A DNA stretch of 64,000 nucleotides from Gemmatimonadota bacterium (lineage in GTDB: Bacteria; Latescibacterota; UBA2968; UBA8231), in the NCBI GenBank assembly GCA_038153405.1, contig JAYOYH010000016.1, positions 33,823 to 97,822 of the forward strand, given 5' to 3'. A program made the translations under genes and the position numbers. Position 1 is the first letter of the stretch, and each line of letters begins with the position of its first letter. The notes beneath the pieces are model-generated. The model ran no database searches and was not told the origin of the DNA. It saw nothing but the letters and a program-made list of their open reading frames with translations. Positions 1 through 64,000 of this stretch are shown piece by piece.

Positions 1-294
1 ACCTATCTGCGATACGGCCAGTAAGAGGCTGGATACCATCAGAAACGGCCGGCGGCCAAAGCGGTCGCTGAGCATGCCGATGGGCAGGGCAAATAGGCCC
101 GTGGCCAGCGGTGCCATGCCGGCGACTTGGCCTATGAAATCCTCCTGGTAGCTCAGGCGCAATAGATAGAGGTTGTAGAGCAGGGTGAAGAGCGCCATGC
201 CGGCATTGATGGCGATGCCGTAGGCAAAGAACAGGCGCACGTTGCGGTTGAATTCGCGCAGATGAAAGGCGCGCAGAAACGAGGCTATGGCCAT
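1..294 (-). CDS. MFS transporter (N-terminal part; runs off window start)
   Basis: Manual translation MAIASFLRAFHLREFNRNVRLFFAYG... gives hydrophobic helices and MFS motif A GMLSDRFGRR. Confidence 0.85.
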   Translation of the reverse strand, partial: MAIASFLRAFHLREFNRNVRLFFAYGIAINAGMALFTLLYNLYLLRLSYQEDFIGQVAGMAPLATGLFALPIGMLSDRFGRRPFLMVSSLLLAVSQIG

Positions 295-334
295 TGGGTA
301 TTGCTCAATAGGTGCCGACGAACGGATGCGGCAT

Positions 335-1393
335 TTAAAAGCCTAGGTTGGGGCCGCCCTGTCGGGGGCACAGCAGGCAACGCTCGCGCGTGCTGAAACC
401 GGCGGCGGGCATCCAGGTCGGCGTCATATCGCGGCCGGGCGAAGGGTAGATGGCCCTGCGCTGACTGCCATCGGCGCGCATGATCCATATGTCGGTTTGG
501 CCAAACGCGTCGGAAGTGTAGGCGATATGGCTGCCGTCGGGCGAGAAACTCGGAGCGGTGTCCTTGCTGCGCGAGCGCGTCAGATTGATTGGCTCGCTTC
601 CATCCGAACGCATGACCCATATATCCGAATAGCCGCTGCGGTTGGAGGCAAAGGCAATGTAGCTGCCATCGGGCGACCAGGCCGGTTCGGTGTCAAAGGA
701 TGGGCTGTTGGTCAGGCGCACGAGGCGCAGGTCATCAACGTCGACGACAAATAGTTGGTGATCGAAGTTGGGCGCGCGCCCCGGTTCTACGGTTGCGGCT
801 TCTATAGCAGCCAGTTCGGCGCTGTCGATGCCGGCCGGCGCGTAGGCGGCGCGCGCCGAAGCCAGAGCGATGCGCCGGCTATCGGGCGACCAGGCCGGGT
901 AGCCGTCAAATGCGGGGTGACTGGTCAGGCGCACGGTGTTGCGTCCATCGGCGTCCATTGCATAGATCTCCCAGTTGAGGTCGCGCAGGGAAGCGAAGGC
1001 CACCTTGCTGCCATCGGGCGACCAGTCGGGATGGTAGTCGCCAATGGGAAATTGGCTCAGGTTGGATGCAGCGGTGTCGGATAGGTCCAGGGTAAAGATT
1101 TCGTTGTTGAAAGGTACGCGTCCGGAGGCAAAAGCGATCCGCTGGCCATCGGGCGAAAAAGTTGGGTGCTGGTCGTCGCCGCTGCTGTGCGTTAGGCGCG
1201 TGGTCTGGCGACCATCGGCGTAGACCATGTAGATCTCGAAGTCACCGTCGCGATCGGAGGCAAAGGCGATGAGGTCTCGGTTGGCCGAGTCGCCGGCAAA
1301 GGGATCGGCGCCCTGCTCGAGCAGCGAGCAGCCGACCAGCAGCGTGACCAGCAGCGCAAGGGGAATGGGGTGCGGCACGCCTCTACATTCCAA
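335..1393 (-). CDS. TolB-like PD40-repeat beta-propeller lipoprotein
   Basis: Repeated P-x-W/F-SPDG-xx-IAFAS units; lipobox LVGC. Confidence 0.85.
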   Translation of the reverse strand: MECRGVPHPIPLALLVTLLVGCSLLEQGADPFAGDSANRDLIAFASDRDGDFEIYMVYADGRQTTRLTHSSGDDQHPTFSPDGQRIAFASGRVPFNNEIFTLDLSDTAASNLSQFPIGDYHPDWSPDGSKVAFASLRDLNWEIYAMDADGRNTVRLTSHPAFDGYPAWSPDSRRIALASARAAYAPAGIDSAELAAIEAATVEPGRAPNFDHQLFVVDVDDLRLVRLTNSPSFDTEPAWSPDGSYIAFASNRSGYSDIWVMRSDGSEPINLTRSRSKDTAPSFSPDGSHIAYTSDAFGQTDIWIMRADGSQRRAIYPSPGRDMTPTWMPAAGFSTRERCLLCPRQGGPNLGF

Positions 1394-2756
1394 AGTGCCC
1401 CATCCACCAGTTCAGGTAGTCTCTGTCCGCCAGGTTCGGATCTAGGCCACGCGCGCGCATGCGCTCGGCGAAGCTGCGTTCCATCTGCGCATCCTCTCTA
1501 GCCTGCGTCTGCGCGTCTTCGTCGAGCAGGCCAAGGTCGTTGCTCTGCAGCAGCCAATCGTTGAGCAGGCCGGCGTGCTCGGCCAGCGCGGCTGCGTGCC
1601 GTGGGTCGCCGGCCACGTTGTGCACTTCATGTGGGTCGGTGCTCAGGTCGTAGAGCTCTTCGATGGGTCGCTCAGAAGCCATAAAGGGCAGTTGGGCCTC
1701 ATCGAGTTGGTCGCACTCGTGCAGCACGCGCATGAGCGTCCACACCGGGTACTGATGCTTTTTGTAGGCGTTGAACTGCATATAGGGACGCTCGGGCTGC
1801 AGGTTGCGGATATACTTGTAGCGCGGCGTGCGCGCGCAGCGGATGCGGTCATCGGTGCCGTCGCAGCGATCGCGCGCGGCGAAAATGGCCGACCGCTCTT
1901 CACTGGAGAAAAATGACCGCCCGTCAAAATGTTCTGGTATGGGAACCCTGCACAGGTGTAGGGCGCTGGCGGCAAAGTCGACGCCGGAGACTAGGCGATC
2001 GCGCACACAGTCGGCATCGATATGGCCTGGCCAGCGCACGATGCACGGCACGCGCAGGCCGCCGTCGTAGAGAAATTGCTTGTCGCGGACGTGCGCTCTG
2101 CCGTGGTCGCCAATGAAGAACACAATGGTGTTGCGCGCCAGGCCTTCGTCTTCGAGCCGCTGCAGAACGGCGCCAATCTTGCGGTCGAGTACCTGAATAC
2201 TCTCGAGGTAATGGGCCCAATCGGCGCGCGCCAGCGGGTGGTCGGGGTAGTAGGGCGGGAGTTCGACGTCGGCTGGGTCGATCGGGTGCTGGTCGTCGCG
2301 GGCGAAGTCCCGGTGCGTATCGGTGATGTTCATCTGGGCATAGAATGGCTGCCCCGCTGCCCGCTGTGACCAATCGGTGCCGTCAAAGGGTTGTTCAACC
2401 GCAAAGTTGAAGTCGGTTTTGCCGACCTTGTCATAGGCATCGGGGCCAGGACTATTGCAGGTGAAATAGCCGGCATTGCGAAAGCAGTCGGTAATGAGGG
2501 TAGTGCCTTCAGGCAGCGTCGCGTCGCGCCGAGAGCGGTGATGGTGCGCGCCAATCCGCGTTTGATAGCAGCCGGTGATAATGGCTGAACGCGAAGGCGA
2601 ACAGACGGGACAGGTGACAAACGCTTGGGTAAAAGTCGTGCCCTCGGCGGCGAGCTGATCGATATGCGGCGTGCGCACGGCAGAGGTGCCGTAGCAGGCC
2701 AAATCGGGGTAGAGATCCTCGCCGTAAATCCACAGCACGTTGGGTTGGGTGGTCAT
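1383..2756 (-). CDS. Sulfatase (formylglycine-dependent)
   Basis: PNVLWI start, CSPSR motif, GDHG. Confidence 0.92.
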   Translation of the reverse strand: MTTQPNVLWIYGEDLYPDLACYGTSAVRTPHIDQLAAEGTTFTQAFVTCPVCSPSRSAIITGCYQTRIGAHHHRSRRDATLPEGTTLITDCFRNAGYFTCNSPGPDAYDKVGKTDFNFAVEQPFDGTDWSQRAAGQPFYAQMNITDTHRDFARDDQHPIDPADVELPPYYPDHPLARADWAHYLESIQVLDRKIGAVLQRLEDEGLARNTIVFFIGDHGRAHVRDKQFLYDGGLRVPCIVRWPGHIDADCVRDRLVSGVDFAASALHLCRVPIPEHFDGRSFFSSEERSAIFAARDRCDGTDDRIRCARTPRYKYIRNLQPERPYMQFNAYKKHQYPVWTLMRVLHECDQLDEAQLPFMASERPIEELYDLSTDPHEVHNVAGDPRHAAALAEHAGLLNDWLLQSNDLGLLDEDAQTQAREDAQMERSFAERMRARGLDPNLADRDYLNWWMGHFGM

Positions 2757-2907
2757 GCGCTCCTAGCGTTGGCGGCATTGAGCCCTGTTCAGAGGGCACG
2801 CGAGATGCGAGGAAATATACTGCGCAAGCGATGGCCACTTCAAATGGCCCGCCGCGCCAACGAACAAAGCGCCGTGCGCCAGCCAGTGGCGTGGCGGTGA
2901 ACGCTGT

Positions 2908-3702
2908 CTATGCAGCGCCGTTTGCCAGCAGGGCCAGTAGTTCATCGTGCAAGGGGCCGTTGCTGGCCAGCAGCCCCTGTGCTCCGTCGAGCAGGTTTAA
3001 TGCGCGCCCGTTGGCTCGACTGACTCGGCCGCCCGCCTCTTCGACGATGAGCGCGGCTGCGGCGATATCCCATGGTTCGAGGCCGGCATCGAAATGCGCT
3101 TCGGCGCGTCCGGCCGCCACCGCACACAGGCCTGCGACGGCACAGCCGGGTGCCCTCACCTGTCCGGCGCTTCGCGCCAGCGCATCGTTGGCCTCCATGC
3201 ACAGGGCGCGCTTGCTCGGTTTGGAAAAGTCGATGCCGACGAGAGCCTTACCCAGCGCGCGCTGCCCAGAGACGCTTAGCGCCTGGTCGTTGCAGGTGGC
3301 GCCGGCGCCGCGCTGGGCCAGATAGAGTTGATCGAGGCCGGGCAGGGAAATGCCTCCGGCCAGCGGAATTCCACTCTCTGCACAGGCCAGTGAAATGCCG
3401 AAGATGGGAAAGGCGTCGCGCGCAAAGTTGTAGGTGCCGTCGATGGGGTCTATGATCCAACAGCGCATTTTGGCATCGGGCCCCACAGCGTGTAACCCCT
3501 GCTCTTCGGCGACAATGGCCTCGCCCGGGAAGTGGGTTGCAAGGCGGTCGATAAGCAGCTGCTGCACCTCGAGGTCGGCGCTGGTGAGAAGGTCGGCGGC
3601 CTCTTTTTCGTCATAGCGCAGCGCGCGGCGGTCGGCATACGTTGTTTGCACTAGCATCGCTGCATCCAGCAGCGCCCGTCGGATAAACGTCAACTCATCC
3701 AT
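2908..3702 (-). CDS. Inositol monophosphatase family (SuhB-like)
   Basis: WIIDPIDGT and PWDIAAA motifs. Confidence 0.9.
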   Translation of the reverse strand: MDELTFIRRALLDAAMLVQTTYADRRALRYDEKEAADLLTSADLEVQQLLIDRLATHFPGEAIVAEEQGLHAVGPDAKMRCWIIDPIDGTYNFARDAFPIFGISLACAESGIPLAGGISLPGLDQLYLAQRGAGATCNDQALSVSGQRALGKALVGIDFSKPSKRALCMEANDALARSAGQVRAPGCAVAGLCAVAAGRAEAHFDAGLEPWDIAAAALIVEEAGGRVSRANGRALNLLDGAQGLLASNGPLHDELLALLANGAA

Positions 3703-4440
3703 TCAGCGCTCCTCGTATGCCTCGGCGCGGGTGCGGGCGCGGCGCCCCGGGCACAGCGCTTGCATGGATGGAGGCATGCGCGCGTAGGTTTCGGGGTAGA
3801 CGGGCTGGTGGCCGTTTTCCGCCCAATTGTTGAACCAGCGCGGGTAGTAGGCGATATTGAGGCCGATGCGCACGCTTGTCGAAGCGTTGGCACGCGCCTG
3901 GTGCCACAGGCCGCCGTGCCACAGTAGGACGGAGCCGGCTGGTGCTTCAATGGGTAGAATGCGCGCCGGGTCGAGATCGCTGGGCGGCGCTTTTTGCCGC
4001 GCGCTGTGGCTCATGGGCACCACGCCAGTTGCGCCGTTTTGCGCGGTGAAATCGCTCAGGGCCCAAATGCTGTTGATCATCCACGGGACGTCGGGTACCT
4101 GCAGAAACGAACCGGTCGAATCGGCGTGCAGCGCTTGGGCTGGTGCGCCGGGCCAAGTTGGTTTGGAACAGGCTTCGACGACGCGGCAGGTGGGGCCGAG
4201 AAAATGGCGAACGATCTCGACGACCTGCGCATGGCTTGCACAGCGCCAGACGCGCTCGTCCAAGTTGAGCATGCCAAAGAGCGTTTGGTAGTGTGCGTCG
4301 CCGACGGTGTGAGCGGAGTGGGCGGGATCGGCGTGCAGTTCGAGGCAGCGCTCGCCCAAAGCGATGGCATCGGCGCGTGGTATGGCATTTTCCAGCAGGC
4401 AGTAGCCAAAGCATTCGAGGTGGCGGATGGCGTCGTTCAT
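3703..4440 (-). CDS. Phytanoyl-CoA dioxygenase (PhyH) family Fe(II)/2OG enzyme
   Basis: LHAD, NGATGVVPMSH, LWH...N...R pattern. Confidence 0.85.
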   Translation of the reverse strand: MNDAIRHLECFGYCLLENAIPRADAIALGERCLELHADPAHSAHTVGDAHYQTLFGMLNLDERVWRCASHAQVVEIVRHFLGPTCRVVEACSKPTWPGAPAQALHADSTGSFLQVPDVPWMINSIWALSDFTAQNGATGVVPMSHSARQKAPPSDLDPARILPIEAPAGSVLLWHGGLWHQARANASTSVRIGLNIAYYPRWFNNWAENGHQPVYPETYARMPPSMQALCPGRRARTRAEAYEER

Positions 4441-4583
4441 AGTTTAGTTCTCTCGCGGTTTGGCCGGTCAATGTACGAAAGGATTGGCGCCGAGAAAAAG
4501 GGTGTGGGATTCGACGGGTGCTGCAAGGGGCTTGGGCGAAGTGTACAGATGCGTTCCATTTGGGAGCAAGCGAGGAAAAGAAT

Positions 4584-6221
4584 ATGGCAACCGATGCATT
4601 GGAAACCAGACTGCTGAGTTCGCTGAGTAAGGTCTTTGCCGACCAGGAGTTGGACGACGGCATATTTGGGCGCGCTTCGTGTCTGCGCGGTGAGGTGTTT
4701 TCGTTTCAGCTAGCCTACCGCGCGCGCACGCTGCTCAAGGGCATAGAGGTCGAAGTCGACTCCTCGCTCGAGCAATATATCAGCGTGCGCGAAGTGGGCT
4801 TGGCCCCGTGCGAGTTTCCGGGCGCCCGTTTTGACGATGACGTGCTGCGCACCACGCCGGGGCTCTATCCGGATCCGCTCTACGCGCTGGTGCGCGGCCT
4901 TGATGCGCCGCCGAGTCAGTGGCGCGCGCTGTGGGTTCAGGTGCGCGTGCCTGCGCGTCGCGTCAGCGGCCGGCACGAGATTGCCCTGCGCCTGGTGCAC
5001 GGCGGCCATGTGCTCGCCCGTGAGACCTTTGTGCTGGACATCGTGCCACAGGCGCTGCCGGCGCAAAAGTTGGTGCATACCAGTTGGTTTCACGCCGACT
5101 GCATTGCCACCCACTACGGCGATCCAGTGTGGAGCGCCGGGCACTGGCGACGCATAGAGCAGTTTATGCACAGCGCCGTCGACCACGGCGTCAATATGCT
5201 GCTTACGCCGCTGTTTACCCCACCTCTCGATACGCAAGTCGGCGGCGAGCGCCCAACGGTGCAGCTGATTGGCGTTGAGAAACGGGGCGCGTCATATCGC
5301 TTTGACTTTCGCCGCCTGCGGCGCTGGGTGAACCTGGCCGACCGCTGCGGCGTGCGCTACTTTGAAATGGCGCACTTCTTCACCCAGTGGGGAGCGGCGC
5401 ACTGCCCGAAAGTCGTCGCGACTGTCGCCGGCCGGGAGCGCAAGATCTTCGGTTGGAAAGACAGCGCATCGGGTGCGGCCTACCGCGCGTTTCTCGACCA
5501 GTTTTTGCCGCAGTTAGTGCGCTTTATTCGCGCCAATGGACTTGAGCGCCGCGTGTATTTTCACGTGTCCGACGAGCCGCATAAGGATCATGTAGAAGCC
5601 TTTAGTAAGGCGGCTGCTATCGTGCATGGGCACCTGCGCGGATTCCCCTTTATCGATGCGCTGTCTGATATCGAATACTATGAGCGCGGCTTGGTCCACC
5701 ATCCCATTCCGGCCAGTAACCACATCGAACCTTTTGTTGAGCGGGGCATAAAAAACCTGTGGACCTACTACTGCGTCTCGCAGTGGGACCGCGTGTCCAA
5801 TCGATTTTTCAATATGCCGTCGGCGCGCAATCGCATGCTCGGCGCCCAGCTCTACAAATACGATTTGGCCGGCTTTCTACAGTGGGGTTTTAATTTCTAC
5901 TACGCCCAGTACTCAACGCGGCCGGTCAATCCATTTTTAGAGACCGATGCCGGACGCGCCTTTCCCTCGGGCGATGCGTTCCTCGTCTATCCAGGACAAG
6001 AAGGCCCAATTGATTCGATTCGCGGTCAGGTGTTCCGCGAGGCGCTGCAGGATCAGCGCGCTCTCCAGCTATTGGAGAAGCTGCAGGGACGCCCCAAAAC
6101 GGTGCGACTGCTGCAGCAGGGCGCGGCTAGCCCGATTACGATGAAGGAGTATCCGCGTTCGATGGACTGGCTGTTGGCTATGCGCGAGCGCGTCAATCGG
6201 CGCATTGCCGCGCTGCTATGA
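4584..6221 (+). CDS. DUF4091 / GH123-like glycoside hydrolase
   Basis: HVSDEP, WTYYC, GFLQWGFNF, GDAFLVYPG...SIR; start placed at ATG after GAGG. Confidence 0.75.
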   Translation: MATDALETRLLSSLSKVFADQELDDGIFGRASCLRGEVFSFQLAYRARTLLKGIEVEVDSSLEQYISVREVGLAPCEFPGARFDDDVLRTTPGLYPDPLYALVRGLDAPPSQWRALWVQVRVPARRVSGRHEIALRLVHGGHVLARETFVLDIVPQALPAQKLVHTSWFHADCIATHYGDPVWSAGHWRRIEQFMHSAVDHGVNMLLTPLFTPPLDTQVGGERPTVQLIGVEKRGASYRFDFRRLRRWVNLADRCGVRYFEMAHFFTQWGAAHCPKVVATVAGRERKIFGWKDSASGAAYRAFLDQFLPQLVRFIRANGLERRVYFHVSDEPHKDHVEAFSKAAAIVHGHLRGFPFIDALSDIEYYERGLVHHPIPASNHIEPFVERGIKNLWTYYCVSQWDRVSNRFFNMPSARNRMLGAQLYKYDLAGFLQWGFNFYYAQYSTRPVNPFLETDAGRAFPSGDAFLVYPGQEGPIDSIRGQVFREALQDQRALQLLEKLQGRPKTVRLLQQGAASPITMKEYPRSMDWLLAMRERVNRRIAALL

Positions 6222-6257
6222 GCTGAGTAATAGGGTGCACATTACGGGAGAAATGCC

Positions 6258-7466
6258 GTGCCTACACAGATACTAGCCGAGGTGCCGCTGCTCGGCGGGA
6301 CGCATGAGATTACCATAGAGGGCGAGCGCATCGCCGCGCTGCGGCCCTCGTCGGTGCAAACGGATGTGTGCGTCGGCCCGGCGCTCTTCGATATACAGGT
6401 CAACGGCTACGGTGGCCGCACCTGTCGGATGGCTTCAACGGCCAAAGAGGATGCGCTGTCCTATATTGCGCAGCTGCTGCGCGAGCGCGGCGTTGGTTGG
6501 TGGTTGCCGACGATTACAACGGCCAGCGCGGAGGATTTGCTGACGGCCTTTACCTGCTGCGGTCGCGCGCTAGACGCCGATGCCGATTTGGCCGCCTCCA
6601 TTCCCGGATTGCACCTGGAAGGGCCCTATATATCAAAAGTAGATGGTCCGCGCGGAGCGCACGGACTAGAGCACGTGCGACCGCCCGATTGGGACGAGGT
6701 GCAGCGGTTAAACGAGGCGTGCGGTGGGCGCATTCGCTTGGTAACGCTGGCGCCGGAAGTTGAGGGAGCCGTGCAGTTTATCAAACAATGCGTTGCGGCG
6801 GGCATGGTCGTGGCGATGGGCCATACGGATCTGGATCGCGAGTCGCTGGCGCGCGCAGTGGATGCCGGCGCGACCCTGTCGACGCATTTGGGCAATGGCG
6901 CCCACGATCGGCTACAGCGCCACAACAACTATCTGTGGTATCAGCTGGCCGAGGAGAGCGTATACGCATCGTTTATCGCCGATGGCCAGCACCTGCCGCG
7001 CGAATGCCTGTATTCCATGCTGCGTGCCAAGGGATTTGCACGCTCGATTCTCATCTCCGACTCGGTCCTTTTGGGTGGTATGAGGCCGGGGGTCTACGGC
7101 GTGCGGGGACGCGATATTGAAATGCTGGAGTCGGGGCGCATCGTCGTGCCCGGCACGCCGAACCTGGCCGGCAGCGGCAGCCATCTAAAAGAATGCGTTG
7201 AATGGGCGACGCGCTTGGGCCGCGTGGCGCACGTAGAGGCATGGGCCATGGCCAGCACAAATCCGGCGCGCCTGCTGCATTTGGACGATCGGCTGGGCGT
7301 GTGCGAGGGCTGTGAAGCGACGCTGGCAGTGTACAAAAAATCGCTCGACGGTGCGTCGATCGACGTGCGCCAGACCTGGGTTGCCGGGCGCTTGGTATTC
7401 GATGCCGAGCGCGACGTGCCGACGTCGATGCCGGACGTGCCGCCTGACGCGGCGGCACCTATTTGA
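6258..7466 (+). CDS. nagA: N-acetylglucosamine-6-phosphate deacetylase family
   Basis: DIQVNG, HLEGPY, TLAPE, MGH, THLGN, IADGQH, LAGS. Confidence 0.8.
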   Translation: MPTQILAEVPLLGGTHEITIEGERIAALRPSSVQTDVCVGPALFDIQVNGYGGRTCRMASTAKEDALSYIAQLLRERGVGWWLPTITTASAEDLLTAFTCCGRALDADADLAASIPGLHLEGPYISKVDGPRGAHGLEHVRPPDWDEVQRLNEACGGRIRLVTLAPEVEGAVQFIKQCVAAGMVVAMGHTDLDRESLARAVDAGATLSTHLGNGAHDRLQRHNNYLWYQLAEESVYASFIADGQHLPRECLYSMLRAKGFARSILISDSVLLGGMRPGVYGVRGRDIEMLESGRIVVPGTPNLAGSGSHLKECVEWATRLGRVAHVEAWAMASTNPARLLHLDDRLGVCEGCEATLAVYKKSLDGASIDVRQTWVAGRLVFDAERDVPTSMPDVPPDAAAPI

Positions 7467-7496
7467 GCGATGAACCACCATATGAGAGAGCGAACG

Positions 7497-9302
7497 ATGA
7501 GCGATGAATTGCCCGGCGGTATTCCCGACAGCCGCCACCTGCACAACGGTTGGCAGATTCCCAGCGAAGGCTACTGCGATCAGCCCTATGTCGTGCAGAC
7601 GGACGATGGAGCCTGGCTCTGCATTATGACGACGGGTAGCAGTCACGAAGGGGCGTCTGGTCAGCACGTCGTATCGACGCGCAGCACCGACTGCGGCCGC
7701 ACGTGGTCGCCACTGGTCGACGTGGAGCCAGCGGACGGCCCAGAGGCATCCTACGCAGTGCTATTAAAGGTGCCTTCGGGGCGCGTCTACGCGTTTTACA
7801 ACCACAACACGGACGATGTGCGCCGCGTCAAAGCGGATAATCCGCCCTATGCCGACGGGTACTGCACGCGCGTCGATAGTCTGGGTCACTTCGTATTTAA
7901 ATACAGCGACGATCACGGGCTCAGCTGGTCGACAGAGCGCTATGACGTTCCGGTGCGCGAAATGGAAATCGACCGCAAGAACGCCGACGGAGGGCGCCTG
8001 CGCTACTTTTGGAACGTCGGTAAGCCCATCGTTGCGCACGGTGCGGCGTTTGTTTCGCTGCACAAGGTGGGCGGCTTTGGCGATGGGTTTTTCACCAGCA
8101 ACGAGGGCGTGCTGCTCCGGAGCGAAAACATATTGGCGGAGGCCGATCCGACGAAGATTCGCTGGCAGACACTGCCCGAAGGTGAGTTCGGTCTGCGCGC
8201 TCCCGAGGGCGGCGGCACCGTGGCCTCAGAGCACAGCTACAGCGTGCTGTCGGACGGCTCGTTTTACTGCGTCTATCGCACGATTGACGGCCATCCGGCC
8301 TGCGCCTATTCGCGCGATGCGGGACGCACGTGGTCGAAACCCACCTATAAGCAATTTGCCGACGGGCGCTTGATCAAGCATCCGCGCGCGGCCAATTTTG
8401 CTTGGCGCTGCGCAAACGGCAAGTATCTCTACTGGTTTCACAACCACGGCGGGCGCTTTATCAAGGAGCACCCGCAGCAGCGCTGGAACGCCTACCAGGA
8501 CCGCAATCCAGTGTGGCTGTGCGGCGGCATTGAGGTCGAAGGGGCAGAGGGCCGTGCGATACAGTGGACCCAGCCGGAAATCGCTCTCTACGACGACGAT
8601 CCCTATATACGCATGAGCTATCCGGACTTAGTAGAAGAGGGCGGCGAGTACTATGTGACGGAGACGCAGAAAGACGTGGCGCGCGTCCATCGCCTAGATA
8701 AAGCGCTGCTGGAGGGTCTATGGAACCAGTTCGAGTGCGCAGAGATCGCGCGCGATGGGCTGCTGTTGGAGTTGCAAGAAGCCGGGCCGATGGTATGCGA
8801 TATGCCCTTGTTGCCGCTCCTCAATCGCCGCAGCGCGCACAGTCCCTACGGGACAGAGGATGTGCGCGCCGGCTTTAGCATCGACGCATGGCTCTACTTG
8901 GATAGCTCCGTCGCTGGGCGGGTGCTGCTGGATACCCGTACAGAAAATGGCCAGGGGTTGGTGGTCCAGCACAAGGGGGGCGGTCAGCTAGAAATCGCCG
9001 TCGACGACGGGCGGACCCGCGCCAGCTGGGATAGCGATCCGAAAGTCGTGGCCGTTGGCCAGCATCACCACGTCGTCATTATCCTCGATGGGGGGGCCAA
9101 AATCATCGCCTTTGTCGTCGATGGACGCCTGTGCGATGGCGGCGATTTTCGCCAATTCGGATGGGGTCGCTTTAGCCCCCATCTGCGCCACGCCAACGGT
9201 AGCCCGCGCCTGCTGGTCGACGGCGCCGTGCACGCGCTGCGGCTCTACGGACGCGCGCTGCGCACGTCGGAAGCTGTGGCGCACTTCCGCGCCGGACGCT
9301 AG
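7497..9302 (+). CDS. Sialidase-like BNR/Asp-box protein with C-terminal LamG-like domain
   Basis: Asp boxes STDCGRTWS, SDDHGLSWS, SRDAGRTWS; SYP motif; C-terminal HHVV...DG...LYGRAL. Confidence 0.75.
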   Translation: MSDELPGGIPDSRHLHNGWQIPSEGYCDQPYVVQTDDGAWLCIMTTGSSHEGASGQHVVSTRSTDCGRTWSPLVDVEPADGPEASYAVLLKVPSGRVYAFYNHNTDDVRRVKADNPPYADGYCTRVDSLGHFVFKYSDDHGLSWSTERYDVPVREMEIDRKNADGGRLRYFWNVGKPIVAHGAAFVSLHKVGGFGDGFFTSNEGVLLRSENILAEADPTKIRWQTLPEGEFGLRAPEGGGTVASEHSYSVLSDGSFYCVYRTIDGHPACAYSRDAGRTWSKPTYKQFADGRLIKHPRAANFAWRCANGKYLYWFHNHGGRFIKEHPQQRWNAYQDRNPVWLCGGIEVEGAEGRAIQWTQPEIALYDDDPYIRMSYPDLVEEGGEYYVTETQKDVARVHRLDKALLEGLWNQFECAEIARDGLLLELQEAGPMVCDMPLLPLLNRRSAHSPYGTEDVRAGFSIDAWLYLDSSVAGRVLLDTRTENGQGLVVQHKGGGQLEIAVDDGRTRASWDSDPKVVAVGQHHHVVIILDGGAKIIAFVVDGRLCDGGDFRQFGWGRFSPHLRHANGSPRLLVDGAVHALRLYGRALRTSEAVAHFRAGR

Positions 9303-9588
9303 TGTATAGCCCTATGGCCGAGTTTCATCTCAACGAGGTCAATGCCTGCGTGCGCGTGCGCTTTCAGCGGGATATAGAGCCGATTGCCGGGCCCGACGTT
9401 ACGCGCGATGAATTCGATGCCATGGCGGCTCCGTTTATTTGCCGCGGGCAGGTCGACCGCCTAATACAGCGCTTTGTGCCCAAGTAGAAGCAATTGCGGT
9501 TTATCCTTGCTGTAGGCGCAAAAAGGCCCTAACCATATACTGCGACGAAGTTGGTGAGCCGATTTTTTTTTACGAGGAGAGATTCGAT

Positions 9589-10536
9589 ATGGCAGATCGT
9601 CAGGTTCAAGGAGTAATCGCCAACCCCTTCTCCCTTGCGGATGCAGATGGCTACGCATGGCTCAAGGGCAATTTGCACTCGCATACGACCAACTCGGACG
9701 GCAAACCCTCGCCGCAGGAGCGTTTGGATGGCTATGTGAATCAGGGCTACGACTTTCTCTGCATTTCAGACCACCACGAGATTACCCGCGTGGACAGCGT
9801 GCACGTTCCCGATGGCTTTATTGCCGTGCAGGGAGCTGAACTGCACCCGGACAATCCCTTCGGCGGGCAGAAACACCACTTTGTTTGTTTGAATATCCAC
9901 GAAGACATCGATGCGCAGAACATGCCGCCTCAGCACGTTATCGATGCGGTAAACGATCAGGGCGGCAGCGTTTGGCTCGCACATCCCCACTGGAGTTCCG
10001 TCAATATTCGGCGCGATACGGCGCCGCTGCGCGGCTTTGCCGGCATTGAAGTCTTCAACACGACTTGTCGCTGCGCAGGGCGCGGCGAGTCATCGGTGCA
10101 CTGGGACGATTGGATGGAGTTGGAGGGGCGAATCTATCCAGCGCTGGCCAACGACGATGCACATGCTTTAGAAGAAACGCGCCGCGATACCTATGGAGGG
10201 TGGACTTGGGTGCGGGTGCGCGAGCGCACGGCCGAGGCGGTGTGCGCCGCGCTAGTGCAGGGGGCCTCGTATGCCAGCACGGGGCCGCTGATCCGCGATA
10301 TCCAACTACAGCGCACCGACGGTGGGGCGGTGGAGGCCACCGTCGCCTGCTCGCCGGCGCAGCGCATTGCGGCCGTGCACGATGCGTATGGCACGGAGTA
10401 TCACGAACACGGGGCACTGTTTGAATCGGCGGTGTTTTCGCTGCGCCCAACCGCGCGCTGGGTGCGCTTTGAAATCGTCGGACCGCAGGGCGATAAGGCT
10501 TGGTCGAATCCATTTGATCTCACACTCGTCGTTTAG
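9589..10536 (+). CDS. PHP-domain (CehA/McbA-like) metallohydrolase
   Basis: GNLHSHTTNSDG, ISDH, AHP, NDDAH; SD GAGGAG. Confidence 0.85.
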   Translation: MADRQVQGVIANPFSLADADGYAWLKGNLHSHTTNSDGKPSPQERLDGYVNQGYDFLCISDHHEITRVDSVHVPDGFIAVQGAELHPDNPFGGQKHHFVCLNIHEDIDAQNMPPQHVIDAVNDQGGSVWLAHPHWSSVNIRRDTAPLRGFAGIEVFNTTCRCAGRGESSVHWDDWMELEGRIYPALANDDAHALEETRRDTYGGWTWVRVRERTAEAVCAALVQGASYASTGPLIRDIQLQRTDGGAVEATVACSPAQRIAAVHDAYGTEYHEHGALFESAVFSLRPTARWVRFEIVGPQGDKAWSNPFDLTLVV

Positions 10537-10563
10537 GCAAATAGGCCTTTATGAAAGGAGAAA

Positions 10564-11433
10564 ATGAGTAAGAGCGTTTTGGTAATCGGTGCGGCTGGAA
10601 AGATCGCCGGTCAGGTTTTGCCCGCGCTGAATGCGCGCTATGCACTAACGCTGCTCGACGTGTGCCCAGAAGATCGCAGTGGTCAACCGGTAGCAGGCGT
10701 TCAGATCGCCGATCTCACAGACAACAATCGCGATGCTTATCGGGCGCATTTTGCCGGCGTGGACGCCGTGGTGCACTTCGGCTTTGTTCGCCCAGAAGGC
10801 GAGGGGGTCGAAGCGCGTTTTCGCGCCGAGATGCGCAACGTCGAAATGGCCTACAATGTCTATATGACGGCGCTCGAAGAAGGCGTCGGGCGCGTGGTCG
10901 TGGCCAGTTCCAACCACGCTGCCGACTACTATGAGGAGCTGATTCTCGACGGCGCAATGGACTTCGTGCATCCGGCGGGCCGCGCGCTGTCGGACAACTA
11001 CTACGGCTGGGCCAAAGAGGTTTATGAGCACTTGGGCTTTCTCTTTGCCGTCGGCAAGCAGAACGGGCGCCCGTTGCCCAACGTGCAGATTCGCATTGGC
11101 GGGCCGCGCGAGACGGATGTGGAGCGCTGCGAACTGGGTGATCTGCGCTGCATGCGCCGCGCACTGGGCGCCTACATTAGCGAACGCGATATGCAACAGC
11201 TCTTCGTAAAAAGCATTGAGGTAGAAGACATTGCCGACGAGCGCGGTGTGCCGTTTCAAATTTTCTACGGAATCAGCGGCAATTCGCACGCCTTCTGGAG
11301 CATTGCCAACGCGCGCAAGATCATTGGCTACGCTCCCGAAGACAACAGCGAACGGCGCTTTGCCGCCGCCATAGCTCAGCACCTGCGCGCTGCTAAACAG
11401 CGCGATGGCTATCCTGGACAGCGCGATGGCTGA
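10564..11433 (+). CDS. NAD-dependent epimerase/dehydrogenase (uronate dehydrogenase-like)
   Basis: GAAGKIA Rossmann motif, [21 protein letters not shown]. Confidence 0.8.
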
Positions 11434-11434
11434 G

Positions 11435-12451
11435 ATGATTCCCTTTTCCATTCTCGACCTGGCTCCGATCCGCCAAGGCGAGGGGGCCGAGCAGGCTTTT
11501 CAGCAGCTGCGCGAGCGCGCGGTTTGGGCGGAGCAGTGCGGATTTAATCGCTACTGGCTGGCCGAACACCACAATATGAGCGGCGTTGGCAGCGCGGCCA
11601 CTAGCGTGCTCATTGGCCATATAGCCGGTGCAACTCAGCGCATGCGGGTAGGATCGGGAGGGATTATGTTGCCCAACCATGCGCCCCTGGTCATCGCCGA
11701 ACAGTTCGGCACGCTGGAGTCGCTCTACCCGGGGCGCATCGATCTGGGATTGGGCCGCGCGCCGGGTACTGACCTACTGACGGCGCGTGCGCTGCGCCGC
11801 GATCGCTTGGGCAACGACGGCGATTTTCCGCGCGATGTCGTCGAACTGCAGGCCTACTTTCGCGGCGGCCAGCCGAACCGCGTCTGCGCCGTGCCCGGCG
11901 AGGGGTTGGATGTGCCCATCTGGCTATTGGGATCGAGCTTGTTTAGCGCACAGTTAGCCGGTTTGCTGGGCTTGCCCTACGCCTTTGCCTCGCACTTTGC
12001 GCCCGACTATTTAATGGAGGCACTCGCCCTATACCGCAGTGAGTTCAAGCCATCGGAGGTGCTCGAGCGGCCCTATGCTATGGTCGGCACTAGTGTGGTC
12101 GCGGCGGATACGCGCGAAGAGGCGCAGCGACTTTTCACATCGCAGCAGGTGCAGTCGGTGCAGATGCTGCGGGGTGAGCGCGAGAAGATGGGGCCGCCCA
12201 TAGACGATATCGAAGCGTATTGGGTGCCACCGGAAAAGGAGGCCGTCGAGCACAAGTTGCGCTATGCCTTTGTCGGCACGGCCGATTCGCTGACGGTTGA
12301 TCTGGAGCGCTTTGTCGGAGCGACGGAGGCCGATGAACTGATTGCCACCGTGCGAATTTTTGATCAGCGCGCCAGTTTGCGTGCGATGGAAATTCTGGCA
12401 CAGGTGCGCCAGCAATTGGCGCGGGGCCTCCTAGAGGCTAGCTCGGCGTAA
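11435..12451 (+). CDS. Luciferase-like (LLM) flavin-dependent oxidoreductase, YhbW-like
   Basis: [36 protein letters not shown]. Confidence 0.92.
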
Positions 12452-12481
12452 TCGCTCTTTCGGCGCGCGCGGTCAAGTGGT

Positions 12482-13456
12482 TCAGTCCCCATGCCAAGTG
12501 TCGCCCCACTGCGCCTTGCGCGCGCGCTTCCAGTCCGGTCCGCTGCGGCGCGAGACCACCGCGTCGCGCAGGCCGTCTTTCTCGCATAGCTGTAAGTGGA
12601 TATGCCCGCTGCGGCGCTGGGGGTGGCGCACAATGCGCGCCGGCGCGCGCGCTTCGGACGAGCGCGTGAAAATCAGGTAGGAAAACTTCTCGTCTTCATA
12701 GCCCAGATTGCCGCGCTTGAACCGGCGGTGCTGCGCCGTGCGCGTCACTCGCTGCGAAAAATGACACCAATCACCTGTCGGGATAGGGCAGTGCTGGGCG
12801 TGCGGACAGGGGGCGAGAAGATGGGCGCCTTCTTCGATGAGCATAGAGCGCAGCGCGTTGATGCGCTCAAAGCAGGCCGTCGTGCCCGGTTCGACGATGA
12901 CCAGCGCCCGGCGCGTTGCCTCCCACATGCCGCGCGCCGCGTCGGCCCATTCGTCGCGTCCCAACTCGTTTAGTACATAGCTGGCGATCACTAGGTCGGC
13001 GTCGGGCAAGGCGTTCTGTGTCAGGCTTGCGGCCTGCCAGGTGGCATCGGACATAGGGGCTAGATCGACGGCAGCGGCCAGGCGTTCTCCAAGTGCGATC
13101 AGATGGGGATCGCGTTCGAATAGTGCGACGGAGTTCAGGGAGGGAAAGAGCGAACAGGCGGCCCAGCTGGCACTTCCGGAGCCAGCGCCCAGATCGAGTA
13201 GCGTGTGCGGTGCCGCTTCCGGCCATAGCTGACGCAGGTGCATTAGCGCGGCGCAGTTGGCCGCATACGTGGCCGGTAGCCGCGTGACGGCGTAGGCAAG
13301 CCGCTCGATCTGACCGGGTAAAAAGGCCGAACCCGCCGCGCGGTCGGCGCGGCGGTACTGTAGCGAGATGCGTTCGGCCGCCGCCGCTAGATCGGCGGGT
13401 TCGGCGTCGGCCACCGCTTGTTCGATGGCGCGTTGGAGTGCGTCGGGTAGTTGCAT
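12482..13456 (-). CDS. Rsm22/METTL17-family SAM methyltransferase-like protein
   Basis: LDLGAGSG, SYVLNEL, VEPGT, APCPH..C...WCHF, EDEKFSY, W..AR...WGD. Confidence 0.85.
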   Translation of the reverse strand: MQLPDALQRAIEQAVADAEPADLAAAAERISLQYRRADRAAGSAFLPGQIERLAYAVTRLPATYAANCAALMHLRQLWPEAAPHTLLDLGAGSGSASWAACSLFPSLNSVALFERDPHLIALGERLAAAVDLAPMSDATWQAASLTQNALPDADLVIASYVLNELGRDEWADAARGMWEATRRALVIVEPGTTACFERINALRSMLIEEGAHLLAPCPHAQHCPIPTGDWCHFSQRVTRTAQHRRFKRGNLGYEDEKFSYLIFTRSSEARAPARIVRHPQRRSGHIHLQLCEKDGLRDAVVSRRSGPDWKRARKAQWGDTWHGD

Positions 13457-13472
13457 AGAGTGCTATATGTAC

Positions 13473-13514
13473 AAAAGGCATGGCGCCGTCCCTGTGGGAG
13501 ATGCCATGCCTTTT
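13473..13514. terminator. Intrinsic terminator after glnII (symmetric)
   Basis: AAAAGGCATGGCG...TGCCATGCCTTTT. Confidence 0.8.
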
Positions 13515-13532
13515 GCTAAGCGGGCGCTAGTA

Positions 13533-14582
13533 CTAACGCTTGCGGCTGGTCTTCTTGGCGGCCGTGCCGCGCAGCGCTTTCTTGGTGGTCTTGATAATGA
13601 CCGCTGCCACCTTGTAGGGATCCGCGTTGGATGCGGGGCGGCGGTCTTCAAGGCGGCCTTTCCAGCCCTTTTCAATCGTGCCGATCGGTATGCGAATCGA
13701 TGCGCCGCGGTCCGACGCGCCGTAGCTGAACTTGTCGATTGACTGGGTCTCGTGGTGGCCCGTCAGGCGCTGGTCGTTGTCGGCGCCGTATACGGCAATG
13801 TGCTCGGAGATATTTTTGCCAAACTCTTCGCAGATCGTCACGAAGGTCTTCTTGTTGCCGGCGCTGCGCATGGCGCCGTTAGAGAAGTTGGCGTGCATAC
13901 CCGAACCGTTCCAGTCGCCCTTGACTGGCTTGGGATGCCAATTGATGACGATGCCGTATTTCTCGGCCGTGCGCTCGAGCAAGTAGCGGCCCAGCCAGAT
14001 CTGGTCGCCAGCCGAGCAGGCGCCCTTGGCAAAAATCTGGAATTCCCACTGGCCCATCATCACTTCGGCGTTAATGCCCTCGACATTTAGACCCACTTCC
14101 AAGCACAGGTGCAGGTGTTCGTCGACCAGATCGCGACCATAGGTGTTTTGCGAACCGACGGAGGTGTAGTAGGGGCCCTGTGGACGCGGATAGCCGCCCT
14201 TGGGGAAGCCAAGGGGGAGGTTGGTTTCCGGATCCCACAGCGTGTACTCCTGCTCAAAACCAAACCAGAAGTCGTCGTCGTCGTCGTTGATCGTAGCGCG
14301 ACCGTTGGTTTCGTGCGGCGTTCCGTTGGCGTTTAATACTTCCGTCACGATTAGCCAGCCGTTGCCGCCAAAGCGGTCGGGATCGGGGTAAGCCGCGACG
14401 GGTTTGAGCAGACAGTCGGACGAACCACCCGTTGCCTGTTCCGTCGAAGAACCGTCAAAAGACCATATGGGTGCATCGGCGACGTCGCCTGAGAAATCAT
14501 CGACGATGAGGGTTTTGCTGCGCAGGCTCTGCGTGGGATGATACCCATCGAGCCAGATATACTCCAACTTGCACTTAGCCAT
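13533..14582 (-). CDS. glnII: Glutamine synthetase type II
   Basis: EYIWLDG, LRSKT, FDGSST, GFEQEY, QGPYY, NAEVM.GQWEFQ, WNGSGMH, EDRRPASN.DPY; 349 aa. Confidence 0.93.
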   Translation of the reverse strand: MAKCKLEYIWLDGYHPTQSLRSKTLIVDDFSGDVADAPIWSFDGSSTEQATGGSSDCLLKPVAAYPDPDRFGGNGWLIVTEVLNANGTPHETNGRATINDDDDDFWFGFEQEYTLWDPETNLPLGFPKGGYPRPQGPYYTSVGSQNTYGRDLVDEHLHLCLEVGLNVEGINAEVMMGQWEFQIFAKGACSAGDQIWLGRYLLERTAEKYGIVINWHPKPVKGDWNGSGMHANFSNGAMRSAGNKKTFVTICEEFGKNISEHIAVYGADNDQRLTGHHETQSIDKFSYGASDRGASIRIPIGTIEKGWKGRLEDRRPASNADPYKVAAVIIKTTKKALRGTAAKKTSRKR

Positions 14583-14596
14583 CTTAGAAACCTCTC

Positions 14597-14674
14597 CTAT
14601 CGGGGTTTTAGGTGAAAGAGACTGGCTGATCGAGCCGTGAACCGCCCCAGTTGCTGGGCCGTTCGCCTGCTCAT
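14597..14674 (-). CDS. Putative glnII leader peptide (uORF, 25 aa MSRRTAQQLGRFTARSASLFHLKPR)
   Basis: SD AGGAG 6 nt before ATG; TAG stop overlaps the glnII SD; lies downstream of the sigma54 promoter. Confidence 0.45.
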   Translation of the reverse strand: MSRRTAQQLGRFTARSASLFHLKPR

Positions 14675-14730
14675 TATGCTCTCCTAGTGCTCTATCCGAT
14701 TTGCAGTTGCAATACTACGTAGCGACTTTT

Positions 14731-14746
14731 AGCAATTCGCGTTCCA
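14731..14746 (-). promoter_or_regulatory. Sigma54 (-24/-12) promoter of glnII
   Basis: Minus strand TGGAAC-GCGAA-TTGCT matches TGGCAC-N5-TTGC. Confidence 0.8.
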
Positions 14747-14877
14747 CGAAAAAACGGGACCGATCTGCGCGCATGTCGGGTAACTCTTATTTGTACAAAT
14801 AGTTGAAAAAAATAGTCTTATGTGATTTTAAAGATCGGCCGTAATCCGTATATGCAGCCTGTTGGATGAGACATATA

Positions 14878-15048
14878 CAACATTTTTGTTGTTTTTATAG
14901 CAAGCGAGACTAATAACATAAGGATATTCGTCAGAGGACACAAAAAATATCTCAGGTATAAAAAAAATGGGGGTAAAGAAGGCGCGGTTGGCGAGCGGGA
15001 GGTCAAGAGCAGATCTATTAAATGCAACATTTTTGTGGTTTTTTAGCA
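14878..15048. repeat. Two near-identical ~25-bp direct repeats (candidate enhancer-protein sites)
   Basis: CAACATTTTTGTTGTTTTTATAGCA (14878) and CAACATTTTTGTGGTTTTTTAGCA (15025) in an AT-rich intergenic region. Confidence 0.6.
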
Positions 15049-15318
15049 GAAAAGTACATTAATGTGGTATGGCGAGGGGCTTGGCGCTAAGGGAGCATTC
15101 CAGGACGAGCCGTGGGGCGTTAAGCGGTGCTTGTGTCGCGGGTTGTGGACCTTTGGCACGTCTCGACAAGATGGGCGGCGGCTGCCCGCGTTGGATTGCA
15201 GTCGCTGCGTTGACGCTCCCATAGCTCTGTTGTAGATTTGACCGCTCCTTTGTGCAAGAGAGCGGATAGAGTTCAGGTGAAACGGGTTCCTTCAATTCAT
15301 GCGGTGCTGCGGTTGCCG

Positions 15319-16452
15319 ATGCGTATCTCCTGTATCGCGGCGCTGCTGTTGGCCTGCGGCGCTGGCGATCGCACTGTGCGCGAGTTGGCTCCGGGGGTGT
15401 CCTATCACAAGGTGCATCTGTTGGAAGGCCCCTGGTGGATTCACATCGTCGAGGTCGACCTGTCCCGCGCCTGGCGAGAGGGCATTCGCCTGCGCACGGC
15501 CAATGCGCCCGCCGAGCAGGGGGGCGTAGAGCGCACCAGCGTGCTGGGGCAGGAGGCGCTGGCGGCGATAAATGGCGATTTCTTTTACACGAGCGAGACG
15601 AGCCATGCGGCCGGTTTGCAGATTAGCGAGGGGATGCTTCTACAGGGGCCGCAGCGGCGCTCGGCGCTTGCCATTTCGCGCAGCGGCAAACCGCTCATCG
15701 CCTCGTTTGGCATGGATATGGGCGTGGTCTTGTCGAGTGGGCAGGTCGTGCCCATAAGCGGCTTTAACCGCGCGCCACGCGAAGGGGAACTGACCCTCTA
15801 CAACGTTCGTGCCCAGTCCTGGCGCGACTCCGTTCACGCCGAATTTGGCTTTCAACTGCAGAGTTTGCAGGGGTTCTCTATATTGAACGACACCTTGGCC
15901 GTACAGGTGCTGCAACTGCGCCGGCGCGCTTGGCCGCTGGTCTTGGAGCGCGGCCAGTGGTTGATTGCCGCCGATAGCGGGCGCGGCGACGTTGCCCGCA
16001 TCGCGCCCGGCGATACGCTGCGGCTGTTTTGCCGCCTGCCGCCTGCCGGCGAAGCGCTGCAGGAGGCCTTGGGCGGCGGACCGCGCATCCTGCGCGACGG
16101 GGCCATATCGATTGAGTACGAGCGGGAGGGATTGAGTCCGGCATTTGCCCAAGAGCGCCATCCGCGCACGGCCGTCGGCTATACGCAAAATGGTCAGGTT
16201 CTCTTTCTCGTCGTCGTCGATGGGCGCCAGCCCGGCTTTAGCGTCGGCATGACGCTAGAAGAACTGGCCCACTTTATGCGACTGCGCTTGGCCGATTTTT
16301 CGCTGGTGCGAGAGAATGCCTATCAGGCGCTCAACCTCGACGGCGGCGGCTCGACGACGATGGCTGTCAAAGGCGAGGTGGTCAATAGCCCATCCGATCA
16401 GACCGGCGAGCGCCCCGTAGCCAATGCGCTCTTGGTCGTGAAGGGACCGTAG
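15319..16452 (+). CDS. Phosphodiester glycosidase (NAGPA/DUF2233) family lipoprotein
   Basis: AAINGDFF, HPRTAVG, VDGRQ, ALNLDGGGST, ERPVAN; lipobox LLAC. Confidence 0.88.
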   Translation: MRISCIAALLLACGAGDRTVRELAPGVSYHKVHLLEGPWWIHIVEVDLSRAWREGIRLRTANAPAEQGGVERTSVLGQEALAAINGDFFYTSETSHAAGLQISEGMLLQGPQRRSALAISRSGKPLIASFGMDMGVVLSSGQVVPISGFNRAPREGELTLYNVRAQSWRDSVHAEFGFQLQSLQGFSILNDTLAVQVLQLRRRAWPLVLERGQWLIAADSGRGDVARIAPGDTLRLFCRLPPAGEALQEALGGGPRILRDGAISIEYEREGLSPAFAQERHPRTAVGYTQNGQVLFLVVVDGRQPGFSVGMTLEELAHFMRLRLADFSLVRENAYQALNLDGGGSTTMAVKGEVVNSPSDQTGERPVANALLVVKGP

Positions 16453-16455
16453 GGA

Positions 16456-17520
16456 ATGGTGTTATTCAGGGCAGACGATCTGCGCGCGCTGGGCCGCGCG
16501 CTCTTTATTCGCGTTGGCGTGCGCCCGGACGACGCCGAACTCGTAGCGGATCATCTAGTCGAGTCGGGTCTGCTGGGCCACGATACGCATAGCGTCTTGC
16601 GCCTGCCGCAGTATGTGAATATGGTGCGCGACGGCGTGGTCGATCCGCAGGGCGCACTGCGCGTGCTCGAAGATAGCACCTATGCGGCGCGTTTGAGCGG
16701 TTCGTGGAATTTTGGGCCGGTGACGGCGACGCGCGCCATGGAGTGCGCGCTGGACAAGTTGGGTGACGGCGGAGCCATTGCGGTTGTTACGGTGCGCGAT
16801 TGCAACCACATAGCGCGTTTGGGGCGTTTTGCGGCACTGGCTACGGTGCGCGACTGCATTGCGCTGATGGTGGCCAATGGGCACGGCGGCGATTTGGCCG
16901 TGGCGCCGTTTGGTGGCCGTGCCCGGCGCTTGCCGACCAATCCGATCTGCGTAGGTATTCCCACGGGCCTAGCGTGGCCGCTGGTGCTCGATATGACCAC
17001 CAGCATGACATCGGGCGGCGACTTGCGGCTTCTGCGCAATCTCGGTAGACCCGCACCCGCTGGATCGATCGTAGACTCGGATGGCGCGCCGACTACCGAC
17101 GTGGAAAAATACTACGGTCCACCGCCGGGCGCGGCGCTGCCGCTGGGCGTGCCGACGAGCGCTCACAAGGGGTTTGGTCTAGGCGTGCTGGTCGACGTCT
17201 TGGCCGGCGCCCTGTCGGGTGCCGAGTGCAGCAAAGAAACTTATCAGCGCTCGGGCAATGCCCTGTTTATCGCCGCGCTGCGGGTGGAGGCATTCCGGCC
17301 GTTAGAGGACTTCTTCGCCGAGGTGCAGGGCTTGGTGGAACGCATCAAGTCGTGTCCGCCCGCAGAGGGCTTTGGCGAGGTCATGCTACCCGGCGAAAAT
17401 GCCCATCGCCACTACGTGCGGCGGGAGCGCGAGGGGTTGGAGGTCGATGCGGTCGCCTGGCAGCAGATCGCCGAATTGGCGAGCGAGTTGGATGTGCAAC
17501 TGCCCGATCCTGTCGCGTGA
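16456..17520 (+). CDS. Ldh_2 (malate/L-lactate/sulfolactate dehydrogenase) family oxidoreductase
   Basis: GHDTH, NHIARL, TNP, LDMTTS, HKGFGL, LPGE. Confidence 0.88.
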   Translation: MVLFRADDLRALGRALFIRVGVRPDDAELVADHLVESGLLGHDTHSVLRLPQYVNMVRDGVVDPQGALRVLEDSTYAARLSGSWNFGPVTATRAMECALDKLGDGGAIAVVTVRDCNHIARLGRFAALATVRDCIALMVANGHGGDLAVAPFGGRARRLPTNPICVGIPTGLAWPLVLDMTTSMTSGGDLRLLRNLGRPAPAGSIVDSDGAPTTDVEKYYGPPPGAALPLGVPTSAHKGFGLGVLVDVLAGALSGAECSKETYQRSGNALFIAALRVEAFRPLEDFFAEVQGLVERIKSCPPAEGFGEVMLPGENAHRHYVRREREGLEVDAVAWQQIAELASELDVQLPDPVA

Positions 17521-17566
17521 GAACGATATTGCACCGCACTGTCAAACAACGGATGGAGGTTTTGAA

Positions 17567-18562
17567 ATGCTCGATATAGGCATCGTAGGTCTCGGTGGGA
17601 TAGGCAACAATCATGCTCGGTGCTACACGGAAAATAAACACGCGCGCGTAGTTGCCGTGTGCGACGTCATACGAGAGCGGGCCGACGCGGCGGCCGAGCG
17701 CTGGAATGCACGGGCGTTTTACAGCATCAAGGAAATGCTCAAGAGCGGAATCCATCTCGACGCCTGCTCCGTTACGACGGCGGGCGTGGAAAACGGCGGC
17801 GACCACTACGAACCGACGATGGAATTGCTCAAAGCGGGACTGCCAGTGTTGGGTGAGAAGCCGATTTCCAACGATGTGAGCAAGGCGCGCAAGATGGTGG
17901 CGCTGGCCAAGAAAAAGCGCCTGCGCTACGGAGTAAATCTCAACCACCGCTTTACGCCAGCGGCCGTGCGCGCCAAAGAGTGGTTGCAGGCTGGGCGTCT
18001 GGGCGAGCTCAATATCGTCAATATGACTATGTGGATTAACAATCCCAACGAGTCGAGTCCGTGGTTTCACATCCGCGCTCTCCATCCCCACTCGCTCGAC
18101 GTGATGCGCTATTTTGCCGGCGACGTCGACAAGGTGCAGGCCTTCTTCAAAAAGGGCAAGGGGCGCAAAATTTGGTCCAACGTGCAGGCCAACTTGCAGT
18201 TTAAGAATGGCGTGATCGGCCACCTGACGGGCAGCTACGACGCGGGCGGTAGCTACGGCTTGGAGACGCTGGAATTGGTGGGGTCAGAAGGCCGCGTGGT
18301 TATCAACGAGGCCTGCGAGAAGCTGAGTTTTTACCCGCGCTTCTCGCACGAGATCGAAAGCTATGACCACCTGGGCGGAATGGGCTCGTTCCCGGATACA
18401 TTCCCGTCGCGCATTGGCGCTTGGATCGACGATCTGCGCAACAACACGCCGCCCAGTAAGGTCGATGCCAAGGCCGAAGATGCACTGAAAGTGCAGCTTG
18501 TCATCGAGTCGATCATCAAGTCTTGGGAAACCGGCCAGGTCGTTAAAGTGCCGCAAAAGTAG
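17567..18562 (+). CDS. Gfo/Idh/MocA oxidoreductase
   Basis: GIVGLGGIG, EKP, NHRF; SD GGAGG. Confidence 0.88.
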   Translation: MLDIGIVGLGGIGNNHARCYTENKHARVVAVCDVIRERADAAAERWNARAFYSIKEMLKSGIHLDACSVTTAGVENGGDHYEPTMELLKAGLPVLGEKPISNDVSKARKMVALAKKKRLRYGVNLNHRFTPAAVRAKEWLQAGRLGELNIVNMTMWINNPNESSPWFHIRALHPHSLDVMRYFAGDVDKVQAFFKKGKGRKIWSNVQANLQFKNGVIGHLTGSYDAGGSYGLETLELVGSEGRVVINEACEKLSFYPRFSHEIESYDHLGGMGSFPDTFPSRIGAWIDDLRNNTPPSKVDAKAEDALKVQLVIESIIKSWETGQVVKVPQK

Positions 18563-18564
18563 CC

Positions 18565-19560
18565 ATGATACGCACTGCAGTCATTGGGCTTGGTCCAATT
18601 GGCAATCGCCATGCCAAGCTATACAACGAAATGGACAACGCCGAGTTGCTCGGCGTGTGCGACGTAGATCGCGCCCGGGCCGATGCGGCGGCCAAGAAGC
18701 ACGGCACGCGCGCCTTCTACGGCGTGCAGGACATGATCGAATCCGTCGAATTGGATATGGTTAGCGTCACCACGGGCGGCGAGGAGTACGGCAGCGACCA
18801 CTACCAACCGACGATCGACGCGCTGCAGGCCGGACTGCACGTGCTGGGTGAAAAGCCCATTTCCAACGAGATTGCCCCGGCCGAAGAGATGGTGGCGCTG
18901 GCGCGCGAAAAGGGCCTGTGCTACGGCATCAATATGAACCATCGCTTTACGCCGGCCGCGCGCTTGGCTAAGCAGTGGATGGACGATGGCCGCATTGGCG
19001 ACCTGCTCTTTATGAATATGAGCATGTGGATTATGAATCCGCGCGAGTCGAGTCCGTGGTTTCAAATCAAGGCGCTGCATCCGCACACCGTAGATATTAT
19101 GCGCTACTACTGCGGTGAAATTGAGTGCGTGCAGTGCTTTGCCCTCAAGGCGCCGGGCAGGTCGATCTATTCTACGGCGCAGTTCAATATGCGCTTTAAA
19201 AACGGCTGTCTGGGCCATTTGACCGGCAGCTATGACATCGAGCGCGGACACCCGATGGAGCGCTGCGAAGTGGCCGGCGTCCGTGGGCGCTTCGTAATCG
19301 ATGATATGTACCGCGAAGCAACGCTCTTTCCGGCTGGCCAGATGGAGAAGCGCGTGTATTCGAATCCGATTTTTGGCGGCATGGGCGATTTTGAAGACAC
19401 GTTTCGCAACCGCCTGCGCCGCTTTGTCGAGCAGCTTGAAGAGGGGGCCAAGCCCGAGGAAATCGATGGCTCTGGACTTGACGGACTGAAGGCGCAGAAG
19501 GTGTTGGCTGCGGCGATCCGTTCCGTCGAAAGCGAAGCTGTCGTCTACGTGGAGGATTAG
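18565..19560 (+). CDS. Gfo/Idh/MocA oxidoreductase (tandem paralog)
   Basis: VIGLGPIG, EKPISN, NHRFTPAA. Confidence 0.88.
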   Translation: MIRTAVIGLGPIGNRHAKLYNEMDNAELLGVCDVDRARADAAAKKHGTRAFYGVQDMIESVELDMVSVTTGGEEYGSDHYQPTIDALQAGLHVLGEKPISNEIAPAEEMVALAREKGLCYGINMNHRFTPAARLAKQWMDDGRIGDLLFMNMSMWIMNPRESSPWFQIKALHPHTVDIMRYYCGEIECVQCFALKAPGRSIYSTAQFNMRFKNGCLGHLTGSYDIERGHPMERCEVAGVRGRFVIDDMYREATLFPAGQMEKRVYSNPIFGGMGDFEDTFRNRLRRFVEQLEEGAKPEEIDGSGLDGLKAQKVLAAAIRSVESEAVVYVED

Positions 19561-20202
19561 GTGGAGTACAATGAAAAAATGCTCGCGGCCAAGGCGCGGC
19601 TATTGGAGCGCTTCAAAGCGAGGGAGCGAGGCCAGGGCGACCCTACCCGCGATCGCCTGCCGCCGGGGCAGCACTTGACCAAAGGTTTTCCCGTGCTCGA
19701 TTTGGGAGTGAAGCCGAAGTTCCATCCCAAGCGTTGGCGCTTCCAGGTCGAGGGCGAGGTCGAAGAGGGGCTCGACCTCGATTGGGATGGCTTTGCCGCC
19801 TTGCCACGCGTCCGCTCAGAGAGCGATTTTCACTGCGTGACAACCTGGTCAAAATTCGATGTGGAGTGGGGCGGCGTGCCGTTTATCGAGGTCGCCGCAC
19901 GCGTGCGGCCTACGGAAGCAGCGCGTTTTGTCATCGTGCACTCGGCCGACGGCTACACCACCAACGTGCCGCTGGCCGACTGCCTCGACGACGACGTCAT
20001 TCTCGCCGATGCGCTCTTTGGCCAACCTCTCCCCTTAGAGCACGGTGGGCCGATGCGCTTGGTCGTTCCTAAACTCTACGCGTGGAAGTCGGCCAAATTC
20101 GTGCGGAAATTGGTGTTCGTCAAAGAGGACCAGCCCGGGTTTTGGGAGGAGCGCGGCTACCACGATCGCGGCGATCCGTGGCAAGAGGAGCGCTACCGGT
20201 AG
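19561..20202 (+). CDS. Sulfite oxidase-like molybdopterin-binding protein (YuiH-like)
   Basis: RLPPGQ, DFHCVTTWS, EHGGPMRLVVP.LY.WKSAK, GFWE.RGYH.RGDPW.EER. Confidence 0.92.
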   Translation: MEYNEKMLAAKARLLERFKARERGQGDPTRDRLPPGQHLTKGFPVLDLGVKPKFHPKRWRFQVEGEVEEGLDLDWDGFAALPRVRSESDFHCVTTWSKFDVEWGGVPFIEVAARVRPTEAARFVIVHSADGYTTNVPLADCLDDDVILADALFGQPLPLEHGGPMRLVVPKLYAWKSAKFVRKLVFVKEDQPGFWEERGYHDRGDPWQEERYR

Positions 20203-20672
20203 GCGCGACCCAAATTTTGCCGGAGTCGCTCGATGGACTGTTCGAGCCCTTGGCCGATGGCGTTGGCCTGTTTCAAGCGTTCGGGAAATTGATCGAAGAG
20301 CGCCGCATCCTGCTGGCGCACCCCCTCCAATATGAGGTCGAAGGCCTCCAAGCGCAGGCGCAGGTAGTCCTGCAGCAGCTGGTGCGTGGGCTGTAGATCG
20401 GTCAGCGTCGGCTGCAGCGCGGCGGCCTGCTCGGCCAACTGGGCCACTAGGGGGCGGAAGCGCTGTTCGACGAGTGGATAGATGACCTCGATATCAACCG
20501 AATCGGTCGGTACGGCCCGCTCTATGTCCACTTCCAACGAGCGCACGCTCTGTATGATGACGCCCACTTCATCGAGATAGCGCACGGCCCGCTCTGCATC
20601 GTTGCCCTCTGTCGCATCTTCATTGGCGCAGCCCAGTGCGAGGAGCAGGGTGATTGAAATCAGAAACTTCAA
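20193..20672 (-). CDS. Hypothetical helical lipoprotein
   Basis: Lipobox ALGC after a hydrophobic stretch; TTG start. Confidence 0.65.
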   Translation of the reverse strand: MKFLISITLLLALGCANEDATEGNDAERAVRYLDEVGVIIQSVRSLEVDIERAVPTDSVDIEVIYPLVEQRFRPLVAQLAEQAAALQPTLTDLQPTHQLLQDYLRLRLEAFDLILEGVRQQDAALFDQFPERLKQANAIGQGLEQSIERLRQNLGRAYR

Positions 20673-20685
20673 CGATTTGATGTCC

Positions 20686-21522
20686 TTATAGAATGTATTC
20701 GCCCCCCTCGCAGCCGGCTTCTATTGGCATGGGGACATGGGATAGCGCTTTGACTGTGGCATCTAACGCATCGTCGGTGCGCGCGGGGTGATGGTTAAAG
20801 AGGATCAGGCGCTTTGCGCCGGCTCGGCAGGCCACATCGACGGCCTGCTGCGGACAGCTGTGTCCCAAGCCCTGCTGCGCCGGGTATTCGTCGTCGCTGT
20901 AATAGGCGTCGTGGATAAGTAGGTCGGCCCCGCGGCACAGCGCCACCGCGCGCGCGCGGCTCGCTTCATCGCGGTACTCGACAACAGGTATGTAGGCGAG
21001 GGAGGCTTGGCCGTCGCTGATGCTGTAGGCCATGCACGGTCCGCCGTGGCTGTGCCCGACTTCGGCGTGCTCGACGCGGAAGTCGGCTAGCTGTAAGGGC
21101 TGCGGGTCATCTAATTCGCAGACCTCGACTTGGGCACCAATGTTTTCGTAGAAGAAGTTGGGCACCGGACAGTAAGTGGGCTGCATCTGCTCCAGCAGCA
21201 GTTCGCGCATGGCGTGTGCACCGCCGCGGCCGAAGAGGCGAAATGCGTTGCCCGGGATCAACAGGGGCAGGCAAAATGGCACCCCATGTATATGCGACCA
21301 GTGGGTGTGGCTGAACAGCAGATATGCCTGACCCTGACCGCGGCCAAAGGCGCCGGCAAAAAGGGCGTTGCCCAATCCGTTTAGGCCGATTCCGCCGTCT
21401 AGGATGAGCGTTGACGCGCCGGAACTTTCCACCTGCACGCAGAGCGTATTGACGCCGTATCGCCTGGTTTCAGAGCGGGGAATAGATATTTCACCGCGCG
21501 CGCCCCACAGCCGTATTCTCAC
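20686..21522 (-). CDS. MBL-fold metallohydrolase (phosphodiesterase-like)
   Basis: WGARG, SHTHWSHIHG (Asp replaced by Ser), GHS, NHHP. Confidence 0.8.
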   Translation of the reverse strand: MRIRLWGARGEISIPRSETRRYGVNTLCVQVESSGASTLILDGGIGLNGLGNALFAGAFGRGQGQAYLLFSHTHWSHIHGVPFCLPLLIPGNAFRLFGRGGAHAMRELLLEQMQPTYCPVPNFFYENIGAQVEVCELDDPQPLQLADFRVEHAEVGHSHGGPCMAYSISDGQASLAYIPVVEYRDEASRARAVALCRGADLLIHDAYYSDDEYPAQQGLGHSCPQQAVDVACRAGAKRLILFNHHPARTDDALDATVKALSHVPMPIEAGCEGGEYIL

Positions 21523-21534
21523 CCTGCCGCCCTC

Positions 21535-22404
21535 CTATAGCACCAGGTGATCGCCTTCAGCGGCGGCCAGCAAGGTGTTGTCGGGAGCCCGTCTGCCACA
21601 GTCTTCGACGAGGGCGTCGAGCTGCTCATCGCTGCGGTTGGGCGCGTGGTGAAAAAGGGCCGTGCGTCGGACGCGGGCCTCTTCGCTCAGGCGCAGGGCG
21701 TCGTCGGTGTGGCTATGGCCCCAATCGTCTTTGTACTCATCGGGCAGAAAGAACGAGTCAAAGACCATCAGATCGGCATCCTGGGCCAGTTCAACGGTTC
21801 CCCTTTGAAGGGTTAGCCGCCGATCTTCGAGCACGTCGTCCGTCCCCTCGCCCATACCCGCCCCGTGCAGGCGTGGGCCGTACAGATCGGTATCGCTGAC
21901 GTAGGCGAATACTTTGCCCGCGCATTCTATGCGAAAACCGCCCGTGTAGCTCGGATGGTTCAAGCGTTTGCACAAGACGTTGGCCGGTCCAATCTGCCAT
22001 TGCTGCCCCTCTGCCAGGTCGGTGAAGTGCAGCGCGGCATTGGCCTGTTCGAGTTGTACGGGAAAGAAGGGTTGTTGCTGCTGTTGATCGAGGATTTGGC
22101 AGATTGTTCGATCGGCGTGTGCCAGCGAATAGATATGAACGCGCGTGCCGCGCTCATGCAGCGGGGCAAAGTAGGGGAAACCGTGGATGTGATCCCAGTG
22201 CGTGTGGCTGATGAGCAAGTGGATTTCGCGCTGGCCGCGCTTGACCAACTGCTCGCCCAGCGCGTAAATACCGGTGCCTGCGTCAATTACGATGCACGAG
22301 CCCTGTGCATCGATCTCAATACAGGGAGTATTGCCGCCGTAGCGCACGCAGTGTGGTGAGGATACGGGGTAGGAGCCTCGCACGCCCCAGAACGTAACTT
22401 CCAT
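21535..22404 (-). CDS. MBL-fold metallohydrolase (phosphodiesterase-like)
   Basis: FWGVRGS, YGGNTPC, DAGTG, SHTHWDHIHG, WGHS, FHHAP. Confidence 0.88.
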   Translation of the reverse strand: MEVTFWGVRGSYPVSSPHCVRYGGNTPCIEIDAQGSCIVIDAGTGIYALGEQLVKRGQREIHLLISHTHWDHIHGFPYFAPLHERGTRVHIYSLAHADRTICQILDQQQQQPFFPVQLEQANAALHFTDLAEGQQWQIGPANVLCKRLNHPSYTGGFRIECAGKVFAYVSDTDLYGPRLHGAGMGEGTDDVLEDRRLTLQRGTVELAQDADLMVFDSFFLPDEYKDDWGHSHTDDALRLSEEARVRRTALFHHAPNRSDEQLDALVEDCGRRAPDNTLLAAAEGDHLVL

Positions 22405-22547
22405 CAAACATATCCGGTCAGTAACTGAGCAATGGCACAAAATAGTATAATATGAATTATGTTGTTAATACACAAGTATTTACTAAGTATCATGGCGGAT
22501 GCGTGGAACGGCAATCTATTTGGTGCATCAACCTCGTAGGCGCGATG

Positions 22548-22576
22548 TTTACAAGGGGAATGGCGTTTGTTATTAT
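22548..22576 (+). promoter_or_regulatory. Sigma70-type promoter for the lepB-proteasome operon
   Basis: TTTACA-N17-TATTAT with extended TG. Confidence 0.6.
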
Positions 22577-22606
22577 ATCGGCACGTCGCGATGTCAAAGG
22601 AGATCT

Positions 22607-23311
22607 ATGGACGCCAAGAATCGCAAGTCGAGCATCGGGGAGTACATTTCTTCTATCCTCGTTGCCGTGGGCTTGGCATTGCTCATTCGCACCGGGGTAG
22701 TGCAGGCCTTCTACATTCCCTCTGGCTCTATGGAAGACACGCTGCTGGTCGGGGATTATCTACTTGCCAATAAATTTGTCTACGGTGCGCCTTTCGACGT
22801 ACCGGCGACCAATATAACGCTGTTCCGCCTGCCGGCTCTGCGCGATCCACAGCCCGGCGATATCGTCATTTTTCGCTCGCCGGTCGATCCCGACCGCGAC
22901 CTCATCAAGCGCTGCGTCGCCGTGGGTGGGCAGACGGTCGAAATCGTCAATAAAACGCTCTATGTCGACGGCCAGCCCTTGGCCGATCCATCGCTGGCCA
23001 AATACACCGACCGCGCAGTCTATCCCGCTGCTTTCAATCCGCGCGACAACTTCGGTCCCTTCGCCGTTCCCGAGGGGCACTTCTTCATGATGGGGGACAA
23101 TCGCGACAACAGCGCCGATAGCCGCTACTGGCGTTCCGTGCCCAAGGATTTGATTAAGGGCAAGGCGATGAGTATATACTGGTCGTGGGCACCCGATACG
23201 GGAGGGCCCTACTATAGTGGTCCCGCATCGCTGCCCAGAGTGTTGGGCAGCTGGATTGGGCGCCTGCCAAGCCGCGTTCGCTACGAGCGCTTGGGCGACG
23301 TCATTCGCTAG
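22607..23311 (+). CDS. lepB: Signal peptidase I
   Basis: IPSGSMEDTL..GD, IKR, MGDNRDNS.DSRYW; SD AAGGAG. Confidence 0.95.
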   Translation: MDAKNRKSSIGEYISSILVAVGLALLIRTGVVQAFYIPSGSMEDTLLVGDYLLANKFVYGAPFDVPATNITLFRLPALRDPQPGDIVIFRSPVDPDRDLIKRCVAVGGQTVEIVNKTLYVDGQPLADPSLAKYTDRAVYPAAFNPRDNFGPFAVPEGHFFMMGDNRDNSADSRYWRSVPKDLIKGKAMSIYWSWAPDTGGPYYSGPASLPRVLGSWIGRLPSRVRYERLGDVIR

Positions 23312-23321
23312 GACGGAGAGC

Positions 23322-25034
23322 ATGAATAGGCGAAATAACAGAGACCGAGACGACGACGACTACGACGAGCGCGATGTCGGTCAGAGGGACGATGGCGACG
23401 AGCCGCTGCGCTTGGTAGACCAGCTATTGACGATGGCTGCCGACCGCGATCCGGCGCGCCCACTGCTCTACCAGCTGCGGCGCCAGCTGATGGAGCGCGA
23501 GATTTCCTTTCAGGAGGCGCGGCGCTCCTTGGTCGAGATGGAAGCCGCCCTAGAGAAAGTCACGGCGCCGGCCAACCGAATTGGCATTTTTCTCAATTCG
23601 CCGAAAGAGGGTATCGCCAACGTATTTGTCAGTGGTTCCGAGTACTACGCCAATATCGACCCGCGCGTCGACGCGGCGCGCCTGCGCGCTGGCTGCCGAG
23701 TGCTGATCAACGAAGCCTATGCCGTGGTGGGCGATTTGGGCTACAGCCCCAGCGGGCCGGTTGCCAAAATAGGCGACGTGCTCGAAGGAGGGCGGCTGCG
23801 CCTGTCGCAGGCGCACGGAACCCAGGAGGTCGTGCTAGAGCGCGGCGCCGAACTGCTGGACATCGAACTCAAGGTGGGCGATGAGGTGCGCGTCGATCCG
23901 GCTTTTAAAATGGCCTTGGAGCGGCTGCAGTCGGCCGAGAGCAAGGAATACTTTATCGAGGACGTGCCGCCGACGCCTTGGGAGAGCATCGGCGGGCAGG
24001 AGGAGGCTATCCAGGCCATCCGCGATACCATCGAACTGCCGGCTCTGCACCCCGAGCTCTTCGAGCGCTTTCAGTACAGCACGCCGAAGGGATTTTTGCT
24101 CTACGGTCCGCCTGGATGCGGCAAGACGCTGATCGGCAAAGCTACGGCCTACAACCTCGTTGAGCACATGCGTCGCGAAGAAGGCTTAGAGCTAAAAGAG
24201 TACTTCATGCACATCAAGGGCCCCGAGATTCTCAATATGTGGCTCGGCGAGACCGAACGCATGGTGCGCGAAGTATTTGCCCAAGCGCGGCAGAAGCGCA
24301 AGGAAGGCTATCTACCCTTCGTCTTTATCGACGAGGCGGAATCCATTCTGGGCACGCGGCGCTCGATGCGCTCGCACAATATTTCCAACACCGTAGTGCC
24401 GATGTTTTGCACCGAAATGGACGGCATCGAGTCACTGCACGATGTAGTCATTGTTTTGGCTTCCAATCGCCACGACCTGATCGATCCGGCTATTTTGCGC
24501 CCCGGTCGCATCGATCGCAAAATAAAGGTCAACCGCCCCAACTACGAAGCGGCTAGGGCCATCTTCTCAATTTATTTGACGCCTTCCCTGCCGATTGATG
24601 CTGCAGAAATAGCCGAACACGGCGGCCAAGAAGCCGCGCGCGAGGCACTCGTTCAGCAGGGCGTTGACGAACTCTTTGCGCGCAGCGAAGAGACGCGCTT
24701 TCTCGAAGTGTCGCTGCGCTCTGGGCGTCAGGAAGTGCTCTACCGCGGCGACCTTTCCAGCGGTGCGATCATCGCATCCGTGGTGCAGCGCGCCAAGGAG
24801 TTGGCCATTAAGCGCGCCATTGCACAGCAGGAGGCCGGCGCGGGCGTGCGCGCGCAAGACCTGCGCGACGCGGTGCGCCACGAGTATCGAGAGAACGAGG
24901 TGTTTCCGCCGTCCGACAGCGTCGAAGACTGGCTCAAGCTGCTGGACTACGAGCCGGAAAACGTGGTCAAGGTGACGCCGGTGCGTCCGCAGATGGAAAA
25001 GGTGCAGGAGATGCGCGCCGGCAAGGTGATCTAG
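23322..25034 (+). CDS. arc: Proteasome-associated AAA+ ATPase (ARC/Mpa type)
   Basis: N-terminal coiled coil plus OB-like region; GPPGCGKT; IKGPEILN.W.GE; FIDEAE; DPAILRPGRIDRKI; operon context. Confidence 0.9.
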   Translation: MNRRNNRDRDDDDYDERDVGQRDDGDEPLRLVDQLLTMAADRDPARPLLYQLRRQLMEREISFQEARRSLVEMEAALEKVTAPANRIGIFLNSPKEGIANVFVSGSEYYANIDPRVDAARLRAGCRVLINEAYAVVGDLGYSPSGPVAKIGDVLEGGRLRLSQAHGTQEVVLERGAELLDIELKVGDEVRVDPAFKMALERLQSAESKEYFIEDVPPTPWESIGGQEEAIQAIRDTIELPALHPELFERFQYSTPKGFLLYGPPGCGKTLIGKATAYNLVEHMRREEGLELKEYFMHIKGPEILNMWLGETERMVREVFAQARQKRKEGYLPFVFIDEAESILGTRRSMRSHNISNTVVPMFCTEMDGIESLHDVVIVLASNRHDLIDPAILRPGRIDRKIKVNRPNYEAARAIFSIYLTPSLPIDAAEIAEHGGQEAAREALVQQGVDELFARSEETRFLEVSLRSGRQEVLYRGDLSSGAIIASVVQRAKELAIKRAIAQQEAGAGVRAQDLRDAVRHEYRENEVFPPSDSVEDWLKLLDYEPENVVKVTPVRPQMEKVQEMRAGKVI

Positions 25035-25037
25035 CGC

Positions 25038-26591
25038 ATGTTGCGACTGTGTGGGTTGGAAACGGAGTACGGAATCCAAGTCGACGACGTCGATCACATG
25101 GATGTAGTCGTCGAGTCGATGGAGTTGATCCGCTGCTACCTGCACGACGATTTCGTCGCACGCTGGAACTACGGGCTGGAGAATCCCCGCCGCGATATGC
25201 GCGGTTTCGAGGTCGACGAGCTGCGCAACGACAAGGACGAGATGGAGCACCTGCAGCAGGATCGCGCGCGCAAGATTCCCCTCAAAGATCTCAAGAGCGA
25301 CCTGTTGATCCACAACGGCGCTCGTCTCTACAACGACCACACCCATCCCGAATTTTCTACGCCCGAGTGCTACGACCTGTTTGGCTTGGTCGCCTTTGAT
25401 CGCGCTGGCGAGCGCATTGTGCTGCAGTGTGCCCAGCAGCGCACGGCCACGCGCGGCGGCGGCGTGGTGCGCCTCTACAAGAACAACACGGACTTCGACG
25501 GCCATAGCTACGGCACGCACGAGAACTTCCTCATTCGCCGCGATGTTCCTTTCGACAGGGTTATCGCCGGACTGCTGCCCTTTATTGCGACTCGCCAGAT
25601 CTACGCCGGTGCCGGGAAGGTCGGCGTCGAGGAAGATACGCGCGCCGACAGCGGCATATACCAGCTGGCGCAGCGCTCCGACTTCTTCGAGGTAATTACC
25701 AGCGTAGACACCATGCAGCGCCGGCCGCTAGTCAACAGCCGCGACGAGCCGCACGCCGACCCGGCGCACTGGCGCCGTCTGCACATGATCGTCGGCGACG
25801 CCAATATGTCCGAGTGGGCAACGGCGCTCAAAGTCGGCGCGTTGGGACTGGTGTTGGACCTCGTGGAAATGGATGCGGTGCCGGTGTGCGAGCTGGCCGA
25901 TCCGGTGGGTGCGCTGAAGAGCGTTTCGCGCGACCAGACGCATCAGTGGCCCGTTGAATTAGCGGGCGGTGGGCACACGTCGGCGCTCGATATTCAGGCG
26001 ACCTATTGGGATGCGGCGCGCGAGCGGCTGCAGGGCCGCGACGACGAGACGGACTGGGTGCTGGGCGAGTGGCAGCGGGCTATCGAGGCGCTCGGCCGCG
26101 ATCCGGGTGAACTGCAGGGGCTGTGTGATTGGGTGACTAAGAAGTGGCTGCTGGACGCGTTCGCCGAATCGGAGGGGTTGGACTGGAGCCGACCCGACGA
26201 CCGCGCTTGGTTACAAAGTCAGGATCTGGAGTACCACAACGTCGACCCGGCCGAGGGGCTCTACCTGATGCTGGAGGAGAGCGGACAGGTTTCGCAGTTG
26301 CTTAGCGACGAAGAGGTGCGCCGTGCGATGGTGGTGCCGCCAGCGGATACGCGCGCCTATTTTCGCGGCGTGGCGCTGGAGAAATTCTCCGCGCAGGTGC
26401 GTTCGCTCAACTGGGACAGCATCGAATTTGAGACTGCTGGCAAGGCGTACATCGTCGATTTAAAAGGGTGTGTCGATGCGGCGTCGGCCGCATATTTTAA
26501 CGCAGCGCTCGACGGAGCGCACAGCGTTGAAGAGCTGGTGGAAAAACTGGCGGCCTGGCAGCCTCAGGACGCGTCGAAAGGAGAAGCGTGA
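25038..26591 (+). CDS. dop: Depupylase/deamidase Dop (PafA2 family)
   Basis: GLETEYG, NGARLYNDHTHPEFSTPEC, YKNNTD, SYG.HEN, RDEPHAD, RRLH. Confidence 0.88.
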   Translation: MLRLCGLETEYGIQVDDVDHMDVVVESMELIRCYLHDDFVARWNYGLENPRRDMRGFEVDELRNDKDEMEHLQQDRARKIPLKDLKSDLLIHNGARLYNDHTHPEFSTPECYDLFGLVAFDRAGERIVLQCAQQRTATRGGGVVRLYKNNTDFDGHSYGTHENFLIRRDVPFDRVIAGLLPFIATRQIYAGAGKVGVEEDTRADSGIYQLAQRSDFFEVITSVDTMQRRPLVNSRDEPHADPAHWRRLHMIVGDANMSEWATALKVGALGLVLDLVEMDAVPVCELADPVGALKSVSRDQTHQWPVELAGGGHTSALDIQATYWDAARERLQGRDDETDWVLGEWQRAIEALGRDPGELQGLCDWVTKKWLLDAFAESEGLDWSRPDDRAWLQSQDLEYHNVDPAEGLYLMLEESGQVSQLLSDEEVRRAMVVPPADTRAYFRGVALEKFSAQVRSLNWDSIEFETAGKAYIVDLKGCVDAASAAYFNAALDGAHSVEELVEKLAAWQPQDASKGEA

Positions 26592-26782
26592 TGAATGCTT
26601 TTGAACTGCGCGATCGCATACCGCGTCCCGTTAAGCCGATGGACGACGGCGGAGGTGAAGGAGACGATGGACCGCGCCGCCCAAAAGTTGAAAAGCCGGG
26701 CGGGGGCGACGATATACTCAAGCGCATGAAGCGTGTCGATCCCAACCAAGCGCGGCGCTATCGCCAGCGCACGGGTGAGTAG
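26591..26782 (+). CDS. ubact: Ubiquitin-like protein UBact (Pup analogue)
   Basis: 63-aa disordered protein ending LKRMKRVDPNQARRYRQRTGE (UBact R[TS]G[EQ] terminus); occupies the pup position; ATG overlaps the dop stop. Confidence 0.92.
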   Translation: MNAFELRDRIPRPVKPMDDGGGEGDDGPRRPKVEKPGGGDDILKRMKRVDPNQARRYRQRTGE

Positions 26783-26790
26783 GCGCATCG

Positions 26791-27558
26791 ATGGAGAGCT
26801 GTGACTTTCTCGATCTACTGCGCGAAGGAGGGCACCTGCCCGAGGTTGCCTCTGTCGCGCAGGGCGACCGGCCTTTCGAAAGCACGGAAGGAACGACCAT
26901 TCTCGCCGTGCGCTACCGCGATGGCGTGCTGGTGGCGGGCGACCGGCGGGCGACTATGGGCAACTTGGTCGTCTACGATCGCGCCGACAAGGTGCTGAGC
27001 ATTGACGACGATTCGGTGATGGCCATTTCCGGTTCGCCGGCCATTGCCTACGAAATCGCGCGCATGCTGGAGATGTCCGTGCAGTACTACAGGCGCAGTC
27101 AACTGCAAAAGCTCAGCCTTGACGGCAAGCTGCGCACGCTCTCGCGGCTGCTGCGCCAGAACTTGCCGATGGCCATGCAGGGCGTCGGCGCCGTAATCCC
27201 GATCTATGCCGCCTTCGATCCGCGCGATGCTACGGGTAAAATCTTCTTCTACGACCTGCTCGGCGCGACGTTCGAGAGCGTCGATTTTTGCACCACCGGA
27301 TCCGGTTCGCACATTATTCGCGGTGCGCTCTACTACCTCAATCGCTGGGGCGATACGCCGCTGGCCGAAATGGATGAGGGCGCCGCGCTGGAGTTGATCG
27401 TGAAAATGTTGGAGACCGCGGCCGAATACGATACGGCTACCGGTGGCTACCGCCCTAGTGCGCGCATTTACCCAACGGTGATGCGAGTTAGTGCCGACGG
27501 CATTCACTGTGTGGAAGAAGGCGAATTGGAAGCGATCTTCCAGGGATGGACGGCTTAG
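26791..27558 (+). CDS. prcB: 20S proteasome beta subunit
   Basis: 34-aa propeptide, G/TT cleavage site, Thr1-Asp17-Lys33 exactly spaced, GSGS. Confidence 0.92.
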   Translation: MESCDFLDLLREGGHLPEVASVAQGDRPFESTEGTTILAVRYRDGVLVAGDRRATMGNLVVYDRADKVLSIDDDSVMAISGSPAIAYEIARMLEMSVQYYRRSQLQKLSLDGKLRTLSRLLRQNLPMAMQGVGAVIPIYAAFDPRDATGKIFFYDLLGATFESVDFCTTGSGSHIIRGALYYLNRWGDTPLAEMDEGAALELIVKMLETAAEYDTATGGYRPSARIYPTVMRVSADGIHCVEEGELEAIFQGWTA

Positions 27559-28320
27559 ATGTTAGAGGAACCTTATCGCTGGGTCGAGGCCATGCGCAAC
27601 CGCCGCGAATACCTCGAAGACCAACTGCGCGGTGCCTCGCCCGTAGTGGCTACGCGCTATCAGCGCGGCGTGCTCCTACTGACGACGACGCCGGGTCCGC
27701 GCAAGGTCTTTGAGGTATACAACGAAATCGCCTTTGCTGCCATCGGCCATCCCGCCGATATCGAGAAGCTGCGCAAGGCGGTTATCGATATTGCGCACTT
27801 GGAGGGCTTCAATCTTTCGGCAAACGATGTCAACTTGCAGCGCTTGGTGAGCTTTGGCATCGGCCCGCTGGTCAAGGGAGCCTTTGACGAAATTTTCCGC
27901 TCGCCCTTTCTGGCGCGCGTGCTGTTGGCCGAGTTGGACCCACCCAGCGACGACGATATGTTTTACACCATCGACGCCGATGGAACGTTTGTGCGCGCTG
28001 GTCAGGTGGCCGCCGTCGGCAGCGAGGAGAGCGTGGAAGCCATTGTCGGGGCACTGAGTGCGCATCCGCCTGAAGCGACCTTGGATGTCGCCATAGAAGC
28101 AGCGCTCAAGGCTTGGGGGCGAGGGCGCATGGCGATAGACCGCGAAGAGGGAGAAGGTCTGCCCACCGACGAAGCGGTCGATGCCTTCCTGCGCGACGCA
28201 CTGGTCGGCCTCAAAGTCGAAGCGGGCGTGCTCGATCGCAGTGCGTCGACCAAGTCAAAATTTCGCCTGTTAGGCGACGACGACCTAAGAGCCGTGCTGA
28301 GCGAATATCGCGGGGCGTGA
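27559..28320 (+). CDS. prcA: 20S proteasome alpha subunit
   Basis: AMR.RREY, RKVFEVY..IAFAAIG resemble actinobacterial PrcA; directly follows prcB. Confidence 0.85.
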   Translation: MLEEPYRWVEAMRNRREYLEDQLRGASPVVATRYQRGVLLLTTTPGPRKVFEVYNEIAFAAIGHPADIEKLRKAVIDIAHLEGFNLSANDVNLQRLVSFGIGPLVKGAFDEIFRSPFLARVLLAELDPPSDDDMFYTIDADGTFVRAGQVAAVGSEESVEAIVGALSAHPPEATLDVAIEAALKAWGRGRMAIDREEGEGLPTDEAVDAFLRDALVGLKVEAGVLDRSASTKSKFRLLGDDDLRAVLSEYRGA

Positions 28321-28322
28321 CC

Positions 28323-29744
28323 ATGAGGGATCGCATCTTTGGGCTCGAGACGGAGTACGGCTGTTTGCCGCCGGACACCGATCCCTTTCTGAGCCCGGAA
28401 TACATTTCGGTCAAGACCAAAGACTGTTTGTTTTTTCGCGAGGGATTGGGCTTGGTCGACATGCACTACCGCGGGCGCGACGAACCGCCGGGCAATGGCG
28501 GCTTTCTCTTTAACGGCGGTAGACTCTACATCGATATGGGGCACGTCGAATACGCCACGCCCGAATGTTCGGGCCTCTTTGACCTGGTGGCTGCCGATCG
28601 CGCCGGCGAGATTATGGTTCAGCGCGCGCTCGACCATCTAGACAGCAGCGGCCGCGCCTCTTTTATAAAGAACAACATAGATCACTATACGGGGGCGACC
28701 TTCGGCTGCCACGAGAATTACCTCGTGCGCCGCGAAGTGCCCTTCTCGCAGGTGCTGCTGCCGGCCATGTTGCCGTTCTTTGTCACGCGGCAGATCTTTG
28801 CCGGCGCCGGTCGCGTCGGCTGCCACACCGACATCTTTGAGTCGGGCGTCGAGCCGGACCAGAGTGTCACCTACCAGATTTCGCAGCGCGCCGACCATAT
28901 CGTTACGGAAATTTACCAGTGGATACAGTTTAGTCGGGCCATTATCAACACGCGAGACGAGCCGCTGGCCGATTGGGGACAATTTCGCCGTTTGCACCTG
29001 CTCGTTGGCGATTCGAATATGTCGGAATACGCTACGGCGCTCAAGGTGGGTAGCACGGGGCTGGTGTTACAGCTCCTCGAAGAGCACATCGTGCCGGAAA
29101 TGGGTTTGCTCAACGCGGTGGACGCCATTCGCGATATTTCGCGCGATGTCAGCTGCACGTGGGAAATTCAGCTAGAAGACGGTCGCTATACGACGGCCAT
29201 TGACGTGCAGCGCTACTACATGGATATGGCGGAGCGCTACCTGCGCGGGCGCGATGAAGAGACCGACTGGGTGTTGGACGAGTGGCGCTTTGTGCTAGAC
29301 GGACTGCTGCACGATCCGGGGGCACTGGTTGATCGCGTCGATTGGATCGCCAAAAAGTCGCTCTTGGAACAGTTTATGGAAGCCGAGGGAATCGACTGGC
29401 ACGATCCGTGGTTGCAAAGCTTGGATTTGGAGTACCATAATTTGAATCCCAGCAAGGGATTATATTTTGATCTACTCCGGCGTGGCCGCATGAAGCGCGT
29501 AGTCGATGAGGAGCGCGTAAACAATGCCATCGCCAACCCGCCGGCTGACACGCGTGCGTGGGCGCGCTCGCAGGTCATGCGCGCGCTGACCGAAATGAAA
29601 GCGCGCTACGTAATCGACTGGGATTCGATTTACGTCGAAGACGATAGATATCTCAACATAGACGATCCCTTTTGCCTGTATGAATCGGATGCGGAGGAGT
29701 TCATCGCCGAACTCGGCGCGGAGGGCGATGCCGAAGAAGAGTGA
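28323..29744 (+). CDS. pafA: Pup/UBact-protein ligase PafA
   Basis: RIFGLETEYG, NGGRLYIDMGHVEYATPEC, GCHENY, SRAIINTRDEPLAD, RRLH.LVGDSNM, DLEYH. Confidence 0.9.
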   Translation: MRDRIFGLETEYGCLPPDTDPFLSPEYISVKTKDCLFFREGLGLVDMHYRGRDEPPGNGGFLFNGGRLYIDMGHVEYATPECSGLFDLVAADRAGEIMVQRALDHLDSSGRASFIKNNIDHYTGATFGCHENYLVRREVPFSQVLLPAMLPFFVTRQIFAGAGRVGCHTDIFESGVEPDQSVTYQISQRADHIVTEIYQWIQFSRAIINTRDEPLADWGQFRRLHLLVGDSNMSEYATALKVGSTGLVLQLLEEHIVPEMGLLNAVDAIRDISRDVSCTWEIQLEDGRYTTAIDVQRYYMDMAERYLRGRDEETDWVLDEWRFVLDGLLHDPGALVDRVDWIAKKSLLEQFMEAEGIDWHDPWLQSLDLEYHNLNPSKGLYFDLLRRGRMKRVVDEERVNNAIANPPADTRAWARSQVMRALTEMKARYVIDWDSIYVEDDRYLNIDDPFCLYESDAEEFIAELGAEGDAEEE

Positions 29745-29820
29745 AAAGTAGCATTGTGTAGATTATTTGTTATATTTTATAGTACTTGAGTACTCATTCC
29801 TGCCCCAAGGAGAGTAGTTC

Positions 29821-30276
29821 ATGTTCGCTTCAGCTAACGCTGCGGTTGGCGGTGTATTCACGGTCCCGCTCAAGGCGCGCAATCAGATGCGCATGCCAAC
29901 GCTTGGCGCGCGCGTAAAAGATGGGTTGGGCATCGCCCCCCTGCGCGCTACAGGTGGATCGCCCGGACCGCTGCAAATGTCCGGAGCCGCGCGCAGTAGC
30001 CTAGTGGCGCCGCCCGCTTCCGGCGGGGGTATCCTTTCGCAGTTGCAGGGCCAAGTGCGCAGCGCGAGTCCGCTCACCGCGGGTGTCCGCAGTGCGCATC
30101 GCGCCAAGCCCGGCCTGTCGTCTGGCCTGCTGCAGGCGCGGCAAACCGGTTTGTTGGATCGCATGCGCCGCTCCGATAGCAACAGCCGCCTGCTGCAGGC
30201 CAACTCCAATCCGCTGCGCACCGGAGGCGGCTTTGGCTTTAAGTCCGCTATTAGCAGTATCAATCTGCTCGGATAA
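29821..30276 (+). CDS. Hypothetical basic, low-complexity, probably disordered protein
   Basis: SD AAGGAG; AT-rich promoter-like upstream region; G/S/A/L/R-rich. Confidence 0.6.
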   Translation: MFASANAAVGGVFTVPLKARNQMRMPTLGARVKDGLGIAPLRATGGSPGPLQMSGAARSSLVAPPASGGGILSQLQGQVRSASPLTAGVRSAHRAKPGLSSGLLQARQTGLLDRMRRSDSNSRLLQANSNPLRTGGGFGFKSAISSINLLG

Positions 30277-30292
30277 ATCACTGCATTTCACG

Positions 30293-33200
30293 TTGCATTC
30301 ATCTAATTTTCTGCGTATCGCTTTGACTCTCTGGGCGCTTGCCGGCACGGTTTCGGCGGGCGCTTTTGAGTGCGCGATTCCCGCGCCAGCCGGCAAGCGG
30401 CTGCAGGTGGGCAACAGCCTGAGCGCGCTAGTTATCTTTGCCCAGTTTGCCGAACAGGGTGCCGGTTCGTCGGCTCCCTCTTGGTCGACAGACCTTTTCA
30501 ACCCCTCTGTCCCCGGCAGCTTTACCCATTTTTACAACGATATGTCGGGCGGGCTATTGCAGGTGCGCGGTCGCGTCCTGCCCAAGCGCTACAGTGCGCT
30601 CGATGTGGCCGACGCCTATGCGGCCGCCCAAGAGGGTGGTGTGGGCCAGTATGGCCTCTTTAACTTGCAGGTGCTGCGCCAGGCCGATGCCGATAGCGAC
30701 TTCGGAGAATTCGACAACGATGGCCCCGACGGCGTGCCCAACTCGGGCGATGACGACGGCTATGTCGATATTGTTTTCATTAATTTGCACACCGTGCCGC
30801 GCGGTTTTTTTATCGGTTCGGCGACGGGTCTGGCTTCGCTGGGATTGGATGCCGACTACATCAGCAATGACGCAGCGGCAGGCGGTGGCTTTGTGCGCGT
30901 GCGCAGTCGCTTTAACGGATTTGGCGGTACGACGCAGCGCGGTCATACATTCAGCGTTACCGCCTCTACGATGTGCCACGAATTTGGTCACGTGCTCGGG
31001 CTGACCGATCTATTTGACCAGAGTTCGCTCTCTGCGGCGGGCGAGTTGGACCCAGAGGAAGATTCGGCCGGTATCGGCAAGTGGGGCCTGATGGGACTGG
31101 GCACGCTAGGTTGGGGCGTGGAAGATGGTCCGAATGCGTTTAGTGGACCGACGCTAGCCGAATTGGGATGGGTCGAGGTCGAGGTGCTCAACCAGCCCGC
31201 TGCCGAAATATCTCTCGAAGAGGTATTTTCAGGTCGTCGTCTGCTGAAGATTCCCGTGCGTCGCCACGAGTACTTTCTCCTCGAATACCGCCGGGCGGCC
31301 GGTTCGTACTACAATCGAAATATTCCGCAGGATGGCCTACTGCTCTGGCACGTCGATGAGCGAGCCGACAACGATGAGGAACGCCATAAGCGCATCGATT
31401 TGGTATGTGCCGATGGGCTGTTTGCCGACCGAGGAGCGCCGTCGGCATCGGCCGATCCGTATGCCGGTCGAGACAACCTCGACTTCTGGTCGCGCGATGC
31501 GGCCTATGCCAGCGAGCACAACGGAAATCAGGGCGATGCGGGCGATCCCTTTGACGGCGTGCGCTATCGGCGCGTCGCCTGGGATACCAATCCTGCCCTG
31601 CGCGCCCATAGCGGATCAACGCGCGGCGTAGATCTGGCCTGGGCGCTGGAAAATATGCGGCCAGAGGGCAACCAGATGCGCTTTGATTTTGTCGGCGCGG
31701 CGCGCGAAGGAGATATCGTTGGACAGGTGCGCTGGGAGGGAGACGTCGAGTTGAGGGGCGATGTGGTCGTACAGCCCGGCGCGCGCCTAGTGCTGGCCGA
31801 CGGCGTGCGCGTTGCCCTTGCACGCGGCGATGAGCGGACTGCCGGATTTGATCCAGATCGCAGCGAATTGATCGTCTATGGCGAAGTAGTGCAGGAGGGA
31901 ACAGCCGCGTTTGCCTCGGCGGCGGCGACTCCAGGTGCGCTCGATTGGTCTGGCATTTTTCTGATGGATGGTCAGGCGTTAGACGAGCGTGCGCTGAGCG
32001 TGGAAAACGCGCGTTTGGGCGTTGTGCGCTTTCGCTTGCCGCCTGGACAGACGACGTGGAGTGGCGACGTTTCCGTGCGCGGCGACCTGCTCGTGCCGGC
32101 CGACGCCCAATTGGTAGTCGAACCGGGGGCGCAGATATTCTTTGCCGAAAGCGATGTCGCCTTTAACGGCGTGTCGCCGCGCTATGTCGAATTGGTGGTG
32201 GAAGGCGAACTGCTGGCCCGCGGACGGGCTGATGCCGCGCTGCGCTTCACTACGACGCCCAGTCCGGAAGACGACCAGATCTGGTACGGGGTGCGTCTGC
32301 TGCCGTCGGCGCGCACGGACGTCGAGTTCACCCAGTTCGATCGCGTGGGTTTTGCTTTGAGCGGTGAGGTCGGCCGAAGCGGCTCGCTGCGCGTGGCCGA
32401 TGCGGTCCTGCGCGATGCAGCTGGCGGTGGCGTCAGCGTAACGCTGGTTGGCGACGCCGATTTCGAGCGAGTGCTGTTCACGCGGATTACTGGACCGGCG
32501 CTGCGCGTCGATGGCAGCGGCCAGGTGACCCTGCGCCAAGCGCGCATCACCGGTAATGGCCAAGAAGGCATCGTGCTCAACAACGCCTCGCTGTTGGCGC
32601 TCGATGTGGAAATTGCCAACAACGGCCTGTTGGATGGGGAAGACCCGCGTTCGGGTCTGCGCGCGGTTGGTGGAGAAGGGCAGAAAATAGAGCTGTGGGA
32701 TGTGACCGTTGAGCGCAACAGCAAGCACGGTATCGAATTGGTAGACTGGCGCGGCGAAGTGGAATTGTACGACTCCTATATAAACGCAAACTATCGCGAT
32801 GGGCTGCGCGCCGGCCGGCTCCAAAAGCTGGTATTTGAACAGGTCGAAGTGCAGCGCAACCTGGGTGGCGGCGTGGCTGTAGACAGCGCCTATGTAGAAC
32901 TGTGGACTAGCTATGTGCTGGGCAATGTAGGCAACGCGCTCTATTTAGGTCCCGGCAGCACCGGTGCCATTGAAATGGGGCACTTCGGCAGCGGTCCCGG
33001 CACCGTGCTCGATCGCGTGGGGGCGCTCTTTGTGCGCACCAGCACGTTTGAGCGGGCGCCCGTTGGGCTGCGCCTGATCGACGGGGAGCCCGTGCTGGAA
33101 AAGAATCGCTTGATCGGCAATGCCGTAGCCCTGCGCGTCGAGGGGTCTAGCGTGCCGTCGCTCGTGCGCGGCAATGCATTTCTCGACAACGCTACAGCCG

Positions 33201-33640
33201 TCGAAAACTTGACTAACCGCGCTCTGCAAGCGGCGGCAAACTACTGGGGCACTACGGATAGCACGGCGATTGCCGGATTGATGCGCGGCCGAGTGAATTT
33301 CTCCGGTTTTCTCGCAGCAGAGCCCGATCCGACCGCGGTCGAACCAGTGGAGGAACGTCCTCTGCGCTTTGCGCTGGGATTGGGTTATCCCAATCCCTTT
33401 AATGCCGCTGTCACCATTCCTTTTGAACTCGGCGCCGACGTGCATGCCGAGCTGTCCATATACGATGCGCTGGGTCGCCGAGTGCGCACGCTGGTCGATG
33501 CGACAAGGGCGAGTGGGATGCATAGCGCCCAATGGGACGGGCGCGATGAGCGGGGTGCCGATGTGGCGTCCGGCGCGTATTTTTTTCGCTTACAGGCCGG
33601 CGCCTTTGCTGCGCAGGGCCGCGTAGTGCTGCTGCGCTAA
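30293..33640 (+). CDS. Secreted M6 (immune inhibitor A-like) metalloprotease with beta-helix region and FlgD-Ig/T9SS-like C-terminal domain
   Basis: HEFGHVLGLTDL, WGLMG, EYFLLEYR, GLLLWHVDE; YPNPFN...IYD.LGR.VR.L...WDGRD...SG.YF; start uncertain (TTG chosen). Confidence 0.85.
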   Translation: MHSSNFLRIALTLWALAGTVSAGAFECAIPAPAGKRLQVGNSLSALVIFAQFAEQGAGSSAPSWSTDLFNPSVPGSFTHFYNDMSGGLLQVRGRVLPKRYSALDVADAYAAAQEGGVGQYGLFNLQVLRQADADSDFGEFDNDGPDGVPNSGDDDGYVDIVFINLHTVPRGFFIGSATGLASLGLDADYISNDAAAGGGFVRVRSRFNGFGGTTQRGHTFSVTASTMCHEFGHVLGLTDLFDQSSLSAAGELDPEEDSAGIGKWGLMGLGTLGWGVEDGPNAFSGPTLAELGWVEVEVLNQPAAEISLEEVFSGRRLLKIPVRRHEYFLLEYRRAAGSYYNRNIPQDGLLLWHVDERADNDEERHKRIDLVCADGLFADRGAPSASADPYAGRDNLDFWSRDAAYASEHNGNQGDAGDPFDGVRYRRVAWDTNPALRAHSGSTRGVDLAWALENMRPEGNQMRFDFVGAAREGDIVGQVRWEGDVELRGDVVVQPGARLVLADGVRVALARGDERTAGFDPDRSELIVYGEVVQEGTAAFASAAATPGALDWSGIFLMDGQALDERALSVENARLGVVRFRLPPGQTTWSGDVSVRGDLLVPADAQLVVEPGAQIFFAESDVAFNGVSPRYVELVVEGELLARGRADAALRFTTTPSPEDDQIWYGVRLLPSARTDVEFTQFDRVGFALSGEVGRSGSLRVADAVLRDAAGGGVSVTLVGDADFERVLFTRITGPALRVDGSGQVTLRQARITGNGQEGIVLNNASLLALDVEIANNGLLDGEDPRSGLRAVGGEGQKIELWDVTVERNSKHGIELVDWRGEVELYDSYINANYRDGLRAGRLQKLVFEQVEVQRNLGGGVAVDSAYVELWTSYVLGNVGNALYLGPGSTGAIEMGHFGSGPGTVLDRVGALFVRTSTFERAPVGLRLIDGEPVLEKNRLIGNAVALRVEGSSVPSLVRGNAFLDNATAVENLTNRALQAAANYWGTTDSTAIAGLMRGRVNFSGFLAAEPDPTAVEPVEERPLRFALGLGYPNPFNAAVTIPFELGADVHAELSIYDALGRRVRTLVDATRASGMHSAQWDGRDERGADVASGAYFFRLQAGAFAAQGRVVLLR

Positions 33641-33680
33641 TGCGCTATGGGCGCAGAGCGTTTAAACGAGGAGCTGGTTC

Positions 33681-34574
33681 GTGAGTGCAGGACGTATAGA
33701 GCGCTGTCCGGACGCGTTGCAGGCGCGCCATATAGAGCAATATAGCGCATTGGGCTACGTCGCATTTGACGGTGTGCTCGACCAACGCGAAGTGGATGAC
33801 GCGCGTCGAGCGCTAGCGCGCGTAACCCAGTCGATGATGGAGGCGGTGCATCGAGGAACGGGTGAAGTCAAGCAGGCGCCCACTGGCGCGACGCGCAACT
33901 ACGCCGGACCGCGCGTAATCAAAGAAGGGAGCGAGTGCGTTCTGCACTTTGAGTCCGGCATAGACCCGCACAGTATAGACCCAGCGCGCGTCGAGTACTC
34001 ATACCGCAAATTGCACAACTACCAGGCCGAAGATCCCGTGTTTCAGCGCCTGGTCGAGCTGCCGCGCATCCGCGGCTTTCTTTCGCAACTGATCGGCCAA
34101 GATATGTTACTCAAAGATGTCATGGCTCTTTCCAAGCCACCCTTTATCGGCTCGGAGAAGCCGTGGCACCAGGACAATGCCTACTTCAACTGGCTACCGC
34201 TCGACTGGGTGGGTACGGTGTGGATCGCGCTCGACGATGCGACGGTGGAGAATGGCTGCATGCACGTGCTCCCGGGTCAGCATGCGCGCGGCCCGCTGCG
34301 CCATCACCACACGATCGACTGCGAAATTCTGTCCGACCGACTCGATTCAACGCAGGAAATCCCCATCGAACTGCGCGCGGGCGGTGCGCTCTACTTTTCC
34401 GCGCTGCTGCCCCACCAAACGCCGGCCAATGCCAGCCCTACGCGCCGCCGCGCGCTGCAGTTTCAGTACCGTTCTATCCATGCGTATCAGGTCACTGCGG
34501 AGGAGTTTGGCAAGGTCTTTGCCGAGGCCGACGGCAGGCCGGCTTCGTGCGCGTTGGCCCATGAGAATGGGTAA
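33681..34574 (+). CDS. PhyH-family Fe(II)/2OG dioxygenase
   Basis: KPWHQD, WIALDDATVENGC...PG.H, HQT..N...RR. Confidence 0.88.
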   Translation: MSAGRIERCPDALQARHIEQYSALGYVAFDGVLDQREVDDARRALARVTQSMMEAVHRGTGEVKQAPTGATRNYAGPRVIKEGSECVLHFESGIDPHSIDPARVEYSYRKLHNYQAEDPVFQRLVELPRIRGFLSQLIGQDMLLKDVMALSKPPFIGSEKPWHQDNAYFNWLPLDWVGTVWIALDDATVENGCMHVLPGQHARGPLRHHHTIDCEILSDRLDSTQEIPIELRAGGALYFSALLPHQTPANASPTRRRALQFQYRSIHAYQVTAEEFGKVFAEADGRPASCALAHENG

Positions 34575-36789
34575 GGCGGCGTTTGCCGCGCTGCTTTGGC
34601 TGTGCGTATGCGATGTGCTGTTGGGGAGTAGTGCGATACAGGCGCAGGCCCAGCGCTCCGTAGCACGGCGCTGGAACGAAGCACTGCTCGAGGCCATTCG
34701 CAACGATTACGCGCGCCCAACGGTGCACGCCCGCAACCTCTTCCACCTTTCGGTCGTTCTGTACGATGCCTGGGCGGTCTACGACGACGTGGCCGTGCCC
34801 TATCTGCTTGGTCATCGCATTGGATCCTACGCGTGTGGTTTTGCCGGCGTCGAAAAAGTCGCCGACGTGGAGGCGGTGCGCGCCGAAGCGATGAGCTATG
34901 CGGCCTATCGCTTGCTAGTGCATCGCTTTAGCGCTTCGCCTGAGGCGCGCGGTTCGCTCAATAGCTTTCGCACGCTAATGACCGAGCTGGGCTACAATCC
35001 CGCGTTTACATCAGTCGACTACCGCAGCGGTTCGCCGGCCGCGCTGGGCAATTATATCGCGCGCTGTGCGATTGACTTTGGCCTACAGGATGGCTCCAAC
35101 GAACTGAACGGCTATGCCAGTCCGTTGTATCGCGTGGTCAACCCACCGCTGCGCCCGACAGAACCGGGCAATCCGACTCTGCGCGATGCCAACCGCTGGC
35201 AGTCGCTCTCGCTGCAGGTCTTTATCGACCAGTCGGGTCATCAACTGCCGGGCGGCACGCCGCCCTTTATCACGCCCGAGTGGGGCCGCGTTACACCCTT
35301 TGCTCTGGGAGAGGCCGAGCGCTCCGTTCGAGAGCGCGACGGGCACGTCTATTGGGTGTACCGCGATCCCGGACCGCCGCCCTATACGGCCGAGGACGGC
35401 AGCGGGACGGCGGGTGACTACGCGTGGAACTTTGCCCTCGTAGCAGTTTGGTCTGCCCACCTCGACCCGGACGACGGCGTGCTATTCGATATTTCACCGG
35501 GTGCGATTGGCGGCATAGATACGTGGCTGCAGACGCCCGAAGCGCTGCGGACATTTTACTCGCTGTTTAAGGGAGGCGATCAGAGTAGAGGGCATGTGCG
35601 CAACCCGCATTCGGGTCTGCCCTATGAGCCGCAGCGGGTGCCGCGCGGTGACTACGCGCGCGTGCTGGCCGAGTTCTGGGCCGACGGTCCGAATTCGGAG
35701 ACGCCGCCCGGACACTGGTTTGTCCTGCTCAACTACGTCAACGACCAGCCGGAATTGGAGCGGCGCATGCGCGGCGATGGACCGCTGCTCAATGCGCTAG
35801 AATGGGACGTCAAGGCGTATATGGCGCTCGGTGGAGCGATGCACGACGCCGCTATTGCCGCTTGGAGCATCAAGGGTTGGTACGATTATATACGCCCCAT
35901 CTCGGCCATTCGCGCCATGGCCGACCGCGGCCAGCGCAGCGATCCACAGCAGCCGCATTATGCAGCAGATGGCATACCGTTATACCCAGACTTTATCGAA
36001 TTAATTGGAGCGGGCGATGAGTTGGCGGGCGTCGCCGGCGAGCATATCGGTAAGATTAAGCTGCGCGCCTGGCGCGGTCCGAACTCGGTGGACAATCCGC
36101 GCGAAGACGCTGCTGGCGTCGGCTGGATTCGCGCCGAAGAGTGGTGGCCCTATCAGCGTCCGTCCTTTGTGACCCCGCCCTTTGCCGGTTATGTATCGGG
36201 GCATTCGACCTACTCGCGCGCGGCGGCGGAGGTGTTGACGCTGCTGACTGGAGATGCGTATTTCCCCGGCGGCATCGCTCGCTTTCTCGCGCGGCGCGAC
36301 GAATTCCTCACCTTTGAAAGGGGGCCGAGCGTGGACGTCGAACTGCAGTGGGCCACGTATCGGGATGCTGCAGACCAGTGCAGTCTGTCGCGGATCTGGG
36401 GAGGGATTCATCCACCGGCTGATGACATGCCCGGCCGCCTGCTGGGCCTAGAGATTGGCCAACGGGCCTTTGCCCAAGCCGAGCGCTATTTTGTGGGGCA
36501 GGTCGACTACCGGCCGGCGCAGACTTCGGCCAGCCATATCGTCGTGCGCACCTATCCCAATCCGCTGCGCCAGGGGCGGGCGTTGCGCGTGCTCTTCGAT
36601 CGCGCGGTCGTCGATGAATTTTTCGATGTGTCTCTGTACGACGTGCTCGGACAGATGGTGTATAGGCGCACTGTAGATCGCCGACAGACAGCCATCCAAC
36701 TCGAGCCATCGCTGGCAGCTGGCGTATATCTGCTGCGGGTGCAGGGGGGAGATTGGCAAGCCCGTGCCAAGGTCGTCGTCGTCGAGTGA
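34561..36789 (+). CDS. Secreted vanadium-dependent haloperoxidase-like (PAP2) protein with T9SS-like C-terminal domain
   Basis: Signal peptide; K..Y...RP, PPF.GYVSGHS, SRIWGGIH vanadate-binding motifs; YPNP...G.YLLRV C-terminus. Confidence 0.85.
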   Translation: MRMGKAAFAALLWLCVCDVLLGSSAIQAQAQRSVARRWNEALLEAIRNDYARPTVHARNLFHLSVVLYDAWAVYDDVAVPYLLGHRIGSYACGFAGVEKVADVEAVRAEAMSYAAYRLLVHRFSASPEARGSLNSFRTLMTELGYNPAFTSVDYRSGSPAALGNYIARCAIDFGLQDGSNELNGYASPLYRVVNPPLRPTEPGNPTLRDANRWQSLSLQVFIDQSGHQLPGGTPPFITPEWGRVTPFALGEAERSVRERDGHVYWVYRDPGPPPYTAEDGSGTAGDYAWNFALVAVWSAHLDPDDGVLFDISPGAIGGIDTWLQTPEALRTFYSLFKGGDQSRGHVRNPHSGLPYEPQRVPRGDYARVLAEFWADGPNSETPPGHWFVLLNYVNDQPELERRMRGDGPLLNALEWDVKAYMALGGAMHDAAIAAWSIKGWYDYIRPISAIRAMADRGQRSDPQQPHYAADGIPLYPDFIELIGAGDELAGVAGEHIGKIKLRAWRGPNSVDNPREDAAGVGWIRAEEWWPYQRPSFVTPPFAGYVSGHSTYSRAAAEVLTLLTGDAYFPGGIARFLARRDEFLTFERGPSVDVELQWATYRDAADQCSLSRIWGGIHPPADDMPGRLLGLEIGQRAFAQAERYFVGQVDYRPAQTSASHIVVRTYPNPLRQGRALRVLFDRAVVDEFFDVSLYDVLGQMVYRRTVDRRQTAIQLEPSLAAGVYLLRVQGGDWQARAKVVVVE

Positions 36790-36852
36790 GCGGGGGACTG
36801 GCCGATGGTCGGTGAGGTGCATGAAAAAATACATTTCGAAAAGGAGATATCC

Positions 36853-37206
36853 ATGGTGATTTGGGTGCTGTTGATGGTTTCCTGTGTTGTGCTATTGGGA
36901 TGTGCGGCGGAGTGGAACGCCGATGCAGGTGGTCCGCCATTTGGCGCCGATGCGCTGCTTATTGATGTGCGGACTCGCGAGGAATACGACAGCGGCCATA
37001 TCGAGGGGGCCAAGCTCATTCCCTACGAGGAGATCGGCGCGCGCATCGGCGAATTGACCGAGGATCGCGATCGCGAGATCGCCCTTTACTGTCGCAGCGG
37101 TCGGCGATCGGGTATTGCGCAGCAGACGCTGGCAAAGATGGGGTTTAAAAACGCGATTAACGTGGGTGGGTACGAAGAACTGCGCGCGCGACTCGCAGGT
37201 CCGTGA
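36853..37206 (+). CDS. Rhodanese-domain lipoprotein (PspE-like)
   Basis: IDVRT.EEY..GHI.GA, YCRSGRRS; lipobox LLGC; SD AAGGAG. Confidence 0.9.
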   Translation: MVIWVLLMVSCVVLLGCAAEWNADAGGPPFGADALLIDVRTREEYDSGHIEGAKLIPYEEIGARIGELTEDRDREIALYCRSGRRSGIAQQTLAKMGFKNAINVGGYEELRARLAGP

Positions 37207-37423
37207 GCGATCCGGCGCCTCATCACGCGGTATGCCTGCTGCTGCGCCGCGTCATGAAAAAGGTGGGCATGCGCTGTGTGCGCAGCTTTCGATTGAGTAA
37301 TGACGATCTGGCCCGCGCGGATACCTACTGCAGTGCCGCGGCCGAAGTGTGAGGTGGCGACGACGTCGAATACGCGCTACCGCGCAGCGCGTGGCAGCGG
37401 CAGAGGGGTCTAGTGCGGTAACG

Positions 37424-38269
37424 CTAGGACCAGACAAAGACCTCGTCGTCGTCTGTGGAGTAGCCGATAAATACGGCGAGCACGACGCGCGCTTGGTCGC
37501 CGACGATGGCCGGCACTTCGTGGATTAGGCGCGTGTTAAAAAAGTAGAGGTCGCCCGGTTCTAAAGACACCTGACAGTGCTCGATCGAGCGCGCGTGTGC
37601 GTAGTCGGCAAAGGTGTCGGCGGCTATGTAGGGTTGGACTTCGGGCGACCACAAACAGCGGTGGAGCAGGCCCTGGGCCCCGGAGCCGCTGGCGTCGGCA
37701 TTTTGCAGGCAGAGCACGCCGGCAAATTGGTGCTCAAAGCGGTATACCGAATAGTCTGTGCGCCCTTCGCGCAGCACGACGTGGTCGATGTGCGGTTTGT
37801 AGCGCTGGCCTTCGTAGTGTACGCGAAAAATAGCCGGTCCATAGCGCCGTCCGTCGGACTCGTAGGCAGTTTTCACTTCTTTGCCTGGACACAGGGCTGC
37901 CAGGGTATCGTATACGCAGCGCACCGGGTCGTCGAATCCCCTGAAGAGAAAATCGAATAGGAAATGCGTCGATTGGGCGTGTTCCAAGAAGCGCTCTTTA
38001 TCGCTGCCGCGGTTGCCGAGACTCGTGCCAATATCGATGCGCGGCCGCGCGTCGGCCGCCGAGCGCGGTTCGGCCGCATCGCGCATGAGGCCCAGATCGA
38101 CAAAGCGGCGGACTAGGCCGCGGCAGTGCAGCGGGTCGTAGGCGTGGCGCAAGACAAAGGCCGGACTCTGTGCCTGCGCCAGTGCTCTGATGGGATTGGC
38201 ATAGCACTGGGTAATGGCATCGAGGTCGGGTTCTACAGCGCTCCACTCGCTGCGTTCATGATTGTGCAT
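37424..38269 (-). CDS. Hypothetical protein, possible Fe(II)/2OG oxygenase fold
   Basis: H-x-D (PHID)...PGDLYFFN..LIHEV...R pattern. Confidence 0.6.
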   Translation of the reverse strand: MHNHERSEWSAVEPDLDAITQCYANPIRALAQAQSPAFVLRHAYDPLHCRGLVRRFVDLGLMRDAAEPRSAADARPRIDIGTSLGNRGSDKERFLEHAQSTHFLFDFLFRGFDDPVRCVYDTLAALCPGKEVKTAYESDGRRYGPAIFRVHYEGQRYKPHIDHVVLREGRTDYSVYRFEHQFAGVLCLQNADASGSGAQGLLHRCLWSPEVQPYIAADTFADYAHARSIEHCQVSLEPGDLYFFNTRLIHEVPAIVGDQARVVLAVFIGYSTDDDEVFVWS

Positions 38270-38468
38270 GGCTGAAAAAGTCCTTTCGCGCTGGCATTGG
38301 TCGCGTTCGATTCGGCAGTGGGAAGATGGTTCACACGGGGCTGTGGTCCGTGCGTGTAGACTAAGGCATTCTCGCCTAATATAGATCGACGTGCCCGACT
38401 TGCAAGGTGGAAGGGCGCGCTGCGATGTCGCCGTTTGCCAGACTATAATGCTGGAACCATTACGCCGT

Positions 38469-38514
38469 AAAAAAATCCCATTCGGCGGATTCCCTACCGG
38501 GACGCCGAATGGGA
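38469..38514 (-). terminator. Intrinsic terminator
   Basis: TCCCATTCGGCG...CGCCGAATGGGA followed by a T-run on the minus strand. Confidence 0.75.
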
Positions 38515-38554
38515 AAGAGAGCTTCGAATTAAATAGCCTGCGTAAGCGGAGATA

Positions 38555-39748
38555 TTAGTCGAAAAAGTCTTTGTCTTCGTCCTCCAGGTACTTCTTTGCT
38601 TCTTCAACGCGAAAATCTACGCCAATACCGGGGCGTTCGAGCACTTCAATATGGCTGTCGACGACGATGGGATCGGGCAGTCCTTCGACAATGTCATACC
38701 ACCATTCCGGGTTACCGGTTGGGTACTCAAAGGCGATGTAGTTGGTCGGCATCGTCGCCCCTACTTGGACGAGCGCAGCCAGCCCGAGCAGGCCGTCGAG
38801 GGTGCCGTGCGGCGCCATGAGAATGCCGTGCAGATCGGCGTATTCGGCGATCCACTTGAGTTCGGCAATGCCGCCGACATCGCAGGGGTCGGGACCGACG
38901 ATATCGAGGCAGCGCTTCTCGATCAGCTCGACGAAGTTTTGCCGCAGGTAGAGTTGTTCGCCGGTGTGAATGCGCGTCGAGGTGCTCTGCGTTACTTCGC
39001 GGTAGTTGTCGGCCAGCGTATAGGGCACGTAGTCGCCGGTAAGCATGTCTTCGAGCCAGGCGACGTTCGTTCCTTCGACGGCTTTGGCCAGGCGGATGGC
39101 GTCGGGCACTACGAAGCCGGGGCCGCAGTCGAGAGCTAACTCGACCTCGTCGCCGCAGACCTCGAGCATTGCTTCGATACAGGCCATAATGTGCTTGAAA
39201 CCTTTGGGCGTGAGCAGGCCGCGATTGGGATGCTGCGGCGCGTCGTTTACTTCACCGTAGAAGAAATCGGGAATTTGCGAAGGCATGGGGCTGTGAAAGG
39301 CGATACCTTGCTTAATGATGCTGAATTTTTCTGGGCGTTCCTTCATCTTGGCCATGGACTCGGCGTAGTGCTGCGGCTCGTGCCCACCCATTTTAAAGCG
39401 GATATTGCCGTTGTAGCAGCGCACCTTGTCGCGCACTTTGCCGCCGAGCAGTTTGTAGACGGGCAGGCCGGCGGCTTTGCCGGCGATGTCCCACAGCGCC
39501 ATTTCGATGGCGCTGACGGCGCTGCCCCAGGGCTTGAAGCTGGCCAGGCGGCGAATGCGCTGCATTACGCGTTCGACGTCGGTTGGGTCCTGTCCGACGA
39601 TGCGGCTCTCGTAAAATAGGACGTGCGATTTGATGTAGCTCGCCTTGCTGGCCTCGATCTGGCTATAGCCAGAGATGCCCTGGTCGGTGGTGATGCGCAA
39701 AATGGGATGGTTGCCCAGAATAGTGCATTTTAAGCCGGTAATTTTCAT
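38555..39748 (-). CDS. Mandelate racemase/muconate lactonizing enzyme family (enolase superfamily)
   Basis: SAIEMALWDIAGKA.GLPVYKLLGG, WLED, TGEQ, GGIAE. Confidence 0.9.
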   Translation of the reverse strand: MKITGLKCTILGNHPILRITTDQGISGYSQIEASKASYIKSHVLFYESRIVGQDPTDVERVMQRIRRLASFKPWGSAVSAIEMALWDIAGKAAGLPVYKLLGGKVRDKVRCYNGNIRFKMGGHEPQHYAESMAKMKERPEKFSIIKQGIAFHSPMPSQIPDFFYGEVNDAPQHPNRGLLTPKGFKHIMACIEAMLEVCGDEVELALDCGPGFVVPDAIRLAKAVEGTNVAWLEDMLTGDYVPYTLADNYREVTQSTSTRIHTGEQLYLRQNFVELIEKRCLDIVGPDPCDVGGIAELKWIAEYADLHGILMAPHGTLDGLLGLAALVQVGATMPTNYIAFEYPTGNPEWWYDIVEGLPDPIVVDSHIEVLERPGIGVDFRVEEAKKYLEDEDKDFFD

Positions 39749-39869
39749 TGCGCGCCTTTCTAATGAGTCCGTTGATAGAGGACCTCAGGTTCAACTAAAG
39801 CAGATCCGTCGTCGGTGGAATTCTACGTCCTTCAGTGGTGAATCGTCAACTGCTGGATCGCCGCATCGC

Positions 39870-41294
39870 CTATACGCCAAGCTGCTTTTTGATCAGTTCC
39901 TGCACGAGTTGGGGGTTGGCTTTGCCGCGCGTGGCCTTCATGACGTGTCCCATGAGAAAGGCGACAGTCTTGAGGTTGCCGGCGCGGATTTTGTCGGCGG
40001 CATCCGGATTGTCGGCTATGGCTTGAGCGACGGCCCCATCTAGTTCGCCGCTGTCGGAAATCTGCACTAACCCTTTGGCTTCGACGATTTCGGCCGGTGT
40101 GCCGCCGCGCTCCCAAATCTCGCCAAAGACCTCGCGCGCCGCATTCTGGTTGATGGTTCCCTTGTACACCAAATCGATCAATTCGGCCAGCGCCCGTGCG
40201 GGGACTTTGATATCGACGCTATCCTCTTCATTGAGTCGGCGAAATACCTCGCCGGTTACCCAATTGGCCACCTGTTTGGCGTCGGTTTCCCCCTGGCGTG
40301 CGGCTTCTTCGAAGTAGGCGGCGATGTGCCGGTCTTCGATGAGCACGGCGATGTCCTGTGGGCTCAAGCCGTATTCATGGACAAAGCGCTGGGCCTTGGC
40401 ATCGGGCAACTCGGGTAGTTCGGCGTGCGCTGCTTCAATCCACTCTGCGGATAGGTGCACATCGAGCAAGTCGGGTTCGGGAAAATAGCGGTAGTCCTCC
40501 GAAGTTTCCTTTGAGCGCTGTTCGCGCGTGGCACTGGTGTTTTCGTCCCAGCCCATGGTCACCTGGCGCACGTGGCCGCCGTCTTCAATGACTTGCTGTT
40601 GGCGCTTCACTTCGTACTCGATGGCATTGCGGACTGCGCGAAAGGAGTTGAGGTTTTTTACTTCTACTTTGGTTCCGTACTCGGTCGATCCTCGAGGTCG
40701 AATGGAGATATTTGCCTCGCAGCGCATGGCGCCCTTCTCCATATCGCCCGTCGATGCACTCAGGTAGCGCACGATCTGGCGAATTTTGGTTAGGTAGGCG
40801 TAGGCTTCTTCGGCAGAGCGAATGGACGAATCGGTGACGATTTCCATCAGCGGAACCCCGGCGCGGTTGTAGTCGACCAGGCTGGAGCGGCCCTCGTGCT
40901 GGAGTTTGCCGGTATCCTCTTCGAGGTGAACGCGCACCACGCCGATGCGCTTGGTATGCCCGTCGACCTCTACATCTACATAGCCATCGGTGCACAGCGG
41001 CAGCTCATACTGCGATACTTGGTAGCCTTTGGGTAGGTCTGGATAGACGTAGTTCTTACGCGCAAAGACGTTATGCGGTTGGATTGCGCAGTGCAGGGCC
41101 ATGCCGGTCATAGCCGTTAGCTGCATGGCTCGCTCGTTGATGACCGGCAGCGCGCCGGGCTGGGCGGTGCATACGGGACACACGTGGGCGTTGGCCGCGA
41201 CGAGAAAGTGGTCGGCTGGACAGCGGCAGAACATCTTGGACTGCGTGTGCAGCTCGACGTGCACTTCCATGCCGATAACGGTTTCATAAGACAC
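39870..41294 (-). CDS. gatB: Asp-tRNA(Asn)/Glu-tRNA(Gln) amidotransferase subunit B
   Basis: [56 protein letters not shown]. Confidence 0.97.
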
Positions 41295-41386
41295 GATGCA
41301 GAGTCTCCTTGGCGTGGCAAAACGAGTGTAGTCGACTACAAAAAAATGCGCGTTAGCCGTGAATTTGGCCAGTCGGCGCCGCCCGT

Positions 41387-43270
41387 TTAGGCGAAGAGCA
41401 CGTGTGCTCTGAGAAAGGCATCGACGTCGCGGTAAAATCGTTCGATGGTTTCGGGACGGCGCCAGCCGTGTCCCTCGCCCTCGTAGAGATGGTAGGCGTG
41501 TGGCACGCCGCGTCGACGCAGGCTGGCGACGATTTCCTCGGCTTGAGTAGGTGGCACGACGCGGTCCTCGCTGCCTTGGAATAGGGCTATGGGATCGCGC
41601 ATGGCATCGGCGCAGAAAATTGGCGAACGCTCGCGGTAGACCGAGGCGGCCTCGGGCAGTGGGCCGAGCAGTGAGTCGAGATAGCGCGCTTCGAATTTGT
41701 GCGTATCGGCGGCCAGGCTGAAGAGGTTAGAAATTCCATAGAGACAGAGCCCAGCGCGAAAAAAGCCGGGATGGACGGCGAGGGTGCGCAGCACAGTATA
41801 GCCGCCAGCGCTGCCGCCGCACAGCACTAGGCGCTGTGCATCGGCCAAGCCCTCGTCGCACAGATGTTGGGCGCCGCTTAGAGCATCTTCAACGTCGGAT
41901 ACGCCCCAATTGCCGCGCAGGGCTTCCATATAGGAGCGGCCATGACCGGTGCTACCGCGGTAGTCCAGGTCGAGAAAGGCCCAGCCGCGCGTGGCAAAGT
42001 ACTGGGCGCGCGCTTCAAAGCTCATTTCGATGAAGGAGGTAGGGCCGCCGTGCACGTTGACGACTAGCGGCGGTTGGCCGCGGCCGACAAAGCGCTGGCT
42101 GGCTGGAGGATAATAGAGGCCGTATACGGCGCTGCCATCGGCGGTTTTCCACGAAATAGACTCGGGCCGCGATAGCTCTTCGGGGGGGAGCGACTCGCTG
42201 CTGGAACGTGCGCGGACATGCACTTTATCTGTGCTGCAGACGACGATGCGCGCTGGCGTGGCCGGTCCCGAGGCGATGCAGGCCAGCGCGCGTCCGCGCG
42301 GAGCGAGTGCCAGTTGTTCTACGTGGTCGTATGCCGCCATTGCGTCGACCGGTGCGATGGCGCCGCTGTCCATGCACATGCGGTAGATGCGCCTGCCGCC
42401 GCGTTCGCTGCGCACAAAGAAGAGCGCGCCGTCTGCGGAAAATCCGTATGACCGCAGTCCTTGAACCCAGGCGGGAGTCGCCACGTCAAAGGGCTCTGCG
42501 CTGAGGCAACGGTCCTGTCCGGTCGCCAAGTCGCGGCACCACAGCTGGCTCCAGCCGTTGCAATCGGAGGCATATACGAGGTGGCGGCCGTCGGGAGAAA
42601 AACAGGGCTGGGCAACTGATTCATCAGAGCCCCCGGCCACGCTGCACTGCTCCTTTGCAAAGGGCTGACCGTCAGCGCGAAAGCCAACATGGGCTACGAT
42701 AAGGCGCGATCCGTCCCAGGGCATCTGCGGGTGGTCCCACTCAATCCACGCCAGCATACGCCCCTTGGGATGCCAGCACGGCTGCATGTAGAAATCGGCG
42801 CCCTGAGCAAAGATCTGTGGCCAGCGCACGCCTTGGCCATCTACCGCGACGAGGCGGTCGACGCCATCAACGCTGTGCACGTAGATAAGGTGCCGGCCAT
42901 TGGGCGATGGGGTGGGCGCCGCCGCGTGGCCAAAGGGTGGCGTAATGGCCTGTGCTGGTCCTGCCGCCAATGGCTGTCGGTAAATGCGCCCGCCGTTTTC
43001 GACGAAGTAGACGTGGCCGGCGGAGACGGCAAAGTCGCCGCCGCCGTAGCCAACCTGAGCGCGCACCGACAAGTCGCCGTTGAGATCGCGCGGTGCGCTG
43101 GTGCCGCGCTGGCAGACGAGCGCGCCGTGCGCGCCGCGTCCCTCTAGCCAGACCAGCGTTTGTCCATCGGAGTCCCAAGCAACATCGCGCAGGCGCTTGG
43201 CCTGCGACAGAGCGACCGGATCGAGGTCGCTAGTCCAGAGGCCAAAAGGGCGCTCCTGGCGATCAGACAT
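41387..43270 (-). CDS. S9 family peptidase (prolyl oligopeptidase/dipeptidyl peptidase-like)
   Basis: HGGP, DYRGSTG.GR, GGSAGG, QG.ED.VVP, EGHG. Confidence 0.93.
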
Positions 43271-43637
43271 GCTCCATCAATTCGATTTTTACGTGATCGG
43301 GCCCGTTGATAAAGACGATGCGCATGCCGTTTTCCAACTGCACTGGCCCCATCCAGATGGAGACGCCGTGCCGCTCAATTTCGGCCAGAGTCGCGTCGAA
43401 ATCGTCGGTGACAAGGGCGAAGTGGTCGAATCCTTGGTAGCGGCCCAATTCCATATTGGCGAAATCGCGATCGGTGACGGTGATCTGCACCGAGCCGATA
43501 TAGACCTGGACCCAGGTGGCGCCGCCGCGCTCAAAGGGGGCGTCGGAGGTTGCGTTGAAAAACTTTTTGTACCAGGCGACGGTTTCGTCTACGTTCTTCG
43601 TTTCGTGATGAATGTGGTTAAACGTGTAATTGGGCAT
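43263..43637 (-). CDS. VOC/glyoxalase family protein
   Basis: FNHIH, DHFAL...D.D, F..GPD.V.IEL. Confidence 0.88.
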   Translation of the reverse strand: MPNYTFNHIHHETKNVDETVAWYKKFFNATSDAPFERGGATWVQVYIGSVQITVTDRDFANMELGRYQGFDHFALVTDDFDATLAEIERHGVSIWMGPVQLENGMRIVFINGPDHVKIELMEHV

Positions 43638-43648
43638 GGCGTCCTCGA

Positions 43649-44794
43649 TTATAGGTGTGGTTTTTTGCGAAAGCGTGCATACGCATCGCTCTCTAATAGG
43701 TCGTTGAGTGCGATGCGCTGGCCGCCTAATTCGTCAGAGATATTGGCGCCGAGCACGGCGGCGTGGCTGTTGATACTCGACGCAAACGTATTGCGCAGCG
43801 GCGCTTCGCTCTGCTCTTTGACCGCTTGAACAAAGGCGCGGCTGATTTCCAGCGTGTTGTTGTTGCGCGCGCCCAATGCCAGCGGATGGCGCAGCGAGGA
43901 CGAATCGACATGGCCCTCGGGTGGGTAGGGACCGTCGTAGTAGTAGGCGACGGGACCGTCCCCCTCCAGCTTTAAGTGGCCGCGATCCCAGGTTATATCC
44001 TGATAGGAATCGCCCCAGAATGTCTTGCGCAGGCGGCACATCATTAGATTGGCAATCATGCCGCAGGCAAAGCCGTAGGTCACGGAATAAGCGTAGGGGT
44101 TATCGCCGCCGTCCTCTATATCGTCCTCATCGCGGTGGATATAGCGCGCCTCTACCCAGTCGATATCGCCGGCCCAGTAGCGCATCAGGTCCGTCTGGTG
44201 AATCCCCGCCTCGACGATGGTGCCACCTGACCAGGAGCGGTTGGCTGCCCACACGCGGTTTTGCGGGCCGCCGATGGCCTCGGTGCGCGTGTGCTTGACC
44301 GAGTGCGACTCCAGTGTGCCATTGACTACGTTGGTCATCATCACTAAGCGCTTGTCGGCGAGAAAATCGCGCATACCCGCGTGCCAGTTGTCGTGGCGCT
44401 GGTTAAAGCCGACGGTGGAGAGCACGCCTGCCCGCTCTATGGTGCGCTGCATTTCCAGCGCTTCGTCTAGAAAGAGGCTAACGGGTTTTTCGACGAAGAG
44501 ATGCACGCCTTTTTCGGCTGCGCGCAGAACTTCGCCCTCGTGCAGCGAAGGGGGGATGGCAAAGTAAATCGCGTCGAGGTTACCCGCGGCAAAGAAATCG
44601 GCAAAACGGGTGTAGATGCGCGTGTCGCCCATGCGAAATCCGTCGACGTAGCGAGCAATTTTATCTTCGGCGAGGTTTTCTGGGGATGGATCGCACAGCG
44701 CCGCGATTTCGGCATCGTCGATTTGCCAGAGTGAGTTGAGGTGCTGGAGGCCGCGTTGGCCGAGGCCGACGATGCCAATTTTTACTGGGCTCAT
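43649..44794 (-). CDS. Gfo/Idh/MocA oxidoreductase
   Basis: GIVGLGQRG, FVEKP, SGG..VE..IH..D. Confidence 0.85.
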   Translation of the reverse strand: MSPVKIGIVGLGQRGLQHLNSLWQIDDAEIAALCDPSPENLAEDKIARYVDGFRMGDTRIYTRFADFFAAGNLDAIYFAIPPSLHEGEVLRAAEKGVHLFVEKPVSLFLDEALEMQRTIERAGVLSTVGFNQRHDNWHAGMRDFLADKRLVMMTNVVNGTLESHSVKHTRTEAIGGPQNRVWAANRSWSGGTIVEAGIHQTDLMRYWAGDIDWVEARYIHRDEDDIEDGGDNPYAYSVTYGFACGMIANLMMCRLRKTFWGDSYQDITWDRGHLKLEGDGPVAYYYDGPYPPEGHVDSSSLRHPLALGARNNNTLEISRAFVQAVKEQSEAPLRNTFASSINSHAAVLGANISDELGGQRIALNDLLESDAYARFRKKPHL

Positions 44795-44912
44795 GTGGTA
44801 TCTCCTGTAGCAATGCGCCGCTGAAACTTTGCAAAAAAGACGGTGCTGTCAAGAGGTGTTTGCCGTGCGCTGCATATATTTGTACACTTGTTGGAGGTAT
44901 GGAAAAACGAGC

Positions 44913-45464
44913 ATGAATCAGCGCATATTAGATCCCGAATGGGAAAATATCTTTCGCCGTGCGGACGACGAGCGCGCGCCTATTGTCGAGGTGCTCAGTC
45001 ACGTTCCCATCTTCAGCCTGCTCAGTCGCAGCGAACTACTGCTCATTGCGCGCGCAGTGCACGTGCGCCATTACGCGGCCGGCGAGGTCGTGGTGCGGCG
45101 CGGCGTTTCACAGTCCGGCTTCTACGTCATACATAGTGGATCGGTCCATATCGTGCACGGCGATGGCCACGTCGTCGGCACGCTAAATGCCCTAGAACTG
45201 ATCGGCGAATTTGCCCTGCTCAACGACAGCCCGCGATCGTCGTCGTTAGTGGCGGCAGAACCGAGCGAACTCATCGGCTTTTTTAAACCGGACCTGATGA
45301 ATATTCTCGTGACGCGGCCGGCATTGGGCTGCAAGATCACTCTGCGCCTAGCCGAAGAGATGGCGCAGAGTCTGCAGGTCGACTACATCCGCCTGCGCGC
45401 AATGGGATATCCCTTTGTTGCCGGGCAGAATATCAGAGCGGAAATGGACCCAACTGCCCTGTGA
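44913..45464 (+). CDS. Cyclic nucleotide-binding domain protein
   Basis: VPIFS.L, G.V, GEFALL..SPRSSS..A phosphate-binding cassette. Confidence 0.85.
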   Translation: MNQRILDPEWENIFRRADDERAPIVEVLSHVPIFSLLSRSELLLIARAVHVRHYAAGEVVVRRGVSQSGFYVIHSGSVHIVHGDGHVVGTLNALELIGEFALLNDSPRSSSLVAAEPSELIGFFKPDLMNILVTRPALGCKITLRLAEEMAQSLQVDYIRLRAMGYPFVAGQNIRAEMDPTAL

Positions 45465-45838
45465 TGAATAAGATGAACAAGAAAAAGACGCGATCCAAAA
45501 AAAAGATGAACGGCAAGTCCTCAAGCGAGAAGTCTTCGCTGCTCACGCGGCTTTTTGGCGGCGCCAAGAAAAAAGGGGACAAGGCAAAACCGTCAGCGCC
45601 AAAAGCCAAGGCAAAGCCGCTGACGCCCCTGCAGCGCTCTATTGCCGAAATCCAGCAGATGACGAAAATCGGTCAGCGAGACCCAGAGCGCCTGGCGCAG
45701 TTGCTCATCACCATGTTGGGCAAAGAGCGCGCCAGAGAAGAGGCCGACAAACAGCAGTTCGACCAGCAGGTGTGGGATATCATCCACCGCGATGAGGAAA
45801 AAAAGGCGGGGGATGCCGCCGACGGACAATCCGCCTAA
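45461..45838 (+). CDS. Hypothetical Lys-rich protein
   Basis: Overlaps the upstream stop (GTGA); coding-like ORF; start uncertain. Confidence 0.6.
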   Translation: MMNKMNKKKTRSKKKMNGKSSSEKSSLLTRLFGGAKKKGDKAKPSAPKAKAKPLTPLQRSIAEIQQMTKIGQRDPERLAQLLITMLGKERAREEADKQQFDQQVWDIIHRDEEKKAGDAADGQSA

Positions 45839-45898
45839 ATCCCGTTATTCACGATGGGCGTTAGCGGTTCCCAGTGGACTGAAGACCGGTGTGCTGCC

Positions 45899-46720
45899 TC
45901 ATGCGATCGCGTCGCAGATGCCTTTGAGATAGTGCAGGCTGCCGGCTGCAATGGTGCGCGGATCGGGGGCGAAATCGAATACTTCCACGGATACATAGCG
46001 CTGGTAGTTTAGTTCGTTGAGCGTTTTCATCACAGCGGTGAAGTCCGTCTCGCCGAAGCCAGGCCCGCGCTTGTTGGCGTCGTTGACGTGCACGTGGTAT
46101 AAGTGCTCTCCCGAGTCGCGCAGCAGCTGAGCAACGGCAATGTCTTCGGTCGAACCCGAGCACACGTCGACCATGGTGCGGAAGTTGGGGTGATCGATTT
46201 CGGCGACCATGCGCCGCGCCTCCTCACAGGTCGATATGATATTGGTCTGAGCCTTGCTCAGCGATTCGATGCACAGGTAGACGCCGTGCGCTTCGGCCAG
46301 GTCGAGGCTGGCTTCGAAGGCGGCGCGCATGCGCTGCCAGCACGCTTCCCTATCCCAGCCCTCCTGCACATTGCGCTGCATGGGCGAGCCGATAATCATC
46401 ACCTGACCCCCGAGATCGCCGCAGAACTGCACTAAGCTTCTGAAATAGTCGCGCGTGCGCTGGTATATGGCGTCGTCGGGATGGGTTATGTAGAGTCCCT
46501 CCGGGCTGGCCAGCAGCCAGTGCAGACCGACGATTTCCACGCCGCTGCGCTCGGCTGCTGCGCGTATCTGGCTGCGGCGCTGGGCCGAGATATCCTCGAC
46601 GCTCTTTTCGATGGCAAACGGGGCGATTTCCACGCCGTCGTAGCCGAGATCGGCCGCATAGGAAAAGACGTCTTCGATCGCCCACCCCTCAAAGTATTCG
46701 TTGCACGTGGCAAATTTCAT
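45899..46720 (-). CDS. Sugar phosphate isomerase/epimerase (D-psicose/D-tagatose 3-epimerase-like TIM barrel)
   Basis: GYDGVEIAP, CIE, HVHVND..KRGPG.G..DF, VSVEVF. Confidence 0.85.
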   Translation of the reverse strand: MKFATCNEYFEGWAIEDVFSYAADLGYDGVEIAPFAIEKSVEDISAQRRSQIRAAAERSGVEIVGLHWLLASPEGLYITHPDDAIYQRTRDYFRSLVQFCGDLGGQVMIIGSPMQRNVQEGWDREACWQRMRAAFEASLDLAEAHGVYLCIESLSKAQTNIISTCEEARRMVAEIDHPNFRTMVDVCSGSTEDIAVAQLLRDSGEHLYHVHVNDANKRGPGFGETDFTAVMKTLNELNYQRYVSVEVFDFAPDPRTIAAGSLHYLKGICDAIA

Positions 46721-46954
46721 GCGATTTCTCCAGTCAGTGCGTGCCGACGGACCCAAACCGCTTTCCGCTGCACAGCTCGATGCGATAATAATGGATGAAA
46801 AGATACAGTTTGGTCAGATCCTTTCAAGCGCTTGAAACAAACGCGTGTAATACGGGAGGCGCAATAGGGTCGGTAGCGTTACAGCGACCTGTCTGGCCAA
46901 GCCGTATAATCGGTCGGCACGCGCGTTGCATGGTCGCTGTAAAAGGAGGGGGCC

Positions 46955-48490
46955 ATGTGGCAAGTACTCTTTTTGTTGGTTGCGTCGGCGACGTCGTTTG
47001 CGGCCGTAGTGGACGAAGTAGAAGATGGCGCAGTGCTGCTGCGCGTCCTCGATGACGAGCGCGGTGCAGATCGCGTGAGGGTGCGCTGGCGACTGCGCGG
47101 TTGGAATGGGGTACAGGCCTATCAACGCGTTGAGTGGCAGGACAGCACGCGCGCGTTCTTTCTTCTACACGAGCGCGATGCTGGCGAAGAGTGGTGGGAC
47201 TTTGTCTCTTTGCACTGGGCGCAAAAAGGGCGCTGGGGCGAACTGGCCATTGGCGATATACAGCCGAAAGTCGGTGGGGGACTGCTGTGGGGGCGCGGTC
47301 GTCACAGCAGCACGGCGGCGCGTTGGTCGCTGCGCGACAGCCGCCACTTGGGCTACCGCTCGGCGGTGGAAAACGGCACCGTGCGCGGTGTGGCGTGGCG
47401 GCAGCGGTTCGGAGTGTGGCAGTGGGTAGTGCTGGGAGGACGCGCTCAATTTGACGCGCGCAGCGACGGGACTGGACGCGTTGTGTCTCTGCCAGAAAGC
47501 GGGCTGCACGTCTCGCTCACCGAGCGCCGGGGGCGCAAAGCGCTGAGCGCCGATGTGGCCGGGCTGAGCCTGCAGCGCGTGGCAAGCGGTAGCCGCTTTG
47601 GTGCCGTACTGCAATTTACAGGCTTTTCGCGCTGCTTGGATCTGCGCCGGCAGGGCCGCACGCCGTGGGACTTTGTCGGCAACAGACAGGCACTGTGGTC
47701 TATCGACGCAGCGCGGCGTTCAAGAGCTGGCGAGTGGGCGGGCGAAATGGGCTGCGCGGCCGATGGCCACTGTGCCGGGTTGGCGCAGTGGCACCGGCGC
47801 TGGGGAAGGCGCTATGCGCGGCTGCTCGTGCGCTATTATTCGGCCGAGTTTCGCTCTTTTTTTTCTGCGGTGCCGAGTGCGTCGACGGCACAAAACGAAG
47901 TCGGAGCAGCACTCGTATTCGGAGCTCGAGCGCTAAGGGCCTATGCCGATATCTATCGACGGCCACAGCGGTCGTATTTTCTGCCCGTAGCGGCCACGCA
48001 TGCCAGGTGGGGAGGCGATGGTCGCTGGCGCACAGACATCGGGCGCGTGCGCGTGGTGCTGCGCGGCACGCGCAGACCGGCGTGGGTCGACGGCCAGGTG
48101 CGCGCCGAATATCGGATGCGCGGCTATGTCGACATTGAGCGCGGGAAGTGGGCCGTGCAGAGTCAACTGGCGCGCTGGCAGAGAGGGGGAGCACCCGTTG
48201 AGTGGGGACGCGCATTGTCTCTGCGCTGGCGCGTTCAGCAGCGCGCGTGGCGTGGGGTGATGCACGCCAGCACTTTTCTTTCGGACTCCTTTGCCAGTCG
48301 CCTCTACGAATACGAGTACGATGTGCCGGGTGCCGTCACCATACGGCCCCTCTACGGGCGCGGAGAACGAGTCTACGCTCTAGTGGGCCGGCGCTGGGGA
48401 GGCGTGCATATATTCGTGCGCTATCGCCTGCAGCGCGATGTGCGCTGGCGCCATTACGGCGGGGCGCTGGTAGAATGGGCCGCTGATTGA
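46955..48490 (+). CDS. Putative outer-membrane beta-barrel protein
   Basis: Signal peptide, W/Y/R-rich alternating strands, RLYEYEYD...YGRGER.Y; SD AGGAGG. Confidence 0.6.
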   Translation: MWQVLFLLVASATSFAAVVDEVEDGAVLLRVLDDERGADRVRVRWRLRGWNGVQAYQRVEWQDSTRAFFLLHERDAGEEWWDFVSLHWAQKGRWGELAIGDIQPKVGGGLLWGRGRHSSTAARWSLRDSRHLGYRSAVENGTVRGVAWRQRFGVWQWVVLGGRAQFDARSDGTGRVVSLPESGLHVSLTERRGRKALSADVAGLSLQRVASGSRFGAVLQFTGFSRCLDLRRQGRTPWDFVGNRQALWSIDAARRSRAGEWAGEMGCAADGHCAGLAQWHRRWGRRYARLLVRYYSAEFRSFFSAVPSASTAQNEVGAALVFGARALRAYADIYRRPQRSYFLPVAATHARWGGDGRWRTDIGRVRVVLRGTRRPAWVDGQVRAEYRMRGYVDIERGKWAVQSQLARWQRGGAPVEWGRALSLRWRVQQRAWRGVMHASTFLSDSFASRLYEYEYDVPGAVTIRPLYGRGERVYALVGRRWGGVHIFVRYRLQRDVRWRHYGGALVEWAAD

Positions 48491-48552
48491 CAAGGCCCAT
48501 CGACATAGATACCTTGGCAGTGACACCTGTTCTCACCCACCGCTAATCCATA

Positions 48553-50094
48553 ATGTCTACGAGCGAAGAACGTCAATCTGCCCTAGAAGATCGGCTGCGC
48601 CGCCTCAACGAAATTGGCATCGCGCTGTCTTCTGTGCAGAACGATCTCGGATCTCTATTAGAGCGCATTCTGCAGGAAGCTCGCCGCTTTACGCGCGCAG
48701 AGGCCGGCACGCTCTACTTAGTTAAAGACGATGTGCTGACGTTTGAGATTGCGCAAAACGACAGGCTGCGCATCGCTTTGGGCGGCCGCCGTGGCAAAGT
48801 CGATATCCCTCCGGTGCCGATCAACAAGGAGAGTGTATCGGGCTATGTCGCGACGACGGGCGAGGTGCTCAATATCGCCGACGTCTACGCCGAGAGTGAG
48901 AGTCACTTTGAGGGCCCGAAGAGCTACGATCGCATGACGGGCTACCACACGCGATCGCTCTTGGTCGTGCCGATGCGCGATCACGAAAACCAGATCATCG
49001 GCGTGCTGCAATTGCTCAATGCGCTCGACAGACAGGACAACGCCGTTGCCTTTTCCGGGCAAGACGAAGCGCTGGTTGAGTCGATGGCGTCGCAGGCCGC
49101 CGTGGCGATTAACAACGTGCGCCTCATACGCGAAACGGAAGCGCTTTTTGAGGCCTTTGTTCGGGTGATGGCGACAGCTATCGACGAGCGCTCCCCCTAC
49201 ACGGGTGGTCATATTCGCCGCGTTGCCGAATTGACCATGGTCGTCGCCCAGGCGGTCAACGAGTGTGCGGAAGGGCCGCTATCCGCGGTGCAGTTTAGCC
49301 AAGATGAGATGGAAGAGCTGCGCATCGCTGCTTGGATGCACGATATCGGCAAGATCACAACGCCGGAATGGGTCGTCGACAAGCCGACTAAGCTGACGAC
49401 GATTTTCGACCGCGTGGAGCTGCTGCGTGCACGCTTCGCCCTCATGGTCCAGAGCGTCGAGTTGCAGGTGGCGCGCGGTCAGCTCGACGGCGAGGAGGGC
49501 GCGCGGTGTCGAGCGGCTATCGAGGACGATATGGCCTTTGTCGAGCGCGCTAATCTGCCGGGCGAGTTCATGGAAGACGCCGATCTGGAGCGCTTGGGTG
49601 AGATTGCCCAACGGACCTATGAAATCGCCGGCCAGGAGCGACCTTGCATCACCGAAGAGGAATTGGTCAATCTGCGCATACGCAAGGGCAGCCTCACGGA
49701 TGGCGAGCGCCAGAAGATCAACGATCACGCGGCGATGAGCATGAAGATGCTCAGGCAAATACCGTTTACGCGCAAACTGCAGCGCGTGCCGGAGATCGCC
49801 GGTGCGCATCACGAAAAACTCGATGGCAGTGGATATCCGCTGGGGCTAAAAGCCGACGAGATCGACGTGCAGTCACGCATACTCGCCCTAGTCGATATCT
49901 TCGAATCGCTCTGCGCCGACGATCGACCCTATCGCGCCCAGCCTATGCCGCGCGAGGTCGTTTTGCGCATTCTTACATCCATGGTAGACGACAATCATAT
50001 CGACCGCGATGTATATGAACTTTTTCTGCGCGAGGGGCTCGATGCAAAGCTCGATGAAATCAAGGCGAAGATGAGCGGAGAACGGCGTGAGTGA
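48553..50094 (+). CDS. GAF + HD-GYP cyclic di-nucleotide phosphodiesterase
   Basis: GAF (Y.TRSLLVVPM...IGVLQLLN); YTGGH..RV; HDIGK; HHEKLDGSGYP. Confidence 0.92.
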   Translation: MSTSEERQSALEDRLRRLNEIGIALSSVQNDLGSLLERILQEARRFTRAEAGTLYLVKDDVLTFEIAQNDRLRIALGGRRGKVDIPPVPINKESVSGYVATTGEVLNIADVYAESESHFEGPKSYDRMTGYHTRSLLVVPMRDHENQIIGVLQLLNALDRQDNAVAFSGQDEALVESMASQAAVAINNVRLIRETEALFEAFVRVMATAIDERSPYTGGHIRRVAELTMVVAQAVNECAEGPLSAVQFSQDEMEELRIAAWMHDIGKITTPEWVVDKPTKLTTIFDRVELLRARFALMVQSVELQVARGQLDGEEGARCRAAIEDDMAFVERANLPGEFMEDADLERLGEIAQRTYEIAGQERPCITEEELVNLRIRKGSLTDGERQKINDHAAMSMKMLRQIPFTRKLQRVPEIAGAHHEKLDGSGYPLGLKADEIDVQSRILALVDIFESLCADDRPYRAQPMPREVVLRILTSMVDDNHIDRDVYELFLREGLDAKLDEIKAKMSGERRE

Positions 50095-50114
50095 AGCTCG
50101 GTTTATCGCATTCG

Positions 50115-50157
50115 AGATCCGCTTTCCGCACCGTTCGGGAAGCGGATCTTTCTTTTT
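50115..50157 (+). terminator. Intrinsic terminator
   Basis: AGATCCGCTTTCCG...CGGGAAGCGGATCT followed by TTCTTTTT. Confidence 0.75.
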
Positions 50158-50238
50158 CCCCCATCGCATCTTTAGCGTCTATAGATAGGCTCGTATTGAA
50201 TCTATTGTCCCCCCGCATATTTCGAGTATCTATATAGT

Positions 50239-52983
50239 ATGATTCGATTCTGGACACTGCTCGCCGCGTGCTGCTCCATGGCCTGGGTGCACGCAGCCGT
50301 TGTGCACGCGGAGGCGGTTGCAGCCCTCCTGCAGGAAGGCAGCACCACGCGCGGTCGCGTGCACGCGCTGACGGTATTTGCCCACTTTGGCGACGAAGCC
50401 GATCTGGTAGGGGCTCAAGTGCCGGCCTTTGCCGCAGACCTCTTTGACGAGAAGTTGCCCGGCAGCGTATCCCATTTCTATCGCGAGATGTCGCGCGGGC
50501 AGTTCCTGATCAGCGGTGCGGTGCTGCCGCGCTGGTACAGCGGGCGCGGAGCCGCCAGTCGCTACATAGAGCCTGCGGGCAGCTATGCCGACTTGGCGCG
50601 TGAAGTCATTGAGGCGGTCGATGGCGAAATTGACCTCGGGCTATACGATAGCGACGGGCCGGACGGGGTGCCCAATTCGGGCGATGACGACGGCTATGTC
50701 GACTTCCTATTTATCGTCATGCGCAGCACCCCCCCGGGTTTTATCGTCGCCGAAGCGACCGGCATTGCCCGCCTAGGGCTGGGCAGCGACTATCGCAGCA
50801 ACGACGCATCGCTGTCGGGCGGCAACATACGCATTCGCGCCGACGGCTCAAATCGCGGCCCCGGCGGTGCGCTGCAGCAGGGGCGCAATTTTAACGAAGC
50901 GGTAGGCAGTATGGCCCACGAGTTCGGTCACTATCTGCGCCTGCCCGATCTCTACGATACCAGCAGCTTAGACGACGATGTGACCCCAGAGGAAAACTCG
51001 GCCGGCATTGGCTATTGGGGCATTATGGGGCATGGCAATCGCGGGTGGAACGAGCGCGGCGGCCCCAATCCATTTTCCGCCTGGTCACTGGCGCAGCTCG
51101 GCTGGCTCGGCGTAGAAAACGCACAGCTCGAGGTGGTCTACGAGGATGTGGTCGACGCCGAACTGCGCGATGTGAACGCGGGGGGCGCGGTCTATCTGCT
51201 GCCCGAGTCCACCGGGCAGGGTTATTACCTCGTCGAATACCGCAGCCGCCGCACCAGCTACTACGAGCGCGATCTGCCGGCCGAGGGAGTGCTCATCTGG
51301 CATATAAACCCGTTGGTAGCCGACAATCGGGACGAAGCCAATCGCCTTGTCGAACTGGTCTGCGCCGACGGCCAATACGCCGATGCCGGCTTTCCGCTGG
51401 GCGCGCGCGCAGCGCCGTTTGACGGGCGCGATAATCTCGACTTCTGGTCTACCGACGAAACCTATCGCAGCCGATTTGGCGGAAATTTGGGCGATGCGAC
51501 GGACGTGTGGGACGGGGTGCGCTATACGGACTTTTGGGCCGCTTCCAATCCGGCGGCAAGCGCGGGTATTTCGGTGACGAATATGCGCGCACTCGGCGAT
51601 CGCATGCTGGCCGATCTGCGCATTGCAGACGAGCGTCGCGCGGGAACGGTAGCCCAGAGCCAGGTGTGGCGCGGCCGCATTGATCTGGTGGGCGATATTC
51701 GCGTTCTGCCCGGCGTGCGGCTAGAGCTGGCCGAGGGTACGCATATTGCCGTGGGGCGCGACACGCTGGGTACGGGCAGCGATGCGGCGCGCATTGAAAT
51801 CGCGGTGCTGGGACAGTTGGTGAGCAACGTGACGGGGCGCGATAGCGTGCGGATTACCTCAGCGGCGCCGAACCCGGCACCGGGCGATTGGGCGGGTATC
51901 AGCTTGGGGCCTTTCGCGCGCGTCTTCATGCGACGCACGCGCATTGAATACGCACAAACAGCCCTGCAGGCAACGGGCCTATCTCTGCGCTCTGACGAGA
52001 GCGGCCGCGGTATTCAGGTATTGGCCATGGAAGAGGTCGATATAAGCGATGCGCGCGACGACGGCATACGCCTGGGCGATATCGGCGAGCCGCTGAGCTT
52101 TAACCAACTCGGGGTGCGTCGCGTCGGCGGCGTCGGTCTGTCGGTTGAAGGCGCGGGACTGGTTCGCATCAACGGTGCCGTATTTGAAGAAAATGCCGGG
52201 GGCGGCCTGCTGCGCGAAGGTGGATTTATCGAGCTGCAGGAGAGCCGTTTTACCGATAACGGCCTGGCGGTAGAGGGCGGGGCTAATGTGCATTTGGGGC
52301 GCGAGGTCTTTGGACAGGTGCGCAACAATTTTTTTTCCGGAGGGGTTGGGTTACACTGCGCGGAGTGCAAAGATATCGTCATTGCCGATAACGCCTTTAG
52401 CGATTACCGCATCGGCCTGCGCGTCGTCAACTCGCAGCCGCGCGTGTATTCCAATCAGTTTATTCGCGGCCAGCTAGCGCTGCAGATCAGTGGCCGCGTC
52501 GTGCCAATGCGCCTCGACCTCAACGTGGTTCAGGACAGCGAGCAGTTGCTCCACAGCGAGAGCGATCAGCTGGTCGTCGCCGCCAATAATTGGTGGGGAA
52601 GCGAGGACGAGGCGTGGATTGAGCAGCGCATAAGCGGGTTCGTGCAGTGGCGTCCCTTCCTCAACTTTGACCCGCGCGCACCCCTCGACTTTGCGCTGCG
52701 CCAGAACTATCCCAATCCCTTTAATGCCAGCACGGTTATCGAGTACCAAATTGGCATTAATGACCCCATTATTGGCGGCCGCACGCGCGCCGTATTGGAA
52801 GTGCGGAATATTGCGGGCCTGCTTGTCCGCCGCCTCGTTGACGAATTGGCCTCGCCGGGTTTTTATTCCGTCCAGTGGGATGGACGCAACGATGCGGGGC
52901 AATCCGTGGCCAGCGGCGTATATTATTATTTGTTGGACATCGGTCCGATCACCCAGTATCGCAAACTACTCTTTCTCAAGTAG
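50239..52983 (+). CDS. Secreted M6 metalloprotease paralog with beta-helix region and FlgD-Ig/T9SS-like C-terminal domain
   Basis: Signal peptide; HEFGHYLRLPDLYD; WGIMG; QNYPNPFNAST...WDGRND.G..VASGVYYY. Confidence 0.88.
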   Translation: MIRFWTLLAACCSMAWVHAAVVHAEAVAALLQEGSTTRGRVHALTVFAHFGDEADLVGAQVPAFAADLFDEKLPGSVSHFYREMSRGQFLISGAVLPRWYSGRGAASRYIEPAGSYADLAREVIEAVDGEIDLGLYDSDGPDGVPNSGDDDGYVDFLFIVMRSTPPGFIVAEATGIARLGLGSDYRSNDASLSGGNIRIRADGSNRGPGGALQQGRNFNEAVGSMAHEFGHYLRLPDLYDTSSLDDDVTPEENSAGIGYWGIMGHGNRGWNERGGPNPFSAWSLAQLGWLGVENAQLEVVYEDVVDAELRDVNAGGAVYLLPESTGQGYYLVEYRSRRTSYYERDLPAEGVLIWHINPLVADNRDEANRLVELVCADGQYADAGFPLGARAAPFDGRDNLDFWSTDETYRSRFGGNLGDATDVWDGVRYTDFWAASNPAASAGISVTNMRALGDRMLADLRIADERRAGTVAQSQVWRGRIDLVGDIRVLPGVRLELAEGTHIAVGRDTLGTGSDAARIEIAVLGQLVSNVTGRDSVRITSAAPNPAPGDWAGISLGPFARVFMRRTRIEYAQTALQATGLSLRSDESGRGIQVLAMEEVDISDARDDGIRLGDIGEPLSFNQLGVRRVGGVGLSVEGAGLVRINGAVFEENAGGGLLREGGFIELQESRFTDNGLAVEGGANVHLGREVFGQVRNNFFSGGVGLHCAECKDIVIADNAFSDYRIGLRVVNSQPRVYSNQFIRGQLALQISGRVVPMRLDLNVVQDSEQLLHSESDQLVVAANNWWGSEDEAWIEQRISGFVQWRPFLNFDPRAPLDFALRQNYPNPFNASTVIEYQIGINDPIIGGRTRAVLEVRNIAGLLVRRLVDELASPGFYSVQWDGRNDAGQSVASGVYYYLLDIGPITQYRKLLFLK

Positions 52984-53178
52984 TTGGCTCGGGAGGAATA
53001 ATCTTCCTACTTCGCGCCGTTGCGCGCGCCGTTGCCGCTGAGACGATACCACGAGGGGTTGGGTAGCCACCCTTTTACACGCTATCTGTAGTGCCTCATA
53101 GAGGGGAAGTAAGCGCGCGCAAAAAACGCTCTATAACATTCACTCAATCTTCTTTAACCATTTTATTTTTCTAAAGAT

Positions 53179-54738
53179 ATGCATGCCGAAGTCGATTATT
53201 TAGTCATAGGCAGTGGCGTCGCTGGCCTTTTTTTTGCTATACAGGCATCAGAGTGCGGCCGCGTCGCTGTGGTGACCAAGCGCGGTCGCCTCGAGTCCAA
53301 CACGCGCTATGCCCAAGGAGGCATTGCCGTCGTGGCCGACCAGCGCGACTCGGTGGCCAGTCACGCGCGCGATACGCTGTCCTCAGGCGCTGGCATATGC
53401 CGCACCGACATCGTGGAGGGCGTGATTGCCGAGGGCCCCGAGGTCGTCGGTCAGCTCATTGAATTGGGCGCGCAGTTTACCCGCGATGCGTCGGGTGAAT
53501 TGTCGCTGGCGCGCGAGGGCGGGCACGAATGGGCCCGCGTCGTGCGGGCCGATGATATGACGGGGCGCGAAGTAGCGCGCGCATTGGTGGCGGCTGCTGA
53601 AGAGCGGCCTGCCATACGCCTGCTCGATGAGCACATGGCCGCCGATCTGATATTGAACGAGGATGGCCACTGCTGTGGGGCACTGGTGTTTGACGGAGAA
53701 ACGGGTGAGTGGGGGCCGGTATATGCCGGCGCAACGCTGCTGGCAACAGGCGGTTGTGGGCAGGCCTTTTTGCACACGACGAACCCGTCGATTGCCAACG
53801 GCGATGGTGTGGCCATGGCATGGCGCGCCGGGGCGGACGTGGGCAATATGGAATTTGTGCAGTTCCACCCGACGATGTTTTTCGATCCGGGTGGCTCCGC
53901 TTTCTTGATTACGGAGGCGCTGCGCGGACATGGCGCACTGCTGGTAAATGGCCGGGGAGAGCCCTTTGTAGACCCGCTGCAGACGCGCGATGTTGTGACG
54001 CGGGAAATCGTTCGACAAATGGCTGCAAACGGCGACGCGTGTGCGTATCTGGACGCCACGGCCAGTGATGCCGAACAGACCAAGGAGCGCTTTCCCAACA
54101 TTTATCGATACTGCCTTGAACGCGGCGTCGATATAGGGCATCAGCGCCTGCCGGTGGTACCGGCCGCACACTACAGCTGCGGTGGGGTATGCACCGATGT
54201 GCATGGCCAGACGACGGTGCCGGGCTTATACGCGGCCGGCGAAGTGGCGATGAGCGGTTTTCACGGCGCCAATCGCCTAGCGAGCAATTCGCTGTTGGAA
54301 GGGCTGGTCTTTGCGCGCCGGGCTTTTCGCCACATGGGTGTTCCCGCCCCAGTCAAAGGCCCGTCTCCCTCGCTCTGGCGCGGACCGCTGTGCGACGAAG
54401 CACAGCTGGCGGCACGACGCGATGAGGTGAGGCGACTGATGTGGAATGACGTCGGTATTGAGCGCAGCGATGCCGGTTTGGCGCGCGCCTGTGGACGCCT
54501 GGCGACGCTGCGCGAAGAAGTAGAGGAATTATACCGGTTGCACGGTGCGCATGCGCACTTGGTGCAGATGCGCAATTTGATTACCGTGGCCGATTTAATA
54601 GCGCGTTCGGCGCGCTGGCGACTAGAGAGTCGCGGCTGTCACTACAACACCGATCACGCCGAGCGCGACGACGTTCACTGGCGCTGCGAGACGCTGCTGA
54701 AGGCCAGCGGCGTAATAGCAAGAGGTTGCGAGTTATGA
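53179..54738 (+). CDS. nadB: L-aspartate oxidase
   Basis: IGSGVAG, SNTRYAQGGIA, REGGH, EFVQFHPT, TEALRG.G, PAAHY.CGG, HGANRLASNSLLE. Confidence 0.93.
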   Translation: MHAEVDYLVIGSGVAGLFFAIQASECGRVAVVTKRGRLESNTRYAQGGIAVVADQRDSVASHARDTLSSGAGICRTDIVEGVIAEGPEVVGQLIELGAQFTRDASGELSLAREGGHEWARVVRADDMTGREVARALVAAAEERPAIRLLDEHMAADLILNEDGHCCGALVFDGETGEWGPVYAGATLLATGGCGQAFLHTTNPSIANGDGVAMAWRAGADVGNMEFVQFHPTMFFDPGGSAFLITEALRGHGALLVNGRGEPFVDPLQTRDVVTREIVRQMAANGDACAYLDATASDAEQTKERFPNIYRYCLERGVDIGHQRLPVVPAAHYSCGGVCTDVHGQTTVPGLYAAGEVAMSGFHGANRLASNSLLEGLVFARRAFRHMGVPAPVKGPSPSLWRGPLCDEAQLAARRDEVRRLMWNDVGIERSDAGLARACGRLATLREEVEELYRLHGAHAHLVQMRNLITVADLIARSARWRLESRGCHYNTDHAERDDVHWRCETLLKASGVIARGCEL

Positions 54739-55793
54739 AAAAGTGGTTGCTAATACTGGCTACGATAAGTTGCGTCGCCCCCGTCTACGCGGGAGAGGCT
54801 CTGGTCACCCGCGTGCGCGGTTCGGTGCTGACTATTGATGCCGGCGCTGAAGGTGGGCTAATCAAGGGGTTGTCGGTCGATATCGTCCGTCCGCCGGGCG
54901 AGGCCGTTATTCACCCGATCACGGGGGAAAATCTCGGCGCGCCGGAAATGGTGATTGGCAGGGGCGAAATCTCCAAGACGTCGAATCGGGCGGCCAATGT
55001 TAAGGTCGAATCTGGTTTGCTGCTGTCCGTTCGCCCGGGCGATTTCGTGCGCTTTACCACGCCGCAGGAAGAGATGCTCATCGACCAGGAGCGCACCGTG
55101 GTCACGCAGGAGAAAAACCAGGAAGAGCACCAAGGATTTCGCAACGAAATCGCGCGCCTCACGCGCAACATCAAGAACGTGCAGGGGCGGATCGGTGGTT
55201 TGGAACAGATGATGAAGCGCGTCGAGCGCGTCGAAGAGGGTTTTCGCGTCCAACTGCGCGGTATCAACACCGATATGAACGTCATGAAAGAGGACATCGT
55301 CGATCTCAAAGAAGCGGTGTCGCTGATGGGGGCTGTGCCCGTTGCCGGCCTAGAAGGCGAGATGGCCGCCGAGCCAGTCGACCTGAGCTCGGAGGAGAGC
55401 GTCGAGCAGATTCGCCAAATCGTGCGCAACGTCATAGAAGAGTCGCAGCCGGTGGTGCCGCCGGTTAGCCAGGAAGAGCTAGCTCTGCCCGAGGAAACGG
55501 CTCTCGATGTGCCGCTCGAGGAGGAAGAGATGGCCAGCGAGGAAGGGGAAGAGGAAGAGCCATTTTACCTGCAAACCTGGTTTATCGGTTTGCTCGCCGC
55601 TATCGGCATTATCGGAGTAGCTGCGTTTGTCTACATGCGTATGATGGCCAACGGCGGCGAAGACGAGGAGGACGAAGAAGACGAGGAAATCGTCGACGAC
55701 GACGACTTGGACGACGATGACGATGATCTAGACATGGATGACCTAGACATGGATGACGAGGAAGACGACATTATCGTCGAGGAAACTTCATAA
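54735..55793 (+). CDS. Membrane-anchored protein: FlgT-C-like domain, coiled coil, TM helix, hyperacidic tail
   Basis: Signal peptide; HPITGENLG motif; heptad region; TM WFIGLLAAIGIIGVAAFVYM; D/E tail; ATGA overlap with nadB. Confidence 0.7.
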   Translation: MKKWLLILATISCVAPVYAGEALVTRVRGSVLTIDAGAEGGLIKGLSVDIVRPPGEAVIHPITGENLGAPEMVIGRGEISKTSNRAANVKVESGLLLSVRPGDFVRFTTPQEEMLIDQERTVVTQEKNQEEHQGFRNEIARLTRNIKNVQGRIGGLEQMMKRVERVEEGFRVQLRGINTDMNVMKEDIVDLKEAVSLMGAVPVAGLEGEMAAEPVDLSSEESVEQIRQIVRNVIEESQPVVPPVSQEELALPEETALDVPLEEEEMASEEGEEEEPFYLQTWFIGLLAAIGIIGVAAFVYMRMMANGGEDEEDEEDEEIVDDDDLDDDDDDLDMDDLDMDDEEDDIIVEETS

Positions 55794-55826
55794 GGTGCTA
55801 ACGCACCACTGCTGAAGGTAATTACC

Positions 55827-56633
55827 ATGTTTGCAAAATCGATCATAGGCCTGTTGCTGGTCGTCCTTGCTGTGGATCCGAGTGCCGTCAAGGCACAGGG
55901 GGCTCTGCCAGCTTCTGAAAGTGGCTTTATTATCCGCGTGATGGATCGCCTGTTGTTCATCGATATGGGGCGTCAAGTGGGAGTGCGCGAAGGCGATATT
56001 TTTGACATTGTCGAAGCCGAAGTGGTAACGCACCCGCTGAGCGGCGATACGCTTTCGGTCACACCGCGCAACGTGGGTGCGCTGCGCGTGCGCCAAGTAT
56101 ATCCCAAAATGGCGCTTGCCGAGCTCATGCACATCCAGGCGGGGCGCGATCCCATGCTGATGCGCATCGCGCCGATACAGAATCCAGAGCGCCTGCTAGA
56201 AGTGGAACGATTTCTCAAACAAAACCCCGTGGACGGCGGGCCGCCGCGGCGCTTAGCGCTGCTGCCGGGGGTCTACCAGTATACCATGGGTAGCCGATGG
56301 AAGGGAATGGGCCTGTTGGGCATGGAACTGGCGGCGCTGGGCACGGGGATTGCCTACCGCATAAGCAGCGACGATTGGTTTAACCAGTATAGCGAATTGC
56401 CGCCGGGCTTGGCGCCTGATCGCTACGACTTTTACTTTGACGAGGCCAGCAACCGGCGTTCGATCAGCAATCGCCTATTCTGGCTGGCTGGAGCTGTCTA
56501 TGTCTACAATCTGATCGACGTCATGTGGATGGGCAACGGCGGCGTGTCGATGAAGATGAAAAAGAGTTTTTCCATGGGGGTGAGTTACAGTCGCGACGGT
56601 GCGCCGCTGGTGCAGCTTATGCGCAGGTTCTGA
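55827..56633 (+). CDS. Hypothetical exported protein (FlgT-C-like N-domain, DUF5683-like C-part)
   Basis: IDMG...GV.EGD.F...HPLSGDTL; LPG.YQ...G...KG; VYVYNLID. Confidence 0.65.
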   Translation: MFAKSIIGLLLVVLAVDPSAVKAQGALPASESGFIIRVMDRLLFIDMGRQVGVREGDIFDIVEAEVVTHPLSGDTLSVTPRNVGALRVRQVYPKMALAELMHIQAGRDPMLMRIAPIQNPERLLEVERFLKQNPVDGGPPRRLALLPGVYQYTMGSRWKGMGLLGMELAALGTGIAYRISSDDWFNQYSELPPGLAPDRYDFYFDEASNRRSISNRLFWLAGAVYVYNLIDVMWMGNGGVSMKMKKSFSMGVSYSRDGAPLVQLMRRF

Positions 56634-56640
56634 GGATGCT

Positions 56641-57090
56641 ATGGCCAAGCTGAGTATTGGATGGGTGCTGTGCTGTTGCCTGCTGGCCTGTGGCAACTTC
56701 GAACGGGCAAATCCCTTTGACCCGAACGGCGGCGGCGTGACCGATCTAACGGCGCTGTTAGTGGGTACCTGGAGCCGAGATGATTCTGAAAAGAACCAAG
56801 TCTACACGTTTAAGGATGATGGCCGCGTGGAGCTGCGCGACTACAGCGCGCCCGCCGGCGGGGTCGTTGACCGCAATGGATCTTTCCCGCAGACGCTGGT
56901 TCTGAGCTTTGCCGGTACGTACAACTTGGTCGGCGACCTGCTGCGCATCAACTTCACGTCGGTGCAAAGCAACGATCCGGCCGGTCAGCTGCCGAGCCTG
57001 CGCGACAAGGTCGTCAATATCAAGATAATCGGCAACGTGTTGACGATGGAAGAGAACGACGGCAATAGGATATACAATAGGGGTCTATAA
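56641..57090 (+). CDS. Hypothetical lipoprotein
   Basis: Lipobox LLAC followed by ERANPFDP; LVGTW lipocalin-like start. Confidence 0.75.
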   Translation: MAKLSIGWVLCCCLLACGNFERANPFDPNGGGVTDLTALLVGTWSRDDSEKNQVYTFKDDGRVELRDYSAPAGGVVDRNGSFPQTLVLSFAGTYNLVGDLLRINFTSVQSNDPAGQLPSLRDKVVNIKIIGNVLTMEENDGNRIYNRGL

Positions 57091-57135
57091 GAGGCGGCGC
57101 AGGTTCGATATCGCGTTAATACACCGTTTATACAG

Positions 57136-57168
57136 AGCGCTCCGTTGGCACAGCGGGGCGCTTTTTTT
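57136..57168 (+). terminator. Intrinsic terminator
   Basis: AGCGCTCCGTTG-GCA-CAGCGGGGCGCT followed by TTTTTT. Confidence 0.8.
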
Positions 57169-57219
57169 ATATTCTGCTCCGCTTTTTCCCCCTTACCGAT
57201 CTCAAAAAAGGAAGTGCCC

Positions 57220-59013
57220 GTGGGCATTGTAGTGATCGATTTTGGTGGACAGTACGCCCACCTGATTGCCAACCGCATTCGCCGTTTGCGCGTCTACGCC
57301 GAGATTCGCTCTCCCTTGGTGGACGTCAGTGAGTTGGAGCAGTCCGACGGTATCATTCTATCCGGAGGTCCGGCCAGCGTCTACGACGAGCATGCCCCTG
57401 CATTTAATCCCGATATACTGCACACCGGCAAGCCGCTGTTAGGCCTGTGCTACGGTCATCAGCTCATCTGCCAGGGCTTTGGCGGGCGCGTCGAGCCGGG
57501 CGATGTCAGCGAGTTTGGCGCGGCCTATCTCGATGTGCACAAGCAGCAAGAGCTCTTCAGCGGATTGGCAGCGCGCGAGTTGGTGTGGATGAGCCATCGC
57601 GACAGCGTAGCTCAGCTGCCATCGGGTTTTTCTGTATATGGTTCTACAGAGGACTGCCCTGTCGCGGCCATGGGCGACCCTGCACGTCGCATATACGGGC
57701 TGCAGTTTCATCCAGAGGTGACCCATTCAGAGCACGGCATGCAAATGCTGGACAATTTTCTCGATCTGTGCGGCGCGGCGCGTGACTGGACGATGGAGCA
57801 GTATATAGAGGAGGTCAAAGAGCGCGTGCGGGCGCAGGCCGCTGGGCGCAACGTATTCCTGTTGGTAAGCGGCGGCGTCGATTCGTCGGTGGCTTTTTTA
57901 CTGCTCAATCAGGCGCTAGGTGAAGATCGCGTGCTGGGGCTGCACATCGACAACGGCTTTATGCGCAAAGGGGAGACGGCGCTGGTCGAGCGTCTGATGA
58001 AAGACTCCGGTTTTCACAACCTGCAGGTCGTCGACGCCAGCGCCGACTTCTTGCGCGCGCTCGAAGGGGTATCCGAGCCGGAGGAAAAGCGCCGCCTGAT
58101 TGGCGAAGAATTTTTGTTGGTGCGCGATCGGGCGCTAGCCAGCTTACAGCTCGATCCAGAGGAGTGGCTGCTCGGGCAGGGCACGCTCTACACGGACACC
58201 ATTGAATCGGGTGGCACCGACAACGCGGCCGTTATCAAGACGCATCACAACCGCGTCGGCGTAATTGAAGAGCTGCTGGCCGAAGGCAAGGTGGTCGAGC
58301 CGCTCGACCAGCTATACAAGGACGAGGCGCGCGAGCTGGGCGAAAAGCTCGGTCTGCCGCACCACCTAGTATGGCGCCATCCCTTTCCGGGACCGGGACT
58401 GGGCGTGCGCGCGCTGTGCAGCGACGGCGACGAGCGCGCGCAGGGAGCGCAAGAGGCGCAGGCACGCGCGGCGCAGATGGCCGCGCACTATGGCCTGCAG
58501 TTGGAGATATTGCCGCTGCGCAGTGTCGGCGTGCAGGGCGATTCGCGCACGTATGCTCATCCGGCTGTGGTGTCGGGCGAGAGCGATTGGGCGACATTAG
58601 AAGAGCTGTCGACGGAGCTAACCAACAGTTTTGCAGCGATCAATCGCGTCATCTATCTGCTGGGTCCGCAGCAGAGGCTACCCCAGCAGGTGAAAAAGGG
58701 CTACCTGACGCGCGATCGACTCGATTTGCTGCGCGAGGCCGACGCCATTGTTATGGACGCGCTTGCGCGGCACGATCTGCTGCGCGAAGTGACGCAGATG
58801 CCTACCGTGCTGGTGCCGCTGTCATCGGACGGCGTGCAGGAGAGCATCGTGCTGCGCCCCATTTCGACAGACGATTTTATGACGGCGCGCTTTAGCCAGC
58901 TGCCGCAGGTCTTTATCGACGAAGTGCGCGACGCGCTGCTAGCCTTAGAGGGCATTGAAGCGGTGTTCTACGATGTTACGCACAAGCCGCCCGGCACGGT
59001 CGAGTGGGAGTGA
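57220..59013 (+). CDS. guaA: GMP synthase (glutamine-hydrolysing), long form
   Basis: DFGGQY, GLCYGHQ, QFHPEV, SGGVDS, IKTHHN, HPFPGPGL, KPPGTVEWE. Confidence 0.96.
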   Translation: MGIVVIDFGGQYAHLIANRIRRLRVYAEIRSPLVDVSELEQSDGIILSGGPASVYDEHAPAFNPDILHTGKPLLGLCYGHQLICQGFGGRVEPGDVSEFGAAYLDVHKQQELFSGLAARELVWMSHRDSVAQLPSGFSVYGSTEDCPVAAMGDPARRIYGLQFHPEVTHSEHGMQMLDNFLDLCGAARDWTMEQYIEEVKERVRAQAAGRNVFLLVSGGVDSSVAFLLLNQALGEDRVLGLHIDNGFMRKGETALVERLMKDSGFHNLQVVDASADFLRALEGVSEPEEKRRLIGEEFLLVRDRALASLQLDPEEWLLGQGTLYTDTIESGGTDNAAVIKTHHNRVGVIEELLAEGKVVEPLDQLYKDEARELGEKLGLPHHLVWRHPFPGPGLGVRALCSDGDERAQGAQEAQARAAQMAAHYGLQLEILPLRSVGVQGDSRTYAHPAVVSGESDWATLEELSTELTNSFAAINRVIYLLGPQQRLPQQVKKGYLTRDRLDLLREADAIVMDALARHDLLREVTQMPTVLVPLSSDGVQESIVLRPISTDDFMTARFSQLPQVFIDEVRDALLALEGIEAVFYDVTHKPPGTVEWE

Positions 59014-59053
59014 GCATGACGCCGCTCGATGGGTCTGTTTAGCTCAACTGCGC

Positions 59054-59091
59054 AATCGCCTTCCAGCTCAAGGGCAGGAAGGCGATTTTTT
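59054..59091 (+). terminator. Intrinsic terminator after guaA
   Basis: AATCGCCTTCC...GGAAGGCGATT followed by TTTT. Confidence 0.75.
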
Positions 59092-59105
59092 GTGCGCGCT
59101 GCTAT

Positions 59106-60293
59106 TCAAATAATATCGGCTGTGTTGGGATCGATGCACGCCCCCTGCGGGCGGGTGCCCATGGGGCGGGCCGGCAGCGCGTCGTATGACGTATAAGCGA
59201 TATCGAGATAGGGCGTCTCTACGCGGCGATGGCCCTCGTAGCGCGAGTTCATGACGGCGTCGATAATGCCCGTGGTAAGCAGCGTGCGCTCGGGCGGGTA
59301 GGGGGCTTGGCCGCAGGCAAAAAAGCGCTGCACGTTCTGACATAAATAGGAAAAATGGGCGAAGGGCCCTTCGTTCTGCAGGAAGAATTCCACGCCGTGC
59401 ACTTGGCCATCGACGCGCGCAGCGTAGGCAAATTCCTGCACGTAGCCGTTGAGCATGAGGGTGGCTGCTTTGAGCCCATCGGCGTATTCAATGAGAAACA
59501 CGGCGGGATCTTTCACGTGTTCTTCCATCGGTCCATCCGGTTTGTTGACGATAGCGCCCACGGCAGCGTCGGCCAATTCGCGCGACCACAGGCCGTCTCG
59601 GCCGGCCTGCCAGACGGCTTCGCCCTCTATACACTGCACCGATACCACGCCCTTTTCGCCGCCTTGTCGTCGTTCAATCATGCACTGCATGGTTTCGAGG
59701 GCGTGATAGCCATAGGCCTCAATGCCGCCATAGCCAATGGAAAGCGCCTCCTCGACATTCGCATCTTTGTTGTATTCGACAAAGGGATTGCGCCAGCACA
59801 GGGGCAGGCTCGAGCCGGCCATTAGGGGAATTTTAAGTTCTTTGGCGCGGTTCCACATCCATTGGGCATCGGCAAAATCGTAGGCGAAGTGCTTGTCGTT
59901 AAAGACGGGCACAGAGCGACCGCTCTCGCCGAATACGCCGGCAATCTGCTCAAAGAAGTAGCGGCGCGGATACATGTGGCGACCGCGTTCGTTCCACGGG
60001 TAGTCGCCGTGTTCGCCGACTAAGAGCACGGCGTCGACGTTGAGTTCGTTGGCGCCGGCGTGCAGGGCGCGACGAATGCTGGGATAGATGGGCACGTCAT
60101 ACTCTTCGGCCAAGCCAACGCCAATATCGTTTTCCAAGACGTGATCTAGGTAGATGGATACGATGTCGATTTCCGGCGCTATGAATCCCTCGTCGGTCGA
60201 CATGCCTTTTAAAAACTTGGTGACGATGACATCGGCGTGGGCTTTGGGATGGTAGATGGTGATAATGGCGGCGACGCGCAGGCGCTCGGACAT
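59106..60293 (-). CDS. Conserved hypothetical protein (possibly a distant Rossmann oxidoreductase-like fold)
   Basis: Long well-formed ORF with HADVI, GEHGDYP, PVFNDKH, AGSS.P, Y..HALE, PYP.ERTLLTTG. Confidence 0.7.
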   Translation of the reverse strand: MSERLRVAAIITIYHPKAHADVIVTKFLKGMSTDEGFIAPEIDIVSIYLDHVLENDIGVGLAEEYDVPIYPSIRRALHAGANELNVDAVLLVGEHGDYPWNERGRHMYPRRYFFEQIAGVFGESGRSVPVFNDKHFAYDFADAQWMWNRAKELKIPLMAGSSLPLCWRNPFVEYNKDANVEEALSIGYGGIEAYGYHALETMQCMIERRQGGEKGVVSVQCIEGEAVWQAGRDGLWSRELADAAVGAIVNKPDGPMEEHVKDPAVFLIEYADGLKAATLMLNGYVQEFAYAARVDGQVHGVEFFLQNEGPFAHFSYLCQNVQRFFACGQAPYPPERTLLTTGIIDAVMNSRYEGHRRVETPYLDIAYTSYDALPARPMGTRPQGACIDPNTADII

Positions 60294-60330
60294 GGCAATG
60301 ACTCCGGTTTCAGAGGGGCGTGTTGGGCAT

Positions 60331-60368
60331 AAAAAAGGGTGCGCTGGTCCATCTGTCCAGCGCACCCT
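60331..60368 (-). terminator. Intrinsic terminator after tyrS
   Basis: AGGGTGCGCTGG...CCAGCGCACCCT with a T-run on the minus strand. Confidence 0.8.
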
Positions 60369-60392
60369 AAGAGCTTTTGTCGCACGGTGTGG

Positions 60393-61640
60393 TTATTGGA
60401 CGAGCGTATACTTCTTCTTGCCTCGGCGAATGATGAGATACTTGCCGTGCAGTCCGTCCTTGGCGCCCAGCGCGCAGTCGAGATCGGTACAGCGTTCGCC
60501 GTTTACATAGATCGCCCCGTTTTGCACGTCCTGCCGCGCCTCGCGTTTAGAGGAGCAGACCTTGGCTTCGACGAGTAGGTCGATCAGCGGCAGCGATGCG
60601 GTTTCCATGCTATGCGTTGGCACGTCGTGAAAGCCCTGCAGGATTTCCTCTTCTCCCAACGCGCCAAATTCGCCGTAAAAGAGGGCGTGCGATATGCGCT
60701 GGGCCTGTTCGGCCGCTTCTTTGCTGTGCACCAGAGCGGTCACTTCATCGGCCAGTGTGCGCTGGGCTTCGCGCTTTTCCGGTGCATTCTGCACCGACTC
60801 TTCGAGCTGCCGTATAGCATCGTGTTCGAGAAAGGTAAACACCTTTAAGTAGTCAATTACCTTCTGGTCTTCGGCATTGATCCAAAACTGCCAAAATTCA
60901 TAGGGCGAGGTCTTGGCCGCGTCCAGCCACACGGCGCCGCCCTCGCTCTTGCCAAATTTGGTGCCGTCGGCCTTGGTCACTAGTGGACCGGTTAGGCCGT
61001 AGGCCTTATTGCCGTTGCTGCGTCGAATCAGGTCAATTCCAGCGGTAATATTGCCCCACTGATCGGAGCCGCCCAGCTGCAACTGGCAGCCGTATTCCTC
61101 GTTGAGCTTGAGAAAGTCGTAGGCCTGTAAGACCATATAGCTAAACTCGGTATAGGAGATACCCGACTGCAGACGCGAGTCGACCGAGTCTTTGGCCAGC
61201 ATATAGGAAATGGGAAAGTGTTTGCCGACGTCGCGCATGAAATCAATCATTTTGATGTCGCCAAGCCAGTCGTAGTTGTTGACCAGGAGGGCGGGGTTGC
61301 TGCCGTCGAAATCGAGAAAGCGCTCTAACTCGCCGCGCACGTTGTTCGACCATTCGGCCACCGTATCGGCGGTGTTGAGGCTGCGCTCTTCGCTCTTGCC
61401 CGAAGGGTCGCCAATGAGGCCGGTGCCGCCGCCGACGAGCGCGATGGCGCGATGGCCGGCGCGCTGCACGCGGCACAGCAGCATAATGGTAGCCAGGTTG
61501 CCTACCGTCATGCTATCGGCTGTTGGATCAAAGCCGCAGTAGGCGGTAATAGGCCCTTCGGCCAGCCGCTCGGCGAGCCCTTCTGGATCGGTGTTTTGAT
61601 AGATTTGACCGCGAAATTCGAGGTCTGTTAACAGGTCCAT
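60393..61640 (-). CDS. tyrS: Tyrosyl-tRNA synthetase
   Basis: YCGFDPTADS, IGDPSGK, EFSY..LQAYDF, GGSDQWGNI, KFGKS, C-terminal S4 domain RRGKKKY; start MDLLTDL after GGAAGG. Confidence 0.97.
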   Translation of the reverse strand: MDLLTDLEFRGQIYQNTDPEGLAERLAEGPITAYCGFDPTADSMTVGNLATIMLLCRVQRAGHRAIALVGGGTGLIGDPSGKSEERSLNTADTVAEWSNNVRGELERFLDFDGSNPALLVNNYDWLGDIKMIDFMRDVGKHFPISYMLAKDSVDSRLQSGISYTEFSYMVLQAYDFLKLNEEYGCQLQLGGSDQWGNITAGIDLIRRSNGNKAYGLTGPLVTKADGTKFGKSEGGAVWLDAAKTSPYEFWQFWINAEDQKVIDYLKVFTFLEHDAIRQLEESVQNAPEKREAQRTLADEVTALVHSKEAAEQAQRISHALFYGEFGALGEEEILQGFHDVPTHSMETASLPLIDLLVEAKVCSSKREARQDVQNGAIYVNGERCTDLDCALGAKDGLHGKYLIIRRGKKKYTLVQ

Positions 61641-61658
61641 GTATCCGTCCTTCCCAAT

Positions 61659-61688
61659 AAAAAAGCCCCTGATTTTTTCAGGGGCTTT
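61659..61688 (-). terminator. Attenuator terminator in the tyrS leader
   Basis: Minus strand AAAGCCCCTGA-AAAAA-TCAGGGGCTTT-TTT, 18 nt before the tyrS ATG. Confidence 0.88.
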
Positions 61689-61712
61689 CATCACTTAGCT
61701 GCACGTGCGCGC

Positions 61713-61796
61713 TCAGAGCAATGCCCCCCGATAGGTATCGCGGTAATAGCGGTAACGATAGTAGGCGAACGCAGGTGTGATCACTGGCATTTTCAT
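61713..61796 (-). CDS. Putative tyrS leader peptide (27 aa, 6 Tyr: MKMPVITPAFAYYRYRYYRDTYRGALL)
   Basis: Manual translation; Tyr cluster in codons 12-22; lies between the promoter and the terminator. Confidence 0.8.
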   Translation of the reverse strand: MKMPVITPAFAYYRYRYYRDTYRGALL

Positions 61797-61815
61797 AGTT
61801 TTTTATCCGCGCTGA

Positions 61816-61844
61816 AATATAGCGGAGCCGGTAGTGGGCGTCAA
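61816..61844 (-). promoter_or_regulatory. Sigma70-type promoter of leader-tyrS
   Basis: Minus strand TTGACG-N17-TATATT. Confidence 0.8.
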
Positions 61845-61910
61845 TTATAAGAAGGAGCAGAGGAGGGTAATGCCCATGCGAATAACGGGCGATACGAAAG
61901 CCGATCGCCT

Positions 61911-61939
61911 TTGCGCAGATCGGCTTTCGTCGCTATGTT
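61911..61939 (+). promoter_or_regulatory. Sigma70-type promoter of tRNA-Val
   Basis: TTGCGC-N17-TATGTT, 14 nt before the tRNA. Confidence 0.55.
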
Positions 61940-61953
61940 ATACCGCTGAATTA

Positions 61954-62030
61954 GGGCGATTAGCTCAGTTGGTCAGAGCACCTGCCTTACAAGCAGGGGG
62001 TCACTGGTTCGAGCCCAGTATCGCCCACCA
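61954..62030 (+). tRNA. tRNA-Val (anticodon TAC)
   Basis: GGGCGAT/ATCGCCC acceptor stem, TAGCTCAGTTGG D-arm, CCTGC-CTTACAA-GCAGG anticodon arm, GTTCGA T-loop, encoded CCA. Confidence 0.97.
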
Positions 62031-62217
62031 TTTTCCTCGCGCACAATCGTTTACGCCGATTGCGATTGCGCGAGCAGCCACCTGCTTCGGCCGAGCGACC
62101 GCTTTTCGGAGCAGCAGAACCACATTGCCGCACTGTCCGCAGGGCAACCTAATCAAGTGTTGTCCGGCGAGCAAGTGCGGCATTTTTTTGCCCTCTGCTA
62201 AACCGTCCAGTCGCTCG

Positions 62218-62997
62218 CTACTGAGCGGTATATCCACCATCTACTGGCCATGCTGCCGCTACGACAAACGAAGCCTCATCCGACGCCAAAAATGCAACAA
62301 CGTTGGCAATCTCGGCTGCTTCGGCCATGCGTCCCAGTGGGTGAAGATCACGCATCTTCTCATGAACGGTCGGATCGTTGGTGACATTCTCCGTCAGTTT
62401 GGTATAGACGAAGCCGGGGCAAACGGCATTGACTCGGATACCCTCTGCGGCAAGGCGAACGCCCATATCGCGCGTCATCTGGACTACTGCGCCCTTGCTG
62501 GATATATAGCCGTTAAAGCCGTCGGAAAATGGCAGGGCGGTCGGGTAGCCAACCAGGCTCATAATGGATGCAATATTGACGATGGCTCCACCGCCGCTCT
62601 GGCGCATAGCTGTTACGGCCGCATGCGACATCAGCAATGTGCCCTTGGCATTGACGCGCAGCACGGCGTCCCAGCGCGCATCAAAGCCGGCTGTAGGGTC
62701 GACGGTGCGCGGGGTGATTCCAGCCGAGTTTACCAAGATGTCCAATTGGCCATAGCGCTCTACTGCGTGGGCCACCATGCGCTCGGCGTCACCGCGTTCG
62801 GCAACATCGCCGTTGACCGCGCTTCCTTCAATACCAGCTGTCGACCATTCGGCGCTGAGTGCGTCTAAGGCCTGTTGGTCTATGTCCGTGGCGATGACCC
62901 GAGCCCCTTCTTTGATAAACTTGCCGATACAGGCGCGTCCGATACCCGACGCTGCGCCGGTAATCAAAGCAACCTTGCCATTTAAGCGATGACTCAT
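62218..62997 (-). CDS. Short-chain dehydrogenase/reductase (SDR)
   Basis: TGAASGIG, NSAG, YISSKG, IRVNAVCPG, VDGG. Confidence 0.93.
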   Translation of the reverse strand: MSHRLNGKVALITGAASGIGRACIGKFIKEGARVIATDIDQQALDALSAEWSTAGIEGSAVNGDVAERGDAERMVAHAVERYGQLDILVNSAGITPRTVDPTAGFDARWDAVLRVNAKGTLLMSHAAVTAMRQSGGGAIVNIASIMSLVGYPTALPFSDGFNGYISSKGAVVQMTRDMGVRLAAEGIRVNAVCPGFVYTKLTENVTNDPTVHEKMRDLHPLGRMAEAAEIANVVAFLASDEASFVVAAAWPVDGGYTAQ

Positions 62998-63209
62998 CGT
63001 GCTTGCTCCAGTTTAGTGTGTTTCTGCCGCATATAGTAAGCTGCTCGCTGGTAAAACGGCAACGGGCGGTGGGACACGATATAGGGGCGTTTGTATCCGT
63101 CACATATACGGGGTCGCTTACCGGTTGCGGTGGGGCAGGGCGGTTCGCCGCTCTCTTTTAGGCCGGCACTCGTAAATGTTTTTGCCGTTTTTTGCCCGGA
63201 CGCGACTTC

Positions 63210-63623
63210 TCACACCCGCTTCGTTCGCAGCTTCATCTTCTTTGCTGCGCTCAGTTGGCGTTCATCGGAAGAAACAAAGAGCGCCGCATTCCACTGTAGC
63301 GCACAGGCCACGTGCAGGGCATCCATCGCCCGCACGGTGTTCGATTCCAGCACTCGGACGGCATCGGCAATCACCTCGGGGACGAGGTTAATCACCGTGG
63401 CGTCAGCCACCTCGGCCGACAAGCAGGACTTAGCCGTCCGATACTGAGTCTTCGTGAGTGCACCTTCCCGCATGTGGCGATTGAGGGCAGAGACGATCTC
63501 AGGAACACAGATAACCGATATAGCCAGTTCAGTGGCTTGGCTGCATAGATGCTCTACGGCATCGCTGCCTTCTTCCTCGACGTACCGTTTGGCGAAGGCG
63601 GACGAATCAAAGAACGTCTTCAT
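63210..63623 (-). CDS. vapC: PIN-domain VapC toxin
   Basis: FFDSSAFAKRY..E.GS, PEIVSAL, DALHVACA, SSDERQ. Confidence 0.9.
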   Translation of the reverse strand: MKTFFDSSAFAKRYVEEEGSDAVEHLCSQATELAISVICVPEIVSALNRHMREGALTKTQYRTAKSCLSAEVADATVINLVPEVIADAVRVLESNTVRAMDALHVACALQWNAALFVSSDERQLSAAKKMKLRTKRV

Positions 63624-63843
63624 CGGCGCGATCTTCTACAATGGCCGCCGACAACCCCGCCCCTTTAGACGAAAGGCGCAACGCGGGCTGTTTCCATGCC
63701 GGTTGGCTATTGGCTGCAGCTACGGGCGATACTTCGGCAATGGGCTTGCCGTGCCGCACGACCACCAGTTTTTCGCCCTGCTCGACATCCGAGAATAACT
63801 CCGATGCGTTCTTGCGGAACTCAGTGAATGTAACCGTTTTCAT
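63607..63843 (-). CDS. Phd/YefM family antitoxin
   Basis: MKTVTFTEFRKNASELF..VEQGE..VV.RHGKPIA; overlaps vapC. Confidence 0.9.
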   Translation of the reverse strand: MKTVTFTEFRKNASELFSDVEQGEKLVVVRHGKPIAEVSPVAAANSQPAWKQPALRLSSKGAGLSAAIVEDRADEDVL

Positions 63844-63857
63844 AGCCCTTTTCCTTT

Positions 63858-63894
63858 TGTACAGGAATGTACATTAGAGTGTACATGTAGTCAA
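63858..63894 (-). promoter_or_regulatory. TA operon promoter with three TGTACA operator palindromes
   Basis: Minus strand TTGACT-N17-TACATT; TGTACA at 63858, 63868 and 63880. Confidence 0.75.
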
Positions 63895-64000
63895 GTAGAC
63901 GTTATCGAAGCAAGGATGAATGACGACTGCATCAAGGGCATTGACGGGCGAAGACTACAATGGGTTTCGCTATAGGTCCTCAAAGTCCACCAAGTCTGCC

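Follow-up and report, generated by a model that had tools for sequence, protein, structure and literature searches.

A predicted tyrosine-sensing leader-peptide attenuator in front of tyrS in a family of Latescibacterota

The tyrS gene studied here is very probably preceded by a classical ribosome-dependent transcription attenuator that senses Tyr-tRNA, as judged from sequence comparison and modelled RNA folds. An earlier note on this DNA had proposed such an attenuator, and this reading is supported by these data, with Tyr-dependent read-through as its predicted outcome. The locus lies on the minus strand of the window (the whole stretch of 64,000 nucleotides that was analysed), and the source genome belongs to a family within Latescibacterota designated f1. 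To the combined picture we give somewhat better than an even chance: a Tyr-specific, ribosome-read attenuator of an unpublished type, present since the f1 ancestor at a tyrS with T-box controlled relatives in Bacilli, which would since then have alternated between leadered and leaderless starts with its terminator switch retained and would be part of a Tyr/Gln/Thr/Trp set in a lineage without T-boxes. The elements of the locus are given below with their positions in the window.

61816..61844, minus strand: sigma-70-type promoter TTGACG (61844-61839)-N17-TATATT (61821-61816), 10/12 match to the consensus
near 61809, minus strand: predicted transcription start
61713..61796, minus strand: leader ORF of 27 codons plus TGA, predicted to be translated, which reads MKMPVITPAFAYYRYRYYRDTYRGALL
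61743..61763, minus strand: codons Tyr12, 13, 15, 17 and 18, the predicted sensing codons from folding with a simulated ribosome
61726..61743, minus strand: small local hairpin (-7.7 kcal/mol) over part of the G-run, including the Tyr22 codon; candidate pause or protector element
61717..61731, minus strand: segment 2, the predicted 5' strand of the antiterminator, composed of the G-run 61729-61724 and CATTGCT and spanning the last leader codons
61678..61695, minus strand: segment 3, the predicted 3' strand of the antiterminator, including the C-run 61684-61681 of the terminator 5' arm
61659..61688, minus strand: predicted intrinsic terminator, an 11-pair hairpin (61688-61662) followed by T6 (61664-61659), -17.9 kcal/mol
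61648..61654, minus strand: Shine-Dalgarno-like GGAAGGA of tyrS, 3' of the terminator stem
60393..61640, minus strand: tyrS, tyrosine-tRNA ligase of 415 aa with its ATG at 61640 (TIGR00234, 419 bits at a cut-off of 113.8)
61954..62030, plus strand: tRNA-Val(TAC), divergent upstream neighbour outside the switch

The earlier note had placed promoter, ORF, terminator and tyrS on the minus strand, and all of these coordinates were verified in the sequence. Likewise, its 27-codon ORF with six Tyr in 11 codons was found as described, with Tyr at codons 12, 13, 15, 17, 18 and 22 (61763-61731). The Tyr codons are a mixture of TAC and TAT with Arg codons interleaved. Taken by itself, the match to TTGACG-N17-TATATT is no more frequent than expected by chance (2 found, 2.3 expected). 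The hairpin of the tyrS leader is missing from the output of a simple terminator scanner, probably because that scanner assigned three T of the T tract to the stem. A strict genome-wide scan, which superseded a looser one judged too loose (5574 hairpins), yielded 552 terminators, 331 of them with a downstream gene. Among these 331 the tyrS leader ranks first for clustering of a single amino acid.

The GGAAGGA of tyrS is located outside the terminator stem, with at most its first base paired in the lowest-energy fold, and a 16S 3' end bearing CCTCCTT is present in the same genome. By profile matching tyrS is the sole TyrRS gene found in the genome (one match). A second PF00579 match reads as TrpRS, judged by its sequence and its position in the trp operon. 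A tRNA-Tyr(ATA) call on contig C89 had no Rfam match and was dropped. Three RNA runs that share a small fraction of words with this DNA gave reads over the tRNA and over short stretches of tyrS, and none over the leader.

The ribosome-binding signal of the leader ORF is a weak GGA, and in-frame alternative starts are present at 61790 and 61784. In one congener (G006) the first leader ATG is lost. The weak ribosome-binding site and the G006 leader without its first ATG are observations that speak against the main reading. From the predicted transcription start about 13 nt precede the leader ATG in the source genome, and the ORF was hence not classed as a leaderless start. Two congeners have TGT (Cys) in place of the Tyr22 codon, and there it is part of the small hairpin; the CGAT/ATCG pairing of this hairpin in the source genome has CGAC/GTCG as its counterpart in G004 and G006, which amounts to one compensatory change.

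A tyrS match was obtained in 70 of the 76 f1 genomes, and 69 loci were analysed after one locus with the 3' half only had been left out. A terminator of like kind is present at 64 of the 69 loci, with a like promoter upstream of 60 of these terminators; as the f1 genomes are related, such counts are not independent events. For one of the 64 the upstream DNA is too short, which leaves 63 complete leaders of 102-141 nt. The conservation of a Tyr-rich upstream ORF in relatives, which had been named as a check, is evident: 62 of the 63 complete leaders contain a Tyr-encoding ORF that begins with a canonical start codon, the exception being G022, in which no canonical start is present. One Tyr is encoded in seven leaders, two in 14, three in 24 and four to six in 17, so that 55 of the 63 complete leaders have at least two Tyr and 41 have at least three. 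The seven leaders with a single Tyr codon, including five leaders of genus g18 with the motif RRYRR, count against the main reading, as does G022.

Enrichment was tested with 200 dinucleotide shuffles over 15 genera, and each amino acid was treated equally. This test was used because the rule of taking the first ATG hit an overlapping out-of-frame ATG in several leaders of genus g14. Tyr is enriched with z = 15.0, a value reached in none of the 200 shuffles, followed by Gly (z = 5.1), Arg (4.3) and Thr (4.1); the Gly signal is due to the G-run. In the chosen ORFs the genus-weighted number of Tyr codons is 45.6 in frame (TAC 17.8, TAT 27.8) versus 1.4 and 4.3 in the other frames. Since the ORF of each leader was chosen by its Tyr count, the in-frame figure is inflated, while the z-score is independent of this choice. 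A chance ORF as the origin of the Tyr leader is excluded by the shuffle test together with the genome-wide clustering rank. Apart from the Tyr codons the leader peptides of f1 differ widely in sequence, an argument against arrest by a specific peptide sequence. Leaders whose start codon follows the -10 box by exactly 7 nt number 13 of 62 and come from genera g2, g6 and g18; this spacing suggests leaderless translation.

The terminator is absent from five f1 loci (two in g3, one each in g10, g12 and g17), and in g3 and g17 tyrS lies close behind another gene. Four of the five nest inside the f1 clade and thus look like losses; the tyrS of g12 was left out of the tree. Among metagenome loci with at least 72% protein identity the leader is kept in 10 of 12, and in two loci at 83% protein identity the promoter is kept and the leader is gone. 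Both the five loci lacking a terminator and the two metagenome loci lacking a leader are at odds with the main reading. In other families of the phylum 81 genomes have a tyrS match, and none of the 46 loci examined there has a Tyr ORF with a terminator; in f2 and f4 tyrS is mostly located directly behind a coding gene. In a quick, midpoint-rooted TyrS tree (62 rows, few outgroups) f1 forms a clade (support 98) that neighbours f2, f4 and Calditrichaceae, and Exiguobacterium follows; the tree is not taken as evidence for horizontal transfer of tyrS from Bacilli. The nearest named TyrS proteins outside the phylum are those of Exiguobacterium (58-61% identity).

For folding, the transcript was taken up to the terminator loop, and a ribosome on a given codon was assumed to block the RNA as far as 12 nt beyond the codon's first base, a figure taken from the accessible text of PMC4833913. 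The alternative structures, which it had been proposed to fold, gave a predicted switch at simulated ribosome positions: in the source leader the probability of the antiterminator is near 1 with the ribosome on codons 1-20 (1.00 on Tyr12-18) and 0.00 from codon 21 on. The antiterminator pairs 61731-61725 with 61678-61684 and 61723-61717 with 61689-61695, and has a total of -21.5 kcal/mol. The pairing of 61727-61717 with 61695-61681 given in the earlier note is recovered when the truncated transcript is folded. Its description as mutually exclusive with the terminator applies to the G-run:C-run part, which competes with the terminator, whereas the CAUUGCU:AGUGAUG helix coexists with it; competition is restricted to the outer helix of seven pairs, the inner helix being compatible with both structures. 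The Tyr codons had been regarded as the sensor as a whole. Tyr12-18 do fall into the predicted read-through zone, but Tyr22 lies outside, and a stall at Tyr22 would cover the G-run and favour termination. The postulated protector helix of the Tyr-codon region can form, but it is weak (-7.1 kcal/mol) and not part of the preferred fold in the source genome.

By folding, a switch in which a stall exposes and a ribosome at the stop codon blocks the antiterminator strand is predicted for 55 of 62 f1 leaders. As a control, the RNA between ribosome and terminator was shuffled: an antiterminator probability of at least 0.9 is reached in 13 of 15 genus representatives, whereas 40 shuffled rounds yield 4.3 on average and never more than 7. 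The read-through zone holds 72 of 80 Tyr codons versus 262 of 422 other codons. For this comparison and the shuffling one locus each was used for two large genera and all loci for the rest. When the full terminator is transcribed, its probability is 1.00 at every ribosome position in the equilibrium fold; the switch must therefore be kinetic, and kinetics cannot be seen in equilibrium folds. In a swap test of 59 of the 62 leaders (three have no G-run by the rule used) the own antiterminator partner gave -15.3 kcal/mol versus -14.6 kcal/mol for swapped partners, a difference that is not significant (186 of 1000 swaps as good). The G-run:C-run core of the antiterminator is invariant across the leaders, and its flanks do not show significant covariation. 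The equilibrium result and the swap test both weigh against the main reading.

The naked RNA forms the antiterminator in all four loci of the source genus. This is unlike the trp design and speaks against the main reading. As naked RNA, 33 of the 62 leaders fold without the antiterminator, among them 25 of the 29 in genus g14, and the G-run is paired upstream in 54 of 59 short naked transcripts, a count that was obtained without a shuffle control.

According to the attenuator reading, a ribosome held on Tyr12-18 would leave the G-run 61729-61724 free, which could pair with the C-run of the terminator 5' arm as the C-run exits the polymerase. This antiterminator pairing would keep the terminator from closing in time, and tyrS would be transcribed. 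Read-through would require that the antiterminator lasts while the polymerase crosses the T tract. A ribosome that has moved past codon 20 would instead cover the G-run, the 11-pair hairpin with T6 would form and transcription would end near 61659. Translation of the leader ORF, pausing of the polymerase, termination and the response to tyrosine are predicted steps of this scheme. Scarcity of charged tRNA-Tyr would thus result in more transcription of tyrS, and since the sensed molecule, charged tRNA-Tyr, is the product of TyrRS, the loop would be a negative feedback.

Among the other explanations, the one that survives best, improbable as we consider it, assumes that the attenuator reads general translation speed, Arg and Tyr jointly or the queuosine of the tRNA, and not Tyr charging alone. 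Arg is indeed among the enriched amino acids and 37 of 62 leaders encode an Arg-Tyr dipeptide, but the enrichment of Tyr is far above that of Arg, which is spread over six codons. The RRYRR leaders of g18 with their one Tyr fit a broader signal, as does the read-through obtained in the fold for a stall at any codon up to 20, and according to the aroR precedent described below, leaders with a Tyr codon are not necessarily responsive to tyrosine. Against this stand the controlled gene itself, which encodes TyrRS, and the sister leaders, which match their own genes. His, Asp and Asn are the other amino acids whose codons are read by queuosine-containing tRNAs; their lack of enrichment (z = 1.5, 0.0 and 0.1) argues against queuosine.

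Still less credible is a mechanism in which the terminator is set by protein binding to the leader, either by TyrRS itself or by a different RNA-binding protein, the Tyr codons being an RNA motif that is not decoded. Autoregulation of a synthetase via its leader RNA is known for E. coli thrS (PMC2965389, accessible part), but in the f1 leaders TAC and TAT replace each other, there are anywhere from one to six Tyr codons and these codons stay in one frame between start and stop, while the leader sequence is otherwise divergent. In addition, transcription is predicted to begin right at the start codon in 13 leaders.

T-boxes bind tRNA directly and do not need a ribosome. A T-box (RF00230) was sought by an Rfam scan, as had been recommended, and no match was obtained in the window, in the source genome (93% complete) or in seven f1 loci. 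The positive controls, five Bacillota loci (four from Exiguobacterium or Bacillales and one from Ruminococcus), scored 111-141 bits, and all four Exiguobacterium loci scanned have a T-box before tyrS. Among the Rfam leader families Thr_leader scores 26.1 bits and Phe_leader 21.1 bits at a cut-off of 55, and no leader family reaches its cut-off. Because diverged T-boxes can escape Rfam, as reported for Streptococcus pheS in the part of PMC5314783 at hand, the T-box core motif was searched as well. It is absent from all 63 complete f1 leaders and present in 25 of 25 Exiguobacterium controls. Moreover, there is no TGG anywhere in the source tyrS leader, and f1 leaders measure 102-141 nt compared to about 200-230 nt for T-box matches. 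We therefore give hardly any credence to a diverged T-box missed by Rfam, even though the Exiguobacterium homologues carry T-boxes, or to a leaky terminator without regulation behind an ORF that arose by chance, which conflicts with the Tyr enrichment and the genome-wide rank.

Genes described as controlled by leader-peptide attenuation include those for Trp, Phe, His, Thr, Leu and Cys, and the leader peptide gene of E. coli pheST is pheM. The mechanism is treated in PMC1183508 and PMC2836559, and pheST attenuation in PMC11802643 (accessible parts). With pheM-pheST as well as trpL, pheL, hisL, thrL and leuL the tyrS leader shares the clustered cognate codons in a short ORF, an intrinsic terminator and a predicted antiterminator that overlaps the end of the ORF; with pheM-pheST it also shares the downstream synthetase gene for the same amino acid. 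The architecture of the trp/his/pheST type that had been ascribed to it is borne out for the cognate codons, the gene match, the terminator and a fold-predicted exclusive antiterminator. It differs from the E. coli leaders by its Tyr codons and the tyrS gene, by the lack of an Rfam leader-family match, by the weak protector helix in the source genus and by being apparently leaderless in three genera.

Leaders have been predicted for trpS, leuS, cysS and hisS (PMC1262725, PMC8632094, PMC2965389, accessible parts), with hisS as a case of exchange between T-box and leader peptide. Like the tyrS leader, these are restricted to certain lineages, precede a synthetase gene and were found by comparison only, and none concerns tyrosine. 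In the accessible text of PMC1262725, tyrosine genes of other species are T-box controlled and no structure is reported before the tyrosine operons of Actinobacteria. The Bacillus-type tyrS T-box resembles the present leader in the gene, in terminator read-through and in uncharged tRNA-Tyr as the presumed signal; its motif and length are missing from the f1 leaders. For the aroR-aroF leader of C. glutamicum, which contains Phe-Tyr-Phe, no response to tyrosine was reported (PMC11802643, accessible part), which weighs against the main reading. A Tyr-tRNA attenuator of E. coli aroF-tyrA was proposed (PMC2659441, citing Camakaris 1980) and is called "hypothesised" in PMC8632094, both as far as accessible. 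These two cases have a leader Tyr codon or a proposed Tyr-tRNA sensor in common with the tyrS leader, but they concern biosynthetic operons. Leaderless poly-cysteine short ORFs of mycobacteria act by freeing a ribosome-binding site (bioRxiv 10.1101/834739, accessible part). They resemble 13 of 62 f1 leaders in that an amino-acid-sensing ORF is predicted at the first base of the transcript. The source leader differs in having an intrinsic terminator as the putative switch and a predicted 5' end of 13 nt, and control by covering the ribosome-binding site of tyrS, as in these translational attenuators, was not seen in it.

The literature searched, which was incomplete for subscription papers and did not comprise supplements, contains no description of a tyrS leader peptide, in line with the earlier note, whose author was not aware of one; the accessible text of PMC3082878, PMC9413887 and PMC12310071 holds nothing on a tyrS leader. 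Within this literature tyrosine and tyrS are assigned to T-boxes, and the sole tested leader with a Tyr codon is unresponsive to tyrosine. The tyrS leader is thus likely a textbook attenuation device in a tyrosine version not described in the literature searched. As the mechanism itself is textbook knowledge, the surprise is limited. The locus would add one more example of a single regulatory problem, at one gene, being met by a T-box as well as by a leader peptide. The 62 natural variants, with one to six Tyr codons and leadered or apparently leaderless starts, offer a test of whether the charging of Tyr-tRNA is read out, and the same variants can probe the minimal number of Tyr codons and the coupling of leaderless initiation to the terminator decision. 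The leader could also serve as a tyrosine reporter part.

Further leaders with a match between codons and gene are found in the source genome: a Gln-rich ORF with a terminator before glnS, a Thr-rich ORF with a terminator before thrS and a Trp-containing ORF with a terminator before trpE(G). The codon-gene match at several loci supports the use of ribosome-read attenuation in this lineage. In the fold test the thrS leader switches cleanly, the glnS leader only at the stop codon, and trpE(G) has no clear switch. A family-wide glnS leader was rejected, as it was found at none of the 30 top-scoring loci and at seven of 10 further loci (7/40 relatives examined). Of 19 synthetase-family loci inspected by eye, 16 have no evident leader; neither alaS nor a class I lysS could be located in the genome. 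The trpS gene of the source genome is part of its trp operon, and a prephenate dehydrogenase gene lies beside it, so that the source organism can likely make tyrosine.

Three further leaders, each with an ORF and a terminator ahead of a biosynthetic or aminoacylation gene, are present in the source genome (G000):

contig C1, 97200-97390, plus strand: thrS leader (L205), an ORF of 44 codons that includes a Thr cluster, then a terminator, then thrS
contig C11, 102928-103050, plus strand: glnS leader (L206), ORF MPIRQQQRQQKRLPIPVGG and then a terminator; glnS follows from 103108
contig C38, 17702-17570, minus strand: trpE(G) leader (L207), an ORF containing WCW and a terminator, followed by trpE(G)

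The gene downstream of the first leader was identified as thrS (TIGR00418), and in the fold test, in which ribosome stalls are simulated, the predicted folding of the source genome's thrS leader gave a clean switch. The gene behind the second leader is glnS (TIGR00440). Within one locus set this design recurs in four of six other congeners as well as in all three loci of genus g14, and it was found in none of the 30 top-scoring loci of another set from the family (f1). The glnS leader is thus regarded as a candidate Gln attenuator with a patchy distribution among relatives. The trpE(G) gene encodes a fused anthranilate synthase, and trpS and a prephenate dehydrogenase gene are located farther downstream on the same strand. 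In the fold test the trpE(G) leader gave no clear switch.

A total of 62 tyrS leaders of the family hold an ORF with a canonical start and at least one Tyr codon. The start codon lies exactly 7 nt past the −10 box in 13 of them, which belong to genera g2, g6 and g18 (L009, L013, L022, L090-L092, L099, L105, L120, L121, L123, L124 and L127). From this spacing the leader peptides of these 13 loci are predicted to be leaderless; five of them carry RRYRR with a single Tyr.

Two AT-rich metagenome relatives (L213 and L214, 83% protein identity) retain a tRNA-Val gene and the promoter upstream of tyrS, and both the Tyr ORF and the terminator have been lost there. The leader of G022 (L015) retains promoter, Tyr codons, G-run and terminator and carries a short tandem repeat behind the promoter. 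No ATG, GTG or TTG start was found for its Tyr frame, which may use a non-canonical start or be decaying. In G016 (L017), the promoter and Tyr ORF are present, but the strong GC hairpins behind them lack a T tract, and the output may be other than a terminator.

With three queries, tyrS was not found in four of the seven congeners of the source genome (G001, G002, G003 and G007, 84-98% complete), versus 2 of 68 other family genomes. Assembly gaps near the tRNA gene probably account for these four absences.

The 42 tRNAs called by ARAGORN in the source genome, an incomplete assembly, include tRNA-Arg(GCG) and neither tRNA-Arg(ACG) nor tRNA-His. On its contig C18 (plus strand, 82309) a terminator immediately precedes a gene that, judging by its N-terminus, resembles pyrB, and is a possible pyrimidine attenuator. 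Two ORFs lie next to each other in the window:

63210-63843, minus strand: two small adjoining ORFs of 78 aa and 137 aa

Judged by eye, their sequences resemble an antitoxin and its PIN-domain partner, a putative bacterial toxin-antitoxin pair.
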